Program-made: the position numbers and the translations under genes
The notes under the pieces: model-generated
What the model was told of the DNA's origin: nothing
Database searches by the model: none
The model's input: the letters and a program-made list of their open reading frames with translations, nothing else
From: Candidatus Magasanikiibacteriota bacterium
GTDB taxonomy: Bacteria > Patescibacteriota > Patescibacteriia > Magasanikbacterales > UBA922
Direction: 5' to 3'
NCBI GenBank assembly: GCA_041674805.1
Contig: JBAYVA010000001.1
Span: 198,612 to 262,611 of the forward strand
Length of the DNA: 64,000 nucleotides
Part shown: positions 1-64,000 of the stretch, piece by piece
How the letters are laid out: each line of letters opens with the position of its first letter
Position numbering within the stretch: position 1 is the first letter of the stretch

Positions 1-1
1 A

Positions 2-1345
2 AAGACAGTCACTACAGTAAAGAAGACTGTTTCCAAAAAAACAGCTTCCAAAACTAATACAAATTCCCGTCCAAATAAAACTCTTAAACGGGTCCAAAAT
101 GTTGGTAAAAAAATTACTAACACAAAAAATAGTGTCAAAAAAGTACTTAGTAAAAGTGCTTTTAAAAGACAAAAAAGAAAAGAAGAAAAAACAAAAGTAA
201 AACTTGACAAATCACAATTTGACAAGAATTTTGTGGTACCTACAGAAGACAAAGTAGTACAATTGGTAAAAAAAGGACGTGAAAGAGGTTTTTTGACTGA
301 GCATGAAATATTACTGTTGTTTGATAGACTTGAGTATTATTTAGATGTGTTTGATAATTTTTTGGACAAAGTAGACAAAAATAGTGTTTCTATTGTAGAA
401 AGTCAGCCAGGTGGTTTACTCGGTAATAGATATAATACTCATAGAGAAACAGTCATGGTAGATTTACAAGGAGATCAAGCTGGTGAGAAGTCATTTTTGT
501 CTTTTGATTTGGCTAATATTTCTCAAGATTCTATCCAAATGTATTTGCGTGAAATTGGTAAGGTACCACTTTTGTCAGCTGACGACGAAGTATCTTTGGC
601 CAAACGACGTGAAAGAGGTGACAAAAATGCTGAACGAAAAATGATTGAAGCCAATTTGCGTCTAGTAGTTTCTATTGCCAAAAAATTTGTTGGTAAATCA
701 TTATCAATGCTTGATTTGATTCAAGAAGGAAATATTGGTTTGTTCCGTGCTGTCAAAAAGTTTGATTATCGTAAAGGTTACAAATTTTCTACTTATGCCA
801 CTTGGTGGATAAGACAAGCTATCACTCGTGCTTTGGCTGACCATTCTCGTACGATTCGTATTCCTGTTCATATGGTCGAGACAATCAATAGATTGCAACA
901 AGTTTCTCGTCATTTGCTTCAAGATCTAGGTCGTGATGCAACTCCAGAAGAAATTGCAGCTGAAATGGGTGAGGAAGTAGAAAAAGTCAAACATATTATC
1001 AAAATTTCTCAAGACACAGTCTCACTTGAAACTTCTGTGGGTGATAATGATGATGACGATACTTCACTTTCTGACTTTATCAAAGACGTCAAATCTGTTA
1101 GTCCTGCACAAGCCGCTGGCGTGGAATTACTCAAAGATTATATCAAAGAAGCGGTCAAAGATCTTTCTCCTCGTGAGAAAAAAATCTTGGAAATGCGTTT
1201 TGGTCTAGATGATGGTGTCACTCATACTTTGGAAGAAGTTGGTAAAGAATTTGGTGTTACTCGTGAACGTATTCGTCAGATTGAATCAAAAGCGCTTGAT
1301 AAAATTAAAGATTTTGATGTGATTAAGAAGTTGCGTGACTATTAA
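2..1345 (+). CDS. rpoD: RNA polymerase sigma factor RpoD (sigma-70). The frame is open from position 2, so the gene is 5' partial; the ORF track starts at GTG 233.
   Basis: Regions 2.4/3/4 are recognisable ([37 protein letters not shown]; [27 protein letters not shown]). A Lys-rich N-terminal region runs in frame back to the window start. Confidence 0.9.
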
Positions 1346-1390
1346 AATATAAAAACATCTCAACAATTAAACACTATAATATTAAAACGT

Positions 1391-1428
1391 AAAAAACAAT
1401 CCCGATAGTTAGTCGGGATTTTTTTTGT
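1391..1428. terminator. Rho-independent terminator hairpin (aatcccga-loop-tcgggatt followed by a T-run), usable in both directions between rpoD and the convergent gene
   Basis: 8-bp stem followed by a T8 run, read directly from the sequence. Confidence 0.6.
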
Positions 1429-1503
1429 AATTTTAATTTTTTGTTTTTATATTTTCATAATAAAAAAGTAATTCATTCACAAGATATTTTATCATGAAAA
1501 CGT

Positions 1504-2256
1504 TTAATCTGATTCGGCAAGAATTTCTAATAAATCTAAAAATAGGTTAATAATATCTAAATAAATATTTACAGCAATAGTGATTGCAGCTCCCCACGAT
1601 TCATCTCCTTTCATTTTTTCCATCATGTTGAAGTCGAAAAGTAAATATAAAGTAAAGATAATAGCTCCAATATATGCTTTGACTAGGGAAAACATTTTTG
1701 AACGGAAAAAGAAAACATTCAAAAATCCCATTATAATTAGTACAAATAATGACATGAATAAAAAACCTCCAAGGAAACTGAAATCAATACTTGTTAGAAA
1801 TACAATCCCAGCTGTAGAAAAAACAGCAAGGGCTGTAGCAAATAATGCTTGAAAAACAATATTGTGCCATTCTTTGTGATATTTAGTAGCGTCAAAAGAT
1901 TTTTCTAATTCATTTTTTTGTTCATCATTAATTTCTTGTCCTTTTTTTATAATAATTCCACGACTTTTGAAATATCTTTTAATTTTGAATCTTTTGCCTA
2001 AGTGTTCAATTGTTGGACCAATTTCCCAGCCAACTAAAGCTGAAAAAACAGCAACAAGAAAAATATTGAGAGGATAAATGTTTGCAAACAACATTATTGC
2101 AAGCAAAAAAACAAATGTAGCAATAACGGTTATAAACATTTCTTTTGTTGTTTCAAACGTTTTATTTATGCGAGATGTTATTGAGGTAATTAACAACATA
2201 CCCCCGACAATTAAGAATGTACGAGCAAATAAGATATCAAACATATTTTTGGTCAA
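1504..2256 (-). CDS. Bax inhibitor-1/YccA family membrane protein
   Basis: Seven hydrophobic segments and a C-terminal NIYLDIINLFLDLL-type motif typical of the BI-1/UPF0005 family. Confidence 0.55.
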   Translation of the reverse strand: MTKNMFDILFARTFLIVGGMLLITSITSRINKTFETTKEMFITVIATFVFLLAIMLFANIYPLNIFLVAVFSALVGWEIGPTIEHLGKRFKIKRYFKSRGIIIKKGQEINDEQKNELEKSFDATKYHKEWHNIVFQALFATALAVFSTAGIVFLTSIDFSFLGGFLFMSLFVLIIMGFLNVFFFRSKMFSLVKAYIGAIIFTLYLLFDFNMMEKMKGDESWGAAITIAVNIYLDIINLFLDLLEILAESD

Positions 2257-2414
2257 AGTATTAATAGTATAAAAGTAATTTTGAAATAAGTTTCTTAATA
2301 GCGTAACTTTTTAAAAGTAGTATTCACAGATAATTTGTTTGTGAATTGTTTATAAGTATATCATTTTTATGGGGAATGGCAAGATATTTTGTTTATTGTT
2401 TATAATATTCAAGT

Positions 2415-4193
2415 ATGTTACAATTCAAGCATTATATTTTCAAAAAAATTTTATTTATGCATTTTTTTTCTTATTTAAAAGAACATTTTATTGTTTTTAT
2501 TTTTTTATTAACCTTTTCATTTTTACCAAGCATTACCAAAGCTGATTCAGTTCCTTATGTCGGAGTGAGAGACGAGGGTTTGAGTGTGGAATACATTAGT
2601 CAATCAGTTGATGACGATATTCAAATCAAAGCGGGGGACAGTGTAAATATTATTTTCAAATTCAAAAATATTGGTACAAAAACTTGGGACAGTAACAGCA
2701 AAAATTATATTTCTGCTTTCACTATGGAACCTCGTTATCGTAATTCTGAATTTCGAGGTGACAACTGGTTGGGCGCTTATGAGACAGCCAAAATAAATGG
2801 ACAAGTGAAACCTGGAGAAATAGCTGAGTTGTCTTTGAACTTGAAAGCACCAAATAAACCTGGTAAATATATAGAAAAATTCTATTTGGCTTCAAACAAC
2901 TATTCATGGGTAAAAAATGGATACTTTTTTGTTGTTTTGAATGTCGTAGAAAATGTTACAGTTAGTGATATTGTCCCTGTCGTTAATGATGAAATTAGTC
3001 AAGTAGTTAATACTGTTGTAGCTACAACTACCACAAAAAATCTTAGTTTTTCTAGTGGAAAATTGTCAATGATTAGTAGTAAAGATTTTATTGCTAAAGG
3101 TGGGCAACAAATTCCTTTTATTTTGGGTTTTCAAAATTTGAGTCAAGTTGCTTGGAATGGTTATACTATTGCCATAACTGATGACAGCAAAGATTATAAT
3201 TTCATTGATGATGATTGGGCTTCAGCCAATGTAATTCTTTCACAAGATAAAGAAATTGTATCTTATACTAATACTCGTGATACTATTTATCTGCGAGCAC
3301 CAAACAAGCTCGGTGAGTACAAACTTAGATTACAGCTTTTTAGCGATAAAAAAGAAGTAGTAGGTGCTTATGTAGATATTATAGTAAGAGTGTTGGTCGA
3401 AGCAGAAGAAAATTATCTAGTAGCAAGCAAAAGTATTGATACAAATTATGTTTTTGAAATAGTAAAAGATGATAGAGAATATTTAGATAGTTTTGATTTG
3501 GTAAAGCTAAATAAAAAATTAAATACCTATTTGCCAGTGCTCATGTTTCATTATATAGAAGATATTTCTGCCAATACATCTGACAAACTTCGTTATAATT
3601 TGTCTTTTTCGCCAGAAAAGTTGGAGCAATTTTTGCAATATTTCAAAAAAAACAACATTGAAACTCTGACTTTTTGGGATGTAAAAGATATTTTGGAAGG
3701 TAAGAAGGATTTGCCAAAGAAAGCTGTGATTCTTACTTTTGATGATGGTTATGTGAGTCATTATAAAGACGCTTTTCGTCTTTTGCAAAAATATGAGATG
3801 AAAGGTGTGTTTTATATAATTACCAATGCTACTTTCAATACTAAAGAGCATCTCAATTGGGAGCAAATAAAAGAAATGTCTGATGCTGGTCAAGAAATAG
3901 GTTCACACACTGTCAATCATTTGGATTTGTCTTTGGTTAGCTTGGAAAAGCAGAAAAAAGAAATAGTAGATTCTAAAAAAATGATAGAAGAAAAAATTGG
4001 TAAGCCTGTAATTTCTTTTTGTTATCCTTCTGGAAAATATAGTAGTACAGCGCTAAAATTGGTAAAAGACAATTATCTTTTTGCCAGAACTACACAAGCG
4101 GGAAAATATTTTTCTTTTGATAACAGATATGAAAATCCAACAGTGAGAATTTTTCCCACAAGTGGTTTTACTTTGTTAGATATTTTGTTTTAA
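2415..4193 (+). CDS. Secreted polysaccharide deacetylase (NodB-homology domain) with an N-terminal beta-rich domain. An alternative start at M2457 is possible.
   Basis: Signal/anchor peptide. C-terminal NodB motifs (ILTFDDGYVSHY; GSHTVNHLDL; CYPSG). Confidence 0.75.
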   Translation: MLQFKHYIFKKILFMHFFSYLKEHFIVFIFLLTFSFLPSITKADSVPYVGVRDEGLSVEYISQSVDDDIQIKAGDSVNIIFKFKNIGTKTWDSNSKNYISAFTMEPRYRNSEFRGDNWLGAYETAKINGQVKPGEIAELSLNLKAPNKPGKYIEKFYLASNNYSWVKNGYFFVVLNVVENVTVSDIVPVVNDEISQVVNTVVATTTTKNLSFSSGKLSMISSKDFIAKGGQQIPFILGFQNLSQVAWNGYTIAITDDSKDYNFIDDDWASANVILSQDKEIVSYTNTRDTIYLRAPNKLGEYKLRLQLFSDKKEVVGAYVDIIVRVLVEAEENYLVASKSIDTNYVFEIVKDDREYLDSFDLVKLNKKLNTYLPVLMFHYIEDISANTSDKLRYNLSFSPEKLEQFLQYFKKNNIETLTFWDVKDILEGKKDLPKKAVILTFDDGYVSHYKDAFRLLQKYEMKGVFYIITNATFNTKEHLNWEQIKEMSDAGQEIGSHTVNHLDLSLVSLEKQKKEIVDSKKMIEEKIGKPVISFCYPSGKYSSTALKLVKDNYLFARTTQAGKYFSFDNRYENPTVRIFPTSGFTLLDILF

Positions 4194-4210
4194 GTTTCAT
4201 AAAAATAAAA

Positions 4211-4248
4211 AAACAATCTCGATGAATATCGGGATTGTTTTAAATTAT
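4211..4248. terminator. Hairpin terminator (acaatctcgat/atcgggattgt) shared by convergent genes
   Basis: 11-bp stem with one G-U pair, flanked by A/T runs. Confidence 0.5.
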
Positions 4249-4269
4249 GTTAGGTGATGTCGTTGAATT

Positions 4270-4584
4270 TTATAGCATTTTCTTCTTTTCTCCTTTGAAA
4301 GCGTGCCAGGCACCTTTGATTGATAGTGCAAATGATAAAATGACTATTGTTAAACCAGTATATATCAAAAATTTTGAGGCAACACTTTCCCATAGAAGGC
4401 CCAGAAACAAAATAACTATTCCTGGTATAATGACCATTTTTATTATTTTGTTTTCTTGTTCAAAATGGAACTTAGTAAATTCTGAATTAGTTTGGGTTAA
4501 CCATGATATTACATATCCAAGTTCGAAGAGATAAGCTGATGCGGCGACAATTTTTTCTTGTTTTGTAGTGTTAGTCGTTTCCAT
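4270..4584 (-). CDS. Small membrane protein (DUF4870-like)
   Basis: Two to three TM helices and an AASAYL motif; weak family resemblance only. Confidence 0.4.
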   Translation of the reverse strand: METTNTTKQEKIVAASAYLFELGYVISWLTQTNSEFTKFHFEQENKIIKMVIIPGIVILFLGLLWESVASKFLIYTGLTIVILSFALSIKGAWHAFKGEKKKML

Positions 4585-4619
4585 AATTTTTTGTTTAGTA
4601 AATAAAAAAATTGGTTAAA

Positions 4620-5138
4620 TTATTTGCTGAAAACAGATACAAATCTTCCTTCGTAGAGAAGTTTGACTACTTCTGTTGGACTGAATATTTTTCCATTCAT
4701 ACAAACATAAATGCCTGGTTTTAGCTCATGAATTTTTGCAATAGAATAACCTAGATTAAATGGAGCATCAGATGGTGAAAAACCAAGAAGTGGAATCATA
4801 CTGCCTGTAAAAATAATAATTTTATTATGTTTACCAAGATTTGCATCTAAATAGCGTGCTGTGTCTGGCATGGTATATGTTCCGTGGGTCACAATAAATT
4901 TTTTGTGAGGACTTTTTTTAATTTCTTTCAATACATTTGCAAGATCACTTTTTTTCAAGGCTCTACTATCTTTCATACAAATGGTTGTAAACTCTGTTTT
5001 TTCGTGGAGTTTCAGACTTTTTATATAGGCTGGTATTGAGGATTCTTTCAAAGTGTCTACTGTATCTTTTACGCCATTATAAAAAGAATCTATGGTACCA
5101 CCAGTTATGATGAAATGGATTGCATTTTTTTGTGTCAT
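4620..5138 (-). CDS. L-asparaginase N-terminal-domain-like protein (stand-alone, 172 aa)
   Basis: IITGGTIDS and HGTYTMPDTARYL resemble the asparaginase TGGTIAG and hGTDTMeetA motifs. The C-terminal domain is absent. Confidence 0.45.
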   Translation of the reverse strand: MTQKNAIHFIITGGTIDSFYNGVKDTVDTLKESSIPAYIKSLKLHEKTEFTTICMKDSRALKKSDLANVLKEIKKSPHKKFIVTHGTYTMPDTARYLDANLGKHNKIIIFTGSMIPLLGFSPSDAPFNLGYSIAKIHELKPGIYVCMNGKIFSPTEVVKLLYEGRFVSVFSK

Positions 5139-5314
5139 AATATTTAAAACAATTATAAATTCATATTACAATCATATCAAAAAAACAGTGACTTTTCAAT
5201 CCCGACCTAGTCGGGACGAGAAATTTTGATTTTTTATAACTTGCTATGAAGATGTTCTTTTTTATATTTTGTTAGTTTATTGTAAAATAATTAGTTACGC
5301 TGTTTTTGTATTAC

Positions 5315-5611
5315 TTATTTAAAATATTTTTTGGCACTTGGTCGGCGATGAGGACAGCCGGGCCAACAACAAGGTCGGCGTTTACCGGCCAGAAGATCAT
5401 CACACAAGCGGTCTAGATGTTCTTTTCTGGTTTCTTGTTTTTTTACGATGGTAACCCAACATATCCACTCGTTTCGGGCGAGGGGAGTGAGGCTGTTCCA
5501 TTTTTCAAGTACTTCTTTATTGGAAGCCAATGTTTCTTTCAAATCAGCCGGTATTTTGTGGAGTGTAAAAGGGGTGATTTGTTTGGGCATATTTTTATTA
5601 GTTATCGGCAA
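5315..5611 (-). CDS. YdeI/OmpD-associated (DUF1801-like) family protein
   Basis: NEWICWVTIVKKQETRKEHLDRL motif and a GC-rich C-terminal KRRPCCWPGCP tail. Confidence 0.5.
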   Translation of the reverse strand: MPITNKNMPKQITPFTLHKIPADLKETLASNKEVLEKWNSLTPLARNEWICWVTIVKKQETRKEHLDRLCDDLLAGKRRPCCWPGCPHRRPSAKKYFK

Positions 5612-5775
5612 AATAATGTCACCTAATGTTCAATTATATGTGCGAAATTTGGGAGAAGGAATTTTTTTACATTGAATTATAAATGTGAAAAATTCTTGAA
5701 CCGGATATGCCGTGTTAGCTAATGTAAAAAATTCTTTGTACAATGTTTATTTTCAGTACTTTTGAAAAATTTTTC

Positions 5776-6231
5776 TTACGAAAGTGTCAATTTATATGTG
5801 ATTCCATCTTTCCATTCTGGATTATTCCATTCTTCAAAGCCTAATTTTGCACAAAGTTTTTGCATTGGAAGATTTTCAAAAGCTGTTTCAGTAATTACAT
5901 ATTGAGATTTATGTTTTTTGGCATGGTTTATACAATCCTCCATAAGTTTTTTACCAATTTCTTGCTTTTGAAAATCTGGATTTACGAATATTTCACGAAT
6001 AAAGAAACAATTATTTTCCCACCAGTCTGTGTCACAAGAAACAAATCCGACAAACTCATCTTCTTGTTTCGCAACAATATAAAGGCTATTTTCTCTATTA
6101 AAATTATTTTTTAATAGGTCAATTGTTTTTTTGCCATATTTATAGGAAAAACCTTTATAAATTGATTCTTTATTGTGTAAAATTTCAATTTCATCTTTGC
6201 TTATTACTTTGTGATAAACGATATTGATCAT
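5776..6231 (-). CDS. GNAT family N-acetyltransferase
   Basis: Acetyl-CoA binding motif (IREIFVNPDFQKQEIGKKLME). Confidence 0.7.
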   Translation of the reverse strand: MINIVYHKVISKDEIEILHNKESIYKGFSYKYGKKTIDLLKNNFNRENSLYIVAKQEDEFVGFVSCDTDWWENNCFFIREIFVNPDFQKQEIGKKLMEDCINHAKKHKSQYVITETAFENLPMQKLCAKLGFEEWNNPEWKDGITYKLTLS

Positions 6232-6317
6232 AGAAAAATTTTTTCAAAAAAGTAAAGGTACAACGTTTATTAGAATTTTTTATTTCAGCTAACGTTCGCG
6301 TTTATGCGATGTGATAA

Positions 6318-7004
6318 TTAGTTTTCGTCCTTTGCAAAGTAGATCTCACCTGTTTGGGGCAAATTAAATTTATTAATTAGATATTTGACTAGTTGTTTGG
6401 TTGATTCTATCCTATCTTCTGGATTAGAGAGATATACTTTCTCATAAAGTTTAAAAAAATCCCTGTCTATTTCTTTTATTTTACTTTCCAATTGAAGAGA
6501 TTTTGGTAGCCACTCATTGTTCAATTCAAAAAAAAGTTTGACCATTTTATCCATGATTACATCCCACGAGTGATAAGCAAGTGTGCTGTTAGGTTTATTC
6601 AGTGTGTGTAAAAACATTGTACAGAGATATCCGGCCTCTTTTGGATCATTTTTTGGACCGAGTGACCAAACCCTATTTGCTTTTTTTTGAATTGTTTTCA
6701 TTTGTCCTGATTTGTCAAACACAATTTTACCGTGTGCAATAATTGAAAGTTCAGCATTACTTACTTTATCACGCCTAAAATCCTGATTATTGATAACTTC
6801 CGCCGTAGCACAGCAAATATCTACTAACAGACCTTTGTAGTGAAATGTTTTGTAATATGATTTACCCTTGCTTATTAGCACAGTGAAATCGTAGTCACTT
6901 GTGGCTACAAAGTCTCCTTCAATTCTACTTCCAGCATAAATTATACCCTCGCAAAAAGGGATTTTTTTAAGCTTTTCGATAATCAAATTTACGTTTGTAT
7001 CCAT
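6318..7004 (-). CDS. Nucleotidyltransferase-domain protein (Pol-beta superfamily, ANT/Lnu-like)
   Basis: GS-x9-SDYDFTVL nucleotidyltransferase signature at the N-terminus. Confidence 0.5.
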   Translation of the reverse strand: MDTNVNLIIEKLKKIPFCEGIIYAGSRIEGDFVATSDYDFTVLISKGKSYYKTFHYKGLLVDICCATAEVINNQDFRRDKVSNAELSIIAHGKIVFDKSGQMKTIQKKANRVWSLGPKNDPKEAGYLCTMFLHTLNKPNSTLAYHSWDVIMDKMVKLFFELNNEWLPKSLQLESKIKEIDRDFFKLYEKVYLSNPEDRIESTKQLVKYLINKFNLPQTGEIYFAKDEN

Positions 7005-7186
7005 AATAGAAAACTAATTTTTATTTCGCATAACATTTGTTATACGAACTCTTTAAAATAGTCGCTAAATTACGCTATTTATTTTAAATAAATATAAATT
7101 TATAATTAGCTAAAAATCCATACTTTTATCATATCAAAAAAACAATCCCTTCACAAGAGATTGTTAAAATTAAATAGTATAGGAGT

Positions 7187-7237
7187 GGAGAACGTAAGTT
7201 CGCCAATTTTTGTAAACAGGGCGAACTTACGTTCTCC
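7187..7237 (-). terminator. Perfect 18-bp inverted repeat hairpin (ggagaacgtaagttcgcc / ggcgaacttacgttctcc, 15-nt loop), 16 nt downstream of the sod stop
   Basis: Read directly from the sequence; the strongest stem-loop in the window. Confidence 0.6.
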
Positions 7238-7252
7238 AATCCTTGTAGCTTT

Positions 7253-7837
7253 TTATTGTAGTCTTTCCTCAACCATCTTCCAATTCACATGATCCCAAAA
7301 TTTAGCAATGAAGTCTGGACGGGCGTTGCGGAAATCTATGTAGTAAGCATGCTCCCAAACATCTAGAGTAAGTAAAGGTTTTTTGCCTTCTGTCAGGGGA
7401 GTATTGGCATTGCTGGTTTGTAATATTTCCAATTTGCCGTCACTAGTCTCTACTAACCAAGTCCAGCCAGAACCAAATAGGGAAGTGGCAGCGGTAGTAA
7501 ATTTTTCTTTGAAATTTTCTAGTGATTCAAAATTTTCAGCAATTTTTGTCAAAGTTTTTCCACCAATTGCTTGAGATTCTGGAATAAGAGATTCCCAAAA
7601 AAAACTATGATTGAAATGTTGAGCTGAATTATTAAATACAGCCATATTTTTTTCACTATTGGCAGTCTTGATGACTTCTTCCAAGTCTTTGCCGACATAG
7701 TCTGTACCTTCTATGGCTGCATTTAGCTTGTTTACATAAGCAGCATGATGTTTGCCATGATGATAATCAAAACCTTCGGCTGTACAAAAGTCTGGCATAG
7801 AATCTTTGGCAAAAGGTAAATTTGGTAGTTCGAACAT
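7253..7837 (-). CDS. sodA: Superoxide dismutase [Fe/Mn]
   Basis: DVWEHAYYIDFRNARPDF and FNNSAQHFNHSFFW signatures. Confidence 0.9.
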   Translation of the reverse strand: MFELPNLPFAKDSMPDFCTAEGFDYHHGKHHAAYVNKLNAAIEGTDYVGKDLEEVIKTANSEKNMAVFNNSAQHFNHSFFWESLIPESQAIGGKTLTKIAENFESLENFKEKFTTAATSLFGSGWTWLVETSDGKLEILQTSNANTPLTEGKKPLLTLDVWEHAYYIDFRNARPDFIAKFWDHVNWKMVEERLQ

Positions 7838-7895
7838 AGGGTTTTTGTTATTTTTTTAAATCGTGTTTTTTAAAACATTAAATTTTAAAATTTAT

Positions 7896-8882
7896 TTAAT
7901 ATCCTAAGATATTTTTTCTTTTTTCAGTCCAAGCAATAGTATCCTTTATTCCTTGTTCTATACTTAGTTCAGCTTTCCAATTTAGTAGTGTATAAGCTTT
8001 TTGTGAACTTGCATAGCCACCAATTACGTCACCTGGTCTTCTTGGTTTATTTTCTTTAGCAATTTTGTATCCAATTACATTTTCAAAAGCTTGGATGAAT
8101 TCCAATACTGTAGCACCTTTTTCTGAACCTAAATTTATCACACAATATTTTTCAGTAATTTTTTCAAATTTTTCAAGAGCAAGCATATGGGCACGAGCTA
8201 AATCCCAAACATGAACATAATCTCTAATAGCAGTACCATCTCTTGTTTCCCAATCAACACCTGTAATAGGCATATTTTCTTTAGTTGCTTGTGTTTTTAG
8301 TATTACGCCTAGTAAATGGCTAGGATTTGCCAACTGTGAACCACTACGAAACTTTGGGTCGGCTCCGACCGGATTGAAATATCTAAGCGAAATAACTTTG
8401 AAGTCATACGCTTTACTAAAATCTTCTAAAATATTTTCAATTATAATTTTAGTATTAGCATATGGACAATTTGCCTTTAGAGGACTTTTTTCATTTACTT
8501 GTAATCCTTCGTCATTGTCATAAATAGAAGCAGACGAGCTAAAAATTATTTTATTTTGGCCTAATTCTATAAGATTATGAAATAATTCTAATGATTTTAC
8601 AACATTTTCTTTGTAGTATTTGTAAGGTTGTGCGACAGATTCAGGTACTACTATGATGGCTGCACAATGAATTGTACAGTATATATCCTTATTTTCAGTA
8701 AAAATTTGTTTTAGTAATTTTTTATCAGCTATATCACCTTCATAAAATATTTTGTTTTTAGTAAATTCTTTTTTTCCTGTTACCAGAGAGTCCAAAATAA
8801 TTGGTTCAATACCTGTATCTTGCAAATATGATGCAATAGTACTACCAATATAGCCGGCTCCTCCTGTAATTAATACTTTCAT
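7896..8882 (-). CDS. galE: UDP-glucose 4-epimerase (NAD-dependent epimerase). The start is placed at the internal MKVLITGG; the longer ORF to 8942 runs through an intergenic palindrome.
   Basis: Rossmann motif VLITGGAGYIGS, a YxxxK region, NPVGA. Confidence 0.85.
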   Translation of the reverse strand: MKVLITGGAGYIGSTIASYLQDTGIEPIILDSLVTGKKEFTKNKIFYEGDIADKKLLKQIFTENKDIYCTIHCAAIIVVPESVAQPYKYYKENVVKSLELFHNLIELGQNKIIFSSSASIYDNDEGLQVNEKSPLKANCPYANTKIIIENILEDFSKAYDFKVISLRYFNPVGADPKFRSGSQLANPSHLLGVILKTQATKENMPITGVDWETRDGTAIRDYVHVWDLARAHMLALEKFEKITEKYCVINLGSEKGATVLEFIQAFENVIGYKIAKENKPRRPGDVIGGYASSQKAYTLLNWKAELSIEQGIKDTIAWTEKRKNILGY

Positions 8883-8914
8883 AAAGATTTTTTTTAAAAA
8901 CAATATACAAATTG

Positions 8915-8986
8915 CAAATTCCAAACAATTTACAAATTTCAATATAAAATATTGTAATTTGTGTTTTGTGTATTGTTTGGAATTTG
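8915..8986. repeat. Imperfect palindrome (caaattccaaacaat ... attgtttggaatttg) between galE and the peroxiredoxin gene
   Basis: 15-bp inverted repeat arms separated by about 42 nt. Confidence 0.4.
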
Positions 8987-9024
8987 TTTATTTATAATTG
9001 TTTATTTTTGAATAATTAGGAAAA

Positions 9025-9609
9025 TTAAATTTTACCTACTAAATCAAGCCCTGGTTTCAAAGTATCTTTGCCTGGTTTCCATTTGGCAGGACATACTTTG
9101 TCGCCGTGTTCAGATACGAATTGAGCGGCTTGAAGTTTTCTTAGCAATTCTTCTGAATTTCTACCGATACTGTTGTCATTGATTTCGTAAGATTTGATAA
9201 CGCCATCTGGATTGACGATGAATGTAGCACGCAAGTCAACACCTTCTTCTGGCAAGTAAACGCCAAGCAATTTGGAAAATTTTGAAGTAGGATCAGCCAA
9301 CATTGGATAATTTACTTTTTTGATTGCTTCTGAATGATCATGCCAAGCTTTGTGTACAAATACTGTATCTGTACTTACACTCAAAACCTCAGTATTTAGA
9401 GATTTGAATGTTTCATAGGTCTCAGCCATATCTTCTAGTTCAGTAGGACAGACAAAAGTGAAGTCTGCTGGATAAAAGAAAAGAATAGACCATTTTCCTC
9501 CCATTTTACTTGGGTTTATTTTGACAATTTCATTGTTGCTATAAGCTTCCAATTCCATGTCAGGTACTTTTTGTCCAATGAAACTTGGACGATACATTAT
9601 TTCTTCCAT
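9025..9609 (-). CDS. 2-Cys peroxiredoxin (AhpC/Tsa family)
   Basis: FTFVCPTE peroxidatic Cys motif and a C-terminal VCPAKW resolving Cys. Confidence 0.85.
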   Translation of the reverse strand: MEEIMYRPSFIGQKVPDMELEAYSNNEIVKINPSKMGGKWSILFFYPADFTFVCPTELEDMAETYETFKSLNTEVLSVSTDTVFVHKAWHDHSEAIKKVNYPMLADPTSKFSKLLGVYLPEEGVDLRATFIVNPDGVIKSYEINDNSIGRNSEELLRKLQAAQFVSEHGDKVCPAKWKPGKDTLKPGLDLVGKI

Positions 9610-9804
9610 ATGTGGATAAAATTAAGTTTATTAAATAATATAATTTATACTTTTATGGTACTATATAAGAGCTATCTAGTCAATCTGTGGAAAAGTATTG
9701 ATTTTCCTTCACAATTGCATAGTATATAAGCTTTGTGCTATAATTGCCAAAGTCAAAAAACTAATTTATTAATTAATTTATTTATTTCATTTAATTTTGT
9801 AAAT

Positions 9805-10572
9805 ATGGAAGAACAAAACACACAAAAAGGCATCTTTGATGTAATGACTCCACAACAAACATTTGTTTTTGGTTTGGTCGGAGGAGTATTAGTACTTTGT
9901 ACTTTGGGATTTTTTATTTTGCTTGGCATTATGCTAAAAGGCGGGGATAGTTTGCCAAAAAATAACAATGTAAATACAGGTAATAATGTAGTAGAAAATA
10001 ACAATTTACCACAACCTAGTGCAGAAATAGTGATCAAAGATGTAGATACAAAAAAAGATCATATTCGTGGCAATAAAAATGCCAAAATAACTATCGTAGA
10101 ATTTTCTGATACAGAATGTCCATTTTGTAAAAGATTTCATGAAACTATGAAACAAATCATTGACAAATATGGTGATGATGTTAGATGGGTATATCGTCAA
10201 ATGCCTCTTGATGGTTTGCATAAAAAAGCTCGTACAGAAGCACTTGCTACAGAATGTGCGGCTGACCAAGGTAAATTTTGGGAATATATTGATTTGATTT
10301 ATGGAAGAACTACATCAAACGATGGTTTGGATTCAGCTCAATTACCACTTTTTGCCAAAGAAGTTGGTATCAATGTAAACAAATTTCAAACTTGTTTAGA
10401 CAACAAACAATTTGCTAGTGAAGTACAAGCAGATGAAGCTGATGGACAAGCTGCTGGTGGTCAAGGTACTCCATACTCAGTACTTATCGGACCAAATGGT
10501 GAAAAATCTGCTATCAACGGAGCTTATCCTTATGAACAAGTAGAACAAATGATTCAACAATACTTAAAATAA
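9805..10572 (+). CDS. DsbA-family thiol:disulfide oxidoreductase, membrane anchored. The ORF track starts at 9733; M9805 is preferred.
   Basis: CPFC active site (ECPFCKRFHE), an N-terminal TM anchor and a thioredoxin fold. Confidence 0.75.
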   Translation: MEEQNTQKGIFDVMTPQQTFVFGLVGGVLVLCTLGFFILLGIMLKGGDSLPKNNNVNTGNNVVENNNLPQPSAEIVIKDVDTKKDHIRGNKNAKITIVEFSDTECPFCKRFHETMKQIIDKYGDDVRWVYRQMPLDGLHKKARTEALATECAADQGKFWEYIDLIYGRTTSNDGLDSAQLPLFAKEVGINVNKFQTCLDNKQFASEVQADEADGQAAGGQGTPYSVLIGPNGEKSAINGAYPYEQVEQMIQQYLK

Positions 10573-10617
10573 GCAATTTAAGCAAAGTAAGCAGAATAGG
10601 CAGATTAAGTAGATTTT

Positions 10618-10653
10618 AAAAAACGTTCTCAGAGTTGAGAACGTTTTTTTGTT
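10618..10653. terminator. Hairpin terminator (aacgttctca-gagt-tgagaacgtt plus T7) between convergent genes
   Basis: 10-bp stem and a T-run. A sibling of this sequence occurs at 52670. Confidence 0.6.
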
Positions 10654-10665
10654 TTTGAATTATTT

Positions 10666-11310
10666 TTAATCTTTCATGAGAAAATTCATGGCTTGGTAGC
10701 CTTTGCCATACATATCTTTTTCAAAATTTTCTAAAAATTCATCCATAACTTTTTTCGTTTCGATATTTTCTATTCTTTCTGTAAGTTTGTAAATATGATT
10801 AGAGACAAAAGTTTTGCGCCAATCAAAGTTTTCGTGTTCGTATTTAGTATTATAATTTATATGTTCTAAATAAAATTGATGATCAATTTGGTCAATTATT
10901 TTACAAACTATTGCCTCATCATTTGCTTTTGTATTCATCTCCACAAATATTTCTTTTAGATCGTTGTCATCATCCAGGTATGAAGTTATAAGTTCAATCG
11001 CTCTTTCACCTATTTTATCTTTATGTTCTTTTAAATCAGAATATTTTCTATTTAATGGAGCGGACACATCACCTCCGAATAGTTCACCTAGATCGTGAGT
11101 TAGTAGCATTTTTAGAAGTTTATTTGAATCAAAATTTTGATTAACTTTCTTTATTTTTCCTCCTAAAATCATCGCCATCATTCCACAAGTATAGTGGTGT
11201 TCAGCCAAACTTGGTAATTCGTATGATTTTATACCACCAGGCGTAAAACCAGTTAGCAGTTGTTCTTTGGTAAGTTGTAAGATAGAGAATAATTGTAAAA
11301 TTTTTTGCAT
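10666..11310 (-). CDS. HD-domain phosphohydrolase
   Basis: H...HD motif (LLTHDLGELFGGDV). Confidence 0.6.
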   Translation of the reverse strand: MQKILQLFSILQLTKEQLLTGFTPGGIKSYELPSLAEHHYTCGMMAMILGGKIKKVNQNFDSNKLLKMLLTHDLGELFGGDVSAPLNRKYSDLKEHKDKIGERAIELITSYLDDDNDLKEIFVEMNTKANDEAIVCKIIDQIDHQFYLEHINYNTKYEHENFDWRKTFVSNHIYKLTERIENIETKKVMDEFLENFEKDMYGKGYQAMNFLMKD

Positions 11311-11322
11311 AAAATATTTTTT

Positions 11323-11952
11323 TTATTTTTCAAAAGGATTCAAATTTTGTTTTAAAATATTTTCAATTGGTTTGAAAAGTGGAGTTGGTAATTCTTCCCA
11401 AGTCAACCAAGACCATTCTAACCATTTATTTGGCTCTTTTACTTTTTCTTGTCCAGAAAGATAATTAGCTAAAAGAAAAATAGTGATATAATGTTGGTTG
11501 TCTTTTTCCATTATGTCATTTGTTGTTGCAAAAAATCGTATATTATTAATTTCAATATCGGTTTCTTCTTTGGTTTCTCTTTTGGCGCATTCTTCCCAGC
11601 TTTCTCCAAATTCTAAATGTCCACCAGGAAAACTATGGGTATTTGTTCCAAGTTTGCTTATTCGTTTTCCTATTAAAACTTTGTTATCTTTCATTATAAT
11701 TACACCAATACCTACTTTTGGTCTTTCTGTTTTTTCTTTTATAAATTCAAAACGTGGCATTTTCTTACCTTCCCATTCTACTTCTTCCAAAAAGTTTGAA
11801 ATAGGTCTAACCCAATAGTCACAAAAATTTTGTTCATAAAGCGGTTTGTAAAGTACTAGGTCTTCCAGAGTAGATTCATATTTGGCAATGCCCATTACTT
11901 CGTATTCGTGGCCTTTGTAGTGGCGATAAATTCCTTTTTTGATTTCTGGCAT
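11323..11952 (-). CDS. DUF1653-NUDIX hydrolase fusion protein
   Basis: N-terminal YRHYKGHEYEV...LVLYKPLY (DUF1653) and a Nudix box GGHLEFGESWEECAKRETKEETDI. Confidence 0.7.
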   Translation of the reverse strand: MPEIKKGIYRHYKGHEYEVMGIAKYESTLEDLVLYKPLYEQNFCDYWVRPISNFLEEVEWEGKKMPRFEFIKEKTERPKVGIGVIIMKDNKVLIGKRISKLGTNTHSFPGGHLEFGESWEECAKRETKEETDIEINNIRFFATTNDIMEKDNQHYITIFLLANYLSGQEKVKEPNKWLEWSWLTWEELPTPLFKPIENILKQNLNPFEK

Positions 11953-12205
11953 AGTTATATTATTATAGATGATTTAATCATAGCAAAAATAGGCAGAATA
12001 AGCAAAGTAAGCAGAGTAGGCAGAATAAGTAAATTTTATTTGAATATTTGGATAATTTATCTAAACAAAGCTATTTTTAAGATATGAACAATTGAATGTT
12101 TGAAAGAAAATAGCTATAATATACGTATTAATTGATGACTACGTGGATAACTGTTGTTTTTTACTAATGTGATTTGTAATAAATAGCGTAGTAATTCTAT
12201 AAATT

Positions 12206-12778
12206 ATGATGATTTTTGATGATTCTTTTTACGAAAAAACTGATAATGAATTAGTAGCCTTAAGTCTGCAAAATCAAGAATATTTTGTACATTTGGTACG
12301 TAGATACGAAAGAAAATTATTGTCTTATATCATACGTATTTCAGGTATAAAATATGAAGATGCCGAAGATGTTTTGCAAGATGCTTTTGTCAGTATGTTT
12401 TTGAAGTTGAACAGTTTTGATCCCAAAATGAAATTTTCTTCTTGGGCTTATCGTATAGTACACAATCAGACTATTACAGATTTTCGTAAAAGAAAAGTAA
12501 GGCCAGTGCAATATTTTGAAGAGAGTGATCTGATAAAATTGGTAGATAGCATGGAGACGGACAATCATTTTGACAAAAAGTTGTTGAAAGAAGAGATTAC
12601 TACTATTTTGGATAAGATGGATGAAAAATATAGGGAAGTATTGGTCTTAAAATTTTTGGAAGAAAAAGATTATAATGAAATATCAGATATCTTGAAAAAA
12701 CCAGTAGGAACGGTTGGGACTTTGTTAAATAGAGCTAAGAAAAAATTTCGTTCAATATATGAAAAAATAAATAAATAA
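12206..12778 (+). CDS. ECF-type RNA polymerase sigma factor (sigma-70 family, regions 2 and 4)
   Basis: FSSWAYRIVHNQTITDFRKRK (region 2) and YREVLVLKFLEEKDYNEISDILKKPVGTVGTLLNRAKKKF (region 4 HTH). Confidence 0.8.
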   Translation: MMIFDDSFYEKTDNELVALSLQNQEYFVHLVRRYERKLLSYIIRISGIKYEDAEDVLQDAFVSMFLKLNSFDPKMKFSSWAYRIVHNQTITDFRKRKVRPVQYFEESDLIKLVDSMETDNHFDKKLLKEEITTILDKMDEKYREVLVLKFLEEKDYNEISDILKKPVGTVGTLLNRAKKKFRSIYEKINK

Positions 12779-12779
12779 T

Positions 12780-13574
12780 ATGACAGATTTAGCAAAAAAA
12801 ATATTAGAGACAATCAAAGAAAAAAAATTGAAGCCAGATGCTAGAATCAAATTTTTGATAATTAGTTATTTTTGGGCATTTTTGGCTTTTTTGATGGTTG
12901 TTTTTGGTTCTTTGGCTGTTTCAGTAATGATTTTTTATTTGAAAAATGAAGATTGGGAAATGTATAGTAAAGCCGGTTTTTCCAAATTGAATATGATACT
13001 TTTGTCTGTTCCTTATTTTTGGATTATTTTGTCAGCTTTGTTTATTCTTGGAGCTTATTACAATTTTCGTCATACTAAATTTGGTTATCGTTATAGATTT
13101 TCAATTGTTGTAGCTATTTATTTTGTCTTTACTTTGTTAGTTGGTTCTTTGTCTTATTCTTTGGGAGTAGGTGAAAAAATGGAAGGAATGTTTTACAACA
13201 ATAATTTGGTTTTTTATGGCAAAATGTTGGATAAAAGACAAGAAATGTGGCACAAACCAGATATGGGATTTGTCATTGGCGAGGTAATTTCTATGGATTT
13301 GAGAAAAAATCAAATAAAATTAATTGATCCTGAAAATAATGAATGGATTGTAGATATTTCCAAAGCAATTTTACCTCCATTTTTGTCGCTTGATATGCCA
13401 CACAAAATAAGAGTAATAGGAAAAATTATTTCTAATAACGAAATAAAGGCTGAAATAATTAAACCATTTTTTATTGAACCAGATAGGGATTGTCTCAATG
13501 ATCCTCGAGGATGTAATTTGATTCATCGACCAATGATGAAAGAAAACATGATTAGATTGCGTATTATTAATTGA
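12780..13574 (+). CDS. Membrane protein, candidate anti-sigma factor (start is 2 nt after the sigma-factor stop)
   Basis: Four TM helices plus a C-terminal extracytoplasmic domain. The call rests on position only. Confidence 0.4.
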   Translation: MTDLAKKILETIKEKKLKPDARIKFLIISYFWAFLAFLMVVFGSLAVSVMIFYLKNEDWEMYSKAGFSKLNMILLSVPYFWIILSALFILGAYYNFRHTKFGYRYRFSIVVAIYFVFTLLVGSLSYSLGVGEKMEGMFYNNNLVFYGKMLDKRQEMWHKPDMGFVIGEVISMDLRKNQIKLIDPENNEWIVDISKAILPPFLSLDMPHKIRVIGKIISNNEIKAEIIKPFFIEPDRDCLNDPRGCNLIHRPMMKENMIRLRIIN

Positions 13575-13624
13575 TAGTGAGCTCACACAATTTTAATCTA
13601 TTTTAATCGAGATAATAAAAATAT

Positions 13625-14271
13625 ATGAAAAAAACGACTTTAGGTATCTTTGGTATTTCGGCATTAGGATTAGCTTTGGCTAGTACAGGTATTGCTCAAG
13701 CAGCTAATAATAATTCTAGTCAAAACACAAGCATGACTAGAAAAAATTTTGATGGAAATCGTTATAATCAAATGCAACAAATTTTTGAAGCTACTGATTA
13801 TAATTCTTGGAAAAAACTAGTTTCTCAAGATGAAAGAGCTAGCAGAATTTTGGAAGTTATCAATGAAAGTAATTTTCCAAAATTATTGGAAATGCACAAA
13901 TTGATGCAAGCGGGTGACAAAGATAGTGCTAACGCTATTCGTGAAGAATTAGGTCTAAAACAAAATGGCAAAATGGGTAGAGGCCCTTTTGATAAAGAAT
14001 CCTATGAAATTACAAAAACAGCAATAGAAGATTCAGATTATGCTGCTTGGAAAATAGCTGTTGCTCAAATGCCAAATGCAGAAAATATGCTAGCCCCAAA
14101 ATAACTGAAAATAATTTTTCTAAACTTGTAGAGATGCATAATCTTATGCAAGCAGGGGATAGAGAAGCTGCTGAGACTATTCGTGAAGATCTTGGATTAG
14201 AAAAATTTGGTATGGGCAAAGGCGGTATGATGAGAGGTGGTAGAAACTTTGAAAAAAATACTGCTAAATAA
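13625..14271 (+). CDS. Secreted protein with two about 60-aa internal repeats. It is split into ORFs 13625-14104 and 14047-14271 by a -1 frame change at the C_CCA_AAA heptamer (14095-14101), which is immediately followed by a TAA stop.
   Basis: Signal peptide. The repeat ESNFPKLLEMHKLMQAGDKDSANAIREELGL recurs as ENNFSKLVEMHNLMQAGDREAAETIREDLGL in the -1 frame. Confidence 0.5.
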
Positions 14272-14399
14272 CAAAATTAGAAACCTTTTTATTCATTTTT
14301 CACTTTTAGAGTGAAAAAGCAATTAAAAACACGCTGACCAAACATTAGCGTGTTTTGCTTTTTTGTGATAAAATATTTGTATAAATTATTAATTTTTTT

Positions 14400-14846
14400 A
14401 TGGAAAATCAAAATCAAATAGCTAATATAAAAAAAATGTCTTGGATTTTTTGGTTTAGTTTTTTAGCTGCTATTTTTATTTATACTTATATTGTCTATAC
14501 ATTGAGTAATGTTCCAAGTCAAGACTTGTCGCCTGTGAGTTCTACAATGAAAAATGTTTTTTATGTTTTGTCTATTATTTCTGCGATAATTTCTTTATTT
14601 GTGGTAGATCGTGTTTTCAAAAGTAAATTTGATAAACAAAATCAAACAACTCAAATTGACAAATATGAAGCTTTGAAACTTTATTATACTTATTTTATTA
14701 TCAAATTAGCTTTTGCTGAAAGTATAGTCGTTTTTGGATTGGTTTTGTCTTTTATGGGTAGTGAAAAGATGAGTATATTTCTTCCTTTTGCTATTTTTTC
14801 TTCTTTGGTTTTGCTTTTCAACAGACCAAAAGAAACTAATATTTAA
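14400..14846 (+). CDS. Hypothetical membrane protein (4 TM)
   Basis: ORF with hydrophobic segments; no recognisable motif. Confidence 0.4.
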   Translation: MENQNQIANIKKMSWIFWFSFLAAIFIYTYIVYTLSNVPSQDLSPVSSTMKNVFYVLSIISAIISLFVVDRVFKSKFDKQNQTTQIDKYEALKLYYTYFIIKLAFAESIVVFGLVLSFMGSEKMSIFLPFAIFSSLVLLFNRPKETNI

Positions 14847-14855
14847 GTTTTTATT

Positions 14856-15593
14856 ATGAACAAAAAAAATATCTTAATTTTGGTTTCGTCAATTTTATTG
14901 GTAGCAATTGCGTTGTTTGCTTATATGTTTTTGAACAAACAAAAACCTATTGAAGAAGTAGTACAGTTTGAAGAAATTCTCTTGGTAGATGATAAGGGAT
15001 ATTCAAATATAAATACTTTAAATTTAGATAAAAATTTGGAAAAAACTAAGATAGTAGAGTTGTCTAAAGTAGAAATAGATGATTTGTCTTTTATGAGAGA
15101 AGAAGAAAAGATGGCTCATGATATTTACAAAGTTTTGTTTGATAATTTTGGACAAATTGTTTTTGAAAATATTTATAAAAGTGAACAAACACATACTGAA
15201 GCTATCAAAAAACTTTTGGACAAATATGAATTGGGAGATATTGTGAGAGACAACAACGTAGGTTCTTTTGAAAATGCTGAATTAAAAAAGATGTATATAG
15301 AATTGTTGGAAAAAGGCACAAAGACAATAAAAACTTCTTTTGAAGTGGGTGCTATGGTAGAAGAAATAGATATTTTGGATTTGCAAGAAAAAATAAAAAA
15401 TACAGATAAACAAGATATTATTTTTGTTTACGAAAATTTGATGAAAGGATCTCGCAATCATTTGCGTGCTTTTGTTAAAAATTATGAAAATTTAACTGGT
15501 CAAAAATATGTACCGCAATATTTATCACAAGCAGAGTATGATAATATTTTGAGTATGCAAGTAGAAAGAGGCAATAATAAAAACAATAAATAA
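14856..15593 (+). CDS. Ferritin-like domain protein (DUF2202-like), membrane anchored
   Basis: EEEKMAHDIYKVL...NIYKSEQTHTEAIKKLLDKYEL ferritin-like diiron-type helix pair. Confidence 0.5.
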   Translation: MNKKNILILVSSILLVAIALFAYMFLNKQKPIEEVVQFEEILLVDDKGYSNINTLNLDKNLEKTKIVELSKVEIDDLSFMREEEKMAHDIYKVLFDNFGQIVFENIYKSEQTHTEAIKKLLDKYELGDIVRDNNVGSFENAELKKMYIELLEKGTKTIKTSFEVGAMVEEIDILDLQEKIKNTDKQDIIFVYENLMKGSRNHLRAFVKNYENLTGQKYVPQYLSQAEYDNILSMQVERGNNKNNK

Positions 15594-15595
15594 AA

Positions 15596-15630
15596 TAAAA
15601 AAGGCCACCGTGTTAGGTGGTCTTTTTTTG
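15596..15630 (+). terminator. Hairpin terminator (aggccacc...ggtggtct followed by T7)
   Basis: Read directly from the sequence. Confidence 0.55.
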
Positions 15631-15641
15631 TAGTTTTTATT

Positions 15642-16175
15642 TTAAGAAATTTTTTGAGTTTTTCTTATAGCAAAAATTTTTGATTGAAGCAATATTAATT
15701 CAGCTACTCCTACAAACATAGTTACATAAAACATATCAGCAATCAAACTGTTGCGGAAAAAAGGTAATGCCATATAATAACTTTGTATCAAGCCAGCAAA
15801 ATTGTGAGTATACATTGTACCAAAAGCCCAGACACTAAAATTGGTGATTAAGAAGAATAAAGCAGAACCAGCAATAGTAGCAAAAACTGTATTAGTGATA
15901 TTTTTGTGTTGTTTTAACCAAGTACCAAGTAGAGTAGCCAAGATAAAACTAGCATAAACACTAAACATGATTGGTAAAGAATAAAATCCCAAGAAAATAT
16001 CGCTTATAAGCATAGCTACAACGGGAATGATAACATTGAGCCTATGAGGTAAATAAAGCCCGGAAAAGAGAGCTAGAGCCATTATAGGAGCGAAATTAGC
16101 AGGGTGAGGGAGTAATCGTAGTACAAAGCCAACGATTATCATTGTAACTATTAGAATTAGGTGTTTTTTGTTCAT
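15642..16175 (-). CDS. ECF-transporter S-component-like (substrate capture) membrane protein. It is the last gene of the DUF4430/alpha-toroid operon and a candidate cobalamin S component.
   Basis: 177 aa with 5-6 TM helices and an LRLLPHPANFAPIMALALFSG N-terminal signature resembling the S-component/DUF6580 family. Confidence 0.4.
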   Translation of the reverse strand: MNKKHLILIVTMIIVGFVLRLLPHPANFAPIMALALFSGLYLPHRLNVIIPVVAMLISDIFLGFYSLPIMFSVYASFILATLLGTWLKQHKNITNTVFATIAGSALFFLITNFSVWAFGTMYTHNFAGLIQSYYMALPFFRNSLIADMFYVTMFVGVAELILLQSKIFAIRKTQKIS

Positions 16176-16259
16176 AGGTGTTAAAGGCTTGAAATGCCTG
16201 AAAAGCTAGAAAGGCTCAAAAGGCTTTAATGTGTGAATATTATAGCAGTGTTTATTATA

Positions 16260-18470
16260 TTAGACAAATAATTTGAAGACAAGAAAAAGTCCATATAATA
16301 ATGCACCTAAACCTAGCGAAATTGCTATTTTTTTATTTGCTGGTAATTTTTCTTGTTCTGTAGTTTCAGATATATTTTCTGAAGAATTATCAACATCTTC
16401 AAAAATTTCTTCATCTTCAGTTTCTTCTACTGAATCTTGTTCTTCTACTATTTTTTCACCACGTGTTTCTTCTATTTTTGGATTATTATTTGAATTATTT
16501 TTTGGTTTAGAATTTGTTTTTGCTATATCTAATATATTTTCTTCTATAGTATAAAGCACTGGTAAAATTTCCATGTCTTGTTCATTTTCTGCTACTTCTA
16601 CTATTTCTTCGGTACTAGTTGGCATTTCTTCTTCTAAAACAATTTCAATTGTAGTTGTAGGGATTTGTAGAGTGGTGGTTGCTGTATTTGAATTTGAAAT
16701 ATTTTCATTTGAAATGTTTGTTTTAGAAAAATCTTTTAAAATTTCATTCCAATTTTTATTCAAATAAGCTGGGATAGCATAAGATGTAATCCAAACCCTG
16801 GTTTGTTCAGTATTCTCTTCTTTTGAGGATATTCCACCATCTGATTGTTGTGCTGATTTTAGATAATCACTAGGTGTAGTTCCATTTTTATTCCAATCAT
16901 TTTCATTTTCATCAAGTGCATCAATAGCTTGTAGTGCCCAAGTTGTAGAAAATAAATTTGAATTAAAACTAGAATTATTATCTTGTTTTGATTTTAAATA
17001 ATTTTTTGCAGACTCAATTGCTAATATCACATTTTCATTTGTAGTATTCAAAGATTTTAAAGCTTGGATAGCTGCTGCAGTCATATCTATATCACCAAAA
17101 TTACCTATTTTAGTATTTTGTTTAGAAAGTAAAAAATCAGTGCTTATTTTGATTATTTCATCTTCATAGTTATAACCAGCATTAACAAGAGTAATAATAC
17201 CAAATATATCATCATTATAAAGAGTATTTTCGCCTATTTGTTTTCCATCAAAACTCTCTATTATTTTTTGAATATAATTTATAGAAGATGAATTATATGG
17301 ATTTTTATCTAAAGACATTAAAGCCATGGCTCTACGTTCATAATCTGTTATTTCAGAATTATCTGAAAGGGGATTATTTATTAAATAATTTGCAATACTT
17401 TCTTTTTGTTGAGAATTATTTGAATAGCTACCATAAGCAATTGCTGCCCAATCAGTATATAATGTAGAATCAAAAAAATTTCCGTTTTCAATTTTTGAGT
17501 TTAGATATACAAAAGCATTATCTATAAAATTATTTGTTGTATTAGATGAAGAGGATCCATTACTTTCAGATGGAGTATTTGTTGTTATATCATTTTCTTC
17601 TTCAGTGTTGTTAGAATTTTCTACTGGATTTATAGTCATTATTTCACTAGTAATAAATCCATTTTTTTTGGCATAAATTGTATAAGGTGTGGTAGTTGTA
17701 ATAAATAATTCATAAATACCGTCTTCATCAAAAATTTCTTCACCATTTAAAAATAATGTGCTACTAGCTGAATTTGATAATATTTCGTTCCAATTTTCAT
17801 CGTAACCAGAAGATTCTTTGATATTTAAAGTAGTTGTTGAATTTACAAAAGGTGTAGTAGTAGAAGTTTCAATTTTTAATTGAGATAATCCGTAAAATAA
17901 ATAAATATTTTCTTGTTCTTCTAATATTTCTTGATTAAGACCTTTGGTACCTGGTACATAATAATTATTGTACCATAACCAATAATTAAAATCAGAACCA
18001 TCATAATTATTTATTTTATTTAAAAAAACTTGATCACTATACCAATTTCCTAAAATAGCCCAATCTTTTTCTTTAGATAATTGTTGAATTGCACACCAAG
18101 CATTCAAAGTATTCTCTGTTCCGTTTTCAGTATTTGGACAAGCTGTAACAATAAAATCATTACTATATAATTCTTGATCATAAGTTTGTATTTGAAGATG
18201 AATTGTTGTCGTTGGCAATGGTTCAATTACAATATCATTATTTGGAATTTCTTCTGGTGTAGGTTCTTCAGTACTAGCTACTAAATTATTATCAGTGCTT
18301 AAAATAGCATTCTCAACTATAATTTCATCTTTTGTTTCTGTACTTTCTAAAATAAGAGGAACTTCTTCGGGATTTTCTCCCTCAGCATAAGCAAAATTTG
18401 ATATAGTCAAATTGCCAAATAAACTAAAGATTAAAACTAAATTTATTATTTTAAAATTTACTTTTTTCAT
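16260..18470 (-). CDS. Cell-surface protein with a prenyltransferase/squalene-cyclase-like alpha-alpha toroid repeat domain (transcobalamin alpha-domain-like) and a C-terminal TM anchor
   Basis: Signal peptide. Repeated helical-hairpin motifs (TDWAAIAYGSY, ERRAMALMSL, MTAAAIQALKSL, TTWALQAIDAL). Acidic region followed by a TM anchor at the C-terminus. Confidence 0.55.
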   Translation of the reverse strand: MKKVNFKIINLVLIFSLFGNLTISNFAYAEGENPEEVPLILESTETKDEIIVENAILSTDNNLVASTEEPTPEEIPNNDIVIEPLPTTTIHLQIQTYDQELYSNDFIVTACPNTENGTENTLNAWCAIQQLSKEKDWAILGNWYSDQVFLNKINNYDGSDFNYWLWYNNYYVPGTKGLNQEILEEQENIYLFYGLSQLKIETSTTTPFVNSTTTLNIKESSGYDENWNEILSNSASSTLFLNGEEIFDEDGIYELFITTTTPYTIYAKKNGFITSEIMTINPVENSNNTEEENDITTNTPSESNGSSSSNTTNNFIDNAFVYLNSKIENGNFFDSTLYTDWAAIAYGSYSNNSQQKESIANYLINNPLSDNSEITDYERRAMALMSLDKNPYNSSSINYIQKIIESFDGKQIGENTLYNDDIFGIITLVNAGYNYEDEIIKISTDFLLSKQNTKIGNFGDIDMTAAAIQALKSLNTTNENVILAIESAKNYLKSKQDNNSSFNSNLFSTTWALQAIDALDENENDWNKNGTTPSDYLKSAQQSDGGISSKEENTEQTRVWITSYAIPAYLNKNWNEILKDFSKTNISNENISNSNTATTTLQIPTTTIEIVLEEEMPTSTEEIVEVAENEQDMEILPVLYTIEENILDIAKTNSKPKNNSNNNPKIEETRGEKIVEEQDSVEETEDEEIFEDVDNSSENISETTEQEKLPANKKIAISLGLGALLYGLFLVFKLFV

Positions 18471-19050
18471 ATTTCCATTCTATATTATCCCCCGAATTAA
18501 CTTTTTGATAACTAATACCTATATTGGCACTTTTGCCATTTAGGTAGTAAATCCAATATAGTCCTTTTTCATTATCATTTTTTAAATTATTTATTTCTGT
18601 TACAAATTTTCCCATGCTACCGTAATCTTTTGTTTGAAAAATAAATTCAGATTTATTTTCATTTTGCAATTGTTGCATGAGTTTTTCTAGAATAATATTT
18701 TCTTCAGAAAAATTTATACGATAATTTTTATCATTGACTTTGAAATCTGCAAAGTAGGGAAGTTCTAATACTATTTTTTCTGTTTCTTTTGTACTTGTTG
18801 AGGTATTTGTTGCTACTATTTTTTCATTATTTTTTTTAATAGTAGGACTTGTTTTATTGATAGTTACTTTTGATTTTTCAATAATTGTTTTTTTTTCTTC
18901 TGGTTTATTTTCTGTTTGTTCTATTTTTTCAGCTTGCAAAATTTCTTCATTTTTTTTCAAATTTGTTTCTGGACGAAGAAAGAAAATTAACGAAGAAAAA
19001 AGAAGGGCAAAAAATATCAGCAAATGATATTTCCAATTTATTTTTTTCAT
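18451..19050 (-). CDS. DUF4430 (transcobalamin-like C-terminal/beta domain) protein, membrane anchored
   Basis: C-terminal GLYWIYYLNGKSANIGISYQKVNSGDNIEWKY matches the DUF4430 YW.Y.VNG...G...Y.LKdGD.I.W.Y signature. Confidence 0.6.
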   Translation of the reverse strand: MKKINWKYHLLIFFALLFSSLIFFLRPETNLKKNEEILQAEKIEQTENKPEEKKTIIEKSKVTINKTSPTIKKNNEKIVATNTSTSTKETEKIVLELPYFADFKVNDKNYRINFSEENIILEKLMQQLQNENKSEFIFQTKDYGSMGKFVTEINNLKNDNEKGLYWIYYLNGKSANIGISYQKVNSGDNIEWKYEKSKF

Positions 19051-19059
19051 AAAAAAAAT

Positions 19060-19245
19060 CTGCTTAAGTGAGCAGAAAGATGTAAAAATATTTCTTATTG
19101 TGATAAAAAATAAGAATTTTTTTCCTGCTCGGGATAAATTATACTTGAAGACCGGACTTAACTTTTGTAAAAGTTTTACCGTTGCGGCACAGTGGAGGAA
19201 TTTGACCTCACTTCCAACAAATATAAATTAATTTGTAATATTGTT
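19060..19245 (-). ncRNA. Candidate cobalamin riboswitch / structured attenuator leader upstream of the DUF4430 operon
   Basis: On the minus strand the leader reads GGAAGUGAGGUCAAAUUCCUCCACUGUGCCGCAACGGUAAAA...AAGUCCGGUCUUC. This resembles the cobalamin-aptamer GGUG.AA.UCC, CCACUGU, CCGCAACGGUAA and B12-box-like elements. Two hairpin+U-tract terminators follow; the second ends in U8 directly before the AUG. Confidence 0.4.
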
Positions 19246-19295
19246 ATATTAACGTCAAAAAAAAATTGTGTCAAATTAAGAGTGTTGACAATTAT

Positions 19296-19325
19296 TTGAC
19301 AATTCAATTTTTAGCTTGTTATAAT
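19296..19325 (+). promoter_or_regulatory. Sigma-70-type promoter (TTGACA-18nt-TATAAT) for the lipoprotein gene
   Basis: Exact consensus hexamers. Confidence 0.55.
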
Positions 19326-19354
19326 GACTGAAATTATACTTAATCTACATAAAT

Positions 19355-20215
19355 ATGTACAAAAGATATTTATTCACAGTTTTGGCAAGTTTTACTTTGC
19401 TTGGTGCTGGTTGTACTTCATCAATAAATATCAATACTAATTCTTTTTTTGATAAAAAAGTAGAAGTAGAGGATACTAGTCTCAAAGTAGGCTCTGCTGT
19501 GTTTGCTGAATGGAAAGATAAGACTTGGTACAAAGGTACTATCAATGCAACTTGTGAGGGCGGTTTTGATGTTTTGTTTTTGGATAATACAAATAAGTGT
19601 GTAACTGAATTGCAAATTTTGCGAGACAAACTGCCTAATATTGCAGATTTACAAGTAGGTAGCAAAGTAATTGCCAAATGGACAGCTAATGCTTATTATG
19701 ATGCGGAAATTATTAAAGTAAATCCTAATAATTTTACTGTCAGATATTATGACAAATTAGAAAGAGATGTTGTACTAGATGAAATAATTTTGGATAATCG
19801 TGTAGAAGTAAGAGGCACTGTTGAATTACAAAAGACTTCTGAAATAAAGACTTCTGAAATATTGAAAGATAATTTTAAGGCAGGTGACAAAGTAATTGCT
19901 GAATGGATGACTTCTAATTCACTTTATTCAGCAACAATTATTGGCATTTGTGAAAAAGGTTTAAATATAAAATATTATGATAACGCTGAAAAATGTTTAG
20001 CAACTTCACAAATTGTAATAGATTTGCCAGCAGAAAAAGATACTCTGGCAGTTGGTACTAAAGTATTAGTTAGAGATAGTAATACAAACAATTTTTTTGC
20101 TGGTGAAATTAGCAAAATTGTTGGTACTAATTATGAAACAAAGTTTTTGATATATGGTGATGAAGCTGTAAAAGTTTTGCCAATTAGTCAACTTAGATTA
20201 GACACTAGAAAATAA
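19355..20215 (+). CDS. Lipoprotein with four tandem Tudor/Agenet-like about 70-aa repeats
   Basis: Lipobox LLGAGC. Repeats VGSAVFAEWKDKTWYKG / VGSKVIAKWTANAYYDA / AGDKVIAEWMTSNSLYSA / VGTKVLVRDSNTNNFFAG. Confidence 0.55.
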   Translation: MYKRYLFTVLASFTLLGAGCTSSININTNSFFDKKVEVEDTSLKVGSAVFAEWKDKTWYKGTINATCEGGFDVLFLDNTNKCVTELQILRDKLPNIADLQVGSKVIAKWTANAYYDAEIIKVNPNNFTVRYYDKLERDVVLDEIILDNRVEVRGTVELQKTSEIKTSEILKDNFKAGDKVIAEWMTSNSLYSATIIGICEKGLNIKYYDNAEKCLATSQIVIDLPAEKDTLAVGTKVLVRDSNTNNFFAGEISKIVGTNYETKFLIYGDEAVKVLPISQLRLDTRK

Positions 20216-20230
20216 ATATTTAGATAAAAT

Positions 20231-20262
20231 AAAAAATCGCTTAAATATTTAAGCGATTTTTT
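20231..20262. terminator. Bidirectional hairpin terminator (aatcgcttaaata/tatttaagcgatt)
   Basis: 11-bp stem with T-runs on both sides. Confidence 0.6.
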
Positions 20263-20265
20263 TTG

Positions 20266-20649
20266 TTACTTTTTTAGAGAATCTCTTATTTCTCGCAGTA
20301 AGCGAATGTCTTCTGGGGTTTCTTTTGGTTTTGTTTCTTCTTTTTTCTTGAATTTATTGATTTGTTTTATCATAATAAAGATAGCAAAAGAAATAATGAG
20401 AAAATCCAAAACATTATTTATAAAAGCACCATAATTCAAGGTTATTGCTTCTGTTGTTTCTGTAGCTTTTTTTAGAGTTATTGCTAATTTGGAAAAATCC
20501 ACACCACCAGAAATGAAGCCAATTGGTGGCATAATAATATCATTGACCAAAGAAGTCACAATTTTGCCAAAAGCTCCACCGATAACTACACCAACTGCCA
20601 TGTCTAAGACATTTCCTTTCATGGCAAATTTTTTGAATTCTTGAAACAT
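20266..20649 (-). CDS. mscL: Large-conductance mechanosensitive channel
   Basis: [31 protein letters not shown]...DIIMPPIG. Confidence 0.9.
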
Positions 20650-20666
20650 AATTTATAAAAAATATT

Positions 20667-21317
20667 TTAGAATGAGAAAGATTTAAGCATTTCTTGTACA
20701 GTTGGAACAAACTTTTCAAAGTCACCTTGTTTACCAACATAAGTGATGATATAAGCATAATCATCCCAAACAGTGTAAGCTTGTACAACAGCTCCTACAA
20801 AATTTGTACCAGGATAAGTACCTGTATAAATTATTAATTTTCCAGGTTCACCGTCAATTGTCATATCTTCTTCTTTTGTCAATTTGAAATCAGGAATATT
20901 TTTAGTCAATTCTTTGATACTTTCTTTATGTAAAGTGTCTAGATCTATACCAATATCACCAAAATCTTGAAATAAAACATTTACATTTTCTAAAAAATCA
21001 TCTTTGTCTGATTGTTTTTTTGAGAAGAAACTTACTATCAAACTATTGTTTGATTCGCCTTCTTCTACATCCCAATTATTTGGGTAACTCATAGTGATAC
21101 CAGCATTATCATTGGTATAAGTTTTCATTGTGACAGGTTCTTCTTTGTTTGTTTCTGGAGTAGTTGTTTGTTCTACTTTGTTTTGAGCATTCAAATCATT
21201 GACAGTAGTTTCTACTTCATTTTTGAAATCTTTGCCAGCTTTGAATATTAAAAATCCAAAACCTAAAAGAGCTAACAAGATAATGACGACTAGAGCTAAA
21301 AGTATTTTTTTTACCAT
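20667..21317 (-). CDS. Hypothetical exported/membrane-anchored protein
   Basis: N-terminal TM anchor; no recognisable catalytic motif. Confidence 0.4.
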   Translation of the reverse strand: MVKKILLALVVIILLALLGFGFLIFKAGKDFKNEVETTVNDLNAQNKVEQTTTPETNKEEPVTMKTYTNDNAGITMSYPNNWDVEEGESNNSLIVSFFSKKQSDKDDFLENVNVLFQDFGDIGIDLDTLHKESIKELTKNIPDFKLTKEEDMTIDGEPGKLIIYTGTYPGTNFVGAVVQAYTVWDDYAYIITYVGKQGDFEKFVPTVQEMLKSFSF

Positions 21318-21350
21318 ATATTTTAATTATATTAGTTGTAAGATATAATA

Positions 21351-21512
21351 GTGTTGTTTACACTTTTAGGAACGTTTAAAATTCACATAATTTCTAATTT
21401 CTAATTCCTAATAAAATTTCCAATTAGTTAATTTATACATTGGACATTTTATTAGGAATTATAAATTAGGTGAATTAGAAATTATTAACGTGTTTGTAAG
21501 TGTAAACAACAC
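21351..21512. repeat. About 160-bp imperfect long palindrome (MITE-like) with terminal inverted repeats gtgttgtttacactt / aagtgtaaacaacac
   Basis: The arms are near-complementary over most of their length (ttaggaattagaaatt and related segments). Confidence 0.5.
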
Positions 21513-21544
21513 TCGTAATTCTTACATATTAGTTATTTAATTTT

Positions 21545-22597
21545 TTATTGAATGTTCAATGGTTTAGAAAAGAAAACGGGATCAATACTTGTAATATTTT
21601 TTCTAATAATATTTCGTATGTTTACAAGTTCGGGATATTCATAGAAAAATAATATTTTTTGATTTTTAATTGCATTTGCTGTTGGTTTGTCTGTAAGTAC
21701 AAAGTGGGCAAAACTTTCGGCAATATCTTCGTCTGTATCAGTAGCTGCATATTCAGTAATGAAATTTTCAGTATATTCTTCATAAAAATAAGTGACATCT
21801 TCTTCATACGCGTCGTAACCTACGATTGTTTCCCAATCTTCATATAATCCGCCACCCCAGAATTTTTGGAAATAAATAAAGGAATAAGCCTTATCATATA
21901 GACAACCTTCAGATAATAATATTGTTTCACAAGTGTATTCATCGTAGTTGTTATAATCTACTTGGCTACTGTTTAGTGTGATTAGATGACCAAATTCATG
22001 TACAAGAGTATAAGTAAAATCTTGTAAATCGAAAAATTTTCCTTTTTCTAATGTGTCTGCAGGATCAACATACAATCCCCAAACATTATCATCGTTTAAA
22101 TACATTGAAGCTAGAGAACCATCGATACCGTCTGTATTTATAATAAAATTGTTTATATATTTTGTAGTATTTATTTCACCAAAAATAGTGTAGAAGTAAT
22201 CCCATAAGAAATTATGTTCAGCTGTATTGTTTGCTTCCAAAGTAAATTCTGGGTCAGTAGTTTTGGTTGTTAAATTTATTTTTCCATCTGTAATTTTGTA
22301 AGTAGCTAAGTCTAAGCCATCCTCTCCATCTACATATTCTAAATTATCCAAATAAGAAACTATACTAGTATTATTTAAAAAATCTTTTTTTGGTAATACT
22401 TTTGCTTCTATTATTTCTTCTTCAATAACTTTTGCATTATTAGTTTCTTCAATTTGTGGTGTGTTTATTACTTGTTGTTTACTTGTATTAGTAAAAGTAA
22501 TGAGAGCTATTACAAAAAATATTATAATGGCTATTCCTGCAATACTTAGTAATAATATCCATTTGTATTGTTTGATAAAAGCTATGACTTTTTCCAT
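21545..22597 (-). CDS. Membrane-anchored putative zinc metallopeptidase (HExxH...E)
   Basis: LVHEFGHLITL and a downstream DEDIAESFAHF. Confidence 0.45.
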   Translation of the reverse strand: MEKVIAFIKQYKWILLLSIAGIAIIIFFVIALITFTNTSKQQVINTPQIEETNNAKVIEEEIIEAKVLPKKDFLNNTSIVSYLDNLEYVDGEDGLDLATYKITDGKINLTTKTTDPEFTLEANNTAEHNFLWDYFYTIFGEINTTKYINNFIINTDGIDGSLASMYLNDDNVWGLYVDPADTLEKGKFFDLQDFTYTLVHEFGHLITLNSSQVDYNNYDEYTCETILLSEGCLYDKAYSFIYFQKFWGGGLYEDWETIVGYDAYEEDVTYFYEEYTENFITEYAATDTDEDIAESFAHFVLTDKPTANAIKNQKILFFYEYPELVNIRNIIRKNITSIDPVFFSKPLNIQ

Positions 22598-22624
22598 ATT
22601 TTAAATTAAGATTTATTTGTGCTA

Positions 22625-22653
22625 ATTTTATCAGAAATAGGGGATAGGAGCAA
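22625..22653 (-). promoter_or_regulatory. Promoter (-35 TTGCTC, 17 nt, -10 TAAAAT) within the duplicated terminator-promoter module, copy 1
   Basis: Read directly on the minus strand; a duplicate of the module at 27222-27250. Confidence 0.45.
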
Positions 22654-22699
22654 GTTTTTTGAATACAAAAAAGACCTTTTTATAAGGTCTTTTGATTTT

Positions 22700-23071
22700 T
22701 TAGTTAAAAGTAGTGAAAATTATCATGCAAGCACCAAAAAGTAAGAATGGTAATATAAAGAAAGATATTAAACCTATACCAATGTAGCGTCTTTTTTTTC
22801 TAAAAGAGATATATATACTAGCTAACATGATTATAAAAAATATGGTTGAAATTGCTGAAAAATAATATCCTTCTAAAAAAGCGGAACCATAAATGGAGAG
22901 TTTTGTAAATATGGTCATTAAAAATATAGAGATTACAACTGGTCCAAAAAGACCTAATATAAAATCACGTGTTTTGTTACCTTTAGTTGCGTAATAACCT
23001 GGCTCTGTTTGATTCATTTTTTTTATTTCATCTATTTGTTCCAAACCATTTGGATTATTGGGATTATTCAT
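22700..23071 (-). CDS. Small membrane protein, paralog family member A (C-terminal LLFGAC motif)
   Basis: Paralogous to 23132-23554 and 26748-27194 (shared KRRY/KRYY-ligIGLI/LivGM-PfLLFGaC architecture). Confidence 0.5.
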   Translation of the reverse strand: MNNPNNPNGLEQIDEIKKMNQTEPGYYATKGNKTRDFILGLFGPVVISIFLMTIFTKLSIYGSAFLEGYYFSAISTIFFIIMLASIYISFRKKRRYIGIGLISFFILPFLLFGACMIIFTTFN

Positions 23072-23131
23072 ATTGTTTTTTAATGATTTAAATATAAAAA
23101 AATAAAGAACTAATAAAAAAAGCTATCACAA

Positions 23132-23554
23132 CTAGTTAAAAAATACAGCAAAACAAGATCCAAAAACTAATAAGGGTATAATTATTGTACTACTCATACC
23201 TACTATTAAATAATATCTTTTTGTTTTTAAGGTGTAATAAATAAAAGTTATTATAAAGAAAATAGGAATAATAGTATAAAACCATATTCCAAAAATCATA
23301 TCTGTATAAGCATATAAATATGGTATAATTGCTGCAAATAAGGCAATAAAAATGAATATATAGATAGCTCCTTTTGAAAAGTCGTCTATTTTTTCAGTTT
23401 TATTTTTGTAATAAGATGTAGTTTCTGTATTATTTTCAGAACTAGAATTAGAATCAGAAATAGAGGTAAAACCTGAAGAGTTTTTTTCAGCTTTTTCTAA
23501 AAATTTTAGAAGTTCACTTTCTTTATTTTCGGGATTATGATTTGGATTGTCCAT
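23132..23554 (-). CDS. Small membrane protein, paralog family member B (C-terminal LVFGSC motif)
   Basis: ESELLKFLEKAEK..SYYKNKTEK..KRYYLIVG..PLLVFGSC shared with paralog C. Confidence 0.5.
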   Translation of the reverse strand: MDNPNHNPENKESELLKFLEKAEKNSSGFTSISDSNSSSENNTETTSYYKNKTEKIDDFSKGAIYIFIFIALFAAIIPYLYAYTDMIFGIWFYTIIPIFFIITFIYYTLKTKRYYLIVGMSSTIIIPLLVFGSCFAVFFN

Positions 23555-24299
23555 ATTTTTTTTCTTTTAGATGCTTTAAATTTATAAACACTAAAGCAAT
23601 AAGTGAAATATATTGAAATAAAGTTAGCCCAAAATAGTGAGGATTGTCTCTGATAAATTCTTCAAAAAATCTAAATATAAAATAAGAATTCATGAGTAAA
23701 TAAAATAAATAGCCTGGTTGTGCTGTTTTCTTTTTGTATAATAAAACAAAAAATAACAGTGTCATGAAAATTATTTCGTATATTTGCGTAGGATGTCTGT
23801 TGATACCATCACCAAAATTTACTCCCCAAGGCAAGTTTGTAGCGATACCATAACAACAACCTTCCAAAAAACAACCAATTCTGCCAATAGCAACACCAAG
23901 AGCAATACCAGGTGCAAACAAATTTCCTTTTTTTTCTTTTATACCCAACTTCTTTTTTACGTACCAAATTGTCAAAGTACCACCGAGTAAGCCACCTGTA
24001 ATAGTACGACCAGATAAAATAAGTGCTAAATTGAAATTGTTTTCTAAAATTAATGGAAAATTTATTATCAAAATTGGTAATTTGGCACCAATTACACCAC
24101 CAAGTAAACCAGCCACTAAAATATAGATAGAATTATCATTTAAATTGTTTTCTTTTTTGGCAGCAAAGTAATAATAAATAAGTCCAACAATTAGCCCTAA
24201 CAAAACAAAAAAAGAATAAGATGGTATTTCTAAATTATTGATATGAAATAAAACAGGTTTTACACCCCAATTTTCTGGGTGAATATGTAGATCTATCAT
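23535..24299 (-). CDS. lgt: Prolipoprotein diacylglyceryl transferase
   Basis: Lgt signature (GRIGCFLEGCCYG; HPTQIYE). Confidence 0.85.
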   Translation of the reverse strand: MIDLHIHPENWGVKPVLFHINNLEIPSYSFFVLLGLIVGLIYYYFAAKKENNLNDNSIYILVAGLLGGVIGAKLPILIINFPLILENNFNLALILSGRTITGGLLGGTLTIWYVKKKLGIKEKKGNLFAPGIALGVAIGRIGCFLEGCCYGIATNLPWGVNFGDGINRHPTQIYEIIFMTLLFFVLLYKKKTAQPGYLFYLLMNSYFIFRFFEEFIRDNPHYFGLTLFQYISLIALVFINLKHLKEKKYGQSKS

Positions 24300-24301
24300 A
24301 T

Positions 24302-24784
24302 TTATTTTACTATTTTTTTGCTAAGAGAACAACATCCTCCAGCTTTCATACAATTGTAAAGCTTATAAGCAGGACATAAACCAAGAGCTGATACTGTCTT
24401 CATTATTGCTAAAAATAGTACAATTATCCAACCAATTTTAGTATTTATAAAATATAAGAATATGATAGCTAAGAGAGCAAAAAAACTACCAAGAGCGTGA
24501 GCAAAACGCATACCAGCTACTCCTGCATTTATTTTTTTACTTTTTACAAAAAGTCCAATAGTGTGGTTGTATAAGACAATCATTGGGGCGTGTTTGATTG
24601 TCAAAAGAGCTGAGAAAAATAATATAGCAAAAGTTAGTAAAACTAGTAATTTTAAGTGTAAAAAAAAGGCCAACCAAAGTATTAGCATGACACCATATCG
24701 ACAAAAAGCAAAAGCATCGCTTCTTATTTCTACAAAATCAGTTGAACAATTTTGGCAACTATTATTTTCTTCGGCTGTTAGCAT
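24302..24784 (-). CDS. Cys-rich integral membrane protein (DUF4395-like)
   Basis: Four TM helices with an N-terminal CQNC and C-terminal C..C..GGCC cysteine clusters. Confidence 0.35.
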   Translation of the reverse strand: MLTAEENNSCQNCSTDFVEIRSDAFAFCRYGVMLILWLAFFLHLKLLVLLTFAILFFSALLTIKHAPMIVLYNHTIGLFVKSKKINAGVAGMRFAHALGSFFALLAIIFLYFINTKIGWIIVLFLAIMKTVSALGLCPAYKLYNCMKAGGCCSLSKKIVK

Positions 24785-24790
24785 AAAATT

Positions 24791-25372
24791 TTATTTGTTT
24801 AGTTTAAATTTTGGGAAAAACATACCAACTTCTTTTTGATATTTTTTGTATTCTATAAAAGTTTGTGATAATAATTTTTCTTCTTGTTTGGCTCGGTAAT
24901 ACATGAAAGGTATGAAAATAAAGGCGTGAGCCAGAAAAGCTAAATAGTTACTGTACACCAAACATGAACCAATAAACATCATCATTAGAGAAGCATAGAG
25001 TGGATGTCTGACTAGATTATACATACCTGTTTTGGTAAGAGTATGGTTTTGATAAATTTTTATTTGGTTTGCCCAATTTTTACCTAAGTTTAGCCTTCCT
25101 ACAATGTTGATTGTACATCCAGCTACGATCATCGTCAATCCTGATAAAATCAGTATATATTGTAAATTTTGGGGTATTTGGATAGTACCTATTTGAAATC
25201 TAATTAATAGATAAAAGCCAACAAAAAATAAAGTCATAGTACCTGTTTCTACAATACTTCTTTTTTCTTTTGTGGCTTTTTTGTCTATTCCTTCTACAAA
25301 ATTGATAAGTATAGATGTGAACAGAGCAAACAGACAAATGCCAATAATTATGTTGGAAATTAGGTTTATCAT
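24791..25372 (-). CDS. Isoprenylcysteine carboxyl methyltransferase (ICMT)/phospholipid methyltransferase family membrane protein
   Basis: YNLVRHPLYASLMM motif; about five TM helices. Confidence 0.6.
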   Translation of the reverse strand: MINLISNIIIGICLFALFTSILINFVEGIDKKATKEKRSIVETGTMTLFFVGFYLLIRFQIGTIQIPQNLQYILILSGLTMIVAGCTINIVGRLNLGKNWANQIKIYQNHTLTKTGMYNLVRHPLYASLMMMFIGSCLVYSNYLAFLAHAFIFIPFMYYRAKQEEKLLSQTFIEYKKYQKEVGMFFPKFKLNK

Positions 25373-26733
25373 TTTCGGTGGAACATGTTATAAGCTGAAA
25401 AAGGAATCTTTTTTAGCTCAGGAGTTATAATGTGGACACATTCTTTTTGCATAGATTTCATATCGAAGTTATAAACATCAATAAAAGAAGTGACACTAAT
25501 ACGAAAAGTATTTTCATCAATATATTTCAATTTTTCTTCTTGTGATTTTAACAAGAAACTTGCTGGGATAATATTTTTGACGTCTTTGATAAAGTTAGTA
25601 CAATTACAACCACCAATTCCAGAAAAAACTTCGTTGGATTTTTCTTTCAAAATTCTATCAGCATCAAAAGCAAAAGTATTATCTATCAAAGGCAAATAAC
25701 TTTTTACTTTTATTTTTCTCGTGATTGGCACAAATTTCTTTTTGTCTGATTTGACCATATATGTCACAGCCACTCTTTCTACATTGCAAGGTAGGGGAAT
25801 GATGTCACCTTTTTGAAATAAGTCTGGAGCTTGTTCTTCTATTTTTTTGATAACGCCTGACAAAGTCAATCTGTTTTTGGTATTTATTTCTCTCAATCTA
25901 CCAAAGTAGGTGACTGGTTGAAAATTGATACCTCTAATACCTTTGGTTTCCGTGCCAAATTCTATTATTTTGCCAATTTGATCATCGTTGTAACCTTTTT
26001 CTAAAGTAGTTACTAGAGTAATAGGTATTTCGTATTTGCGTAAATTTTCAATAGCTTTTAATTTTGTTTCAAGTAAATCTCTACCTCGTAAATGAGTATA
26101 AGTATTTTTGTCAAAACCATCAAATTGTAAATATACTTCAAATTTACCTTTGAATTGACTAAGTTCTTTGACAAATTCTTCATCTTCAGCAATTCTAATA
26201 CCATTGGTATTGAGCATGATATATTTGATCTTTTTTTCTCGAGCTGTTTTGATAATCTCTATTATTTCCGGATGAACAGTTGGTTCACCGCCACTAATTT
26301 GTAAAATTTCTGATTCACCACCTTCACTGTCTACCAAAAAATCCAACATTTCAGATATTTTTGCTACTGACAAAGGTTCGCCTTTGCCACTGTTAGCATA
26401 ACAAGTTGGGCAACCAAGATTACATTTGTTGGTGACTTCTATAAGAGCTATACAGGTGTGTTGATCATGTTGAGGACATAAACCGCAATCAAAAGGGCAA
26501 CCTTTGTCTGTTTTGGTTTGGGTTTTGCAAGGTGTACCGGGTTTGTCAAATTCTCTTTTGCTTAGATGATATTCAAGATTTTCTTCAAACAATTCTTCTT
26601 GTAAGCCGTGTTCTTTGCAAAATTTGTGTAAAAATACTTTTTCATCTTTTATGACAATTTTTGTAGGTATTACTTTTAGACATTTTGGGCAAATACTTGT
26701 GGTCGATTCGTGATAAATATAATTTCTATCCAT
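25369..26733 (-). CDS. Radical SAM protein with an N-terminal zinc-ribbon-like Cys cluster
   Basis: CNLGCPTC (Cx3Cx2C) radical SAM core and upstream CPKC...C.EHG and CPFDCGLCPQH clusters. Confidence 0.75.
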   Translation of the reverse strand: MDRNYIYHESTTSICPKCLKVIPTKIVIKDEKVFLHKFCKEHGLQEELFEENLEYHLSKREFDKPGTPCKTQTKTDKGCPFDCGLCPQHDQHTCIALIEVTNKCNLGCPTCYANSGKGEPLSVAKISEMLDFLVDSEGGESEILQISGGEPTVHPEIIEIIKTAREKKIKYIMLNTNGIRIAEDEEFVKELSQFKGKFEVYLQFDGFDKNTYTHLRGRDLLETKLKAIENLRKYEIPITLVTTLEKGYNDDQIGKIIEFGTETKGIRGINFQPVTYFGRLREINTKNRLTLSGVIKKIEEQAPDLFQKGDIIPLPCNVERVAVTYMVKSDKKKFVPITRKIKVKSYLPLIDNTFAFDADRILKEKSNEVFSGIGGCNCTNFIKDVKNIIPASFLLKSQEEKLKYIDENTFRISVTSFIDVYNFDMKSMQKECVHIITPELKKIPFSAYNMFHRK

Positions 26734-26747
26734 ATTTTATGATAATT

Positions 26748-27194
26748 TTATAAATAAGTTTGTCCTGTAAATAAAAAAATTATTGCTTGGATTATTAATC
26801 CAGCAAGAAAAAATAATAAAGGTGGTAAAATTAGTATACAAATCATCAAACCTGCTACAAGATAATACCTTTTAGTTATTCTTAAAAATATAAAAATAAT
26901 TAAAATAATAACTAAACTAATCATTAAAAATAGAATTAAATATACTCTATCATCAAAAATATTTAAAATAAAATCTAGTATATATTTTCCAAATAATATC
27001 AAAAAACCTATTGAATAGACTAAACCTTTTATAAAATCTTGTTTTTTTTCAGCTTTATTTTTGTAATAAGATGCAGTTGATGTATTGTCAGAGTTAGAAA
27101 TAGAAGTAGAAGGTGAAGACTTTTTTTCTGATTTTTCTAATAATTTCAAAAGTTCACTTTCTTGCTCTTTTAAATTATCATCTTTATTTTCCAT
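26748..27194 (-). CDS. Small membrane protein, paralog family member C
   Basis: QESELLKLLEKSEKKSS..SYYKNKAEK..KRYYLVAG paralogy with 23132-23554. Confidence 0.5.
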   Translation of the reverse strand: MENKDDNLKEQESELLKLLEKSEKKSSPSTSISNSDNTSTASYYKNKAEKKQDFIKGLVYSIGFLILFGKYILDFILNIFDDRVYLILFLMISLVIILIIFIFLRITKRYYLVAGLMICILILPPLLFFLAGLIIQAIIFLFTGQTYL

Positions 27195-27221
27195 ATTTGA
27201 AATTAAGGTTTATTTGTGCTA

Positions 27222-27250
27222 ATTTTATCAGAAATAGGGGATAAAATCAA
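27222..27250 (-). promoter_or_regulatory. Promoter (-35 TTGATT, 17 nt, -10 TAAAAT) within the duplicated terminator-promoter module, copy 2
   Basis: Read directly on the minus strand. Confidence 0.5.
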
Positions 27251-27300
27251 GTTTGTTGAAAACAAAAAAGACCTTTTATTAAGGTCTTTTTTAGATTAGT

Positions 27301-29244
27301 TTAGGCTTGTTGATATTTGAAAGATTTTTTCATAGCTTTCCAGAAAACTTCTTTATTGACACAATGTGGATTGCTACCATCACAATCTTTATTTTCTAAG
27401 ATATTGCCATATTTAGCAAAAGTATTTTTGTCTTCGTACATATATGGATCTTTTTGCAAGTTTGCTGTGACTGCTGCGTGAGCTTTGTCTACGTCACCAC
27501 CAGCTTTGCCTAATTCTTCTTCCATACCAAGATTGTAGGCACGGACAAGACCACGAAACTCAGCTGATTTGGCTTCTTTTTGGACTGTTTCAAGTGCTTC
27601 GCCAAGTATAGCTGCAGTTGGTGCTGAGGCAGGGGAATCGACAAGGTCTATTAGTTCTCCGAAAGCGGCTTTTTTGGCCTCGTCTGTTATTTTGTCAATG
27701 ATATCATCTTTTATTTGATCTTTTATGCGACCTGTTTCTCTATCGAAGTCTTGTTGCTCTTGGCTTAATCCTTTGTCTATAGCCGCTTGCCTTTCAAGCA
27801 TTCTTTCATAAAATAGCAATGATTCATCGTATTTCTTTTCTTTTTCTGTTGGATTAGAATTCCAGAATTTCAAATAATCTTTGGCATTGCCCAGTTTTTC
27901 ATTCCAACGAAGTTTTGCCATTTCTGTTGGATCCATATTTTCTATATCATTTTTTGGATCATTTTTGTAAGCGAGCATTTCACTAATAGCTTTATATTCT
28001 TTGTCACTAAGCTTTTCACCTTTATCACGCAAACTATCGTTTAGAGCTGTCAGTGAATTTTTGGTTTTCTCGTCTATTTTTCCGGTAGCGTAGTCTATAG
28101 CTGTTTGTTTGTTCATTGGGTCGGTGAGAGATTCGTATTCTTTTTTGTTTTTATCGTTGATTACTTCCATGTAATCTGCCTTGGTCTTTTCTAAACCGTC
28201 TAATTGTTTTTGTAAATCAGCGTCTGGATTGTCAGCCAATTCTTTTTTCAAAAATTCTATTTGTTCGTCTATTTCAATGACTTTTCCAGGATAGATAGAT
28301 GGTCCAACTTGTGAAATACAAGATGCTTTGTCAGCACCTGTTAAGGCGACACAACCAGAAGGGTTTTGAAATTTGACAGAGGTATTCAAAATACATTCTT
28401 CTTTGGTATAAGAGTAAAGTCCACCTTTTATTTTGTCACAAGCACCAAGGTCGCCAGTATTTTCAGCAATACGTAGATAACATTTGTCTTTTGGTGGGTT
28501 GGAACCAGAATCACTGAAATCTTCGCCTTTTATTTTTTCACAGGTATCGCCAGAGCCTCCTTGAATAGCAGCATTTTGCAAACAATGATCAGGATTGTCA
28601 AAGAAACTACAAGCCCATTCATTTATATTACTGACACAACCTGTAAGAAATAGGGGGGCTATCATGATAGTCGCAACTAAAGCAGATTTTTTGGCCATAG
28701 TTTTGCTTAGTACAGTTTTGACAATGATTATCAAAGTCCAAATAGCGAGTAACCAAAACAAAAATTTGGTGGTAGACAATAGTGGCACGCCGATATAATA
28801 AATCACGCCTCTACCAATGTCAGTATATTTATTTTCAAAATATACCAGTTGTCTAGCAAAAAAGTACCAAGGTAAAGTCATTAGTAAGGCAATAACTGGG
28901 AAAATTAGTTTGCAAGTTTTTAGTTTGGTTTTTTTCAAAATAAAATAAACAATGTAACCACCAAGCATAGAGATAAATCCTAGTGCCAGTCCAGCAAAAA
29001 TACTATACTTACTAAAAATTTTAGTTATACGAGCGTCGGTAATATCAGCGTATTTGATACTTGCCAAATCATAAGCAAAAAAATAAAAAAGACCGCCAAA
29101 CAGAATCAAAAATAAAAAAGGCATAAGAGCAGAATGTAGAAAACATTTCTTTGGCTTTTTTTCTTTCTTTATTTCGGGAATTTCTTCCACTTTTGAATCC
29201 TCTTTTGTTTCCTCTTGAATTGCTTCATTATTTTCTTCTTCCAT
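27301..29244 (-). CDS. Large hypothetical membrane protein (N-terminal multi-TM domain, Cys-rich extracytoplasmic region, acidic coiled C-terminal half)
   Basis: Long ORF with TM segments; no recognisable catalytic motif. Confidence 0.45.
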   Translation of the reverse strand: MEEENNEAIQEETKEDSKVEEIPEIKKEKKPKKCFLHSALMPFLFLILFGGLFYFFAYDLASIKYADITDARITKIFSKYSIFAGLALGFISMLGGYIVYFILKKTKLKTCKLIFPVIALLMTLPWYFFARQLVYFENKYTDIGRGVIYYIGVPLLSTTKFLFWLLAIWTLIIIVKTVLSKTMAKKSALVATIMIAPLFLTGCVSNINEWACSFFDNPDHCLQNAAIQGGSGDTCEKIKGEDFSDSGSNPPKDKCYLRIAENTGDLGACDKIKGGLYSYTKEECILNTSVKFQNPSGCVALTGADKASCISQVGPSIYPGKVIEIDEQIEFLKKELADNPDADLQKQLDGLEKTKADYMEVINDKNKKEYESLTDPMNKQTAIDYATGKIDEKTKNSLTALNDSLRDKGEKLSDKEYKAISEMLAYKNDPKNDIENMDPTEMAKLRWNEKLGNAKDYLKFWNSNPTEKEKKYDESLLFYERMLERQAAIDKGLSQEQQDFDRETGRIKDQIKDDIIDKITDEAKKAAFGELIDLVDSPASAPTAAILGEALETVQKEAKSAEFRGLVRAYNLGMEEELGKAGGDVDKAHAAVTANLQKDPYMYEDKNTFAKYGNILENKDCDGSNPHCVNKEVFWKAMKKSFKYQQA

Positions 29245-29428
29245 ATGATTTGGTTTAACTACCTTAGTGTAAAATAGGGTAGGGGTGAGTAAGTGATATA
29301 TATATTGCCTTTTGTTTTCTGAAAGAAAATCATTTTTCTATAAAATAAATTCATTTTTTCTCAATATTAGAGGGGGGCAAGAGGGGAAATTAAAGGGGGG
29401 TGAATTACAATTTTTCAACCCTTTTTAA

Positions 29429-30418
29429 CTAAACATTTAAAGCAAAAAGTTCGTCGAGAGTTTTTGACTGAGCGATTGCTCTTTGTGTTTTGATATGGTC
29501 TCCGTATTTTCTTTGAATTTTTTTCACTGTTTCAACAATACGGCCAGTTAATTGTCCATATTCATCGAAGGTCATTTTTTTAGCAGCTTTTTCAGAATAA
29601 TGTGCATAATAGTCATCTTCGCCTTTGCCACTCCAAATACTTGCTCGCATATCATCCCATAGCTTATCTGATCCTTCCTTATATCTTCCTTCAACAATAG
29701 TTTCCCAATAGTAAGCAAACACTTCTTCCAAAATGCCATCGTAGCCTTCTCGTCGGCCAAGATGCGGGTCTATTGTGTGTCTTATTTCGTGCCCGATATA
29801 CTTATTACCTGGTGCTGCAACTATTAGTTTTATTCTGGCTTTTTTACCGCTTTCAACTTCAATATCTAGGTCGGTAACAAAACCTCGTGTTGTAATTTCT
29901 CCATGGACATCAAAATCCGTTGAGCCAGTAAGTGCAATATAAAAATTTTTGAATGCTTCGTTGGTTCTAAATATAAAAACTGGCCTGTTGATTTCTCGAC
30001 CTGCTATTGTTGAGGCTGATTCGGATTTTGCAATTTTTAAATCAAGCTCATCAAGAAGTTCAATGTTTAAAGAACCTCGACCTGTATCGCTTAAACCGCT
30101 ATTCACAAGATTGATTAGTAACTCTTTGGTTTTATGCGAGCCTTGTTCTATTTCAATCTTGGAAAGAGTTGTCCATAATTTTTTGTAGGCTGCTTCTCTT
30201 TCTTCATCTATTAAAATTTCTGGATTTTTCAGCCCAAGTTTTTCTCGTATAGTGTCTATTTTTTTAGCATTTGTTGCTCTTATTACTTCTTCATGGCTTA
30301 TATTTTTGGCTCGAGCTTCTGACGATACTGTTTCTCTTGGTGGACTTTTAACTGTAGTTGGTTCATTTTTTCGAGGTTCTTCCGCCATTTTGTCCCAGTC
30401 TTCTTTTGTTTCTGCCAT
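29429..30418 (-). CDS. Hypothetical protein with an HExxH motif (IGHEIRH)
   Basis: ORF; a possible metallopeptidase-like motif only. Confidence 0.4.
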   Translation of the reverse strand: MAETKEDWDKMAEEPRKNEPTTVKSPPRETVSSEARAKNISHEEVIRATNAKKIDTIREKLGLKNPEILIDEEREAAYKKLWTTLSKIEIEQGSHKTKELLINLVNSGLSDTGRGSLNIELLDELDLKIAKSESASTIAGREINRPVFIFRTNEAFKNFYIALTGSTDFDVHGEITTRGFVTDLDIEVESGKKARIKLIVAAPGNKYIGHEIRHTIDPHLGRREGYDGILEEVFAYYWETIVEGRYKEGSDKLWDDMRASIWSGKGEDDYYAHYSEKAAKKMTFDEYGQLTGRIVETVKKIQRKYGDHIKTQRAIAQSKTLDELFALNV

Positions 30419-30701
30419 ATTATTGTTGTTTAATTTGTTAATTATATCTTAATTTAGGCTTAAATTCAATCAAAAAGCGTTTTTGGAGCAACTAAAGGGA
30501 GAGGAGAAAACACCATACAGAAAAGTGTAAGGGCGATAGCCTTAAAAGGAAAACATGCATTTTACATAACTGATATATAATCAGAATAACTCTTGATTTT
30601 ATCAATAAAATATAGTGTAATCAGACTATTTTTTATTCTAAATATATACCAAGATTTATAAAAATTATAACAAAAGAAATGAAATTAGGCAATTATAGTT
30701 T

Positions 30702-31082
30702 TCAATTTATTTCTTTTTTAAACCAATACTTTTCAATGATAATCACGATAGTAATTCCTATTGTATAAGTAAGTAAATCAATATAGGAAAATGAAGTTCC
30801 TAAAACAGTTTGGGCGATTTTTGATTTTTCTAGGTTTAATACTTTGATAATATTTATATATTGAAAAAATTCTATAGTGAAAGAAAAAGACAATACAAAT
30901 ATTGCAATATTCAAAACTGAAAATTTTAGAAAAGATTTCAGGAAACAATATATCAAAACAACAACTAACATATCGCCAAGATATGGTCTGATAAAATTGT
31001 CATGTACAAAAAGTGCAATCAAAATTTCGATTAAAAAAATAAAAATTGTAAGACTAAAGTATCTTTTATTGAATGTTAGCAT
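30702..31082 (-). CDS. Small hypothetical membrane protein
   Basis: ORF with 3-4 TM helices. Confidence 0.35.
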   Translation of the reverse strand: MLTFNKRYFSLTIFIFLIEILIALFVHDNFIRPYLGDMLVVVLIYCFLKSFLKFSVLNIAIFVLSFSFTIEFFQYINIIKVLNLEKSKIAQTVLGTSFSYIDLLTYTIGITIVIIIEKYWFKKEIN

Positions 31083-31120
31083 GGTGTTGGTTTGTGTAGT
31101 CGATATTTTAATATAGTTTT

Positions 31121-31516
31121 TTATTCTAGAATTTTAAATTCTTTTGTTTTTAGATTGTAAGAATAAGGTGTAGCGATTGTGTTTAAATCTCCAGCTGATT
31201 CTGGTGTGGCAAACTGCAGTTCATTACGAGTGTCATCGGTACCACGGTAGTAGACCTTGCCAATAAGGTTTTCCTTTGATATTTTTTCTTGATATAAATT
31301 ATATACTTTTGCACCTTCTGGATGCCGACCTCCACTAAGCCCCCATGATCCTTCTGTTAGCAAGAAGACCAAACCTTCATCAGTTTTTACTTCTTTAATT
31401 TGTTGTTCATCTCCAAAATCTTGTGAAAATATCGAGACAAAAAACAACATAATCCCAATTAGGATAAACACTCCTGAAAGCAGAAGGATGATTTTAGAAG
31501 TTTTATTTATTTTCAT
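31121..31516 (-). CDS. Small membrane-anchored hypothetical protein
   Basis: ORF with an N-terminal TM anchor. Confidence 0.35.
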   Translation of the reverse strand: MKINKTSKIILLLSGVFILIGIMLFFVSIFSQDFGDEQQIKEVKTDEGLVFLLTEGSWGLSGGRHPEGAKVYNLYQEKISKENLIGKVYYRGTDDTRNELQFATPESAGDLNTIATPYSYNLKTKEFKILE

Positions 31517-31672
31517 AAAAAATAATATTATTTTAACACTAAAATTATAGCAAAACTCCCTGATTTAAGCAATTATGATTAGTAGATAGAAAATATTGTA
31601 TCTTAGCTTATACACCCTGTACAAAAAGCATTTTTTCTGTTAATATAAATTTTCTCAATTGTAAATATTAGT

Positions 31673-32611
31673 ATGATATTTGATGATAGAACAAAACCAA
31701 TTCTAGCACTTGCCCCAATGGCTGACATGACGGACTGGGCTTTTGGGCAGATTTGTCGCCAGGTGGCTGGAGACGATTTTGTGATATTTCGAGAAATGGT
31801 CAGTTCAGAAGCGATTGTGAGAACAAATGAAAAAACTTTGAGAATGTGTAAATTTGATAGCAATGAACATCCTATAATTCAGCAAGTTTTTGGGGCTTAT
31901 CCTGAAGTCGTGGTCAATGCTGTCAAACTAATTGTCACAAATTACAAACCAGATGGCATTGACGTCAACATGGGTTGTCCTGTGCCGAAAATTGCTGGGA
32001 AAGCCGATTGTGGCGCTGCTCTGCTAAAAGACCCACAAAGGGCTTATGAGATTGTAAAAGCTCTAAAAAACGCAAATTTGGGCGTCACAATAAGTATCAA
32101 AACTAGATTGGGTTGGACTGAAAATGATGATATTTTGACTTTTGCGCCATTGATGGAAAGTGCTGGGGCTGATTTCATTTCTATACATGGTCGTACCAAA
32201 CAAGAAGGTTATACTGGCACAGCTGATTGGGAAAAAATTGCGCAAGTAAAAAAACTTGTTTCTATACCAGTCTTTGCTAATGGTGACGTCAAGAATCAAG
32301 CAGATATCAAACGTTGTCTGGAAATCACTGGAGCCGATGGAATTATGATTGGTAGGGGAGCGCTCGGTAATCCTTGGATTTTCAAAGGTCTGGATAGAGA
32401 AGATGTACCAAGAGATGAATTGAAACGTGTCGTGATAGCACATGCCAGACTTCATATAGAACATTATGGTGAGAGGTCTATTACCACTTTTAGAAAACAT
32501 TTAGCTTATTATTTCAAAGGTGTGGCTGGAACAAAGGATCTTAGAAGTGAACTGGTCAGAGTAACTACTTTGGAAGAATTGGAAAATATTATAAAAAAAA
32601 TCCCTGGTTAA
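31673..32611 (+). CDS. dus: tRNA-dihydrouridine synthase
   Basis: LAPMADMTDWAFGQI...NMGCPVPKI...KTRLGW Dus motifs. Confidence 0.85.
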   Translation: MIFDDRTKPILALAPMADMTDWAFGQICRQVAGDDFVIFREMVSSEAIVRTNEKTLRMCKFDSNEHPIIQQVFGAYPEVVVNAVKLIVTNYKPDGIDVNMGCPVPKIAGKADCGAALLKDPQRAYEIVKALKNANLGVTISIKTRLGWTENDDILTFAPLMESAGADFISIHGRTKQEGYTGTADWEKIAQVKKLVSIPVFANGDVKNQADIKRCLEITGADGIMIGRGALGNPWIFKGLDREDVPRDELKRVVIAHARLHIEHYGERSITTFRKHLAYYFKGVAGTKDLRSELVRVTTLEELENIIKKIPG

Positions 32612-32627
32612 GGGATTTTTTTAGTAT

Positions 32628-33158
32628 TTATTTTTCTTCTGGAAAAATTTCTCCAGGAAATTCTTGTTCTATTTTGTTTAGTAATTCCTCAGCATTTATT
32701 CCTTGTATTTTTTGATATAAATATCTTCTTCCCAGATATGTCTGTAAAAAAATTTCATCTGCAATTTGTACGATTGTGTATTTATCTATTGTTTTAGATA
32801 TTATTCTTGGATTTTCGCTTATTTGTGAATATTTTAGTAATAAATAAGGTTTTAAAAGTGTAAGAATTCTTTGCATTTTGTCTTGTGTTTCTGGAGAAAT
32901 TTTATAAGCTTTTGCTTGTTCTTCACTTTCATGTGCTGCTGTTCTGTCGTGAAGGTCTTTTACTGAGTTTCTTGTGTTTTCTAAAGTTTCTAGTTCTCTT
33001 GGAGTTAATTCTGAAGCAGCTTTTATTTCTGTTTCTGTTCTGTCGTGAAGGTCTTTTATTGTGTGTCTTGTTCTTTCTAGAGTGTCTTGTTCTCTTGGTG
33101 TTAATTTTAAAGCAGCTTTTATTGCATCTGAATCTGTTTCTCCTGGTCTATATATCAT
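32628..33158 (-). CDS. Hypothetical protein with a tandem 33-aa repeat (LTPRE.(D/E)TLE.TR...KDLHDRT)
   Basis: Nucleotide-level tandem duplication at about 32930-33130. Confidence 0.4.
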   Translation of the reverse strand: MIYRPGETDSDAIKAALKLTPREQDTLERTRHTIKDLHDRTETEIKAASELTPRELETLENTRNSVKDLHDRTAAHESEEQAKAYKISPETQDKMQRILTLLKPYLLLKYSQISENPRIISKTIDKYTIVQIADEIFLQTYLGRRYLYQKIQGINAEELLNKIEQEFPGEIFPEEK

Positions 33159-33192
33159 ATTATTAAAAATTTAAAATTTATTGTTTTTGATA

Positions 33193-33648
33193 TTATTGAT
33201 TTTTAAGTGCTTTTAATTTTGATGAGTTTTCTATTTGTCTAAATCTAGTTGCAATCGATTCTTTTAAGCTGTTTAAATCAATATTCTCGACATTTAAAAT
33301 ACCTTCACCAGTAGTATCACATAAAAATGACATTTCTCTTGGTTTTATTTTCCAAACAGAATTTGTTGAATCTATAAATAAAATACAAATTTGATTATTT
33401 ATGGTAGTTCTTATTAAGTGGCCTTCTATACCATATTTTTTAAAAGTTTCATTTTCACTAACTGAAACTTTATTTTTGATATCTATGTTCTTAAAAGTTT
33501 CTTTGATTTTATCAAAATCAATTTCTGTTGGTGATCCTTTAGAAAACAACTCTGAAAGAAAAAAATCACGTATTTTTCTTTGTACCTCTTCTTTTTGTTG
33601 ATTATCTGGACTATTTTCTAGTCTAGAAGCTGGATCTGTTTCCGGCAT
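33193..33648 (-). CDS. Hypothetical protein
   Basis: ORF only. Confidence 0.35.
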   Translation of the reverse strand: MPETDPASRLENSPDNQQKEEVQRKIRDFFLSELFSKGSPTEIDFDKIKETFKNIDIKNKVSVSENETFKKYGIEGHLIRTTINNQICILFIDSTNSVWKIKPREMSFLCDTTGEGILNVENIDLNSLKESIATRFRQIENSSKLKALKNQ

Positions 33649-33780
33649 AGTATTTATATTATTTAAATCTTAATTTAAAAATAATTAAAAAGAATTATAT
33701 GATATCTTTTTTACTAAGTTTTGATTTTTCCTCTCTTTTGTCAATAAATGTAACAGGAATTTTGGTGATTGTAAAGTTGA

Positions 33781-34608
33781 CTATTTTTTCTTCGCACAAG
33801 TTAGCAAATTTCTCATTAGTAGTGAAACAGTAATAGGTCCTACACCACCTGGAGTCGGTGTAATATAGCTAGATTTTTTGACAGCTTCTTCGAAATTAAC
33901 ATCACCATACATTTTGTTGTTTGCAAAAGCAATACCAGTATCTATAATAATTACATTTTTCTTTAGCATGTTTTTGCGTATCAAATCTTTTTTGCCAACA
34001 GCGGATATTATGACGTCAGATTTTTTGAGGATTTTTTTCAAATCTTTAGTATGTTCGTTGCAAGTTGTGACTGTCGCTTGTTTATTCAAAAGCATTATGG
34101 AAAGTGGTTTGCCGACGAGTGCTCCTGCACCAACTATAGTAATATTTTTTCCTTTGACATCAAGATTTATTGATTTGAAAATTTCAAGTACTGCTTGAGG
34201 AGTTGGGGGACTGAAGTCAGCTGTTTTCATGACTAGTTTACCAATATTGGTGTTAGTCAGACAATCGACGTCAATATCTGGGTTCACCGCATCTAGAACT
34301 TCTGGTGTAAACAAAGGTTCTGGTAGTGGAAGCTGGACTATCATACCTCGGATGTTCTTTTCTTTTTTCTGAATATCTTTGATATTTTTTACCAATTTTT
34401 CTTTTTCAATATCAGCAGGAAAACTGTAGATTTCAAAATCAATGCCAGCATATTTGGCAGCTTCTTGTTTTCTTCGTACATAAGTTTGAGATGGTTTGTC
34501 ATCCCCAACAAAAATAACAGCCAGTTTTGGTTTGAAGTCTAATTTATTTATTTCTAGTTTTACTTCGTCTAAAATAGTTTGTGCTATTTTTTTGCCATCA
34601 ATTATCAT
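33781..34608 (-). CDS. folD: Bifunctional methylenetetrahydrofolate dehydrogenase/cyclohydrolase
   Basis: MIIDGKKIAQ..., GAGALVGKPL, GGVGPITVSLLMRNLL. Confidence 0.9.
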   Translation of the reverse strand: MIIDGKKIAQTILDEVKLEINKLDFKPKLAVIFVGDDKPSQTYVRRKQEAAKYAGIDFEIYSFPADIEKEKLVKNIKDIQKKEKNIRGMIVQLPLPEPLFTPEVLDAVNPDIDVDCLTNTNIGKLVMKTADFSPPTPQAVLEIFKSINLDVKGKNITIVGAGALVGKPLSIMLLNKQATVTTCNEHTKDLKKILKKSDVIISAVGKKDLIRKNMLKKNVIIIDTGIAFANNKMYGDVNFEEAVKKSSYITPTPGGVGPITVSLLMRNLLTCAKKK

Positions 34609-34667
34609 ATAAACGCTGATTTATTAGGATTTATACGCGGATTTTTTCTGTGTCTATACGCGTTTCT

Positions 34668-35981
34668 TTAACCGAGAGTAAATTTTTCAAAATATATTTT
34701 ACTTTTTTGGATTCCAAGTTTTTTCAGTGCTTTGGTAACAATTTTCAGCATAGGTTTTGGTCCGCAAATGTAGAAATCTCTTTCTAAATAGTCTGGTACA
34801 TATTTTTTTATTTTTTCTTCGTCCATATAGCCATGTTCATCTACGCCGTTGTCTTCTTTACTCAAGACGTGAACCATTTTTACATTTTTTTCAGAAAATT
34901 GTTTTTGTTCTTTTTGAAAGATAGCATCTTGTGTAGTGTGGTGACAATTGAAAACAATAGATTCATAATTTTCATCTAGTGATTTCAAGATAGACTGTAT
35001 TGGTGTAATACCAACACCTCCAGCGATGAAGGCTAGCTTTTTGTTGTTTGTTCTTTTGGTTGTAAATATGCCGTGAGGACCATCGATGACAACTTTTGTT
35101 CCTACTTTTATATTTGCAATATCAGAAGTGAAGTCTCCTAAATTTTTTATAGTAACACGTAAAAGTTTGTCTTGAGGACTTGAAGAAAAAGAAAAAGGAT
35201 GTGCTTGTAAAAAACGTTTTTTGTCCAAGAAACGCCAAATAGCAAATTGTCCTGCTGTGTATTTGAAATTTTCTAAGTTTTTTCCAGAGATATATATAGA
35301 AATTGTTCCATTTAGTTCTGTTTCTATTTTATTTATTTCAAATTGATGTTTGTAAAAAGAATAAGCTGGCAAGAAAAAACGATAAAAAAATAAATTTACA
35401 AAAGTAAAAGTATAAAGCAAAAACCAATAAGCTTGAAAGACTATATTTTTATAAAAATCGCCGCCTATTTCCATTTGGTGTTCAAAAGCCAATAATATTG
35501 CTAAATAAGAAAACAAGTGTACTAGATACCAGGTTTCGTATTTTAATTTTTTGAAAACAATGACTAGGGAAGATACAAAAACAAAAGTAAATATGAAGAC
35601 AGAAACAATTGCAGGAAGAAGTTCCCAATATTTGATGAAATTTAGTGTTTGTTCTAGAAAAGATATTTGACCACCAATAGCATAGCCAAAAATTACAAAA
35701 AAACCGTGAGCAAAAACAAAAAATATAGTCAAAAATGCAGAAAGGCGATGTGCATAAGACAATTTGTCGAAACCATAACTTTTTTCAATCCATTTTGTAC
35801 GACCAATAAGTAAAAGTTGGATCAAAACAAAAAAGACAGATAATAAGCCAGTAATTCTAGCGACAGAAATAAAAGCTTCTGACTGGTTATCAAAAAGCAT
35901 CGTACCAGAATTAGCCCACCAAAAATAGCAAATAATTCCAAGATTTAGTAACAAAAATAGATTTAATAATGTTTTTTTCAT
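34668..35981 (-). CDS. Ferric-reductase-like transmembrane domain fused to an FAD/NAD(P)-binding (FNR-type) domain (NOX-like oxidoreductase)
   Basis: Six TM helices with His residues, HPFSFSSSP (FAD), FIAGGVGITP (NAD). Confidence 0.65.
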   Translation of the reverse strand: MKKTLLNLFLLLNLGIICYFWWANSGTMLFDNQSEAFISVARITGLLSVFFVLIQLLLIGRTKWIEKSYGFDKLSYAHRLSAFLTIFFVFAHGFFVIFGYAIGGQISFLEQTLNFIKYWELLPAIVSVFIFTFVFVSSLVIVFKKLKYETWYLVHLFSYLAILLAFEHQMEIGGDFYKNIVFQAYWFLLYTFTFVNLFFYRFFLPAYSFYKHQFEINKIETELNGTISIYISGKNLENFKYTAGQFAIWRFLDKKRFLQAHPFSFSSSPQDKLLRVTIKNLGDFTSDIANIKVGTKVVIDGPHGIFTTKRTNNKKLAFIAGGVGITPIQSILKSLDENYESIVFNCHHTTQDAIFQKEQKQFSEKNVKMVHVLSKEDNGVDEHGYMDEEKIKKYVPDYLERDFYICGPKPMLKIVTKALKKLGIQKSKIYFEKFTLG

Positions 35982-36082
35982 AGTTTAATTGCAATAAAGT
36001 GTTTAATTACGGACCTATTATATACTTTCTAGGCTAAAATATCAAGTATAATTTTAAATAAACTTATTTTTTTAACTATAAT

Positions 36083-37294
36083 TTAGAGTCTATTATTCTT
36101 ACAAATATCTTGATAATAGATAGCCGAAGGTCGGGGACTGCGTTTGAAATTTTGGAAATCTACCTCGTAGAGTCCAAAATGAGGATGAAAGCCTTCTGCC
36201 CATTCAAAATTGTCGATGAGAGACCAATGAAAATAGCCTTTTAAATCTACACCATCTGCAATAGCTTGATGCATATTTTTGATTATTTCTCCTATATACC
36301 AAGAACGATGTTGATCACCTCTGTCAGCTAAGCCATTTTCGGTGATGTAAATTGGTTTATTGTATTTTTTCAAATCTTTTAGCAAATGATAAATGCCTTC
36401 GGGATGAAGACCCCAGCCTAAGTCAGAAAATTTTTCATATTTGTGATCAGAGACAAAACCATAATTTATTTTGCTGTGAAAATAATAATTGAGGCCGATG
36501 AAATCTTGTTTGTCTTTTATTTTATTTAAGAAACGAAAATTCCACCACCAATCAGCTGTTAGTTTCAATAATTTGTTTACAAATTTGTTTTGATAAGCTT
36601 CAAAGTAAATATTTTGTTTGGCTATACCTATTTGGCAATTGGGATCAAGTTTTTTGATAGTATCATAAATTGTCTTGTGTGCTTTTATTAAATTATTTAC
36701 TACTAAATAATATTTTAAAGGACTTTTTTCTTGTGGAGGCCAGACACCAGTTAGATAACTATTAGCAGCATAAACCATTGGTTCATTGAGCGTAATCCAA
36801 AAGTTTACTTCAGGATTTAAATATTTTACAACGTGTTCTACAAATTCGTTGAAATGTTTGATTATTTTTTTCGAAGTCCAACCACCTTCAGCTTTTGCCC
36901 AAAGGGGGATTGGCCAGTGCCAGAGTGTGACAAAAGGTTCAATATTGTGAGCACGAAGTTTTTTTAGTAAATTCAAATAATATTCTAAAGCTTTTTCATC
37001 AAATTTACCTTTTTCTGGTTCGATTCTTGACCAATCAATTGAAAAACGATAAGAATTGGCATTTAGTTCTTTTAAACAATTGATATCTGCATTGTTGTCT
37101 TCAAAAGAATTAGCTGCTTGTCCAGAAATAAAATCAAAAGGATTAAGATTTTTGTTTTTGAGTTCTTTTATTCTATTTTCAGATTTTTCCCATTCTGTCC
37201 AATCATTATTTAATCCACCTTCTATTTGGTGAGCAGAAGTAGAACAACCCCAAAAAAAATCTTTGGGAAATTTTAGTTCATTTTTATTAGGCAT
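36083..37294 (-). CDS. Glycoside hydrolase family 1 beta-glucosidase
   Basis: TLNEPMVY (acid/base NEP) and YITENGLAD (nucleophile ENG). Confidence 0.8.
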   Translation of the reverse strand: MPNKNELKFPKDFFWGCSTSAHQIEGGLNNDWTEWEKSENRIKELKNKNLNPFDFISGQAANSFEDNNADINCLKELNANSYRFSIDWSRIEPEKGKFDEKALEYYLNLLKKLRAHNIEPFVTLWHWPIPLWAKAEGGWTSKKIIKHFNEFVEHVVKYLNPEVNFWITLNEPMVYAANSYLTGVWPPQEKSPLKYYLVVNNLIKAHKTIYDTIKKLDPNCQIGIAKQNIYFEAYQNKFVNKLLKLTADWWWNFRFLNKIKDKQDFIGLNYYFHSKINYGFVSDHKYEKFSDLGWGLHPEGIYHLLKDLKKYNKPIYITENGLADRGDQHRSWYIGEIIKNMHQAIADGVDLKGYFHWSLIDNFEWAEGFHPHFGLYEVDFQNFKRSPRPSAIYYQDICKNNRL

Positions 37295-37406
37295 AGTATT
37301 TTGTTTATAGATTATATTTTACTGCAAAAGACGCAATTAGTAAATAATTTATTTTTTAAACAAAAACATCGTCTGTTAGGACGATGTTTTTGATTATACA
37401 AAATAT

Positions 37407-38360
37407 TTATCTAATCAATTCAGTCTTTATCTCATTATTATTTTTTAATAAATCTGGGTCGATAGTTCTTTCAAAGCAAACATTTCCAATACCATGATAC
37501 CAATTTTGTGAAGTTGAAAAAACAGGTGAACTATAATAGTAATCTGTTTTGCTGTTGATTTCATTTGGTTTCAATTCAGTTTTGAAATCAGCACAAAGTT
37601 CAAAAGTAAGATCAGATTTTACTGTGTATATATAGTCAGCTTGTGTTTCTGGATCTTTTGGAATGGTAAAACCTGTTATATCATTTTGTAAATCAGTTAA
37701 TTTTTCTGGTAGTACTTCTTTTTGTTGCCATTGATAAATTATTTGACTTTGAATACTACTCAAACCTTGAATTCTCGTATCATCAAATCTTCTATTTCTT
37801 TGTTCTTTTGGTGTTCCAACAATAAAGAAACCGGCAATAATACTTCCCAAAACTATTACAGATAAAACACTAGCTAAAATTTTTAGTATATTTGTTTTTT
37901 CAGTTGTTCTTTTCAAATCCCACATATAGTAGGCAAAGACTGCTCCTGCAACTAGTAAGACCACAAGTACTTTCATGAAGAATCTAATCGTAAGTTCTCC
38001 TTGTAAGAAGTTGTAAACAAAAGTCATAAGATCAATCACAATAGTAATAGCCGATAAAAATAATGTGAAATAGAGAAGCCATTTACGAAGTTTGAAATCT
38101 TTTTTTTCTGGCATTGCTTTGATATCTTTTTCTAGTAGCCAAGAAGTAAGTATAAAAGCAGGTATAGAGATAAACAAAACAGAAGAAGCCCAAGTGACAC
38201 TACTTGAAACATCAAGGTAATAATTCAAAGCATCTGGAAAAAGCTTGTTGACGTATTGAATTAGTAGTGTAATAAAAGCGATGATACTAAGATAAAAAGT
38301 AAAGATATTGAAAAGATGCAAGAAAACATCTTTTGGTGTGTTGTGGTTAGTTTGATTCAT
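37407..38360 (-). CDS. Hypothetical polytopic membrane protein
   Basis: ORF with about six TM helices. Confidence 0.4.
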   Translation of the reverse strand: MNQTNHNTPKDVFLHLFNIFTFYLSIIAFITLLIQYVNKLFPDALNYYLDVSSSVTWASSVLFISIPAFILTSWLLEKDIKAMPEKKDFKLRKWLLYFTLFLSAITIVIDLMTFVYNFLQGELTIRFFMKVLVVLLVAGAVFAYYMWDLKRTTEKTNILKILASVLSVIVLGSIIAGFFIVGTPKEQRNRRFDDTRIQGLSSIQSQIIYQWQQKEVLPEKLTDLQNDITGFTIPKDPETQADYIYTVKSDLTFELCADFKTELKPNEINSKTDYYYSSPVFSTSQNWYHGIGNVCFERTIDPDLLKNNNEIKTELIR

Positions 38361-38576
38361 ATGATTATAATTAGATGAATTAAAGTTTGTCTATTTTTAG
38401 TATATCATTGAAATCCTTATAAGTATAGATTGTAATAAAATTTTTTTTTGATTTTATTATTTTTAGAGAATAAAATAAATATAAAGAGTTGAAGAACAAT
38501 CATTAATATTAAGACTTTACAATAATTTTTATTTTATGTTAATATATCAATATTAACATAAAATATTTTTTATAGT

Positions 38577-39335
38577 ATGAGAGAAAGTATACCAAGTCCT
38601 GAAAGTACAGGCTCTATGCCAAAAAGACATAATTTAGGTTCAACTCTTATGAGAGAAGTAAGTGTTGGTCCTGTAGAAACTTCGCTTTTTCAAAGAGCGG
38701 AGTGGATGGTGGAGTCTTCACAAATTCAAAAATATTTGGCTGATAGAATAGTGTATAGTGATAAATTGGCTGGAAAAGTGTCTGAAGGTTTAGCTATTGC
38801 TTGTATTGGTGCTGGCAAAGGTCATGAAATGGATGAAATAGATTCTTTGTTACCAGGTTCAAAAATTATAGGTATTGATCCTCATGATCATCATACACGG
38901 CCTGTTAAAAACAGATTGGATACTTTGGCAAATGATGCTACTTATTTATCAAAAAATGTTACTGCAGAAAATTTGGAGGGTGTAGAAGACAGCTCTCTTG
39001 ATGCTGTAACACTTTTTTTTGTTTTGCATCATATAGAGGAAGACAGACAAAAAAAAGTTTTTGATGAAATAAATAGAGTTTTGAAAGATGAGGGTATGTT
39101 GTTTATAGCAGAAGATTTAGTAGACAATGAAGCTGAAAGAAAAACTACTAAAACAAAAGATAGATTATTAAATATGGAAATAAAAAAAACAAGTCCTCAT
39201 AATTACAAGAGTAAAGAGGAATGGACAGAACTTTTTGCCAAACATGGTTTTGTTATGGTTGAAATTCAAGAACAAACACCAAAGAAAGTAAGACATGTTT
39301 TTTTTGTATTGAAAAAAAGGAAATTAGTAGTCTAG
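38577..39335 (+). CDS. Class I SAM-dependent methyltransferase-like protein
   Basis: IACIGAGKGHE (motif I-like) and VTLFFVLHHIEED..LKDEGMLFIAED. Confidence 0.5.
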   Translation: MRESIPSPESTGSMPKRHNLGSTLMREVSVGPVETSLFQRAEWMVESSQIQKYLADRIVYSDKLAGKVSEGLAIACIGAGKGHEMDEIDSLLPGSKIIGIDPHDHHTRPVKNRLDTLANDATYLSKNVTAENLEGVEDSSLDAVTLFFVLHHIEEDRQKKVFDEINRVLKDEGMLFIAEDLVDNEAERKTTKTKDRLLNMEIKKTSPHNYKSKEEWTELFAKHGFVMVEIQEQTPKKVRHVFFVLKKRKLVV

Positions 39336-39396
39336 TCTTGCATAGAAATAAAAAAAGTGTATAATATGTTTGATTTAGATAAATAATAAAAATAAT

Positions 39397-39927
39397 ATGT
39401 CAAGAAAAAACAAAGAACAATTAAACAAAATTGCATATGGTTTTGGTATAGCTTTGGTAGTGATTTTATTAGCTTTTTTGGCTTATCCAAAAGTATTTGC
39501 TAAGCAAATCTTAAAAAAAGAAGTAAGTGAAGTTCAGACTTTGGTACAAACTTTTGGTCAAAGATTACAAAATGTAGCACTTACCAATGTAGAAGAAGAT
39601 GAATTATCTTTAAACATTGAAAAAAATTATGGTGATCTAGTAACTTCTCCAATTTTATTGGTAAAGTGGTTGGCCAATCCAGAAAATGCTCCAGGTAAAT
39701 ATGTACCAAATGTTATTCCAGAAAGTATAGAAATAATAAGTACTGAAAAATTGAATGAAACAACTTATGAAGTAAAAGGGGAGATAATAGAAATTTATCC
39801 AGCCGATGATGTCAATGAAAAAGAAATAGCTGACAAAAAACCAATAACAATATTACTTGAAAAAGTAGACAAAAATTGGTTAATTGCTGATTTTATTTTG
39901 GAAAAAAATGAAAATGAAGTTGAATAA
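39397..39927 (+). CDS. Hypothetical membrane-anchored protein
   Basis: ORF with an N-terminal TM segment. Confidence 0.4.
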   Translation: MSRKNKEQLNKIAYGFGIALVVILLAFLAYPKVFAKQILKKEVSEVQTLVQTFGQRLQNVALTNVEEDELSLNIEKNYGDLVTSPILLVKWLANPENAPGKYVPNVIPESIEIISTEKLNETTYEVKGEIIEIYPADDVNEKEIADKKPITILLEKVDKNWLIADFILEKNENEVE

Positions 39928-39960
39928 ATAATTTTACAAAAATAAAAAACAGACTTAAAT

Positions 39961-40464
39961 TTAAGCCTGTTTTTTTTGAAGTTGATTATTTTTTACAATT
40001 ATTTCTATATGATGGAAAAGATGAAAATCATTTTTATATACTTTTGTTACAGCATTTTTTAATTCATCATAGTTAATGAAATTATCCCAAATAGGGTATT
40101 CCATTTCTAATTCACGATTACGGTGTGTCACTAAAAATTTTTTTAAGTTTGTACTAGAGTCTTTTATCTCTGTTTCTTTGCCATATTTAAATTTTCTTTC
40201 GACATCGTTGAGCAATAGCATGATGACTTCATGGTCTTTTATTAAGACGGGGGTAGGTCCATTGTTTTTAGTAAAACCCATGTAGTTGTCAAATTTTGGG
40301 AAAAGAAAATCATTTTCTAATTGTATGTGAAATTTTAAGTGTTTAGAAAATTCTTGGAATATTTTTTCTGTTTTTGTACCATCATTTTTTTTTGATAAAA
40401 AATTACTCCAGAGTTTGTCAAGGCATTTATGATCAGCATACATAAATTTGGAAACAGCTGTCAT
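39961..40464 (-). CDS. Hemerythrin-like domain protein
   Basis: HIQLENDFLFPKF (H-x3-E-x2-LFP) and HHIE motifs. Confidence 0.45.
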   Translation of the reverse strand: MTAVSKFMYADHKCLDKLWSNFLSKKNDGTKTEKIFQEFSKHLKFHIQLENDFLFPKFDNYMGFTKNNGPTPVLIKDHEVIMLLLNDVERKFKYGKETEIKDSSTNLKKFLVTHRNRELEMEYPIWDNFINYDELKNAVTKVYKNDFHLFHHIEIIVKNNQLQKKQA

Positions 40465-40589
40465 ATTTTTAATTTCTTAATATTAATTTTATATTAAATT
40501 AAATATTTTGACAGGGTAGTGTATAGATGTATATTATTTTAGTATAGTATATTGTAAAATATTTTGCAAATGTAAAGTGGATAAAATTA

Positions 40590-40619
40590 TTGACGTTATT
40601 AATTCGCGGGTGCTATAAT
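40590..40619 (+). promoter_or_regulatory. Promoter (TTGACG-18nt-TATAAT) for the Big_2 surface-protein gene
   Basis: Consensus-like hexamers. Confidence 0.5.
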
Positions 40620-40647
40620 AGAATTATACAAATTTAGTATGATATGT

Positions 40648-40684
40648 TCCCGACTAATTTATCCGCCTTGGGCGGAGTCGGGAC
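40648..40684. repeat. Nested GC-rich palindromic element (tcccgac ... tccgccttgggcgga ... gtcggga) in the 5' leader
   Basis: Read directly; related copies at 42448, 59891 and 62615. Confidence 0.6.
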
Positions 40685-40830
40685 AAGAGAACTTGATTTA
40701 CAATAATTTATCACTAAAACATATTTTCTTATATTTTATAAGTTTATTGCAAGATAGTTGATTATATATAATATAACTTTTGGCTTGGACAATTCAGAAT
40801 TGCTTAGACCAAAGGTCGAATATTTAATTT

Positions 40831-42435
40831 ATGTATAATTATAATTATATGAAAAATACAATAAAAAAAGTTAAGGTACTTTCCTTAACAGCGGTGTTTG
40901 CTCTGTCGGCAAGTTTTGTGTTTTTGCCATTTTCGGTAAAAGCCGTAACTGTTGATAGTACTAACCCGACCGTAGCTATTACTTCACCAGCTCAAAATGC
41001 TGTAGTATCTGGTATGTCTTCGATAGTTGTCGACACAACTGATGCTTATTCATCGTGTGTGGTTACTTTGTTTGGTTCAAAATATGATGTTTCTCCCTTA
41101 CAAACTGATCATTCTGGAGGAAATCTATTTATTTGTGGTACAGACATGACTGCTATCTACCAATCTCAACATGGTACTAATCTGTCTCGTGTCGCTTCTT
41201 ATCTAATTCCTGCAAGTTATATTGGTGTTAACAAAGTAGAGTTTTATTTTGATGGTATGTTGTTTGGTACAGACATGACTGCTCCTTATTCATTCGATTG
41301 GAATACTGCTATTTTCGCTGATGGTATACATGCTTTAGCAGCTCGAGCCTATGATCAAGCTGGGAATGCTAGTACTTTTTCAATGGTAAATGTTACTATT
41401 GATAATACACCAGTAGATGAAGATCCTGTTATAACAAGCATAGCTTTGACACCAACAACATCTAGTATTTATGTAGGTAATACCGTACAATTGACAGCTG
41501 TAGCTCTAGATCAATATGGTAATGCTTTAGCAACACAACCAACCTTCGATTGGATGTCAAATATTACAAGTATTGCTATTGTGAATGCAACAGGTCTAGT
41601 TACTGGTGTTAGCTCAGGTTCTGCAACTATTACTGTTACTGATGATGTAAGTAATGTTAGTAAAACAGCTGTGGTCAATGTTGCAAATGTGGCACCAGTC
41701 ATAACAAGCATAGCTTTGACACCGACAACATCTAGTATTTATGTGGGTAATACTGTACAATTGACAGCTGTCGCTCTAGATCAATATGGTAATCCTCTAG
41801 CAACACAACCAACCTTCGATTGGATGTCAAATCTTACAGGTATTGCTACTGTGAATACTATGGGTTTAGTTACTGGTGTTAATATGGGTTCTGCAACCAT
41901 TACTGTTGTTGATGATGTAAGTAATGTTAGCAAGACAGCTGTGGTCAATGTTATGAGTACTCCACCTCCAGCAGTTATAGGTAAGATAAAAGTAGAAATG
42001 GAACATGGCAAAGCCGAAATTCATATCAAAGTAAATGGTATGGAAGATGAATTCAAAATGTATAATTCAACTAAAGCAGAAGTAGTAGCTGCTATTACTG
42101 CTAGAACAGGCTTGACTATTGAACAAGTTTTGCAAATAGCAGAATTTGATATGCACAATGAAAACGAACATGGTGATGATCAAAACAATGGACATGGCGA
42201 TGAAAATGGAAACGAACATGGTGATGATCAAAACAATGGACATGGCGATGAAAATGGAAACGAACATGGTGATGATCAAAACAATGGACATGGCGATGAA
42301 AATGGAAATGAACATGGTGATGATCAAAACAATGGACATGATGAAGACGAAGATGAAGATCGTGGTGAACGTCGTGAAAATCATGAACGTCGAAATAATG
42401 AAGACAATAATCACCATGAAAACAGTGATGATTAA
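40831..42435 (+). CDS. Secreted protein with two Big_2 (bacterial Ig-like) domains and a C-terminal His/Asp/Asn-rich 15-aa tandem repeat (NEHGDDQNNGHGDENG x4)
   Basis: Signal peptide. Duplicated ITSIALTPTTSSIYVGNTVQLTAVALDQYGN...ATITV. A 45-bp nucleotide tandem repeat at 42160-42340. Confidence 0.7.
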   Translation: MYNYNYMKNTIKKVKVLSLTAVFALSASFVFLPFSVKAVTVDSTNPTVAITSPAQNAVVSGMSSIVVDTTDAYSSCVVTLFGSKYDVSPLQTDHSGGNLFICGTDMTAIYQSQHGTNLSRVASYLIPASYIGVNKVEFYFDGMLFGTDMTAPYSFDWNTAIFADGIHALAARAYDQAGNASTFSMVNVTIDNTPVDEDPVITSIALTPTTSSIYVGNTVQLTAVALDQYGNALATQPTFDWMSNITSIAIVNATGLVTGVSSGSATITVTDDVSNVSKTAVVNVANVAPVITSIALTPTTSSIYVGNTVQLTAVALDQYGNPLATQPTFDWMSNLTGIATVNTMGLVTGVNMGSATITVVDDVSNVSKTAVVNVMSTPPPAVIGKIKVEMEHGKAEIHIKVNGMEDEFKMYNSTKAEVVAAITARTGLTIEQVLQIAEFDMHNENEHGDDQNNGHGDENGNEHGDDQNNGHGDENGNEHGDDQNNGHGDENGNEHGDDQNNGHDEDEDEDRGERRENHERRNNEDNNHHENSDD

Positions 42436-42447
42436 TTCAGAATTTAA

Positions 42448-42462
42448 TCCGCCCAAGGCGGA
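42448..42462. repeat. GC-rich palindromic element tccgcccaaggcgga (inverted relative to the copy at 40662), 13 nt after the stop
   Basis: Read directly. Confidence 0.6.
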
Positions 42463-42503
42463 CAAGGTTTAATTTTAACTTATGTATTGTAAAAGGTCGA
42501 ACT

Positions 42504-42538
42504 AAAAACCTCTCCGAATTGCGGAGAGGTTTTTTTAT
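42504..42538. terminator. Bidirectional terminator (cctctccg-aatt-cggagagg followed by T7)
   Basis: 8-bp GC-rich stem. Confidence 0.65.
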
Positions 42539-42547
42539 TTTTTGTAA

Positions 42548-43036
42548 TTATATTTTTTTCATCAAATCTATTGATTCATTTTTGAATCCCTGACTCAAAT
42601 AAAAATTATGAGCATTACTGTTTGGTGCGTAAACTTCGAGACGAAGTTGTTCACATTTTTTAGTTTTGAAATGTTTGGTAATTTCTGTCATTAGTTTGAC
42701 AGCTATATGTTTGCCACGATATTCTGACTCGACATATAATTCTAATATTCTCGCTGTTTTTAGTTTTTTCTTATTGCCTAAAACCTCACCTTTGTCCAAA
42801 GTTTCGATGATACCAGCCACGCAACCAATAATTTTGTTATCAAATTCGGCCAGTAAAATTATTCCTTTGTCTTCTTTTATTATTTTAAGTAAATACTTTA
42901 CATATTTTTTGCCATAATTTTTGTCACGTTTTAGTTTTTCAAAAGTATCGATAGAAACTAAATAATCTTGCAGACCTGCCATTAGTTTGATCAAATCTTT
43001 TTTGTTTTTGTCTTGAAATTTTAGAATTTTGAGCAT
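42548..43036 (-). CDS. GNAT family N-acetyltransferase
   Basis: IIGCVAGII...RGKHIAVKLM motif. Confidence 0.65.
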   Translation of the reverse strand: MLKILKFQDKNKKDLIKLMAGLQDYLVSIDTFEKLKRDKNYGKKYVKYLLKIIKEDKGIILLAEFDNKIIGCVAGIIETLDKGEVLGNKKKLKTARILELYVESEYRGKHIAVKLMTEITKHFKTKKCEQLRLEVYAPNSNAHNFYLSQGFKNESIDLMKKI

Positions 43037-43045
43037 AATGTTTTT

Positions 43046-43207
43046 TAACTAAATAATTTAAAAACTAACCAGATTCCAAAAATTCCACCAATAAAAGTAC
43101 CAAGTACAGAAGAAAAGGAAAACATACTCGCACCAAACCAGACTGGCACATAAGCACCAATAGTACTACCAATTATCATACCGAGCATGACTAATTTTTT
43201 GTCCATA
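43046..43207 (-). CDS. Small (53-aa) hydrophobic Gly-rich membrane peptide (MDKKLVMLGMIIGSTIGAYVPVWFGASMFSFSSVLGTFIGGIFGIWLVFKLFS). It is not in the ORF track because it is shorter than 60 aa.
   Basis: Translated manually; it fills the gap immediately downstream of the NUDIX gene. Confidence 0.3.
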
Positions 43208-43210
43208 TTA

Positions 43211-43654
43211 TTACAATTTATTTTCTTCTACAAAATCTTCTGTTTTGACAGATTGGCTTATGTCACGTAAAAAACATTGTTCTTGCATCGCTAGAACATC
43301 TTTGATTCTTTCCAATTTTGAAGGTGCTGTGTTTGGAGGAATGTTTTCTAGAGAAAAATATTGGATGTCATCTGCTTCACGTGTGTGTTTGATTTCGCCA
43401 CCAATTATTTTACAAAGAAACGTGAAAACCAAATCTTGTCTTTCTGGTCGGCTTCCCAGACTTACTATTTTTTCTACCTCTACTTGCAAACCTGTTTCTT
43501 CTTCTACTTCACGAATAGCTGCTTGCCAAGGTGTTTCATCTTCTTCCCATTTGCCACCAGGTATTTCCCAAAGATCATGATCTGTGCGATGAATCATAAG
43601 AACTTCTTTATTTTCGTTTAGTATTACAGCGTAAACGCCACTATTTATATTCAT
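43211..43654 (-). CDS. NUDIX hydrolase
   Basis: Nudix box GGKWEEDETPWQAAIREVEEETGL. Confidence 0.8.
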   Translation of the reverse strand: MNINSGVYAVILNENKEVLMIHRTDHDLWEIPGGKWEEDETPWQAAIREVEEETGLQVEVEKIVSLGSRPERQDLVFTFLCKIIGGEIKHTREADDIQYFSLENIPPNTAPSKLERIKDVLAMQEQCFLRDISQSVKTEDFVEENKL

Positions 43655-43736
43655 ATTAGTTGTTTAGTTTTTTATTCTTTTTATTATAACAAAAAACCCA
43701 GCTTATTCAAGCTGAGTTTTTGTAATTTAAAGTATG

Positions 43737-44771
43737 TTACTTTTTCCAAATAATTTTTGCAAATTTCCAAACATACTTAGCAACAAATAATACGATAAAG
43801 AAGTAGAGAAGATATTGTAAAATAGTCAAAACCCAAAGTACTAAGTTGATACTAATATCTTGCACAAGTTTGTTGGTGTCTGTGACAAAAGATTTTACAG
43901 CAATTTTCCAAGAATCTTTTAGATTTTGTCCATCGACAAATTTGTTTTCATAAACATAGACTGTGAAATAAGTATATTCCAATCTGTCTAACTGTTCAGC
44001 TTTGGAACGAGCTAGTCTATCAAGATTGGTTGTAATGTTTATTTTTTCTTGAGTCAATTTTTCGATGATTTGAATTTTACTATCAATGATTTTGGCTAGA
44101 GCATTGGCGTCTTGTGTCTTTGTTGCTACGTCAGTGATGCCGTCATACGCTTTGACAGCATTGTTCAGTGTAGATTCTATAGAAGCCAATTTTTTCTCCA
44201 AGATTTCTACTTCGCTCGTATAATCATTGATAACATTTTTGATAGTATAAACATTTTCGTTCAATTCTTTTGGATCAAGTTTTTTTATAATATCCAAGAT
44301 TTCATTGACGCTCGCAGTCTTTACTTTGAAAGTGTAGTTACAACTTTTTTCATATTTACTAACATTTTCAAAGATAACATCAGTACGAGATTTAAAATTA
44401 TTTATTTGATTGCAAGTATCTTCTAGGTTGCGTGTTTCAATATTGGCGTTGTAATTTTTTACTTCATAATTTTCTGCGTCGTCACCAGGAGTATTGTTGT
44501 TAGGTGATGGCATGATTTCTGGAGCTACATTTCTAGCAGACAAACTAGCATCTTCGGCGTAATATGAATTTGAGGATGCTTTACCAAGTGATATACCGTC
44601 TGAACTAGGGTAGGACAGACCCATATTATTAGATAATCCTGACTTGAGAGGACTGATAGAATAAGTGATAAGGCGGATTGCCAAAGCTATTACAGCGATG
44701 ACGACGATTGCCAGTCCGGCTAACTTGAGCACATTGGTTGGCTTGAAATTGAAATTCTCGGGGAATTGCAT
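43737..44771 (-). CDS. Membrane protein with a coiled-coil ectodomain (DUF4349-like topology: N- and C-terminal TM helices)
   Basis: ORF; assignment by topology only. Confidence 0.35.
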   Translation of the reverse strand: MQFPENFNFKPTNVLKLAGLAIVVIAVIALAIRLITYSISPLKSGLSNNMGLSYPSSDGISLGKASSNSYYAEDASLSARNVAPEIMPSPNNNTPGDDAENYEVKNYNANIETRNLEDTCNQINNFKSRTDVIFENVSKYEKSCNYTFKVKTASVNEILDIIKKLDPKELNENVYTIKNVINDYTSEVEILEKKLASIESTLNNAVKAYDGITDVATKTQDANALAKIIDSKIQIIEKLTQEKINITTNLDRLARSKAEQLDRLEYTYFTVYVYENKFVDGQNLKDSWKIAVKSFVTDTNKLVQDISINLVLWVLTILQYLLYFFIVLFVAKYVWKFAKIIWKK

Positions 44772-44808
44772 ATGAGATTTATTTTAAATTAATTAAAATT
44801 ATTATTTT

Positions 44809-45738
44809 TTATGATACTAAGTAATTTAAAAGTGACATGGCTGAGTAAACACGAAATTCAGCTTGATCCAAAATTATTGATTGAGGACTATATATTACTT
44901 CTTTTGTTATTTCTCTGTCATAGTGTGCAGGTAAACAATGCATTATTACTAAATCTTTTTTATTACCTAACAAAGCATTGATGTCTATTTTATATTTACC
45001 AATATTTTTTTTCAAATAATTTTTGTTATCTTCCCACCATTCATCGACATAGAGAACGTCAGCTTGCTTGATAGTTTCTGTTAAGTTTTTTGTAATAGTT
45101 ATATTTCCATTATATTTTTTTATTAATTTATTTGCTTGTTCCCAGAAATCTTTATTTTTACCAATAAATTTTCCTGTTTCTGTTATCACTGATATTTTTT
45201 GACCTAATAACAGAACTGCGTAAATAAAAGATTCCATAACACCACTACCTTTGCTCGGACAAACACAAACATAATTCAAATCATTGTATTTTTTCTTTTT
45301 CCATTTTATGACTGACAAATCAGCCAAAGCTTGTGAAGGGTGTCCAATTTGACAAAAGCCATTTATAAATGGGGGATTGTTTTTTCTTTTGAAAACTTCT
45401 AGCATTTTTTGTGAATAATCACGCAAAACATAGGCATCGAGCATTCTATCAGCTGTTTCGATTATATCTTCATATGATTCTCTGGGTGTGCCATCTTTTT
45501 CATGTGTTAAATTGTGTATATCGACAAAATAGCTATCACCACCCAAAAGATAAATAGCCGTTTCAAAAGAAAGTCTTGTTCTTAGTGAATTGTTGTCAAA
45601 TAATAAACCTATCCTTTTTTTGTTTAGTTTCTTTGGAGTTAAGTTTTTATTTTTCTTGTATTTCAAACTCAAGTTAATTAGTTTTTTCCATTCATCTTGA
45701 TTGAAATCAATTACTTCTACTATGTTTTTGTGCTTCAT
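44809..45738 (-). CDS. Carbamoyltransferase of the ornithine/aspartate transcarbamylase family
   Basis: STRTR carbamoyl-phosphate motif (SLRTRLSFE) and an HCLP motif (IMHCLPAH). Confidence 0.65.
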   Translation of the reverse strand: MKHKNIVEVIDFNQDEWKKLINLSLKYKKNKNLTPKKLNKKRIGLLFDNNSLRTRLSFETAIYLLGGDSYFVDIHNLTHEKDGTPRESYEDIIETADRMLDAYVLRDYSQKMLEVFKRKNNPPFINGFCQIGHPSQALADLSVIKWKKKKYNDLNYVCVCPSKGSGVMESFIYAVLLLGQKISVITETGKFIGKNKDFWEQANKLIKKYNGNITITKNLTETIKQADVLYVDEWWEDNKNYLKKNIGKYKIDINALLGNKKDLVIMHCLPAHYDREITKEVIYSPQSIILDQAEFRVYSAMSLLNYLVS

Positions 45739-45792
45739 ATTTTTTTATAACCTTTTTAATATTTTACACCATTTTGATAGATTTTGGCAAAT

Positions 45793-45820
45793 AAAAAACC
45801 AGCTAAAAAGCTGGTTTTAA
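45793..45820 (-). terminator. Hairpin terminator (aaccagct-aaaa-agctggtt) downstream of the arsR-trx-permease operon
   Basis: Read directly. Confidence 0.5.
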
Positions 45821-45822
45821 AA

Positions 45823-46791
45823 CTACCCAAGCAACACATTAAATAAATATCCCGTAAAAATAATACCTAGACCAACGACTGAAGCAAAAATAATGATTAG
45901 CTTTGTTTTCATTATTTTTTTCAAAATCATAAATTCTGGCAAAGATAGAGCAGTGACTGCCATCATAAAAGCCAGAGTTGTCCCAATAGCTACACCTTTT
46001 TCAGTCAAAGCGCTAATGAGAGGAATCACACCTGCTGCATTCGAATAGAGTGGTATGCCGACCAAAACTGCCAGCGGTACAGCATACCATTTGTCTGCGC
46101 CTGCATACTCTGCAAGGAAGTCTGCTGGCACATAGCCATGTATCCAAGCTCCAAGTCCAATGCCGATGATGATATAAATCCAAATTTTTTTTATAATATC
46201 CCAGGTATAATCTAGTGCATAGTTGTGTCTTTGTTTGTAAGTCATTTTTGGAAGTTGTAGATTGTTTTTTTGTTGATTTTTTTGAGTTATGTCAGTCAAC
46301 AAATTTTCTATAGGCAATTTGCCAATCAACATTCCTGAAAATATAGCGATAAGCAAACCGCTGACAATATAAATAGTAGCTACTTTCCAACCAAACATGC
46401 CAAACAAGAGGACAATAGCAACTTCATTTATCATGGGAGACGCCACCAAAAAAGAAAATGTGGCACTAAGTGGTACTCCAGCTTCGACGAAGCCTAAAAA
46501 AAGGGGAACAGCAGAACAAGAACAAAAGGGAGTGACTATGCCGAGTAGAGAAGCGAGAACATTGCTCACAAATTTATTTTTGTTGGACAAGAAATGTCGT
46601 ACTTTTTCGGGTGGTAAATAAGATCTAATAATAGAAACTATATAAATAATTACTATCAGCAATAAAAATATTTTTATAGTATCAAAAATAAAAAAATTTA
46701 GGCTACTAGCCAACAGTGTATTTGGTGAGATAGAGAAGACTTGATAGGTCAACCAATCAGCCAATAATTGTATAGGATAAAAGATGTTCAT
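45823..46791 (-). CDS. Predicted permease (COG0701/DUF318, ArsP-like)
   Basis: About eight TM helices. The genomic context with ArsR and a thioredoxin-like CxxC protein is typical of this family. Confidence 0.55.
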   Translation of the reverse strand: MNIFYPIQLLADWLTYQVFSISPNTLLASSLNFFIFDTIKIFLLLIVIIYIVSIIRSYLPPEKVRHFLSNKNKFVSNVLASLLGIVTPFCSCSAVPLFLGFVEAGVPLSATFSFLVASPMINEVAIVLLFGMFGWKVATIYIVSGLLIAIFSGMLIGKLPIENLLTDITQKNQQKNNLQLPKMTYKQRHNYALDYTWDIIKKIWIYIIIGIGLGAWIHGYVPADFLAEYAGADKWYAVPLAVLVGIPLYSNAAGVIPLISALTEKGVAIGTTLAFMMAVTALSLPEFMILKKIMKTKLIIIFASVVGLGIIFTGYLFNVLLG

Positions 46792-46794
46792 AAA

Positions 46795-47070
46795 TTAGCA
46801 TTTACTACCACAACCACATCTACTACTTTTTGCTGTGTTATTCAAGATATCTTTTATTTCACTAACATCGGGAACACAACCATAGCTCAATATTTGTTCA
46901 TCAATAACAAGCGCTGGAGTACTCATAATTCCGTAATCCATAATCAGACCCATATCAGTAATTTTTTCTATGATAGCTTCTTGTAAATTTAAATCTGCTA
47001 TTGCTTTTTTGGTGTTTTCTTCCAATCTTTTACAATTGGCACAACCTGAACCAAGAATTTTTATGAGCAT
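46795..47070 (-). CDS. Thioredoxin-family small redox protein (redox-active disulfide protein 2-like)
   Basis: GSGCANC CxxC motif near the N-terminus; 91 aa. Confidence 0.6.
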   Translation of the reverse strand: MLIKILGSGCANCKRLEENTKKAIADLNLQEAIIEKITDMGLIMDYGIMSTPALVIDEQILSYGCVPDVSEIKDILNNTAKSSRCGCGSKC

Positions 47071-47071
47071 A

Positions 47072-47383
47072 TTATTTTTTTAGTATTAAATTAAAATTAG
47101 TTAAATATTTATCCAAAACTTTGTGATTTAATTCGTAATAAACTTTTAAGCCTTGTTTTTCTGATTTTATTAACTCAAATTTCTTCAACACGCTTAGATG
47201 GTGCGAAACAAGATTTTGTGACAAGTCTAGATTGGGCCAGATTTCGCAGACGCATTTTGGTCCACTTTTCAAAATACACAAAATACGCATTCTGTTTTCT
47301 TCAGAAATTATTTTCAAAAAATCTACGGTCTTTTTTAAATCGTTACTTATTTTTTTGTTACTACAACATTTTACTTTTGGCAT
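47072..47383 (-). CDS. ArsR/SmtB family transcriptional regulator
   Basis: HTH region ILCILKSGPKCVCEI...NLVSHHLSVLKKFELI. Confidence 0.75.
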   Translation of the reverse strand: MPKVKCCSNKKISNDLKKTVDFLKIISEENRMRILCILKSGPKCVCEIWPNLDLSQNLVSHHLSVLKKFELIKSEKQGLKVYYELNHKVLDKYLTNFNLILKK

Positions 47384-47459
47384 AATATTTTGTTAGACTA
47401 TATCAATATACATTGATATAATAATACAACATAATGTTTTTTGTTGCAAGTTTTGGACA

Positions 47460-47528
47460 TAAAAAAGAACGTGATAAAATCACGTTCTTTTTGGCTCTCT
47501 GTATGGGACGATGTCGGAATTTTTTTAA
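47460..47528. repeat. 67-bp element (hairpin gaacgtga-taaaa-tcacgttc followed by ggctctctgtatggga...), copy 1. It forms a direct repeat with 48568-48634, flanking the lipoprotein gene.
   Basis: About 90% identity between the copies. Confidence 0.6.
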
Positions 47529-47602
47529 ATTAATTATACTTGACAAAATTATAAATTTATTGTATATTTAGCCAAATTAACTAATAATTTAAATATAATT
47601 GT

Positions 47603-48550
47603 ATGGGATCAATACTAGCAAAAGGGGCTATCCTTTTCAGCATTACCTTACTTATTACGGGATGTAATGTGGACGTCGGCTCAAAACTAAATACTGAAAC
47701 AAAAGAAAACCTGGATTCAACTGTAGTTGAAAATCAAGATTCAATTAAAGAAGACACTAAAAAAGAATCTAACATCGTAGAGACTGGTGAAGACAAAGTA
47801 TCTTCTGATGTAGAGGAGGAATCTAAAATCGAAGAAGCTAATAAAGAAGAAAAAACTTCGGCTACTCCAACAAAGACATCTCAAACAGTCCAAGTTGTTA
47901 TCAAAGATAAACAAGGAAATGAATTATATAATGATTTTTCTGTTGCTTTTGAAGAAAAAGAAACGGGTAAACAGATTCGTAAATTTCCTACAGGTAAAAT
48001 GCTAGTTTTTTCCAATGTTCCTGTTGGGGAATATAATTTAATTGTACATCCTGTGGTAAGAGATAGTTACACAGAAACAATATATAAATATCAAAAGATG
48101 GATATTTCAATTCTTGGAGATAGTAATGAAGATGTAAGAACAATTGTAATTACAGCTGAAGATAAACCAGAGGAACAAACAGAATCTTCTAGTACTTCTC
48201 AAGAATCTCAAGCTAGTGATAATACTAATGATGTAGCTCCTAGTGTAGCAACAAAAACGTCTCAAACATTTCAAATTATAATTAAAGATTCACAAGGAAA
48301 TGAAATATACGATAGATTTACTGTTGCCTTTGAAGAAAAAAGTACAGGTAAACAAATACGTAAATTCCCTACAGGAAGTATGCTTATTTTTTCTAAGGTC
48401 CCTGCTGGAGAATATAACTTACTTATAAGTCCTGTATTAAAAGTAGGTGAAACAGAAACAATATACAAATCACAAAAGATGGATGTTTCAGTTCCTGGAG
48501 ATAGTAATGAAGATGTAAGGACACTTGTAGCAATGGCTGAAGTCAAATAA
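47603..48550 (+). CDS. Lipoprotein with two about 110-aa tandem repeats (Ig/carboxypeptidase-regulatory-like beta domains)
   Basis: Lipobox LITGC. The repeat TSQT.Q..IKD.QGNE.Y..F.VAFEEK.TGKQIRKFPTG.ML.FS.VP.GEYNL occurs twice. Confidence 0.6.
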   Translation: MGSILAKGAILFSITLLITGCNVDVGSKLNTETKENLDSTVVENQDSIKEDTKKESNIVETGEDKVSSDVEEESKIEEANKEEKTSATPTKTSQTVQVVIKDKQGNELYNDFSVAFEEKETGKQIRKFPTGKMLVFSNVPVGEYNLIVHPVVRDSYTETIYKYQKMDISILGDSNEDVRTIVITAEDKPEEQTESSSTSQESQASDNTNDVAPSVATKTSQTFQIIIKDSQGNEIYDRFTVAFEEKSTGKQIRKFPTGSMLIFSKVPAGEYNLLISPVLKVGETETIYKSQKMDVSVPGDSNEDVRTLVAMAEVK

Positions 48551-48567
48551 ATATAAAAAGATATATA

Positions 48568-48634
48568 AAAAAGAACGTGACAAAATCACGTTCTTTTTTG
48601 GCTCTCTGTATGGGATGAGGTTGGAACTTTTTTT
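48568..48634. repeat. 67-bp element, copy 2 (it also acts as the terminator of the lipoprotein gene)
   Basis: See 47460-47528. Confidence 0.6.
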
Positions 48635-48710
48635 ACAAACAAAAAACTAGTTATAAATAGCTGATTTTGTTAGTGGGGGAGAGACTATTTTAAAGCTGAT
48701 ATTAAGAATT

Positions 48711-49703
48711 TTATTCAATTCTAGCGACTAAATCTTGTATTTTGAATGTTGTAAAGTATAAATCAGCACACTCTATAGCAAAAACTTCAATATCATCACG
48801 ACCGTGTTCATCCAGCAAATCACGAATATTATTTATTTCTTTTAGAGGTACACCAATAGCCTTAATTATTTCTGGTAAAATTGATCTCATAGTACGGACT
48901 TCATGTGCTGATCCTAGAGGGGGTTTTTGAAAAGGAATTTTATTTTTATCAAGACATAAAATAATTCCTATATTGTTTGGTATATCAGATTCACCATTTA
49001 GAAGGTTGTTTGCTGTTGTTTGAAAAGTAGTATCATTACGATAGCTTCTTGTCCAATTTCTAAGTTTATTTTCATATTTTGTAGCCCTTTCTTTTTTAAT
49101 ACCTACTCTTTGTTTGTGCTTTTTAATATATTCTAATCCTGCCTTTGAGATTTTTTCGGCACGAACTGAATCTGCCATAAAAAATCTAAAAAAATCATTT
49201 GGATCACCAAGTTGCCATTCTGGCTTATTGTCTTTTGTCATGTATTTTGCTGCAAACCATTTTGCATAAAAATAGCTACCAGCTAAAGATACACTTTCCA
49301 TATCACCATCAGGCATCCAAGGGTCTTCATGAATTTTCAAACCTTCATCTAGAATTTTTTCAAAAAGTTGAACTGTATTAGGGGTATCTTGTTGATCAGT
49401 ACTATATTTGTCCCTATCATATTTATAAAAACCTGTACCATGATATAATAAATCTTTTTTTAATCCTTCTTCTGGTGTGCCAAAAAGTTTTTCTAGTTGT
49501 TTTTTTTGTTCTTTATAAGCTGTATTGACTTCTGGACTTGGAAGTCCTTCTACATCTAAATATTCTATGATTTTTTTATCAAGTAATTCGGGTGTTCGTA
49601 TTCTTATCATTTCTAAAAGAAATTGTTTATTTTGTTCGTGTGTAGATTCTAGGAGTTCTTCTCCTGTTGCGAGCATATGCTCATATCTAGCTCTTTCACC
49701 CAT
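48711..49703 (-). CDS. Hypothetical protein (330 aa), adjacent to the intron-containing tRNA
   Basis: ORF only; no recognisable motif. Confidence 0.4.
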   Translation of the reverse strand: MGERARYEHMLATGEELLESTHEQNKQFLLEMIRIRTPELLDKKIIEYLDVEGLPSPEVNTAYKEQKKQLEKLFGTPEEGLKKDLLYHGTGFYKYDRDKYSTDQQDTPNTVQLFEKILDEGLKIHEDPWMPDGDMESVSLAGSYFYAKWFAAKYMTKDNKPEWQLGDPNDFFRFFMADSVRAEKISKAGLEYIKKHKQRVGIKKERATKYENKLRNWTRSYRNDTTFQTTANNLLNGESDIPNNIGIILCLDKNKIPFQKPPLGSAHEVRTMRSILPEIIKAIGVPLKEINNIRDLLDEHGRDDIEVFAIECADLYFTTFKIQDLVARIE

Positions 49704-49819
49704 AAAATTATTGTTATTTTTTATACTTTAATATATTCTACCATTTTTTAAAAAATAAATCTAAGTATTTTATATTTATATAACAAAAAAACGCTAATTA
49801 AAGCGTTTAAATGTGTTTG

Positions 49820-50321
49820 CTCGGCGAGTGGGGCTCGAACCCACGACCCACTGGTTACAGTTTCCTCTCTCTTTCGAAAAAGACTGGACTATTTCATCAC
49901 CCATGCCATAAGCCCCGATAAATCGGGGAGCATTAAGGGTGCGGAGCGCTTCGAATCCGTTTCTGCGAATCCTACTCCCACAAGGGGATAGTCTCTGAAC
50001 CTTCTTATTTTTTCAGAAGTATTTGTTTATAGACAAACCTTGAAAACAAGGATCTACAATTTATTACTTCAATTTTACCGAGGTAAAAATTTGAAAAGAT
50101 AAGCTTGGCTGCAGGTTGCCATCTTGACCTAAATCAAGAACAGGTTTCCTGTCTAACAAATCTATTTAGATCTGCAGTTTCTGCTATTACAATTAAGTAA
50201 GACAGAACAGTTCACTCCGTTGGCACTGTGGTGTTTCCACCGCAGGCTGCTATATTTAATTCCAATAAATCAGAATTACTTCTTTTAACAGCCAGTTGCT
50301 CTACCGCTGAGCTACCGCCGA
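49820..50321 (-). tRNA. tRNA-Asn(GUU) interrupted by a ~430-nt group I intron in the anticodon loop. Exons are 50288-50321 and 49820-49857; the intron is 49858-50287. CCA is not encoded.
   Basis: The joined exons give a 72-nt cloverleaf: UCGGCGG-UA-GCUC-AGCGGUA-GAGC-A-ACUGG-CUGUUAA-CCAGU-GGGUC-GUGGG-UUCGAGC-CCCAC-UCGCCGA-G. The intron carries group I R (GUUCAGAGACUA) and S (AAAUAGUCC) elements forming P7. The 5' exon ends in U and the intron ends in G. Confidence 0.65.
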
Positions 50322-50385
50322 ATTTGAATTGTAAATATTTTTTGTATAACTCTGTACGTTTTAACTCCCGACAAGTCGGGACTAT

Positions 50386-50415
50386 CGCTGAGCTACCGCC
50401 GAATATTTGAATTGT
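50386..50415. repeat. Direct repeat of the tRNA 5' end plus 11 nt of upstream flank (28 of 30 nt identical to 50305-50332), with a CCCGAC hairpin in between
   Basis: Read directly. Confidence 0.6.
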
Positions 50416-50620
50416 GCTTATTTTATTACAAATAAACCGCTAAAAGTATAACATAGTGTTTTTTCTTTGTCAATAAAAAAGTTGTCCACTGCTTTTTTGT
50501 CTAAAACAAGATTATTTAGCTATTTTTTGTGTATAAATGGAAATAGACAAAATGACAAAAAAGTTATAAAATAGATAAGCTCATATAAAATAAAAAAGTT
50601 TTGCAAAATTTTCACAATTT

Positions 50621-51844
50621 ATGCGTAAACAATATATTATTCTTCCTGTTTTTCTTATTCTAGTTTTGTCTGGAAGTTTTTTTATTTTTGTAGAGAAGGA
50701 TGAAGTAAAAAAAGAAGCTACAACTACTTATGCCGAAGAAACCAAAGGTATTCAAGTAGAACAAAATTATGATATCAAAACTCATATTGTTAGTGAAAAT
50801 GAAACTTTTGCCGATATTATGCAAAATGAATTTGCTATCAATTACAATCAAATGTTAGATATTTTGGAAGTCGCATCTTCTACTTATGATTTAACAAAAA
50901 TAAAAGTAGGACAGCCATTGCGTCTAGCCAAAGATGAAAGTAACAAAAATATTTATTTAGAATACGAACTTGGTAAAGAAAGTTATATTCATATTGATTT
51001 TTTACTTGACAATAATTTTAAAATAGAAAAAAAGTCTATTAGTTATGATACAAAAGTTATCAAACAAAGTGCCAGTATCAATAACTCTATGTATTTGGAT
51101 GGTTTAGCTCAAAATATTCCTGAAGGAGTGATTATTGAATTTGCTGATATTTTTGCTTGGACTATAGATTTTTCCGTACAAGTTCAAAAAGATGATAAAT
51201 TTGAAATACTCTATGAACAAAGATTTCGAGATGGCAAAGAAGCTGGCTATGGTCGTATTTTGGCAGGAAAATTTGTAAATAGTGGCAAAATTTTTACTGC
51301 CTATTTATTTGAAGATGCTGAAGGCAAAGCAACATATTATAGTGCCGAAGGAGAAAATTTACAAAAACAATTTTTGAAAGCACCACTAGAATTCAAAAGA
51401 ATAACTTCTGGTTATACTTACGCTCGTTTTGATCCTATCAATTATACTAAACAAAAACATCTAGCTATTGATTATGCTGCACCAATAGGCACACCGGTTA
51501 TGTCAGTAGGGGATGGTACTGTGGAATTTGTAGGTTGGAACAATCAAGGCTTTGGTAATTTTATCAGTATTCATCACAATGATACTTATACTACTCAATA
51601 TGCTCATTTGTCAGGTTTTGCCAAAGGTCTAAAAAAAGGTGATCAAGTTGTACAAGGTGAAGTTATTGGTTATGTTGGTAGCACCGGACATTCTACTGGC
51701 CCACATTTACATTATCAGATAAAAGAAAATGGAGCATTGGTGAATCCGATGAATCTTGATTTGCCAGCTGGTGATCCTGTGCCTGAAGAAAAACGCAGTG
51801 AGTTTAAAAAAATTGTTGCAGAGTATAATGATTTGATGAAATAA
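50621..51844 (+). CDS. M23 family (LytM-type) peptidoglycan endopeptidase, membrane anchored
   Basis: HLAIDYAAPIGTPV, HHNDTYTTQYAHL, GSTGHSTGPHLHYQI. Confidence 0.85.
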   Translation: MRKQYIILPVFLILVLSGSFFIFVEKDEVKKEATTTYAEETKGIQVEQNYDIKTHIVSENETFADIMQNEFAINYNQMLDILEVASSTYDLTKIKVGQPLRLAKDESNKNIYLEYELGKESYIHIDFLLDNNFKIEKKSISYDTKVIKQSASINNSMYLDGLAQNIPEGVIIEFADIFAWTIDFSVQVQKDDKFEILYEQRFRDGKEAGYGRILAGKFVNSGKIFTAYLFEDAEGKATYYSAEGENLQKQFLKAPLEFKRITSGYTYARFDPINYTKQKHLAIDYAAPIGTPVMSVGDGTVEFVGWNNQGFGNFISIHHNDTYTTQYAHLSGFAKGLKKGDQVVQGEVIGYVGSTGHSTGPHLHYQIKENGALVNPMNLDLPAGDPVPEEKRSEFKKIVAEYNDLMK

Positions 51845-51976
51845 ATAAGCAAATTAAGCAAGGTAAGCAGAATAGGCAGAATAAGTTGTAAGCCTCGTAA
51901 GCATATGTTTAATTAGAGAACCTTTCAAAAATATATTTAATAAAAAATAATTAATAACATTTAAATTTAAAACGCT

Positions 51977-52330
51977 ATGCAAGACATACAAGAAATTTTT
52001 AATAAAATAGAAGAATCAAAAAAAGAAATGAAAGATATCAAAGCTACTTACAAAGGTGCTTTGGAAAATGTACAAGAATACATGGAAATACAAGAACAAA
52101 TGAAAGCTTTACGTGAAAAGAAAAAACGTGTGGAAGAAACTGTCAAAGCTCAATTTGCTAGTGAAATTACCAAATTAGAAGATTTGAAAATTGATATAGA
52201 ATCAGATATGGAACTTTTGGCAGATATTGCTATTTCCAAAATCGCCAAAGGTGAAAGTATTGGTATCACAGACAAATATAGCAATGAATATGAACCTACT
52301 TTCAAAGTAAAATTCAAAAAAGTAACTTAA
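51977..52330 (+). CDS. Small hypothetical coiled-coil protein
   Basis: ORF only. Confidence 0.4.
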   Translation: MQDIQEIFNKIEESKKEMKDIKATYKGALENVQEYMEIQEQMKALREKKKRVEETVKAQFASEITKLEDLKIDIESDMELLADIAISKIAKGESIGITDKYSNEYEPTFKVKFKKVT

Positions 52331-52384
52331 ATTAGCTAAAAAATTATCCACATTTGACCATTTTTTTGAAAGTGAGATACTAGG

Positions 52385-52642
52385 TTGCAGTTAATTTTTA
52401 ATATAAAAAATATGACAGCAGTTGTCTATTCTACACCTAGTTGCCCATACTGCAACATGGCCAAAGATTATTTCAAAGCAAATAACGTAGATTTTGTTGA
52501 CTACAATGTAGTACAAGATTATGACAAGGCTGAAGAAATGGTCAAAAAATCAGGACAAATGGGCGTACCAGTTATTGATTTGAATGGTACTATCATTGTT
52601 GGTTTTGATAAAGCAAAAATCAATGCAATACTTGGATTATAA
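52385..52642 (+). CDS. Glutaredoxin-like protein (NrdH/Grx family)
   Basis: VVYSTPSCPYCNMAKDYF CPYC active site; 85 aa. Confidence 0.75.
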   Translation: MQLIFNIKNMTAVVYSTPSCPYCNMAKDYFKANNVDFVDYNVVQDYDKAEEMVKKSGQMGVPVIDLNGTIIVGFDKAKINAILGL

Positions 52643-52669
52643 AACTAATTCAACAGATACAGCAAGAAA

Positions 52670-52702
52670 TAAAAACGTTCTCAAAATTGAGAATGTTTTT
52701 GT
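52670..52702 (+). terminator. Hairpin terminator (aacgttctca-aaat-tgagaatgtt followed by T5), a sibling of the terminator at 10618
   Basis: Read directly. Confidence 0.55.
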
Positions 52703-52889
52703 TTATAAAGTCACAATGTAGATACTTTGCTAAATTAAAATTTTGTGTTAAAATATAGCAATCATTAAATCATTAAAATTTTCTAGATAATTTTTTAGAA
52801 TCAATTAAAAGTATTATTATCTAGAAATATTTATTTTAAAAAATGATCCCTCTCCGTCCTTCGGCGGTTCGGGATGACGGAAAAATATT

Positions 52890-53477
52890 ATGTCAAAAGA
52901 AATAGTATTAGATATTGAAACAATAGGGGATATACGTGAATTTGATAAACTTGAAGTCACTGTAGTTTCTATTTATGAATATGAAAACGATAAATATACT
53001 TCTTTTGAAAAACATGAATTAGGGAATTTGTGGCCAATACTAGAAAAAGCTGAAAGAATAATTGGTTTCAATAGTGAACATTTTGATTTGCCAATTTTAG
53101 ACAAATATTACGCTGGAAATTTGTTGGCTTTTCCTCAGCTGGATATGTTGAAAGTTGTCAAAGATATGAGTGGCAAAAGATATAAATTAAATGATCTTGC
53201 CAAAGCTACTTTGCAAATTGAAAAAAGTGCAGATGGTCTACAAGCTATAGAATGGTTCAAAGAAGGTAAGCTAGATGAAATCAAAAAATATTGTGAACAA
53301 GATGTCAAAGTTACTAAAGAACTTTATGAATATGGTAAGAAAAACAAGATGATTTATTTCCCAACTTTGACTGGAGAAATACAACCGATTGGAGTCAATT
53401 TTGATATGCCAGTACAAGCTACAAATTCATTTGGACAAGCTATTGGTGGAGGAATCAATTTGACATTGCCACTATAA
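52890..53477 (+). CDS. DEDD-type 3'-5' exonuclease-like (RNase H-like fold) protein
   Basis: N-terminal VLDIETIGD (Exo I-like) and HFDLPIL (Exo II-like); the assignment is weak. Confidence 0.4.
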   Translation: MSKEIVLDIETIGDIREFDKLEVTVVSIYEYENDKYTSFEKHELGNLWPILEKAERIIGFNSEHFDLPILDKYYAGNLLAFPQLDMLKVVKDMSGKRYKLNDLAKATLQIEKSADGLQAIEWFKEGKLDEIKKYCEQDVKVTKELYEYGKKNKMIYFPTLTGEIQPIGVNFDMPVQATNSFGQAIGGGINLTLPL

Positions 53478-53557
53478 AAGCAGAATAAGCAGATTAAGAT
53501 TTTATAATAAAAAAATAGACTAAATAACTTAGTCTATTTTATTTTGAAAAGATGTGC

Positions 53558-53595
53558 CTCCGCCCGCGTTGTCTTGTCGACTCCGCGGGCGGTAC
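53558..53595 (-). terminator. GC-clamp hairpin terminator (ccgcccgcg ... cgcgggcgg) for the small hydrophobic-peptide gene
   Basis: 9-bp perfect GC stem, followed on the minus strand by a U-rich tract. Confidence 0.55.
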
Positions 53596-53598
53596 TCC

Positions 53599-53736
53599 TT
53601 ACTTCTTCTGCGTGGCCTTTCCGGCCTTGGGGTTGTGTCCCCCAAAGGCGGTGACGACGAGGAAGAGGATCGGATAGGCGATAATGCCAATAATGATCAA
53701 GATGATCATCGCCAGCATCTTAAAAAAATCTACCAT
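53599..53736 (-). CDS. 45-aa hydrophobic peptide (MVDFFKMLAMIILIIIGIIAYPILFLVVTAFGGHNPKAGKATQKK) inside a GC-rich island; type I toxin-like or small membrane protein
   Basis: Manually translated. Preceded by AGGAGAGGG and followed by the GC-clamp terminator. Local GC is about 55-60% against a background of about 30%. Confidence 0.4.
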   Translation of the reverse strand: MVDFFKMLAMIILIIIGIIAYPILFLVVTAFGGHNPKAGKATQKK

Positions 53737-53850
53737 ACCCTCTCCTTGCTCCTCGCACCGCGCGAAGAACCTTCATATTTAACTACTTTTTTAATCGAAT
53801 GTCAATAAAAAAAGCAACTATGCTTGTGTAGTTGCTTTTATGTTTTCATG

Positions 53851-54495
53851 TCAACGTCCTTTCCTCACATTTCTATTTTCATATTCTATCATAATTTTTT
53901 CCATATCTTTTTCATTCAAATCTGGTAAAAATTTATCATAAAAAATAAATTCACTGTAAGCTGCTTGCCATAGACAAAAATTTGATAATCTTTGTTCGCC
54001 ACTAGTTCTGACAATCAAATCAAGAGGAGGAACTTCTAAATATTTTTCAAAATTATTTCCACCTTTTTTGACAGCGCGTCTGATTTCATCGTGACTACCA
54101 TAGTCTATACAAAGTATTAAATTGAATTTTTTAAAGTTTTTTGTTTTTTCTTCTAAGTTGGCTATTTTTTTGGCAAGAGAATTTGGTATTCTATCTTTTC
54201 TACCAGCGTGTATAAATTTTATTTTTTTTTCAATAATTTTTGATTCCCAATTATCACAAACTTCTTCAAACAGATTCATTAAATCTTTTATTTCCATCGG
54301 AGTTCTTTTCCAATTTTCAGTTGAAAAAGTGTATATTACTAATGTATCAAAATTTTTATGATTATAAAGATATTCTAAAATGACATCTTTTATAATGTCT
54401 TTAACTCTATGATAAGCTGCTAGAGCTGGTAGATTTTTATTTTTGGCCCAACGTCTATTGCCGTCAGCAATTAAACCAAATTTTAGTTTTGGCAT
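53851..54495 (-). CDS. uppS: Isoprenyl transferase (undecaprenyl-diphosphate synthase family)
   Basis: GLIADGNRRWAK signature. Confidence 0.85.
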   Translation of the reverse strand: MPKLKFGLIADGNRRWAKNKNLPALAAYHRVKDIIKDVILEYLYNHKNFDTLVIYTFSTENWKRTPMEIKDLMNLFEEVCDNWESKIIEKKIKFIHAGRKDRIPNSLAKKIANLEEKTKNFKKFNLILCIDYGSHDEIRRAVKKGGNNFEKYLEVPPLDLIVRTSGEQRLSNFCLWQAAYSEFIFYDKFLPDLNEKDMEKIMIEYENRNVRKGR

Positions 54496-54573
54496 AGGTA
54501 AGAGTACTGATTAGACAAATATTAAACGAAAAAACACAAATATAATCTGTATAAATCTGTTTGACTCAATGTT

Positions 54574-55278
54574 TTAAAATATCTCAAACTTAATATTCTT
54601 CATATCAACATTGCTATCAATCAATAATTTACGAATATCTTTGACCATGTCTGGACTACCACAAAGGTAAAATTGATTATTTTTTTTGTCAATTATTTTT
54701 TCTGGTAGATGAGCACTGACACGTCCACTGTTTCCTTTCCAATTTTCACTAGGTCTGGATAATGTAAAATCAAAAGAAAAATTTGTATATGTATTTGATA
54801 ATTCTTCTAATTCTTTTATATAAAAAATATCTTCTTCATATCTAATACCAAATAGTAAATAGATTTTACTTTTGTGGCCGTAGTCTTCCAAAGAAGTTCT
54901 TAGCATTGAGACTATTGGAGCGACGCCACTACCTGTGGCGACGTAAGTTCTTTCAATATCATTTTCGTTTATTATGAAATGTCCCATTGGATTAGAAATA
55001 TTTATTTTTTCTCCTACAATAACATTTTTGATAATTTCAGATGCTTGTCCACCTTCCAAACATTTGATACATAAGTCAATAGTTATATCACTTGGTTTGG
55101 AAAAAATAGAATAAGATCTTTTGATATCTGTAAAAAAGATTTGTAAAAATTGTCCAGGTAAAAAAGAATAATTTTCTGGTTTTTGTAATTTTAGGCAAAC
55201 AGTGTCTTTGTTTAAGTATTTTTTTTCTAATATTTGGCTTTGATAACTTGTTATATTCATATTATACACATTTGACAA
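54574..55278 (-). CDS. FAD/NAD(P)-binding oxidoreductase (ferredoxin-NADP reductase-like)
   Basis: RSYSI (RxYS FAD motif) and GSGVAPIVSML (NAD-binding). Confidence 0.6.
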   Translation of the reverse strand: MSNVYNMNITSYQSQILEKKYLNKDTVCLKLQKPENYSFLPGQFLQIFFTDIKRSYSIFSKPSDITIDLCIKCLEGGQASEIIKNVIVGEKINISNPMGHFIINENDIERTYVATGSGVAPIVSMLRTSLEDYGHKSKIYLLFGIRYEEDIFYIKELEELSNTYTNFSFDFTLSRPSENWKGNSGRVSAHLPEKIIDKKNNQFYLCGSPDMVKDIRKLLIDSNVDMKNIKFEIF

Positions 55279-55364
55279 AGGATTTAAAATATTATATCAT
55301 ACCACCCAAGTATAATATATCTTTTACTTATTAACCCATTTTTGGGATATAAAATTTATTTAAT

Positions 55365-55772
55365 ATGATTAGCATCAATCGACAAAGTGATTATGCAATA
55401 CAATTGGTCGTAGCTTTATCCAAAGTTAACGAAAAGGAACCATTAAGTCTTAGGAAATTCTCTACAGATAGTAACATATCTTTTCTCTTTTTGCAACGTA
55501 TTGCTAGATCACTAAAAAATGCAAAATTGATTGATTCTAATAGAGGTATGTATGGGGGTTATTTTTTAGTAAAAGATATCAAAAAAATTACTGTTAAAGA
55601 AATTATGGAAGGTGTGGAAGGAACTTTTGGAGTAACAGCTTGTTTCCGAGGTCATACTTGCCCTCGTTCTAAGACCTGTACTGCCAAACAAGTTTTGAAT
55701 AGTCTTAATCTACAATTAGATAAAATTTTATCTAATATGGTTGTTGCTGATTATATTGTTAAATCCAAATAA
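55365..55772 (+). CDS. Rrf2 family transcriptional regulator (IscR-like)
   Basis: N-terminal wHTH SDYAIQLVVALS... and three C-terminal Cys (CFRGHTCPRSKTC). Confidence 0.75.
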   Translation: MISINRQSDYAIQLVVALSKVNEKEPLSLRKFSTDSNISFLFLQRIARSLKNAKLIDSNRGMYGGYFLVKDIKKITVKEIMEGVEGTFGVTACFRGHTCPRSKTCTAKQVLNSLNLQLDKILSNMVVADYIVKSK

Positions 55773-55777
55773 AAGAT

Positions 55778-57040
55778 ATGTCTTTTCCTCAAAAACCTGA
55801 AAACAAAAGAACGGTTTATTTTGACCACGCTGCTACTACTTATGTGGCTCCAGAAGTTGTCAAAGAAATGATGCCTTATTTTTCAGATATTTATGCCAAT
55901 CCTTCTGGTTTGTATGCAATTGGACGTGAAGTAAACGGCGCTCTTGAAGATGCTCGTCGTCGTGTTGCTCAAATTTTGCATGCTTTGCCAGATACCATAT
56001 TTTTTACTGGTGGCGGTACTGAGTCAGACAATATGGCTATTTTTGGTGTAGTTCGTAAACACGAAAAAAATGGTAAACATATTATTACTACCAAAATTGA
56101 ACATCATGCAGTTCTATATCCTTTTGAATATTTAGAAAAACAAGGATTTGAAGTGACTTATTTGGAAACCGATGAATTTGGTTTTGTTAGTGCCAAACAA
56201 GTCAAAGAAGCTCTTCGTGCTGATACAATTCTTATTTCCATAATGTATGCAAATAATGAAATAGGAACTGTAGAACCTATTGCCGAAATTGGTCGTGAAC
56301 TTTTGAAATGGAGAAAAGAAAATAATACTAAATATCCATATTTTCATACTGATGCTTGTCAAGCTGCTGGTGCTTTTGATCTTGATGTTGAAAAGTTGCA
56401 TGTAGATTTCATGACAATCAATGCCAGCAAAATTTATGGTCCAAAAGGTGTTGGTATTCTTTATAAACATAGAAACGTAAGTATAGAAGCTATTGTTTTT
56501 GGTGGAGGACAAGAAAGAGGTTTACGTTCTGGTACAGAAAATGTTCCTGGCATTGTCGGCTTTGCCAAAGCTCTAGAACTAGCACAAGAAAATAGGGAAG
56601 TGGAAAATAATAGACTAACTGAACTTCGTAATTATTTTTGGGATAGACTTGAAAAAGAAATTCCTAAAGTAAGATTAAATGGACCCTTATTAAATAAGCC
56701 AGAATTACGTTTACCAAATAATTTGAATGTTTCAATTTTAGATATTGAAGGTGAAGCTCTTTTGCTTTATTTAGACGAGTATGGAATTGTTTGTTCTACT
56801 GGTTCTGCTTGTACTTCTGAGTCACTTGATCCATCTCATGTTTTGCTTGCTTGTGGCTTGCCTTATGAATATGCTCACGGTAGTCTACGTTTTACACTTG
56901 GCAAAAGAACAACAAAAGAAGATGTGGATTATGCTATGACATATTTACCTGGAATTGTGGAGATTTTAAGAAAAATTTCACCGGTAAATTTGAAAATGGA
57001 TGTTAAGGAAAATACTCATCCTCAATATCACCAACGGTAA
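55778..57040 (+). CDS. iscS: Cysteine desulfurase (NifS/IscS family)
   Basis: PLP-lysine region, SGSACTS active-site loop. Confidence 0.9.
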   Translation: MSFPQKPENKRTVYFDHAATTYVAPEVVKEMMPYFSDIYANPSGLYAIGREVNGALEDARRRVAQILHALPDTIFFTGGGTESDNMAIFGVVRKHEKNGKHIITTKIEHHAVLYPFEYLEKQGFEVTYLETDEFGFVSAKQVKEALRADTILISIMYANNEIGTVEPIAEIGRELLKWRKENNTKYPYFHTDACQAAGAFDLDVEKLHVDFMTINASKIYGPKGVGILYKHRNVSIEAIVFGGGQERGLRSGTENVPGIVGFAKALELAQENREVENNRLTELRNYFWDRLEKEIPKVRLNGPLLNKPELRLPNNLNVSILDIEGEALLLYLDEYGIVCSTGSACTSESLDPSHVLLACGLPYEYAHGSLRFTLGKRTTKEDVDYAMTYLPGIVEILRKISPVNLKMDVKENTHPQYHQR

Positions 57041-57115
57041 ACAATTCGGATATACGGATAATACGGATGTAAACTACGGAATAAAATATTTGTGTTATTT
57101 TTTAATTAAAAAAAT

Positions 57116-57784
57116 ATGACAGACAACACTCAAAACTCAGGCGCAAAAATTCAAGATAAACAAGGTAATACTTGGCTCTATTCAGATACAGTAAAAGATC
57201 ATTTCTTCAATCCACGCAATATTCTTTTTTCTGGCGAAGAAGATAAATATGATGCTGATGCTACAGGACGTGTTGGTTCTCCAGCTTGTGGCGACGAGAT
57301 GGTCATTTGGTTGAAAATTGATCCAAAAACTGAAAAAATAATAGAATGCAAATGGCAAACTTTTGGTTGTGGTAGTGCAATTGCTTCTACCTCTATGCTT
57401 TCGGTTATGCTTTCTGAAAATGGGGGAATGACTCTTGAACAAGCTTTGAAAATAAAGCCTCAGCATATTATGGAACGTCTTGGTGGTTTGCCAAATAGAA
57501 AAATTCATTGTTCAGTCTTAGGTGACAAAGCTTTGCAAGCTGCTATCAATGATTGGTACCGAAAAACTGGTCAACATAACAAGATTATTACTACAGGTGC
57601 CAAAATTATTGATAAAGAATTAAATATTACTGATCATGATATTGAAGAAGCCGTTCTTGAAGGTGCTAAAACTCTTGAAGATGTACAGAAAAAATTAAAA
57701 GTAGGTGTAGCAACTCCGGAAGCAATTCCAGAAATTGAACAGTTGATTAGGTTTTATTCGGAGAAATATTATGGAGCAGAGTAA
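57116..57784 (+). CDS. NifU/IscU-type Fe-S cluster scaffold with a C-terminal extension
   Basis: GSPACGDEMVIWL, WQTFGCGSAIAS, HCSVLGDKAL. Confidence 0.8.
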   Translation: MTDNTQNSGAKIQDKQGNTWLYSDTVKDHFFNPRNILFSGEEDKYDADATGRVGSPACGDEMVIWLKIDPKTEKIIECKWQTFGCGSAIASTSMLSVMLSENGGMTLEQALKIKPQHIMERLGGLPNRKIHCSVLGDKALQAAINDWYRKTGQHNKIITTGAKIIDKELNITDHDIEEAVLEGAKTLEDVQKKLKVGVATPEAIPEIEQLIRFYSEKYYGAE

Positions 57785-57886
57785 TAATTTAGAAATTTTA
57801 AATTTCGAATTTTAATTTATCGGCCTTAAGTGAAAACAATTTAAAATTTATCCAGATTTATCGGGACTAAATTTAAAATTATAAAC

Positions 57887-58183
57887 TTGTTTATGAAATT
57901 AACCAAAGATTTAATTATAAAACAATTAGAAACCGTCATCGACCCTCACATTGGCCTAGATATTTGGACGCTTGGTTTTATTTACGAAATAAATATCAAG
58001 GATGATAAAAGTGTTCATATTTTGATGACTTTGACTACTCCAATGTGTCCACTTGATGGTGATATCAAAGATATGATAAAAGATGCTTTGGCTGAAATTG
58101 GTGTAGAAAATGTAGAAGTAGAGAAAACTTTTGATCCACCTTGGACTCCTCCGGAGGCTTTGCGTCGAATGATGAGTATTTAG
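57887..58183 (+). CDS. DUF59/MIP18-family Fe-S assembly protein (SufT-like)
   Basis: VIDPHIGLDIWTLGFIYEI...TLTTPMCP. Confidence 0.7.
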   Translation: MFMKLTKDLIIKQLETVIDPHIGLDIWTLGFIYEINIKDDKSVHILMTLTTPMCPLDGDIKDMIKDALAEIGVENVEVEKTFDPPWTPPEALRRMMSI

Positions 58184-58316
58184 CACAAATACCACAAATA
58201 CTAGACGAATAACACAAATGTGATTTTAGTTATTTGTGTGGATTCGTTAATATTTGTGTTATCCCCAGCTATTTAAATGTTACAAACAAAAAATAAGTAA
58301 AATCTTTTAAACAAGT

Positions 58317-58616
58317 ATGGAAGTAAAAAAAATAGAAGTTTGTTGTGGAGGAACTTGTCTTGGTAGAAAGTCTGATCAAATATTTGACTATTTACAAAAT
58401 GAATACAAAGATACAGATACTGCCGTTCATATGTGTAGTTGTTTAGGTCGTTGCAAAAAAGGACCAAACATTTTAGTTGATGATGAAAAAGTTTATCATT
58501 ACAGCAAAATCCGAACTATCAAAGAACGTATTGAAAATAATGAAGGAGAACAGTATAATAGATATGATAATGAAGATAAACTTGACTTAGCAAGTGATTT
58601 TTTGGGGGATCTATAA
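58317..58616 (+). CDS. Thioredoxin-like [2Fe-2S] ferredoxin
   Basis: CCGGTC...CSCLGRC four-Cys pattern. Confidence 0.6.
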   Translation: MEVKKIEVCCGGTCLGRKSDQIFDYLQNEYKDTDTAVHMCSCLGRCKKGPNILVDDEKVYHYSKIRTIKERIENNEGEQYNRYDNEDKLDLASDFLGDL

Positions 58617-58666
58617 ATAAAATAACAAATTTCAAAATTCAAATTACAAATAATTTTTAATAAAAT

Positions 58667-58969
58667 ATGGAAGAAAAAGAACCAAAAATGCCAATAAACT
58701 TTGATACTTTACCAGAAGATATTTCTATGAAAATTAGAGCTGGTGGTAAGATTCGACGCATTGTCGTGGATAGAGAAGCCTGTATTGGCGCTCAATCTTG
58801 CGTTGTTGTTGCCCCAGGAGTATTTCAAATGGATGATGACAACTTAGCTTATGTAACAGATCCAAATGGTGAAGATGAAGATACTGTCATGCTTGGTGCT
58901 CAATCTTGTCCTGTATTAGCTGTTCATCTTTATGATGAAGATGGAAATCAGATTTTTCCTGAAGAATAA
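58667..58969 (+). CDS. Small ferredoxin (single-cluster Fer4-like)
   Basis: CIGAQSC...AQSCP Cys pattern. Confidence 0.55.
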   Translation: MEEKEPKMPINFDTLPEDISMKIRAGGKIRRIVVDREACIGAQSCVVVAPGVFQMDDDNLAYVTDPNGEDEDTVMLGAQSCPVLAVHLYDEDGNQIFPEE

Positions 58970-59000
58970 TTTTCATTAAAACAAAAAACATTGCAACATA

Positions 59001-59028
59001 AAAACACCTGTGAAAGGTGTTTTTTTAT
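59001..59028. terminator. Bidirectional hairpin terminator (acacctgtgaaaggtgt followed by T7)
   Basis: Read directly. Confidence 0.6.
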
Positions 59029-59033
59029 TGAGT

Positions 59034-59765
59034 TTATCTTTTAATACCTATTAATATCAAGATTAATATAAGAACCAAAATACTAAACAGAAAAAGACCT
59101 AGGCCCCAGCGATCCCATTTTTTTTGTTTTTCCAAAAAGTACTCTACACTTGGCCACTTGTCATTTTTCCAGGCCCATTCTCTTCCTCGTACTCCCATCA
59201 CAATCCACCAAATATAATTTACTAGTGGTATAAAGGATAAAAAAGAAATCCAGACATTATGATAAGAACCCCATATCCAACTAAAAAACATTGCACCCCA
59301 ACTCCAACCTCTTATTTCTGGTGGAATTTCAGAATCATGTTTTTTACCAGATCTCTCATCATATTGCATATTTGGGTTCAATTCTTTTTTTGCTAAATAA
59401 ACAATACCAAGAGGTATCCCAACAAGAATACAAACAGTAGCTACTAAACCTAGTAAGCTTAATATGAAAGTAATTATGCGAAAGACTATTACATACACAG
59501 AGGAAGTATCACTTGAATTAAGAAAAAACTTTATTATTGCCCATAAAAATGGTATTAAAAATAATGAAATTATGGGTACTATGATCCACAATAAACCAAT
59601 CACTTTGTTTCTTTTACTTTTTATATACCAATCACTATCAGTATTTATTGTAGCAGGTGGGGTAGGGATGTTATCAGTTTTTTCATGTTGTTTTAGTGTA
59701 TTATTACATCTTGGACAAATTGAAATATCACTTTTTATTTCTTCATCACAATGATTACATTGCAT
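59034..59765 (-). CDS. Membrane protein with an N-terminal zinc-ribbon (CNHC...CPRC)
   Basis: ORF with 4-5 TM helices and a Cys4 motif. Confidence 0.45.
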   Translation of the reverse strand: MQCNHCDEEIKSDISICPRCNNTLKQHEKTDNIPTPPATINTDSDWYIKSKRNKVIGLLWIIVPIISLFLIPFLWAIIKFFLNSSDTSSVYVIVFRIITFILSLLGLVATVCILVGIPLGIVYLAKKELNPNMQYDERSGKKHDSEIPPEIRGWSWGAMFFSWIWGSYHNVWISFLSFIPLVNYIWWIVMGVRGREWAWKNDKWPSVEYFLEKQKKWDRWGLGLFLFSILVLILILILIGIKR

Positions 59766-59890
59766 ATGATTGATTTTAAAATAAATAAAATATGATTATA
59801 TAATATCTTAGAATTAATTTTTTTGCAAATTTAAAACAAAAAACCAACTTGTAATAAAGTTGGTTTTTTACCCTTTTCCAAAATTGGTTT

Positions 59891-59927
59891 TAGCCTTTCC
59901 AGCGTAGACGGGTCCGCCTTGGGTGGA
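59891..59927. repeat. 37-bp GC-rich element (agcctttccagcgtagacgggtccgccttgggtggac). It is the inverted partner of 62615-62651; together they bracket clpB.
   Basis: Reverse complement matches 62615-62651 at 33 of 37 positions. Confidence 0.7.
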
Positions 59928-59962
59928 CAGGCCTTTTTGGCCTTTCTAGCATTTCAAGCCTT

Positions 59963-62602
59963 TTAGGCCTTTATATCAATCTCACCCTTCACCACTTCAA
60001 TCTTCACCTCACTACCTTCATGAATCTTTTTTTCTACTATTTGCATAGCTAATTTATTGAGAAGCTCTGTCTGAAGTACACGTTTTAGAGGACGTGCTCC
60101 AAGATTTTCATCAAAACCTTTTTTGGCCAGCCAATCTTTGGCTTTGTTAGAAATCTTGATAGAAATTTTTTGTTTTTTGAGACGTTTTTCAATTGCCAAA
60201 ATTTGTAAATCTACTATTTGACGAATTTGTTTTTCGTTTAGAGAATGGAAAACAATGATGTCATCGATACGATTCAAAAATTCTGGTTTGAATTGTTCTT
60301 TTAGAGCTGACATGACAGCCTTATTTACTTTATTATTATTTTTATCTTTGTCTTTTTTATTGTCACTAGTTTCAAAACCAAATTCTCCTTTTTTACCCAT
60401 AGACATAATAATATCACTGGCAATATTACTTGTCATAATTATTACAGTATTTTTGAAATTTACTTTGCGACCTTTGGCATCTGTCAGATGTCCATCTTCT
60501 AGAATTTGGAGCATGATATTGAAAGTATCTGGGTGTGCTTTTTCTATTTCGTCAAATAGAATTACTGAATATGGTTTTCTTCGCACTATTTCTGTCAATT
60601 GTCCACCTTCATCAAAGCCAACATAGCCAGGAGGGGAGCCAATCATCTTGCTTACCGCGTGTTTTTCCATATATTCTGTCATATCTACGCGTATCAAGGC
60701 TTCTTCATCATTGAACAAGAATTCTGCCAAAGCTTTGGCTAATTCAGTTTTTCCTACACCAGTTGGACCCATGAAAATAAAAGAACCAATAGGACGTTTT
60801 TCTTCAGCAATACCAGCCCGACTACGACGAATAGCATTGGAGACGGATTGTATAGCTTCTTCTTGTCCGATGACACGTTTGGTGATTTCTTTTTCCATTT
60901 TGGCAAGTTTTATTACTTCATCTTCCAACATTTTGTTTAGTGGAATGCCTGTCCAACGAGAAACTACGCGGGCGATGTCTTCTTCTGTTACTTCTTCTTT
61001 GAGAATACTGTTTGTCTTTTGTAAATCAGCCAACTTCATTTCATATTTTTTGATAGCTTTTTCTATCATAGGAATCTTGCCATAACGAAGCTCAGCCACT
61101 TTTTGCAAGTCACCTTTACGTTCTTCTATTTCCGAGTTTTGTTTTAATTTGTCTATTTCTTTTTTATGTTCACGAATTTTGGTAATAATATCTTTTTCAT
61201 TAGTCCATTGCATTTCTATTTCTTTACTTTGATCTTTCAAATTTGCAAGTTCTTCTTTCAATTTTTGTTCACGTTCTTTACTTTCATTGTCAGTTTCTTT
61301 TTTGAGTGCTTTTAGTTCAATTTCTATTTTCATTATTTGACGTTTCATTTTGTCTAGATTGTCTGGCATTGAGTCTATTTGCATTTTTAGAGCACTAGCC
61401 GCTTCATCAATAAGATCAATCGCTTTGTCTGGCAATTGTCTGTCGCTGATATATCGATTGGAAAGTTGGACAGAAGAAACAATAGCAGGATCAGTGATTC
61501 TTACACCATGATGAATTTCATATTTTTCTTTGATACCACGCAAAATTGCGATAGCATCTTCTGTTTTTGGTTCTAGAACTAAGACTGGTTGGAAACGACG
61601 TTCAAACGCAGCATCTTTTTCAATATGTTTTTGGTATTCTTTTATAGTAGTAGCACCAACTACATGCATTTCACCACGAGCTAGGCCTGGTTTTAGCATG
61701 TTTGAAGCGTCTACAGCACCTTCAGAGCTACCAGCACCCACAATAGTGTGTAATTCATCAATAAACAAAATTATTTTGCCTTGGGCTTCTGTCACTTCTT
61801 TGATTACAGCTTTGAAACGTTCTTCAAATTCACCTCTAAATTTGGTACCAGCGAGTAGGGAACCGATGTCCAAAGAAATGATTTCTTTGTTTTTCAAATT
61901 TTCTGGTACATCTCCATTGACGATTCTTTGAGCCAAGCCTTCGACAACTGCTGTTTTACCAACGCCAGGTTCACCAATAAGCACTGGATTATTTTTTGTT
62001 CTGCGAGTAAGTACTTGCATGACACGACGAATTTCATCGTCACGACCAATCACTGGATCAAGTTTTTCTTTGCGAGCACGCTCGGTCAAATTGATGCCGT
62101 ATTTTTCCAGAGCTTGATATTTACTTTCTGGTTCAGGACTGTCGACACGTTGATTGCCACGTATGTCTTTTAGTACATTCAAAATGTCTTGGTATTGTAC
62201 TTTTTGACGAGAGAGAGCGTCGCTAATTGGGTTTTTGTTAGTCAAAAAAGCAAGAAGCAAATGTTCAACACTAATAAATTCATCGTGCATTTTTTTGGCT
62301 TCATTGTCAGCATTTTGTAAAATAAAAATCATGGCTTGGCCAAGCGTTACTTGTCCAATATTACGATTTTCCGGCATTGCTTGTTTTGGAATGGCGTTTA
62401 TCATTTCTTGAACCTCGGTTTTTAGCTGTTCAATATTGACATTTAGTTTTTTGAAAATAGAAACAACAACACCTTCACTTTGATTGAGTAAACTCAAAAA
62501 TAGGTGAGGTGGTTCTATCTGTGTTTGGCTATTTTGGGTAGCAATATTTTGCGAATTTTGAATAGCTTCTTGTGATTTGTTTGTAAAATTTTGGGGAAAC
62601 AT
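59963..62602 (-). CDS. clpB: ATP-dependent chaperone ClpB (AAA+ disaggregase)
   Basis: Clp_N domain, two Walker A motifs (GEPGVGKTA; GPTGVGKTE), a coiled-coil middle domain; 879 aa. Confidence 0.95.
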
Positions 62603-62614
62603 ATATAAAGGCTT

Positions 62615-62651
62615 ATCCGCCCAAGGCGGACCCGTCTACGCGGGAAAGGCT
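62615..62651. repeat. 37-bp GC-rich element (atccgcccaaggcggacccgtctacgcgggaaaggct), 13 nt upstream of the clpB start
   Basis: See 59891-59927. Confidence 0.7.
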
Positions 62652-62663
62652 ATTAATTTATAA

Positions 62664-62690
62664 TTATCACTCTAATAGAGTGAGTGATAA
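62664..62690. promoter_or_regulatory. CIRCE-like inverted repeat TTATCACTC-N9-GAGTGATAA upstream of clpB (candidate HrcA-type operator)
   Basis: Perfect 9-bp IR with a 9-nt spacer, the same architecture as CIRCE TTAGCACTC-N9-GAGTGCTAA. Confidence 0.45.
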
Positions 62691-62855
62691 TACTATAACA
62701 TGCTGGAAAAATTTGTCAATATGTGCTAAGATAAGACAAGTTAAGAGTTTGTAAAGTTATAAAGTTGAAAGTATTATAATCTTATTATATATTATTTTTT
62801 ACTTTATTTAAATATATTTTCTGTATAATCTTTATAAATTAATGAAAGCAGTGCT

Positions 62856-63821
62856 ATGAACAAAAAAATATTAGAACATTATTTGAAATTTGGTACATTT
62901 ACTAATCCTGGCTTTTATAAAGAGTTTTTTCAAAATCTTCCAGATAATGTCAAAGAAATAGGGAACCTGATTAGTCATCAAATAATCCATCGTGTTACTC
63001 TAAAAAATGGCAATACAAAAGTTAACAGAGATTTGCGTTATGGGGATATGGAAAAATATCCTTGGCATAGACTCAGATGTGAAGATGAAATTTTACCAAA
63101 CACTATCTCTATGGTTGCAGAATTATTAAGACTGGATGATAGAGGTTTTTTGGCAGATAGAAAAGTAGAAGATAAAATTATTGTCACATGTCGTAATGTT
63201 GCAATATTAATGGCATCAATATTAAAATCAAAAGGAATTCCATGTAGAGTTCGTTCTGGATTTTCTCCGTATTTTTTTTCTTGGAGTGGTGACCATTGGA
63301 TAAATCAGTATTGGAATAAAGATAAAAAAACGTGGATTAATTTTGATGCTGATGGATTCTTTGCTGATATGTGGGATGAAAAAAACAAAAAATGGGTAGT
63401 ATCAACAGCAGAAGGATATTTTGATAGTATAATTAGTTTTGATCAATATAATATTCCTTTTGATAAATTTGACTGGGCAGCAAATACTTGGCTTGGAATT
63501 AGAAAAAATACATTAGATGCTAATCATTTTATAAATGCTGATGGTTCTGTTGGACTTATGCCAGTTCTTTGGTCAATATTTTATGATTTTCATAGTTTGA
63601 TGAATAACGAAATTTTTTATAATCAATTGCCAAGTTATATTTATTTCAAATTTGATAAACTAACAGAAAAAGATTTCAAAGAAATTGACGAACTAGCTGA
63701 ATTAATGATAGATCCTGATAAAAATTTTGATGAATTAGTCAAAATTTGGAATACAAAAAAGAAGTTTAGAATATTGAATAGTCCTTTGATAGGAGATAGT
63801 GATCATATTATTTGGAAATAA
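62856..63821 (+). CDS. Transglutaminase-like superfamily protein
   Basis: Cys (TCRNVAILM), His (GDHWINQYW), Asp (NFDADG) catalytic-triad spacing. Confidence 0.55.
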   Translation: MNKKILEHYLKFGTFTNPGFYKEFFQNLPDNVKEIGNLISHQIIHRVTLKNGNTKVNRDLRYGDMEKYPWHRLRCEDEILPNTISMVAELLRLDDRGFLADRKVEDKIIVTCRNVAILMASILKSKGIPCRVRSGFSPYFFSWSGDHWINQYWNKDKKTWINFDADGFFADMWDEKNKKWVVSTAEGYFDSIISFDQYNIPFDKFDWAANTWLGIRKNTLDANHFINADGSVGLMPVLWSIFYDFHSLMNNEIFYNQLPSYIYFKFDKLTEKDFKEIDELAELMIDPDKNFDELVKIWNTKKKFRILNSPLIGDSDHIIWK

Positions 63822-63832
63822 ATTTTAATTTA

Positions 63833-64000
63833 TGTTTGAAACTGTCAAAATATTAGGAGTCAAAATAAGTAAACTAGATTTAGGTTCTAGTCGTCTTTTG
63901 ATTTCCAATTTTTTGAGTACCAAAGGTCAATACAAAGTTTTTACTCCAAATCCAGAAATGCTGGTAGATGCACAAAAAGATAGCTATTTTCGTCGAGTTT
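63833..64000 (+). CDS. WecB/TagA/CpsF-family glycosyltransferase (3' partial, runs off the window)
   Basis: ILGVKI...KVFTPNPEM N-terminal signature. Confidence 0.55.

What the first reader, a model, noticed from the sequence alone, without database searches (positions are those of the whole stretch)
53550..53800. GC-rich 250-bp island encoding a 45-aa hydrophobic peptide with a GC-clamp terminator (type I toxin-like)
The local GC content is about 55-60% in a genome of about 30% GC. The minus strand encodes MVDFFKMLAMIILIIIGIIAYPILFLVVTAFGGHNPKAGKATQKK, a single TM helix with a basic tail. It is preceded by AGGAGAGGG and followed by a perfect 9-bp GC stem (ccgcccgcg/cgcgggcgg) and a U-tract. 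The plus-strand 84-aa ORF is low-complexity and implausible. The compositional anomaly argues for horizontal acquisition. Size, hydrophobicity and terminator structure resemble type I toxin or small membrane regulator genes, which usually have an antisense sRNA.
Basis: partly seen in the sequence, partly recalled or inferred. Interest (0 to 1): 0.6.

Follow-up and report, generated by a model that had tools for sequence, protein, structure and literature searches.

The report
Small membrane-peptide gene, heavily folded mRNA
The GC-rich island is a real, self-contained mini-gene of an uncultured Magasanikbacteria (CPR) bacterium that encodes a 45-residue membrane peptide on an unusually tightly folded mRNA; it looks like a type I toxin gene, but no antitoxin RNA could be shown.

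Summary
Window 53548-53772 is about 55% GC in a 30.7% GC window, the most GC-rich stretch of the 64 kb. The minus strand carries a complete small transcription unit (53805-53509): TTGACA-17-TTAAAT promoter, 5' hairpin, strong Shine-Dalgarno (SD) site, 45-codon ORF, 9-bp GC stem-loop, then an ordinary AT-rich terminator.

The ORF is a real gene. Its excess GC sits at third codon positions (GC3 0.76 against 0.21 genome-wide). Related copies lie at the same locus in three other Magasanikbacteria lineages, two in tandem in one of them. Two diverged copies give dN/dS 0.12.

The peptide is a single helix with a basic tail and has no detectable homologue. Between paralogues the untranslated regions are conserved and the coding sequence is not. 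All copies fold far better than shuffles and than synonymous-codon permutations, and the SD site is predicted to be buried in three of four.

High GC is therefore best explained by selection for mRNA structure. Recent horizontal transfer and assembly chimera are not supported.

The anatomy matches most type I toxin criteria. The antitoxin RNA, toxicity and homology to known toxins are unproven or absent. I call it a candidate new type I-toxin-like family, of moderate interest.

The parts
53800..53805 (-). Promoter -35 hexamer, TTGACA
   Evidence: Read from the sequence. ATTGACA is invariant in all four distinct copies of the family.
53777..53782 (-). Promoter -10-like hexamer TTAAAT, 17 nt after the -35
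   Evidence: The aligned hexamers are TTAACT in copy B and CTAACT in copy A. It lacks the A at position 2, so the consensus scan did not list it. The assignment is an inference.
53748..53770 (-). 5' hairpin P1 at the predicted 5' end of the mRNA: GUUCUUCGCG-CGG-UGCGAGGAGC. The GC-rich tract begins here.
   Evidence: 10 pairs, 97% of cells paired across copies. One compensatory G-C to A-U change and four one-sided compatible changes. The 17-nt block TTCGCGCGGTGCGAGGA is identical in the window and in copy B.
53738..53747 (-). Shine-Dalgarno site AAGGAGAGGG
   Evidence: The predicted unpaired probability of -14..+3 is 0.29, against 0.53 +/- 0.13 for 38 control genes of the window. In the consensus fold it pairs with UCCUCU inside the ORF.
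53599..53736 (-). 45-codon ORF plus stop codon, encoding MVDFFKMLAMIILIIIGIIAYPILFLVVTAFGGHNPKAGKATQKK
   Evidence: GC1/2/3 are 0.44/0.29/0.76, against 0.45/0.32/0.21 for the window's long ORFs; 34 GC-ending codons were observed against 11.2 +/- 2.5 expected. The AF2 model has a helix at residues 2-32 and a disordered tail. The best 19-aa hydropathy window is 3.1 and the last 12 residues carry net charge +4. NCBI annotates it as WC070_01215, hypothetical protein.
53655..53664 (-). In-ORF anti-SD tract CCUCUUCCUC (codons of Ile-Leu-Phe-Leu)
   Evidence: It pairs with the SD in the minimum-free-energy fold and in the RNAalifold consensus (columns 37-42 with 116-121). The UCCUCU core lies at the aligned position in window and copy B, within an otherwise unalignable CDS. 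It uses CUC, which accounts for 5% of Leu codons in this genome.
53560..53592 (-). 3'-UTR stem-loop P3: a 9-bp GC stem (CCGCCCGCG/CGCGGGCGG) with an inner GUC/GAC helix
   Evidence: The 18-nt block CTCCGCCCGCGTTGTCTT is identical in window and copy B. It is conserved in sequence and shows no covariation. It is not followed directly by a U-tract.
53509..53540 (-). AT-rich intrinsic terminator: hairpin AUAGACUAA/UUAGUCUAU followed by U7. It is bidirectional and also ends the + strand exonuclease gene.
   Evidence: Each family copy has its own, unrelated AT-rich hairpin at this position.

Best explanation
What it is. The island is a self-contained, roughly 260-nt minus-strand transcription unit. 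It encodes a 45-residue single-pass membrane peptide with a basic, disordered C-terminal tail. It belongs to a small, fast-evolving, previously unrecognised gene family. Copies sit, singly or in tandem, in the variable spacer between uppS and an RNase-H-like exonuclease gene in a narrow clade of Candidatus Magasanikbacteria.

Why it is GC-rich. The GC-rich tract starts at the predicted transcript start and ends at the 3' stem-loop. It reflects selection for an exceptionally folded mRNA: a 5' hairpin, hairpins inside the ORF built from rare GC-ending synonymous codons, and a GC stem-loop in the 3' UTR. In this fold the strong Shine-Dalgarno site is paired to a UCCUCU tract inside the ORF.

Proposed mechanism (inferred). 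The full-length mRNA is stable but poorly translatable. The peptide is made only when the fold is opened or processed, and it then inserts into the membrane. This is how type I toxin mRNAs work. I read the locus as a candidate new type I-toxin-like family. Its cognate antisense RNA, if there is one, most plausibly overlaps the conserved 3' stem-loop.

Shown: the composition anomaly, the gene's reality and purifying selection, the family and its tandem copy, the conserved UTR blocks, and the non-random folding.

Inferred: promoter use, translational silencing, membrane toxicity, and any antitoxin.
For: The gene is real.
- Third-position GC periodicity appears in exactly this frame.
- An SD-preceded ORF for a TM peptide with a polar tail is present in all four distinct copies.
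- Copy B in L001 against L081 gives dN/dS 0.12 (7 synonymous, 3 non-synonymous changes; Fisher p 0.002). The peptide frame takes the fewest amino-acid changes of the six frames.
- An independent assembly is identical.

It is a family.
- L001 carries two tandem copies; L037 and L121 carry identical copies; L081 carries one. All lie between uppS and the exonuclease gene.
- Window against copy B: the 5' region is 71-74% identical and the 3' region 75%. The CDS is 53%, which is shuffle level (0.485 +/- 0.025).

The mRNA structure is selected.
- The minimum free energy has z -4.8 to -10.8 against shuffles, and z -2.1 to -7.3 against synonymous-codon permutations that keep the peptide and the codon composition.
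- dS of copy B is 0.24, against 0.52 and 1.42 for the flanking genes.
- In the consensus fold 91% of cells are paired (0 of 500 shuffles reach this). Eight pairs changed on both sides (3 of 500). Slid controls pair at 44-59%.
- The SD region is less accessible than in 97-100% of control genes for three of four copies.

The peptide. A helix spans residues 2-32 at pLDDT 85-93, followed by a disordered tail.

Type I criteria come from PMC2887945 and PMC8594479.
Against: - No antitoxin was shown. The window copy has no antisense sigma-70-like promoter above chance. The only RNA-family hint is SR6 antitoxin at 25.7 bits against a gathering score of 55. It was not reproduced in the relatives.
- The 5'-3' long-distance pairing typical of hok and aapA1 is no better than shuffles.
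- Copy A has an accessible SD.
- There is no sequence homology to any known toxin family or to any protein.
- Only four distinct sequences are available, and the consensus structure was derived from them, so the covariation statistics are weak.
- Toxicity is untested.
- The -10 element is imperfect.
Confidence: 0.5

Rival explanations
1. An ordinary, non-toxic small membrane protein, for example a lineage-specific accessory or regulatory subunit possibly linked to the neighbouring uppS and cell-envelope function. Its mRNA would simply be structured for stability, with no toxin-antitoxin logic.
For: All the evidence that the gene is real applies equally. No antitoxin was found. The gene lies directly downstream of uppS on the same strand in every lineage that has it. 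Many small membrane proteins are also lineage-specific orphans (general knowledge).
Against: Tandem duplication, presence/absence at a variable hotspot, and near-random divergence of the peptide beside conserved UTRs are more typical of selfish or toxin-like modules (PMC2887945). A strong SD that is buried by rare-codon pairing suggests that translation is normally kept off. A uppS terminator and a separate promoter lie between the two genes.
Confidence: 0.3
2. A structured regulatory sRNA. The RNA is the functional product, and the ORF is incidental or secondary (a dual-function RNA).
For: The UTR blocks are more conserved than the CDS between paralogues. Folding z-scores are extreme. GC-rich islands in AT-rich genomes are usually structured RNAs (general knowledge).
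Against: GC excess confined to third codon positions of one frame. dN/dS 0.12 in that frame only. ATG plus a strong SD and a TM-plus-tail peptide kept in all copies despite sequence turnover. No Rfam family reaches threshold.
Confidence: 0.08
3. A recently acquired foreign fragment from a GC-rich donor, or a chimeric or contaminant assembly.
For: 55% GC and GC3 of 0.76 in a 31% GC genome. The element is absent from the same spacer in other relatives (L002-L005, L009, L011).
Against: - The promoter, spacer and terminator are host-like AT-rich sequence, and the GC tract coincides with the transcript.
- Homologous copies lie at the same locus in lineages with flank dS 0.45-1.4, so the family is old there and has not ameliorated.
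- An identical independent assembly exists.
- No match in 596 Gb of genomes by motif (3 hits, none matched by the family profile, which was built from window and L001), nor in plasmids, phages or viral contigs.
- Synonymous-codon order is tuned to the fold.
Confidence: 0.05
4. The plus-strand 84-aa ORF (53554-53808) is the gene.
For: It is the longest ORF in the island.
Against: Its length is not conserved: 58 and 55 aa in the B copies, with different ends. The plus-strand frames take 5-8 amino-acid changes for the same 10 substitutions. It has no SD. Its GC peak falls at codon position 1 rather than 3. Its product is low-complexity.
Confidence: 0.01

Closest known systems
Type I toxin-antitoxin toxins of Firmicutes (Fst/Ldr, TxpA/BsrG, yonT with SR6, SprA1/PepA1)
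   Same: A peptide under 60 aa with one TM helix and a charged C-terminal tail. Its own promoter and terminator in an intergenic spacer. A strong but structurally buried SD, a 5' hairpin and a 3' stem-loop. A tandem paralogue with similarity extending into the UTRs. Presence/absence variation between close relatives. In these Firmicute systems the antitoxin overlaps the 3' end, which is the most conserved block here.
   Different: No sequence or profile similarity. No demonstrated antisense RNA. The host is a CPR/Patescibacteria genome, for which full-text searches found no type I system reported. The mRNA is a striking GC island (55% against 31%), which as far as I know is not a described hallmark of these families.
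hok/sok and aapA1/isoA1 toxin mRNAs (SD sequestration, metastable folds)
   Same: A translationally inert, highly folded full-length mRNA is predicted. The anti-SD lies at a distance from the SD.
   Different: The defining 5'-3' end pairing was tested and is not better than chance. No mok-like leader ORF is present. No 5'-overlapping antisense promoter was found.
Non-toxic small membrane proteins (for example KdpF, AcrZ, MgtS-type sORFs)
   Same: Size, a single TM helix, orphan status, and frequent omission by gene callers (not called in L001, L081, L037 or L121).
   Different: To my knowledge those genes are not usually tandemly duplicated stand-alone units with conserved UTR structures and a buried SD. 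No partner complex is evident here.
Dual-function sRNAs (RNAIII/hld, SR1/SR1P, SgrS/SgrT)
   Same: A structured RNA of about 250 nt carrying a short ORF. The RNA elements are conserved more than the peptide.
   Different: Here the ORF fills most of the transcript and is under clear purifying selection. No candidate base-pairing seed or target is known.

Membership tests
Type I toxin-antitoxin system | Toxin is a small (<60-70 aa) hydrophobic protein with a predicted transmembrane segment (PMC2887945) | tested here: met
   Peptides of 45, 46, 46 and 38 aa. The best 19-aa Kyte-Doolittle windows are 2.8-3.1. AF2 predicts a helix at residues 2-32.
Type I toxin-antitoxin system | Polar or charged C-terminal region (PMC2887945) | tested here: met
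   Net charge of the last 12 residues is +4 (window and both B copies) and +1 (copy A). The tail is disordered in the model.
Type I toxin-antitoxin system | Stand-alone unit in an intergenic region, often tandemly duplicated, with similarity extending beyond the ORF (PMC2887945) | tested here: met
   The window has one copy. The relative L001 (and L037, L121) has two tandem copies that share the -35, the 5' hairpin and the 3' stem.
Type I toxin-antitoxin system | Toxin mRNA with SD/anti-SD sequestration, a 5' stem-loop and 3' stem-loops (PMC8594479) | tested here: met
   In silico only. The consensus fold contains P1, an SD:UCCUCU helix and P3. SD accessibility is 0.02-0.29 in three of four copies, against 0.53 +/- 0.13 in controls. 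Copy A is the exception, at 0.49.
Type I toxin-antitoxin system | 5'-3' long-distance interaction of the toxin mRNA (a feature of some families; PMC8594479) | tested here: not met
   Duplex energies between the 5' end and the stop-codon region are no better than for shuffled 5' ends; 48-68% of shuffles did at least as well.
Type I toxin-antitoxin system | A cis- or trans-encoded antisense sRNA antitoxin that pairs with the toxin mRNA | tested here: inconclusive
   No antisense promoter above chance. On the antisense strand, -10-like boxes lie between the AT hairpin and P3: TATAAT in copy A, GATAAT/TATAAA in B, and only TATTTT in the window. The SR6_antitoxin match is 25.7 bits against a gathering score of 55 and is absent in the relatives. 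RNA data are needed.
Type I toxin-antitoxin system | Toxicity of the peptide on over-expression | not testable with these tools
   Requires experiment.
Known type I toxin protein families (Hok, Fst/Ldr, TxpA, Ibs, TisB and others, as in Pfam/NCBIfam) | Significant profile match | tested here: not met
   No Pfam hit better than E = 0.099, none of those hits a toxin family, and no NCBIfam hit. No homologue among 5.8 billion clusters or 1.84 billion representatives.
Intrinsic (Rho-independent) terminator, as claimed for the GC stem | GC-rich stem followed immediately by a U-tract | tested here: not met
   Nine non-U-rich bases follow the stem, and the scan did not call it. The downstream AT-rich hairpin plus U7 meets the definition by eye, but the scan did not call it either; the scan requires at least 3 G-C pairs and this stem has two.
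Horizontally acquired genomic islet | Atypical composition, plus a recognisable donor or mobility signature, plus absence from relatives at the same site | tested here: not met
   Composition is atypical. Homologues occupy the same site in diverged relatives. No donor was found. No island-flanking repeats appear among the listed repeat families, though only the top 20 direct and 25 inverted families were shown, and there is no adjacent integrase or tRNA.

The most novel reading that the evidence does not exclude
This is the first type I toxin-antitoxin-like family seen in the Candidate Phyla Radiation. The control elements (5' hairpin, in-ORF anti-SD, 3' stem-loop) are conserved, while the toxin peptide turns over almost freely by birth and death of tandem paralogues. 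Selection for an inert, long-lived mRNA is strong enough to build a 55% GC island in a 31% GC genome. If so, GC islets could serve as a search image for structured toxin mRNAs in AT-rich uncultured bacteria.
Probability: 0.35. Interest if true: 0.6.

Novelty: new member of a known kind. Interest (0 to 1): 0.45.

Why it matters
CPR/Patescibacteria have tiny genomes, and their small genes and RNA-level regulation are almost unexplored. Full-text searches found no report of a type I toxin system in them.

This locus gives a concrete, testable candidate. It comes with comparative evidence that both the peptide and the mRNA fold are under selection.

It also carries two practical lessons. A compositional island need not mean horizontal transfer. 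Gene callers miss this family: it is uncalled in L081 and wrongly framed in L001.

The practical weight is limited. The family was found only in a few closely related uncultured lineages, and its function cannot be tested in the native host.

Tried and rejected
1. Peptide homology. A word-indexed search of 5.8 billion clusters and a full HMMER scan of 1.84 billion representatives found only the peptide itself. An alignment of the B and A peptides found nothing. Pfam, NCBIfam, PHROGs and PDB gave nothing meaningful.

2. Donor or mobile-element search.
- blastn against plasmids and phages found no match.
- The three-part motif scan of genome contigs gave 3 hits, none matched by the family profile available at that point, built from window and L001 only.
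- Viral contigs gave 96 hits, none matched by the same profile and none below 40% GC.
Only 3 of 119 hits were real (L037, L081, L121), so the true distribution is under-sampled.

3. Synteny in more distant relatives (exonuclease 73-78% identical). The spacer is absent or holds other genes.

4. A hok-like 5'-3' long-distance interaction. It looked compensatory by eye (GUUCUUC/GAAGAAG against GUUUUUC/GAAAAAC) but is not better than shuffles. Dropped.

5. The Rfam SR6-antitoxin hit on the plus strand. It is below threshold and amounts to a match of two-hairpin architecture. It was not reproduced in the relatives. Treated as chance.

6. Antisense promoter scan. Only 8-9 of 12 matches in AT-rich sequence, which is chance level.

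7. Other GC peaks in the window. One is a YdeI-like 98-aa ORF (5315-5611), another is the group I intron, and the rest lie inside genes. None is related.

8. Further copies in the window. None was found by nhmmer, or by motif search allowing 3 mismatches.

Full report
**Observation**

The window is 30.7% GC. Sliding windows of 100, 150 and 220 nt all peak at 53512-53804, with maxima of 65%, 58% and 55.5%. That is above every other stretch of the 64 kb, including a group I intron. GC is 51% over the stated 53550-53800 and 54.7% over 53548-53772.

The minus-strand ORF 53599-53736 gives the quoted 45-aa peptide. AAGGAGAGGG precedes the ATG. The 9-bp arms ccgcccgcg and cgcgggcgg lie at 53560-53568 and 53584-53592.

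One detail of the finding is wrong. On the coding strand the GC stem is followed by AGGCACAUC and then CUUUUC, and the terminator scan does not call it. The canonical terminator is the next, AT-rich hairpin (stem 53516-53536) followed by U7.

An independent Logan assembly (L228, SRR6484325) is identical across 53440-53900. Assembly chimerism is excluded.

**Organism and context**

The peptide is in NCBI as WC070_01215 of a Candidatus Magasanikbacteria MAG. The flanking genes are an RNase-H-like 3'-5' exonuclease (52890-53477, + strand) and UppS (53851-54495, - strand).

**Anatomy, read on the minus strand**

- A uppS terminator hairpin at 53839-53810.
- A perfect -35 TTGACA (53805-53800), a 17-nt spacer, and TTAAAT (53782-53777).
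- The GC-rich tract starts about 7 nt later, at the predicted transcript start (about 53770).
- A 5' hairpin P1 (53770-53748), the SD (53747-53738) and the ORF.
- The GC stem-loop P3 (53592-53560).
- An AT-rich terminator (53540-53509).

The GC island therefore coincides with the transcript. The promoter and terminator are ordinary host-like AT-rich sequence.

**Is the ORF coding?**

GC by codon position is 0.44/0.29/0.76, against 0.45/0.32/0.21 for 28 long ORFs of the window. With genome codon usage this peptide would have 11.2 +/- 2.5 GC-ending codons, and it has 34. Excess GC confined to third positions of one frame, which is also the frame with ATG and SD, is a coding signature.

Comparative data confirm it. 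Copy B in L001 and in L081 differ at 10 positions. These give 3 amino-acid changes in the peptide frame and 5-8 in each of the other five frames. dN/dS is 0.12 (Sd 7, Nd 3; Fisher p 0.002). The plus-strand ORF changes length between copies (84, 58 and 55 aa) and takes many replacements, so it is not a gene.

**The peptide**

AF2 gives one helix at residues 2-32 (pLDDT 85-93) and a disordered tail. The best 19-residue hydropathy window is 3.1, and the last 12 residues carry net charge +4.

No homologue was found:
- only the peptide itself in 5.8 billion clusters and in a full HMMER pass over 1.84 billion representatives;
- nothing meaningful in Pfam, NCBIfam, PHROGs or PDB.

**Relatives**

I fetched contigs that encode close homologues of the exonuclease and ran a three-part DNA motif scan. 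Together these gave four distinct family members, all between uppS and the exonuclease gene:

- the window copy;
- copy B and copy A in tandem in L001, with identical copies in L037 and L121 from other samples;
- a single B-type copy in L081.

The peptides are:
- MRAIKVVGIVALGLLLLTLLCLVLLYMFFWKILGGTRGLREKRKNF (B, 46 aa);
- the L081 variant of B, with 3 replacements;
- MRVLIVMAICAVALGLVALPAAIFFFFLWVSMPTKDKN (A, 38 aa).

None of these was called correctly by the gene callers.

Other relatives carry unrelated content in the same spacer, or no spacer at all. The site is a variable hotspot.

**Conservation pattern**

Window against B:
- promoter plus 5' UTR is 71-74% identical;
- the 60 nt after the stop are 75% identical;
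- exact blocks of 17 nt (TTCGCGCGGTGCGAGGA) and 18 nt (CTCCGCCCGCGTTGTCTT) are shared;
- the CDS is 53% identical, against 48.5 +/- 2.5% for shuffles.

Flanking genes are 77-88% identical at the nucleotide level, with dS 0.45-1.4.

L001 and L081 are as far apart in their flanks as either is from the window. The exonuclease gene gives dS 1.42 and uppS gives 0.52. Yet their B copies differ by only dS 0.24. Two readings follow, both inferences:

- Synonymous sites of the small gene are constrained.
- The window copy and B are best seen as paralogues differentially retained from a tandem array, not as diverged orthologues.

**RNA structure**

- The 276-nt minus-strand RNA folds at -115.7 kcal/mol, z = -7.4.
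- For the four transcripts taken from start to P3, z is -4.8 to -10.8 against shuffles.
- Against permutations that only swap synonymous codons among positions of the same amino acid, z is -2.1 to -7.3. Between 0 and 1% of permutations fold as well. The order of the rare GC-ending codons is therefore tuned to the fold.

RNAalifold on the four sequences gives the following elements:
- P1;
- a helix pairing the SD with a UCCUCU tract inside the ORF, at the aligned position in the window and in B;
- hairpins within the CDS;
- P3.

On that structure 91.3% of cells pair (0 of 500 shuffles reach this). Eight pairs changed on both sides (3 of 500). Slid controls pair at 44-59%.

Caveats: there are only four sequences, the structure was derived from them, and the CDS alignment is uncertain.

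- P1 alone has one compensatory change and four compatible one-sided changes.
- P3 is conserved in sequence without covariation.
- The SD region (-14..+3) has unpaired probability 0.29 (window), 0.09 and 0.02 (B copies) and 0.49 (A). The 38 control genes give 0.53 +/- 0.13.

**What explains the GC?**

Recent transfer is not supported, for four reasons:
- The family is resident at this locus in lineages separated by dS of about 0.5-1.4.
- GC3 is high in all copies (0.43-0.76) without amelioration.
- No donor was found.
- The GC tract matches the transcript boundaries.

Selection for a stable fold, acting on the UTRs and on synonymous sites, accounts for all of this.

**Mechanism**

*Shown:* a conserved, selected small membrane-peptide gene on a non-randomly folded mRNA with conserved 5' and 3' stem-loops.

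*Inferred:* the mRNA is long-lived and translationally repressed by SD:anti-SD pairing, and the peptide acts in the membrane.

This anatomy meets most criteria used to discover type I toxins: size, TM segment, polar C-terminus, stand-alone unit, tandem copies with similarity beyond the ORF (PMC2887945), and SD/anti-SD with 5' and 3' stem-loops (PMC8594479).

Three things are missing:
- An antitoxin. There is no room for a separate sRNA gene, so it would have to be antisense. Antisense promoter-like sites are at chance level. The most suggestive are -10 boxes just outside P3: TATAAT in A, GATAAT/TATAAA in B, and only TATTTT in the window.
- A significant RNA-family match. The sub-threshold SR6-antitoxin hit (25.7 against 55 bits) is not reproduced in the relatives.
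- A hok-like 5'-3' interaction. It is not supported.

I put about 0.85 on "real small gene with selected mRNA structure" and about 0.45-0.5 on "type I-toxin-like". The main rival is a benign small membrane protein.

**Novelty**

No homologue or Rfam family matches. Full-text searches for type I toxins together with CPR or Patescibacteria returned nothing.

Noticed in passing
window 49819-50321 (-); also L081:404-800 (-): A group I intron (RF00028, 65.7 bits) sits in the anticodon loop of a tRNA gene that the default ARAGORN run missed. With intron search on, ARAGORN calls a tRNA at 49819-50321 with a 430-nt intron. The isotype is ambiguous: Thr(UGU) by that call, Leu(UAA) for several manual splice points.
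   Followed up: partly
window 10571-10613, 11991-12024, 51847-51880, 53478-53493 (+): A 9-nt periodic repeat, (T)AAGCAGAAT-like, occurs on the + strand only. There are 13 matches against 2.07 +/- 1.44 expected. Three of the four clusters begin at the stop codon of a + strand gene and give an in-frame TAA every 9 nt. One cluster abuts the small-gene element and is also present in L001:1503-1540. Function unknown.
   Followed up: partly
window 59891-59936 and 62607-62652: A 46-nt GC-rich inverted repeat (91% complementary) brackets the 879-aa ORF 59963-62602 (-). A related CCTTT/AAAGG-rich arm lies at 16176-16224.
   Followed up: no
window 19106-19242 (-): AdoCbl (B12) riboswitch, 62.3 bits, upstream of the ORFs at 18451-19050 and 16260-18470.
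   Followed up: no
L002:4588-5333, L003, L004, L005:4585-5128, L009:675-2665: The exonuclease-uppS spacer is a variable hotspot in relatives. L002-L004 hold an orphan 88-aa ORF plus GC-rich hairpins. L005 holds GC-rich hairpins and a roughly 70-nt direct repeat. L009 holds an S8 peptidase gene.
   Followed up: partly
L001:1836-2123 (-): The deposited gene call (95 aa) runs across copy B in the wrong frame. The real 46-aa and 38-aa ORFs are uncalled there. The 46-aa ORF of L081 is absent from the protein database.
   Followed up: yes
window 42109-42396 (+), inside ORF 40831-42435: Tandem 24/48-nt repeats encode a His/Asp/Asn/Gly-rich low-complexity stretch.
   Followed up: no
window 5315-5611 (-): The second-highest GC peak (52-55%) is a 98-aa ORF with a Cys/Pro/Arg-rich C-terminus. 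It looks like a YdeI-type small protein, from memory and not tested. It is unrelated to the island.
   Followed up: partly

Follow-up and report, generated by a model that had tools for sequence, protein, structure and literature searches.

What are the four GC-rich palindromes that lie at both ends of clpB and of a Big_2 surface-protein gene in the 64,000-nt stretch of a Candidatus Magasanikbacteria (CPR) analysed here (the window), and does a gene gain anything from being enclosed by them? The sequence-only reading had described a 37-nt inverted repeat around clpB. Its arms are complementary with 2 mismatches over 37 nt, and the repeat extends to 46 nt (42 of 46 positions complementary, 91%), with 2670 nt between the arms. 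The left arm ends 35 nt past the stop codon, as described, and the core of the right arm lies 12–13 nt upstream of the ATG, where 13 nt had been given. When up to 2 mismatches were allowed, the 15-nt core TCCGCCTTGGGCGGA was found in the window at 40662(+), 42448(-), 59913(+, 1 mismatch) and 62616(-), and it had 0 matches in 100 dinucleotide-preserving shuffles. All features are listed in Table 1.

Table 1 Features at the clpB and Big_2 loci and at a further insertion site (window coordinates)
Feature	Position	Strand	Description
Second ~100-nt insertion element copy	5200..5295	+	starts with TCCCGACCTAGTCGGGA; no nested core
Big_2 leader insertion, 118 nt	40643..40760	+	starts with the composite hairpin
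Composite hairpin TCCCGAC[taattta + core 40662-40676]GTCGGGA	40648-40683	+	opens the Big_2 leader insertion
Big_2 surface-protein gene	40831..42435	+	
Big_2 3' UTR core copy TCCGCCCAAGGCGGA	42448..42462	+	12 nt past stop codon, upstream of terminator
Hairpin with T run	42504-42534		terminator downstream of Big_2 3' core
clpB terminator (putative, intrinsic)	59838..59869	-	hairpin + T run, downstream of 3' arm
clpB 3' arm	59891..59936	-	3' UTR, between stop codon and terminator
clpB 3' arm unit A'	59899-59912	-	
clpB 3' arm unit B'	59913-59927	-	one mismatch to core
AAAGGCnnn mini-array, 9-nt period	59931..59973	-	from last clpB codons into 3' arm
clpB	59963..62602	-	879 aa, full ClpB domain set
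clpB 5' arm	62607..62652	-	5' UTR; TAGCCTTT + unit A + unit B + TAAGCCTTT
clpB 5' arm unit B	62616-62630	-	TCCGCCTTGGGCGGA
clpB 5' arm unit A	62631-62644	-	CCCGCGTAGACGGG
CIRCE-like inverted repeat	62664..62690	-	TTATCACTC-N9-GAGTGATAA; between clpB promoter and 5' arm
clpB promoter-like site	62692..62719	-	TTGACA-16-TATAGT with TG; 11/12 matches

The best promoter-like site of the clpB region is kept 100% in all close relatives, and its position places the 5' arm within the transcript. The inverted repeat next to it, which we take to resemble CIRCE (TTAGCACTC-N9-GAGTGCTAA), has the same letters in the window, L002 and L004, and varies in L204 and L008 in the N9 spacer only. Judging from this sequence conservation, heat-shock control of clpB is already supplied by the promoter together with the CIRCE-like operator. 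At the other end of the gene, the putative terminator was read by eye and appears as a 14-bp hairpin in the 3' UTR fold; the consensus scan did not list it, and a counterpart is also present in L002, L204 and L004. Both arms lie inside the transcription unit, with promoter and terminator outside. The last clpB codons, ATA AAG GCC TAA AAG, with which the mini-array begins, are native because they are common to L004. GCCTTT/AAAGGC arrays also lie beside the DUF6580, DsbA-like, M23 peptidase, exonuclease and cysteine desulfurase genes. A heat-shock-specific role as leader arrays was rejected, since they adjoin such unrelated genes too. TIGR arrays have a period longer than 9 nt and stand beside a Tas gene, whereas the 9-nt arrays of the window are scattered at many gene ends.

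The turnover of the clpB arms was read alongside the tree of the relatives. The 29-nt two-unit 5' element is present in the window, L001, L002/L003, L200 and L204; where it would be, the L004 leader has an array, and L008 has a different leader. The 3' arm is confined to the window/L001 and to L002/L003, where it has decayed, and it is absent from L204, L004, L008, L006, L011 and L012. L004 and L008, whose ClpB is 90–92% identical, thus have neither arm. The two arms have separate histories, and bracketing is not obligatory: L204 has only the 5' arm at clpB, and L201 only the 3' core at Big_2. The clpB 3' arm probably derives from the element-bearing leader of the gene by inverted copying. In the order of events that we propose, a two-unit element, consisting of a decayed CCCGTC-CGA-GACGGG followed by TCCGCC-TTG-GGCGGA, would have entered the leader at TAGCCTTT^TAAGC, and the AAAGGC array in the 3' UTR would afterwards have become the site of an inverted copy of this leader, an event limited to the window/L002 lineage.

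The bracket might nevertheless act through the mRNA, if the two clpB arms annealed into a 46-bp duplex that is processed by RNase III or protects the transcript ends, and the Big_2 cores paired likewise. The duplex of the clpB arms (46 bp, 4 mismatches) is predicted at −85.7 kcal/mol versus −14.9 and −18.3 kcal/mol for the local folds, and that of the Big_2 cores at −34.3 kcal/mol. Such pairing would also suit the position of both arms within the transcription unit and their joint retention by the lineages of the window and of L002, and RNase III cleaves transcribed repeat hairpins of the Correia elements in Neisseria (PMC10969869). The long, near-perfect dsRNA of an RNase III stem is present as a prediction only, but the strands are neither conserved nor covarying: one arm can occur without the other, and decay has not been compensated. 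In the L002 copy of the 3' arm, the changes GGCGGA to GGCGTA and AAAGGC to AAAAGC weaken the pairing with no compensating change, the 5' arm staying fixed. The core mismatch of the window is a C·A on the mRNA strand, not a G·U. The missing arms or cores described above for L204, L201, L004 and L008 also speak against pairing of the ends, as does the local folding of each arm while it is transcribed, 2.7 kb before its partner exists. By these predictions the clpB duplex is thermodynamically possible, but it is not conserved, and we regard end pairing as unlikely.

If the clpB arms have any effect, its closest known parallel lies in the Correia/NEMIS elements of Neisseria and the ERIC MITEs of Yersinia. 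They are co-transcribed repeats whose inverted repeats give RNA hairpins (PMC10969869), and these hairpins can be targets of RNase III or RNase E, which alters the mRNA level (PMC10969869). Unlike the clpB arms, however, Correia and ERIC elements measure 70–300 bp, have TIRs and target duplications, and form the hairpin within a single element, not between two copies; the clpB arms are copies 2.7 kb apart. The RNase III stems of 16S/23S rRNA likewise place long-range complementarity around a transcript segment, here one of 2.7 kb, but rRNA stems are conserved and co-vary, whereas the clpB arms are restricted to certain lineages, can occur apart and are decaying.

A thermosensor had also been suggested, with the RBS sequestered by the bracket; in the form considered here, the bracket or the 5' hairpins would hide the clpB start at low temperature and melt on heat shock. 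In its favour, clpB is a heat-shock gene and has hairpins 12–13 nt upstream of its AUG, whereas the remaining leaders of the genome lack structure and consist of 84% A+T, and a structured leader before a heat-shock gene recalls the ROSE and fourU thermometers. An SD-like tetramer precedes 0 of the 69 ORFs, however, which leaves no SD site to sequester. The minimum-energy folds keep the start codon unpaired with the element, and both hairpins are the same at 20–45 °C. Unlike melting thermometers, the clpB stems are G+C-rich and nearly perfect, and the predicted arm duplex is much too stable for heat shock to melt it. The leader differs from ROSE and fourU in having no SD pairing, stems that are too stable and a structure that is not conserved. 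The element is missing from the clpB leaders of close relatives, and it is the CIRCE-like operator that is strictly conserved instead. With another heat-shock control present, we consider thermosensing by RBS sequestration barely credible.

At the second locus, the statement that the same core brackets the Big_2 gene was upheld for the core, which stands on both sides, and not for the rest of the flanks, which share nothing significant. A direct duplication of the flanks was rejected, the local alignment score outside the 15-nt core being 31 where shuffles reached at most 30. The "inverted" orientation at Big_2 is set only by the 3-nt loop (TTG versus CAA), as the remainder of the core is palindromic. 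L201 and L202 lack the 118-nt insertion in the leader, so that TTTAGTATGA runs straight into ATTATATATAAT; this boundary was taken directly from the sequences of the relatives, and a MAFFT alignment of the leaders misplaced the gap. The Big_2 3' UTR is the same in L201, which has no 5' insertion. These comparisons suggest that an older single unit sat in the 3' UTR and that the 5' copy would have come separately, inside the hairpin loop of the 118-nt insertion. The insertion itself is 71% identical over 84 nt to window positions 5209–5292, and the copy there (5200–5295) is missing from the orthologous site of L083 (Magasanikbacteria RIFOXYD12_FULL_33_17). Both insertions (118 nt and 96 nt) are of MITE-like size; one of them may at most have a 3-nt TGA duplication, and TIRs were not established for either. 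Conversely, L083, at ~91% nucleotide identity, carries a 53-nt palindrome complex at a site that is empty in the window (~4210).

A site of inversion had been a further suggestion. An invertible segment, in which a site-specific recombinase would flip the gene between the repeats and uncouple it from its promoter, would suit the inverted copies that flank both genes, with promoter and terminator outside, and a surface protein would be a plausible phase-variable gene. The comparison of relatives did not bear this out. All six contigs with the clpB element (window, L001, L002, L003, L200 and L204) have one orientation. A search of 66 of the 69 window ORFs turned up no recombinase or invertase domain; the adjacent genes encode transglutaminase-like, hemerythrin and GNAT proteins. 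The Big_2 copies share just the 15-nt palindrome, with its orientation set by 3 nt, and the arms were gained separately. Inversion is accordingly a most improbable account of the bracket.

Many CPR genomes contain the dispersed palindromic family of which the core is a member, with copies present in some and absent in others of a set of close relatives, and the earlier suggestion of REP/MITE-like elements was borne out to this extent. The family unit is a 15-nt GC-rich hairpin, xxxGCC-N3-GGCxxx, with a 6-bp stem and a 3-nt loop, usually in a tandem pair of ~30 nt. A family scan, covering one genome per species and using the core plus a nearby A/T run as query, gave at least 119 loci; among the matches listed, at least 66 were labelled as CPR lineages, from ~15 candidate phyla. 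About 8 element-bearing MAGs were labelled "uncultured Gammaproteobacteria", ~7 of them with tandem copies (among the matches listed). A second 15-nt hairpin adjoins 62 of the 130 core occurrences among the matches listed, and the 54 perfect upstream units there have 10 different stems, all fully complementary, including TCCGCC/GGCGGA, CCAGCC/GGCTGG, TCAGCC/GGCTGA, CCCGCC/GGCGGG and CCCGTC/GACGGG. The flanks of the 54 tandem elements are mostly TTTT/ATTG at the 5' side and AAAA at the 3' side. Within long ORFs, ~22 of 24 tandem copies among the matches listed keep a unit-aligned frame (S-A-x-G-G). Elements in this frame occur in at least 29 long ORFs and encode 5–10 residues; the hosts include LeuRS, ClpB, DnaK, SecA, GyrB, AlaRS, GAPDH, UvrC, DnaJ and IleRS. 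In-frame insertion resembling that of Rickettsia palindromic elements (RPEs) is thus seen at the level of the family, and all four window copies lie in UTRs.

The same data bear on the idea that the 6-3-6 dyad is bound by a dimeric, CPR-conserved protein, with sites at the gene ends looping together. Two features favour such an operator, the perfect symmetry of the dyad and the presence of one identical 15-mer in many CPR phyla. The neighbouring units, on the other hand, have many stem sequences that are always complementary, which fits a hairpin better than a sequence-specific operator, and copies lie within housekeeping ORFs, 3' UTRs and other palindromes at positions that are not conserved. 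We judge a protein-binding site to be very unlikely. A generic terminator at all gene ends, the refuting condition named by the earlier reading, is not what we found: the motif is rare, the cores lack a U tract (on the mRNA strands they are followed by UAAGCC, CCCGUC, GUCGGG and CAAGGU), and the terminators lie downstream.

Several other origins were discarded. The core density, 4 in 64 kb and 0 in several ~22-kb loci of relatives, is far too low for a DNA uptake sequence. In IMG/VR, 68 matches to the 15-mer were found, and they look like chance rather than phage origin, since each contig has one copy, the contigs are mostly of 40–70% GC and the flanks are unrelated. ARAGORN gave no match in the whole window, and a tRNA-derived origin was set aside. 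No known RNA family was detected at the palindromes, permissive Rfam scans of both loci giving only terminator-driven sub-threshold noise; at the gathering threshold, Rfam found a group I intron and an AdoCbl riboswitch in the whole window and nothing else. We found no account of such a palindrome family in the literature on CPR/Patescibacteria or on the sequence itself.

Among described repeats, REP/BIME sequences are alike in being short G+C-rich stem-loop palindromes, single or in adjacent dimers and uneven among strains, and in being found chiefly in the transcribed flanks of genes, often on the downstream side of the ORF, with some intragenic copies that add a short peptide (PMC3733652). 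The core forms such a palindrome in local folds, and the dispersed, variable occupancy of REPs is matched by the four window copies, the loci elsewhere and the filled versus empty sites. The unpaired GTAG/CGTC tag of REPs (PMC3733652) is not conserved in the elements here, where GTAG is found only in the loop of the decayed clpB unit A and CGTC only as part of some stems. Unlike REPs, which measure 20–40 nt, the unit has 15 nt, its copy number in the window is low, and an identical unit is common to many candidate phyla. RPEs encode 20–50 residues and are confined to one genus, whereas the elements here span 15–30 nt. RPEs resemble them in belonging to a host-dependent lineage with reduced genomes and in combining intergenic copies with in-frame copies in housekeeping genes (PMC10969869, PMC3733652); the first-described RPEs were ~150 bp (PMC10969869). 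No target-site duplication was seen at the filled sites of the 15- to 30-nt units, which are too short for MITEs (50–500 bp).

Taken together, these results indicate that the four GC-rich palindromes probably belong to a family of short, REP/RPE-like palindromic repeats in Patescibacteria (CPR). From the sequence comparisons, the bracketing itself likely reflects separate, recent insertion or duplication events and not a conserved regulatory design. The elements may spread by hairpin-dependent copying, whether by template switching or by an enzyme acting in trans. Neither a Pfam match to a transposase, recombinase or RNase III nor a RAYT (Y1 HUH transposase) was present among 66 of the 69 window ORFs. 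In the mRNA the elements would form local stem-loops with at most a modest effect on stability or translation; a role of these stem-loops as putative mRNA stabilisers is possible, and the bracket would have no dedicated function. Against the REP/RPE-like reading stands the fact that both core-carrying genes of the window have the core on both sides, which, for four copies among ~70 intergenic spacers, would happen by chance in roughly 0.3% of cases (rough estimate), and that the similarity of the clpB arms extends over 46 nt with their flanks, so that the stable duplex described above could form. The low copy number also counts against it, as do the lack of a target-site duplication and the finding of no mobilising enzyme among 66 of the 69 window ORFs. 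The identical 15-mer across distant CPR phyla could reflect a conserved function instead. Beyond the window, we tentatively propose an ultra-short, CPR-wide repeat family, so far undescribed, that inserts in UTRs, in other palindromes and, in the S-A-x-G-G frame, in housekeeping genes.

For clpB, the outcome removes an attractive regulatory story of a thermosensor, inverton or obligatory bracket, for which evidence is absent; the locus is accounted for by its promoter and CIRCE-like operator, both conserved, together with a leader and trailer that evolve fast. Should a census of whole genomes confirm the spread of the unit across Patescibacteria, REP/RPE-like selfish DNA would be tolerated and propagated even by the smallest and most streamlined genomes of bacteria, and the family would be a handy marker for strain-level variation in CPR metagenomes. 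Insertions of 5 to 10 Gly/Ser/Ala residues in CPR proteins may then be repeat-derived and would call for caution from annotators and modellers. The sharing of one unit by over a dozen candidate phyla would mean that Patescibacteria either conserve a trans-acting machinery specific for such hairpins or exchange sequences frequently. The family would also be the smallest known system of selfish DNA in protein-coding genes, residing in the most reduced genomes of free-living size.

The window, with a G+C content of 30.7%, was assigned to Candidatus Magasanikbacteria (CPR/Patescibacteria) through its ClpB homologues. Direct reading together with a repeat search confirmed the inverted GC-rich repeats that the sequence-only reading had placed around clpB: the two arms form an inverted repeat of 46 nt (91% identity) separated by 2670 nt, and the enclosed 879-aa ORF has the full ClpB domain set. 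The 15-nt core TCCGCCTTGGGCGGA, searched for with up to two mismatches allowed, has four copies in the window (table) and gave 0 occurrences in 100 shuffles. The core was indeed found on both sides of the Big_2 gene, with the caveat that a 6-3-6 palindrome is "inverted" by its 3-nt loop alone. Similarity extends over the full 46 nt at clpB; at Big_2 the flanks show none that is significant beyond the core. The Big_2 3' core begins 12 nt past the stop codon. The Big_2 gene itself carries internal repeats (table).

Coordinates of the features (window positions unless a locus from another genome is named)
Feature	Position	Strand	Remark
clpB 5' arm	62607-62652
clpB 3' arm	59891-59936
clpB ORF	59963..62602	-
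Core copy	40662	+	Big_2 5' side
Core copy	42448	-	Big_2 3' side
Core copy	59913	+	clpB 3' arm, 1 mismatch
Core copy	62616	-	clpB 5' arm
clpB promoter-like site	62719-62692	-	TTGACA-16-TATAGT
Inverted repeat	62664-62690		TTATCACTC-N9-GAGTGATAA
Hairpin, then T run	59838-59869
Big_2/Big_7 protein gene	40831..42435
Big_2 promoter-like site	40590-40619
Big_2 terminator	42504-42534
TCCCGAC...GTCGGGA	40648-40683		encloses Big_2 5' core
Big_2 internal repeats	41425-41952		two, 258 nt
Big_2 C-terminal tandem repeats	42109-42396		24/48 nt; Asn/Gly/His/Asp-rich
118-nt insertion	40643-40760
Related element	5200-5295
UTR arrays, strict 9-nt period, 4-6 units	10573-10618, 11969-12038, 16176-16224, 51845-51894
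Further 9-nt-period UTR arrays	53478-53505, 57041-57085, 58184-58225, 59931-59973
GATCCCTC...GGGATGAC hairpins	52847-52881; L002 1752-1810, 8025-8090 (rc); L004 8370-8440 (rc)
Split tRNA gene	49815-50320	-	exon halves 50282-50320, 49815-49864
Group I intron	49865-50281	-	RF00028, 65.7 bits
330-aa ORF	48711..49703
AdoCbl riboswitch	19106-19242	-	RF01482, 62.3 bits
Gene with 299-nt internal duplication	47603..48550
Direct module copies	47461-47526, 48568-48633
G+C-rich segment	53549-53771
IS-like gene pair	L010 6096-7378		HTH_Tnp_2 + rve integrase
Inserted palindrome	L083 2140-2210		CCTGCCTG..CAGGCAGG
Interrupted tRNA duplication	L143 4670-4800

We scanned one genome per species of GTDB r232 for the core followed by seven A/T within 30 nt, which gave at least 119 loci. 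Among the matches listed, at least 66 loci carry CPR labels (including Magasanik-, Morani-, Sacchari-, Buchanan-, Nomura-, Staskawicz-, Doudna-, Falkow-, Kerfeld-, Pace-, Berkel- and Daviesbacteria, Microgenomates, Parcubacteria and "Patescibacteria group"), about 8 are labelled "uncultured Gammaproteobacteria" (label taken as given), and the clearly non-CPR matches are single hairpins, often terminator-like. The core directly adjoins a second 15-nt hairpin in 62 of 130 occurrences among these listed matches, as in CCAGCCCGAGGCTGG/TCCGCCTTGGGCGGA/AAAA and in TCCGCCCAAGGCGGA/TCCGCCTTGGGCGGA, a 30-nt perfect palindrome; the 54 perfect upstream units among them have 10 different stems, each fully complementary. 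Unit A of the clpB arm (CCCGCGTAGACGGG), the hairpin next to the core, proved in a metagenome scan to be a decayed CCCGTC-CGA-GACGGG unit. Unit density is low: the 64-kb window has 3 perfect units, and several 22-kb loci from relatives contain no such unit. L083, a locus of Magasanikbacteria RIFOXYD12_FULL_33_17 about 91% identical to window 2377-5596, has a 53-nt nested palindrome complex between stop codon and terminator where the window has none, and its palindromes are nested, one being inserted at the junction of a TCCGCCCAAGGCGGA/TCCGCCTTGGGCGGA dimer in a 3' UTR whose window counterpart is empty. At another locus (L143), a duplicated 20-nt tRNA 5' end upstream of a tRNA-Arg(GCG) gene is interrupted by the core plus 4 nt.

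Copies were also found inside genes. Among the matches listed, long ORFs contain about 24 tandem copies, about 22 of them in a unit-aligned frame, and 29 ORFs were extracted in that frame. The in-frame peptides read SAQGG-SASGG, -SALGG or -PASGW, and their hosts, named from conserved motifs, are LeuRS, ClpB, DnaK, SecA, GyrB, AlaRS, GAPDH, UvrC, DnaJ and an FAD-oxidoreductase; the metagenome scan added IleRS. The copy in ClpB is an insertion in a variable loop ahead of the RPEF(L/I)NR motif. The CPR units thereby resemble REPs (PMC3733652) and RPEs (PMC10969869), both known within genes.

The clpB loci of relatives were obtained by exact protein look-up and by searching metagenomes with an 18-mer taken from the element. 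The two-unit 5' element and the 3' arm are both present in the window and L001 (identical ClpB) and in L002/L003 (93%), where the 3' arm is decayed. L204 (90%) has the 5' element and no 3' arm, a short 9-nt array standing alone before the terminator; L200 (95%, partial protein), from the same genome as L083, has the 5' element, its 3' side being an assembly gap and then the contig end. Both parts are absent from L004/L005 (90%), whose leader is a 9-nt-periodic GCCTTTnnn array, from L008-L010 (92%), with a different ATCCGnnnn array, and from L006, L011 and L012 (79-82%). Combined with the ClpB tree, ((W,(L002,L008)),(L204,L004)) with W the window, this distribution makes the 5' element patchy inside the ~90% clade and limits the 3' arm to the window and L002. 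The arms are thus not jointly kept, and inversion of the bracketed segment, an earlier proposal, is very unlikely. In the L002 3' arm, GGCGGA to GGCGTA and AAAGGC to AAAAGC are uncompensated, and CTGG to CGGG restores one pair between the arms. Where the 5' element is present, it takes the place of array units, with TAGCCTTT on one side and TAAGC on the other. Read as its reverse complement, the clpB 3' UTR of the window runs TAGCCTTT, two units, CAGGCCTTT and then GCCTTT-type array units, and by its sequence it resembles an element-bearing leader copied in inverted, fuller form; the last codons, ATA AAG GCC TAA AAG, are native, since L004 has them too. Directly downstream of clpB, L010 carries an IS-like gene pair and the window a 243-aa hypothetical gene.

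At Big_2, TTTAGTATGA runs straight into ATTATATATAAT upstream of the relatives in L201 (76% aa) and L202; in the window a 118-nt insertion, with the composite hairpin at its start, separates them. L201 has a 3' UTR identical to the window's, core included, and not the insertion; the two Big_2 core copies are therefore independent events. The insertion is related to a second window element of 96 nt (84 nt at 71%, E = 2e-7), which starts TCCCGAC-CTA-GTCGGGA; the orthologous L083 site lacks it. The Big_2 5' core thus sits within the loop of a hairpin that belongs to a different insertion element. Both copies of this ~100-nt element, possibly MITE-like, are missing from close relatives' orthologous sites.

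The region's best promoter-like site lies upstream of the clpB 5' arm, which therefore falls within the 5' UTR, and the 3' arm follows the stop codon and precedes a hairpin with T run that we read as the terminator. The Big_2 cores likewise lie downstream of a promoter-like site and upstream of a terminator, and no Rfam family matched either locus. The inverted repeat adjoining the clpB promoter-like site resembles the CIRCE operator. Promoter-like site and CIRCE-like repeat together show 100% identity among the window, L002 and L004 (ClpB 90-93% identical), differ at only a few positions in L204 and L008, and have variants in L006, L011 and L012. None of the 69 window ORFs has GGAG, GAGG or AGGA at -20 to -4, and their leaders are 84% A+T and 6% G. 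There is therefore no Shine-Dalgarno site for the bracket to sequester, as the sequence-only reading had proposed for a thermosensor; in minimum-energy folds the 5' hairpins are the same throughout the range 20-45 °C, the clpB AUG does not pair with the element, and we give a thermosensor hardly any credence. Several -10 boxes lie about 20 nt or less from the ATG, suggesting that such transcripts have short leaders or none. Each clpB arm alone is predicted to form two local hairpins (-14.9 and -18.3 kcal/mol) and the paired arms a 46-bp duplex (-85.7 kcal/mol); the Big_2 cores would pair at -34.3 kcal/mol. RNase III processing or end-pairing of the clpB arms, to which such a duplex would lend itself, is unlikely, the arms having separate histories. 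An operator role for the core palindromes at clpB and Big_2 is highly improbable.

The 9-nt arrays surround both clpB arms and recur in other UTRs, including the L004 and L008 clpB leaders. In 3' UTRs their sense strand is purine-rich (AAGCAGAAT, AAAGGCnnn, ACGGATnnn, CACAAATAC), and 5' leaders carry the complements (GCCTTTnnn, ATCCGnnnn); the clpB 3' array and the one at 16182-16224 show 84% complementarity. A second G+C-rich leader-hairpin family, GATCCCTC...GGGATGAC, ends about 10 nt upstream of the ATG of unrelated genes, preceded in L002 and L004 by the palindrome CCTGCCTGCCGGCAGGCAGG in ~200-nt repeated intergenic modules. The intron-split tRNA gene (anticodon loop CUGUUAA), probably tRNA-Asn(GUU), was not called by ARAGORN, and Pfam gave no match for the adjoining 330-aa ORF. 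The AdoCbl riboswitch precedes two genes, one for a DUF4430 protein and one of 736 aa. The modules flanking gene 47603..48550 consist of a palindromic terminator and a 39-nt G+C-rich segment (90% identical). Segment 53549-53771, unusually G+C-rich for a 31% G+C window, overlaps solely a weak 84-aa GTG ORF, has nothing above noise in Rfam and may be an unrecognised structured RNA.

Among the earlier alternatives, REP/MITE-like elements came closest: the palindromes at clpB and Big_2 fit REP/RPE-like selfish palindromic repeats best, since they belong to a family whose stems vary in a compensated way, which has copies in frame within genes and whose sites are filled in some genomes and empty in others, and since the arms have separate histories. 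Against this reading stand the bracketing of both core-bearing window genes, which it makes a coincidence, the large predicted duplex energy of the arms, and the finding of no transposase, recombinase or RNase III in 66 of 69 window ORFs; the cross-phylum identity of the core could mean function. Full-text literature searches of limited coverage returned no description of the core family, which may be described elsewhere. This kind of element is already known (REP, RPE, intragenic REPs), and the family, with its 15-nt unit, tandem dimers, S-A-x-G-G frame and CPR-wide range, appears new. Its palindromic units would be copied by a hairpin-dependent mechanism, the clpB leader would have been duplicated, inverted, into the 3' array, and the repeats would have little or no dedicated function.
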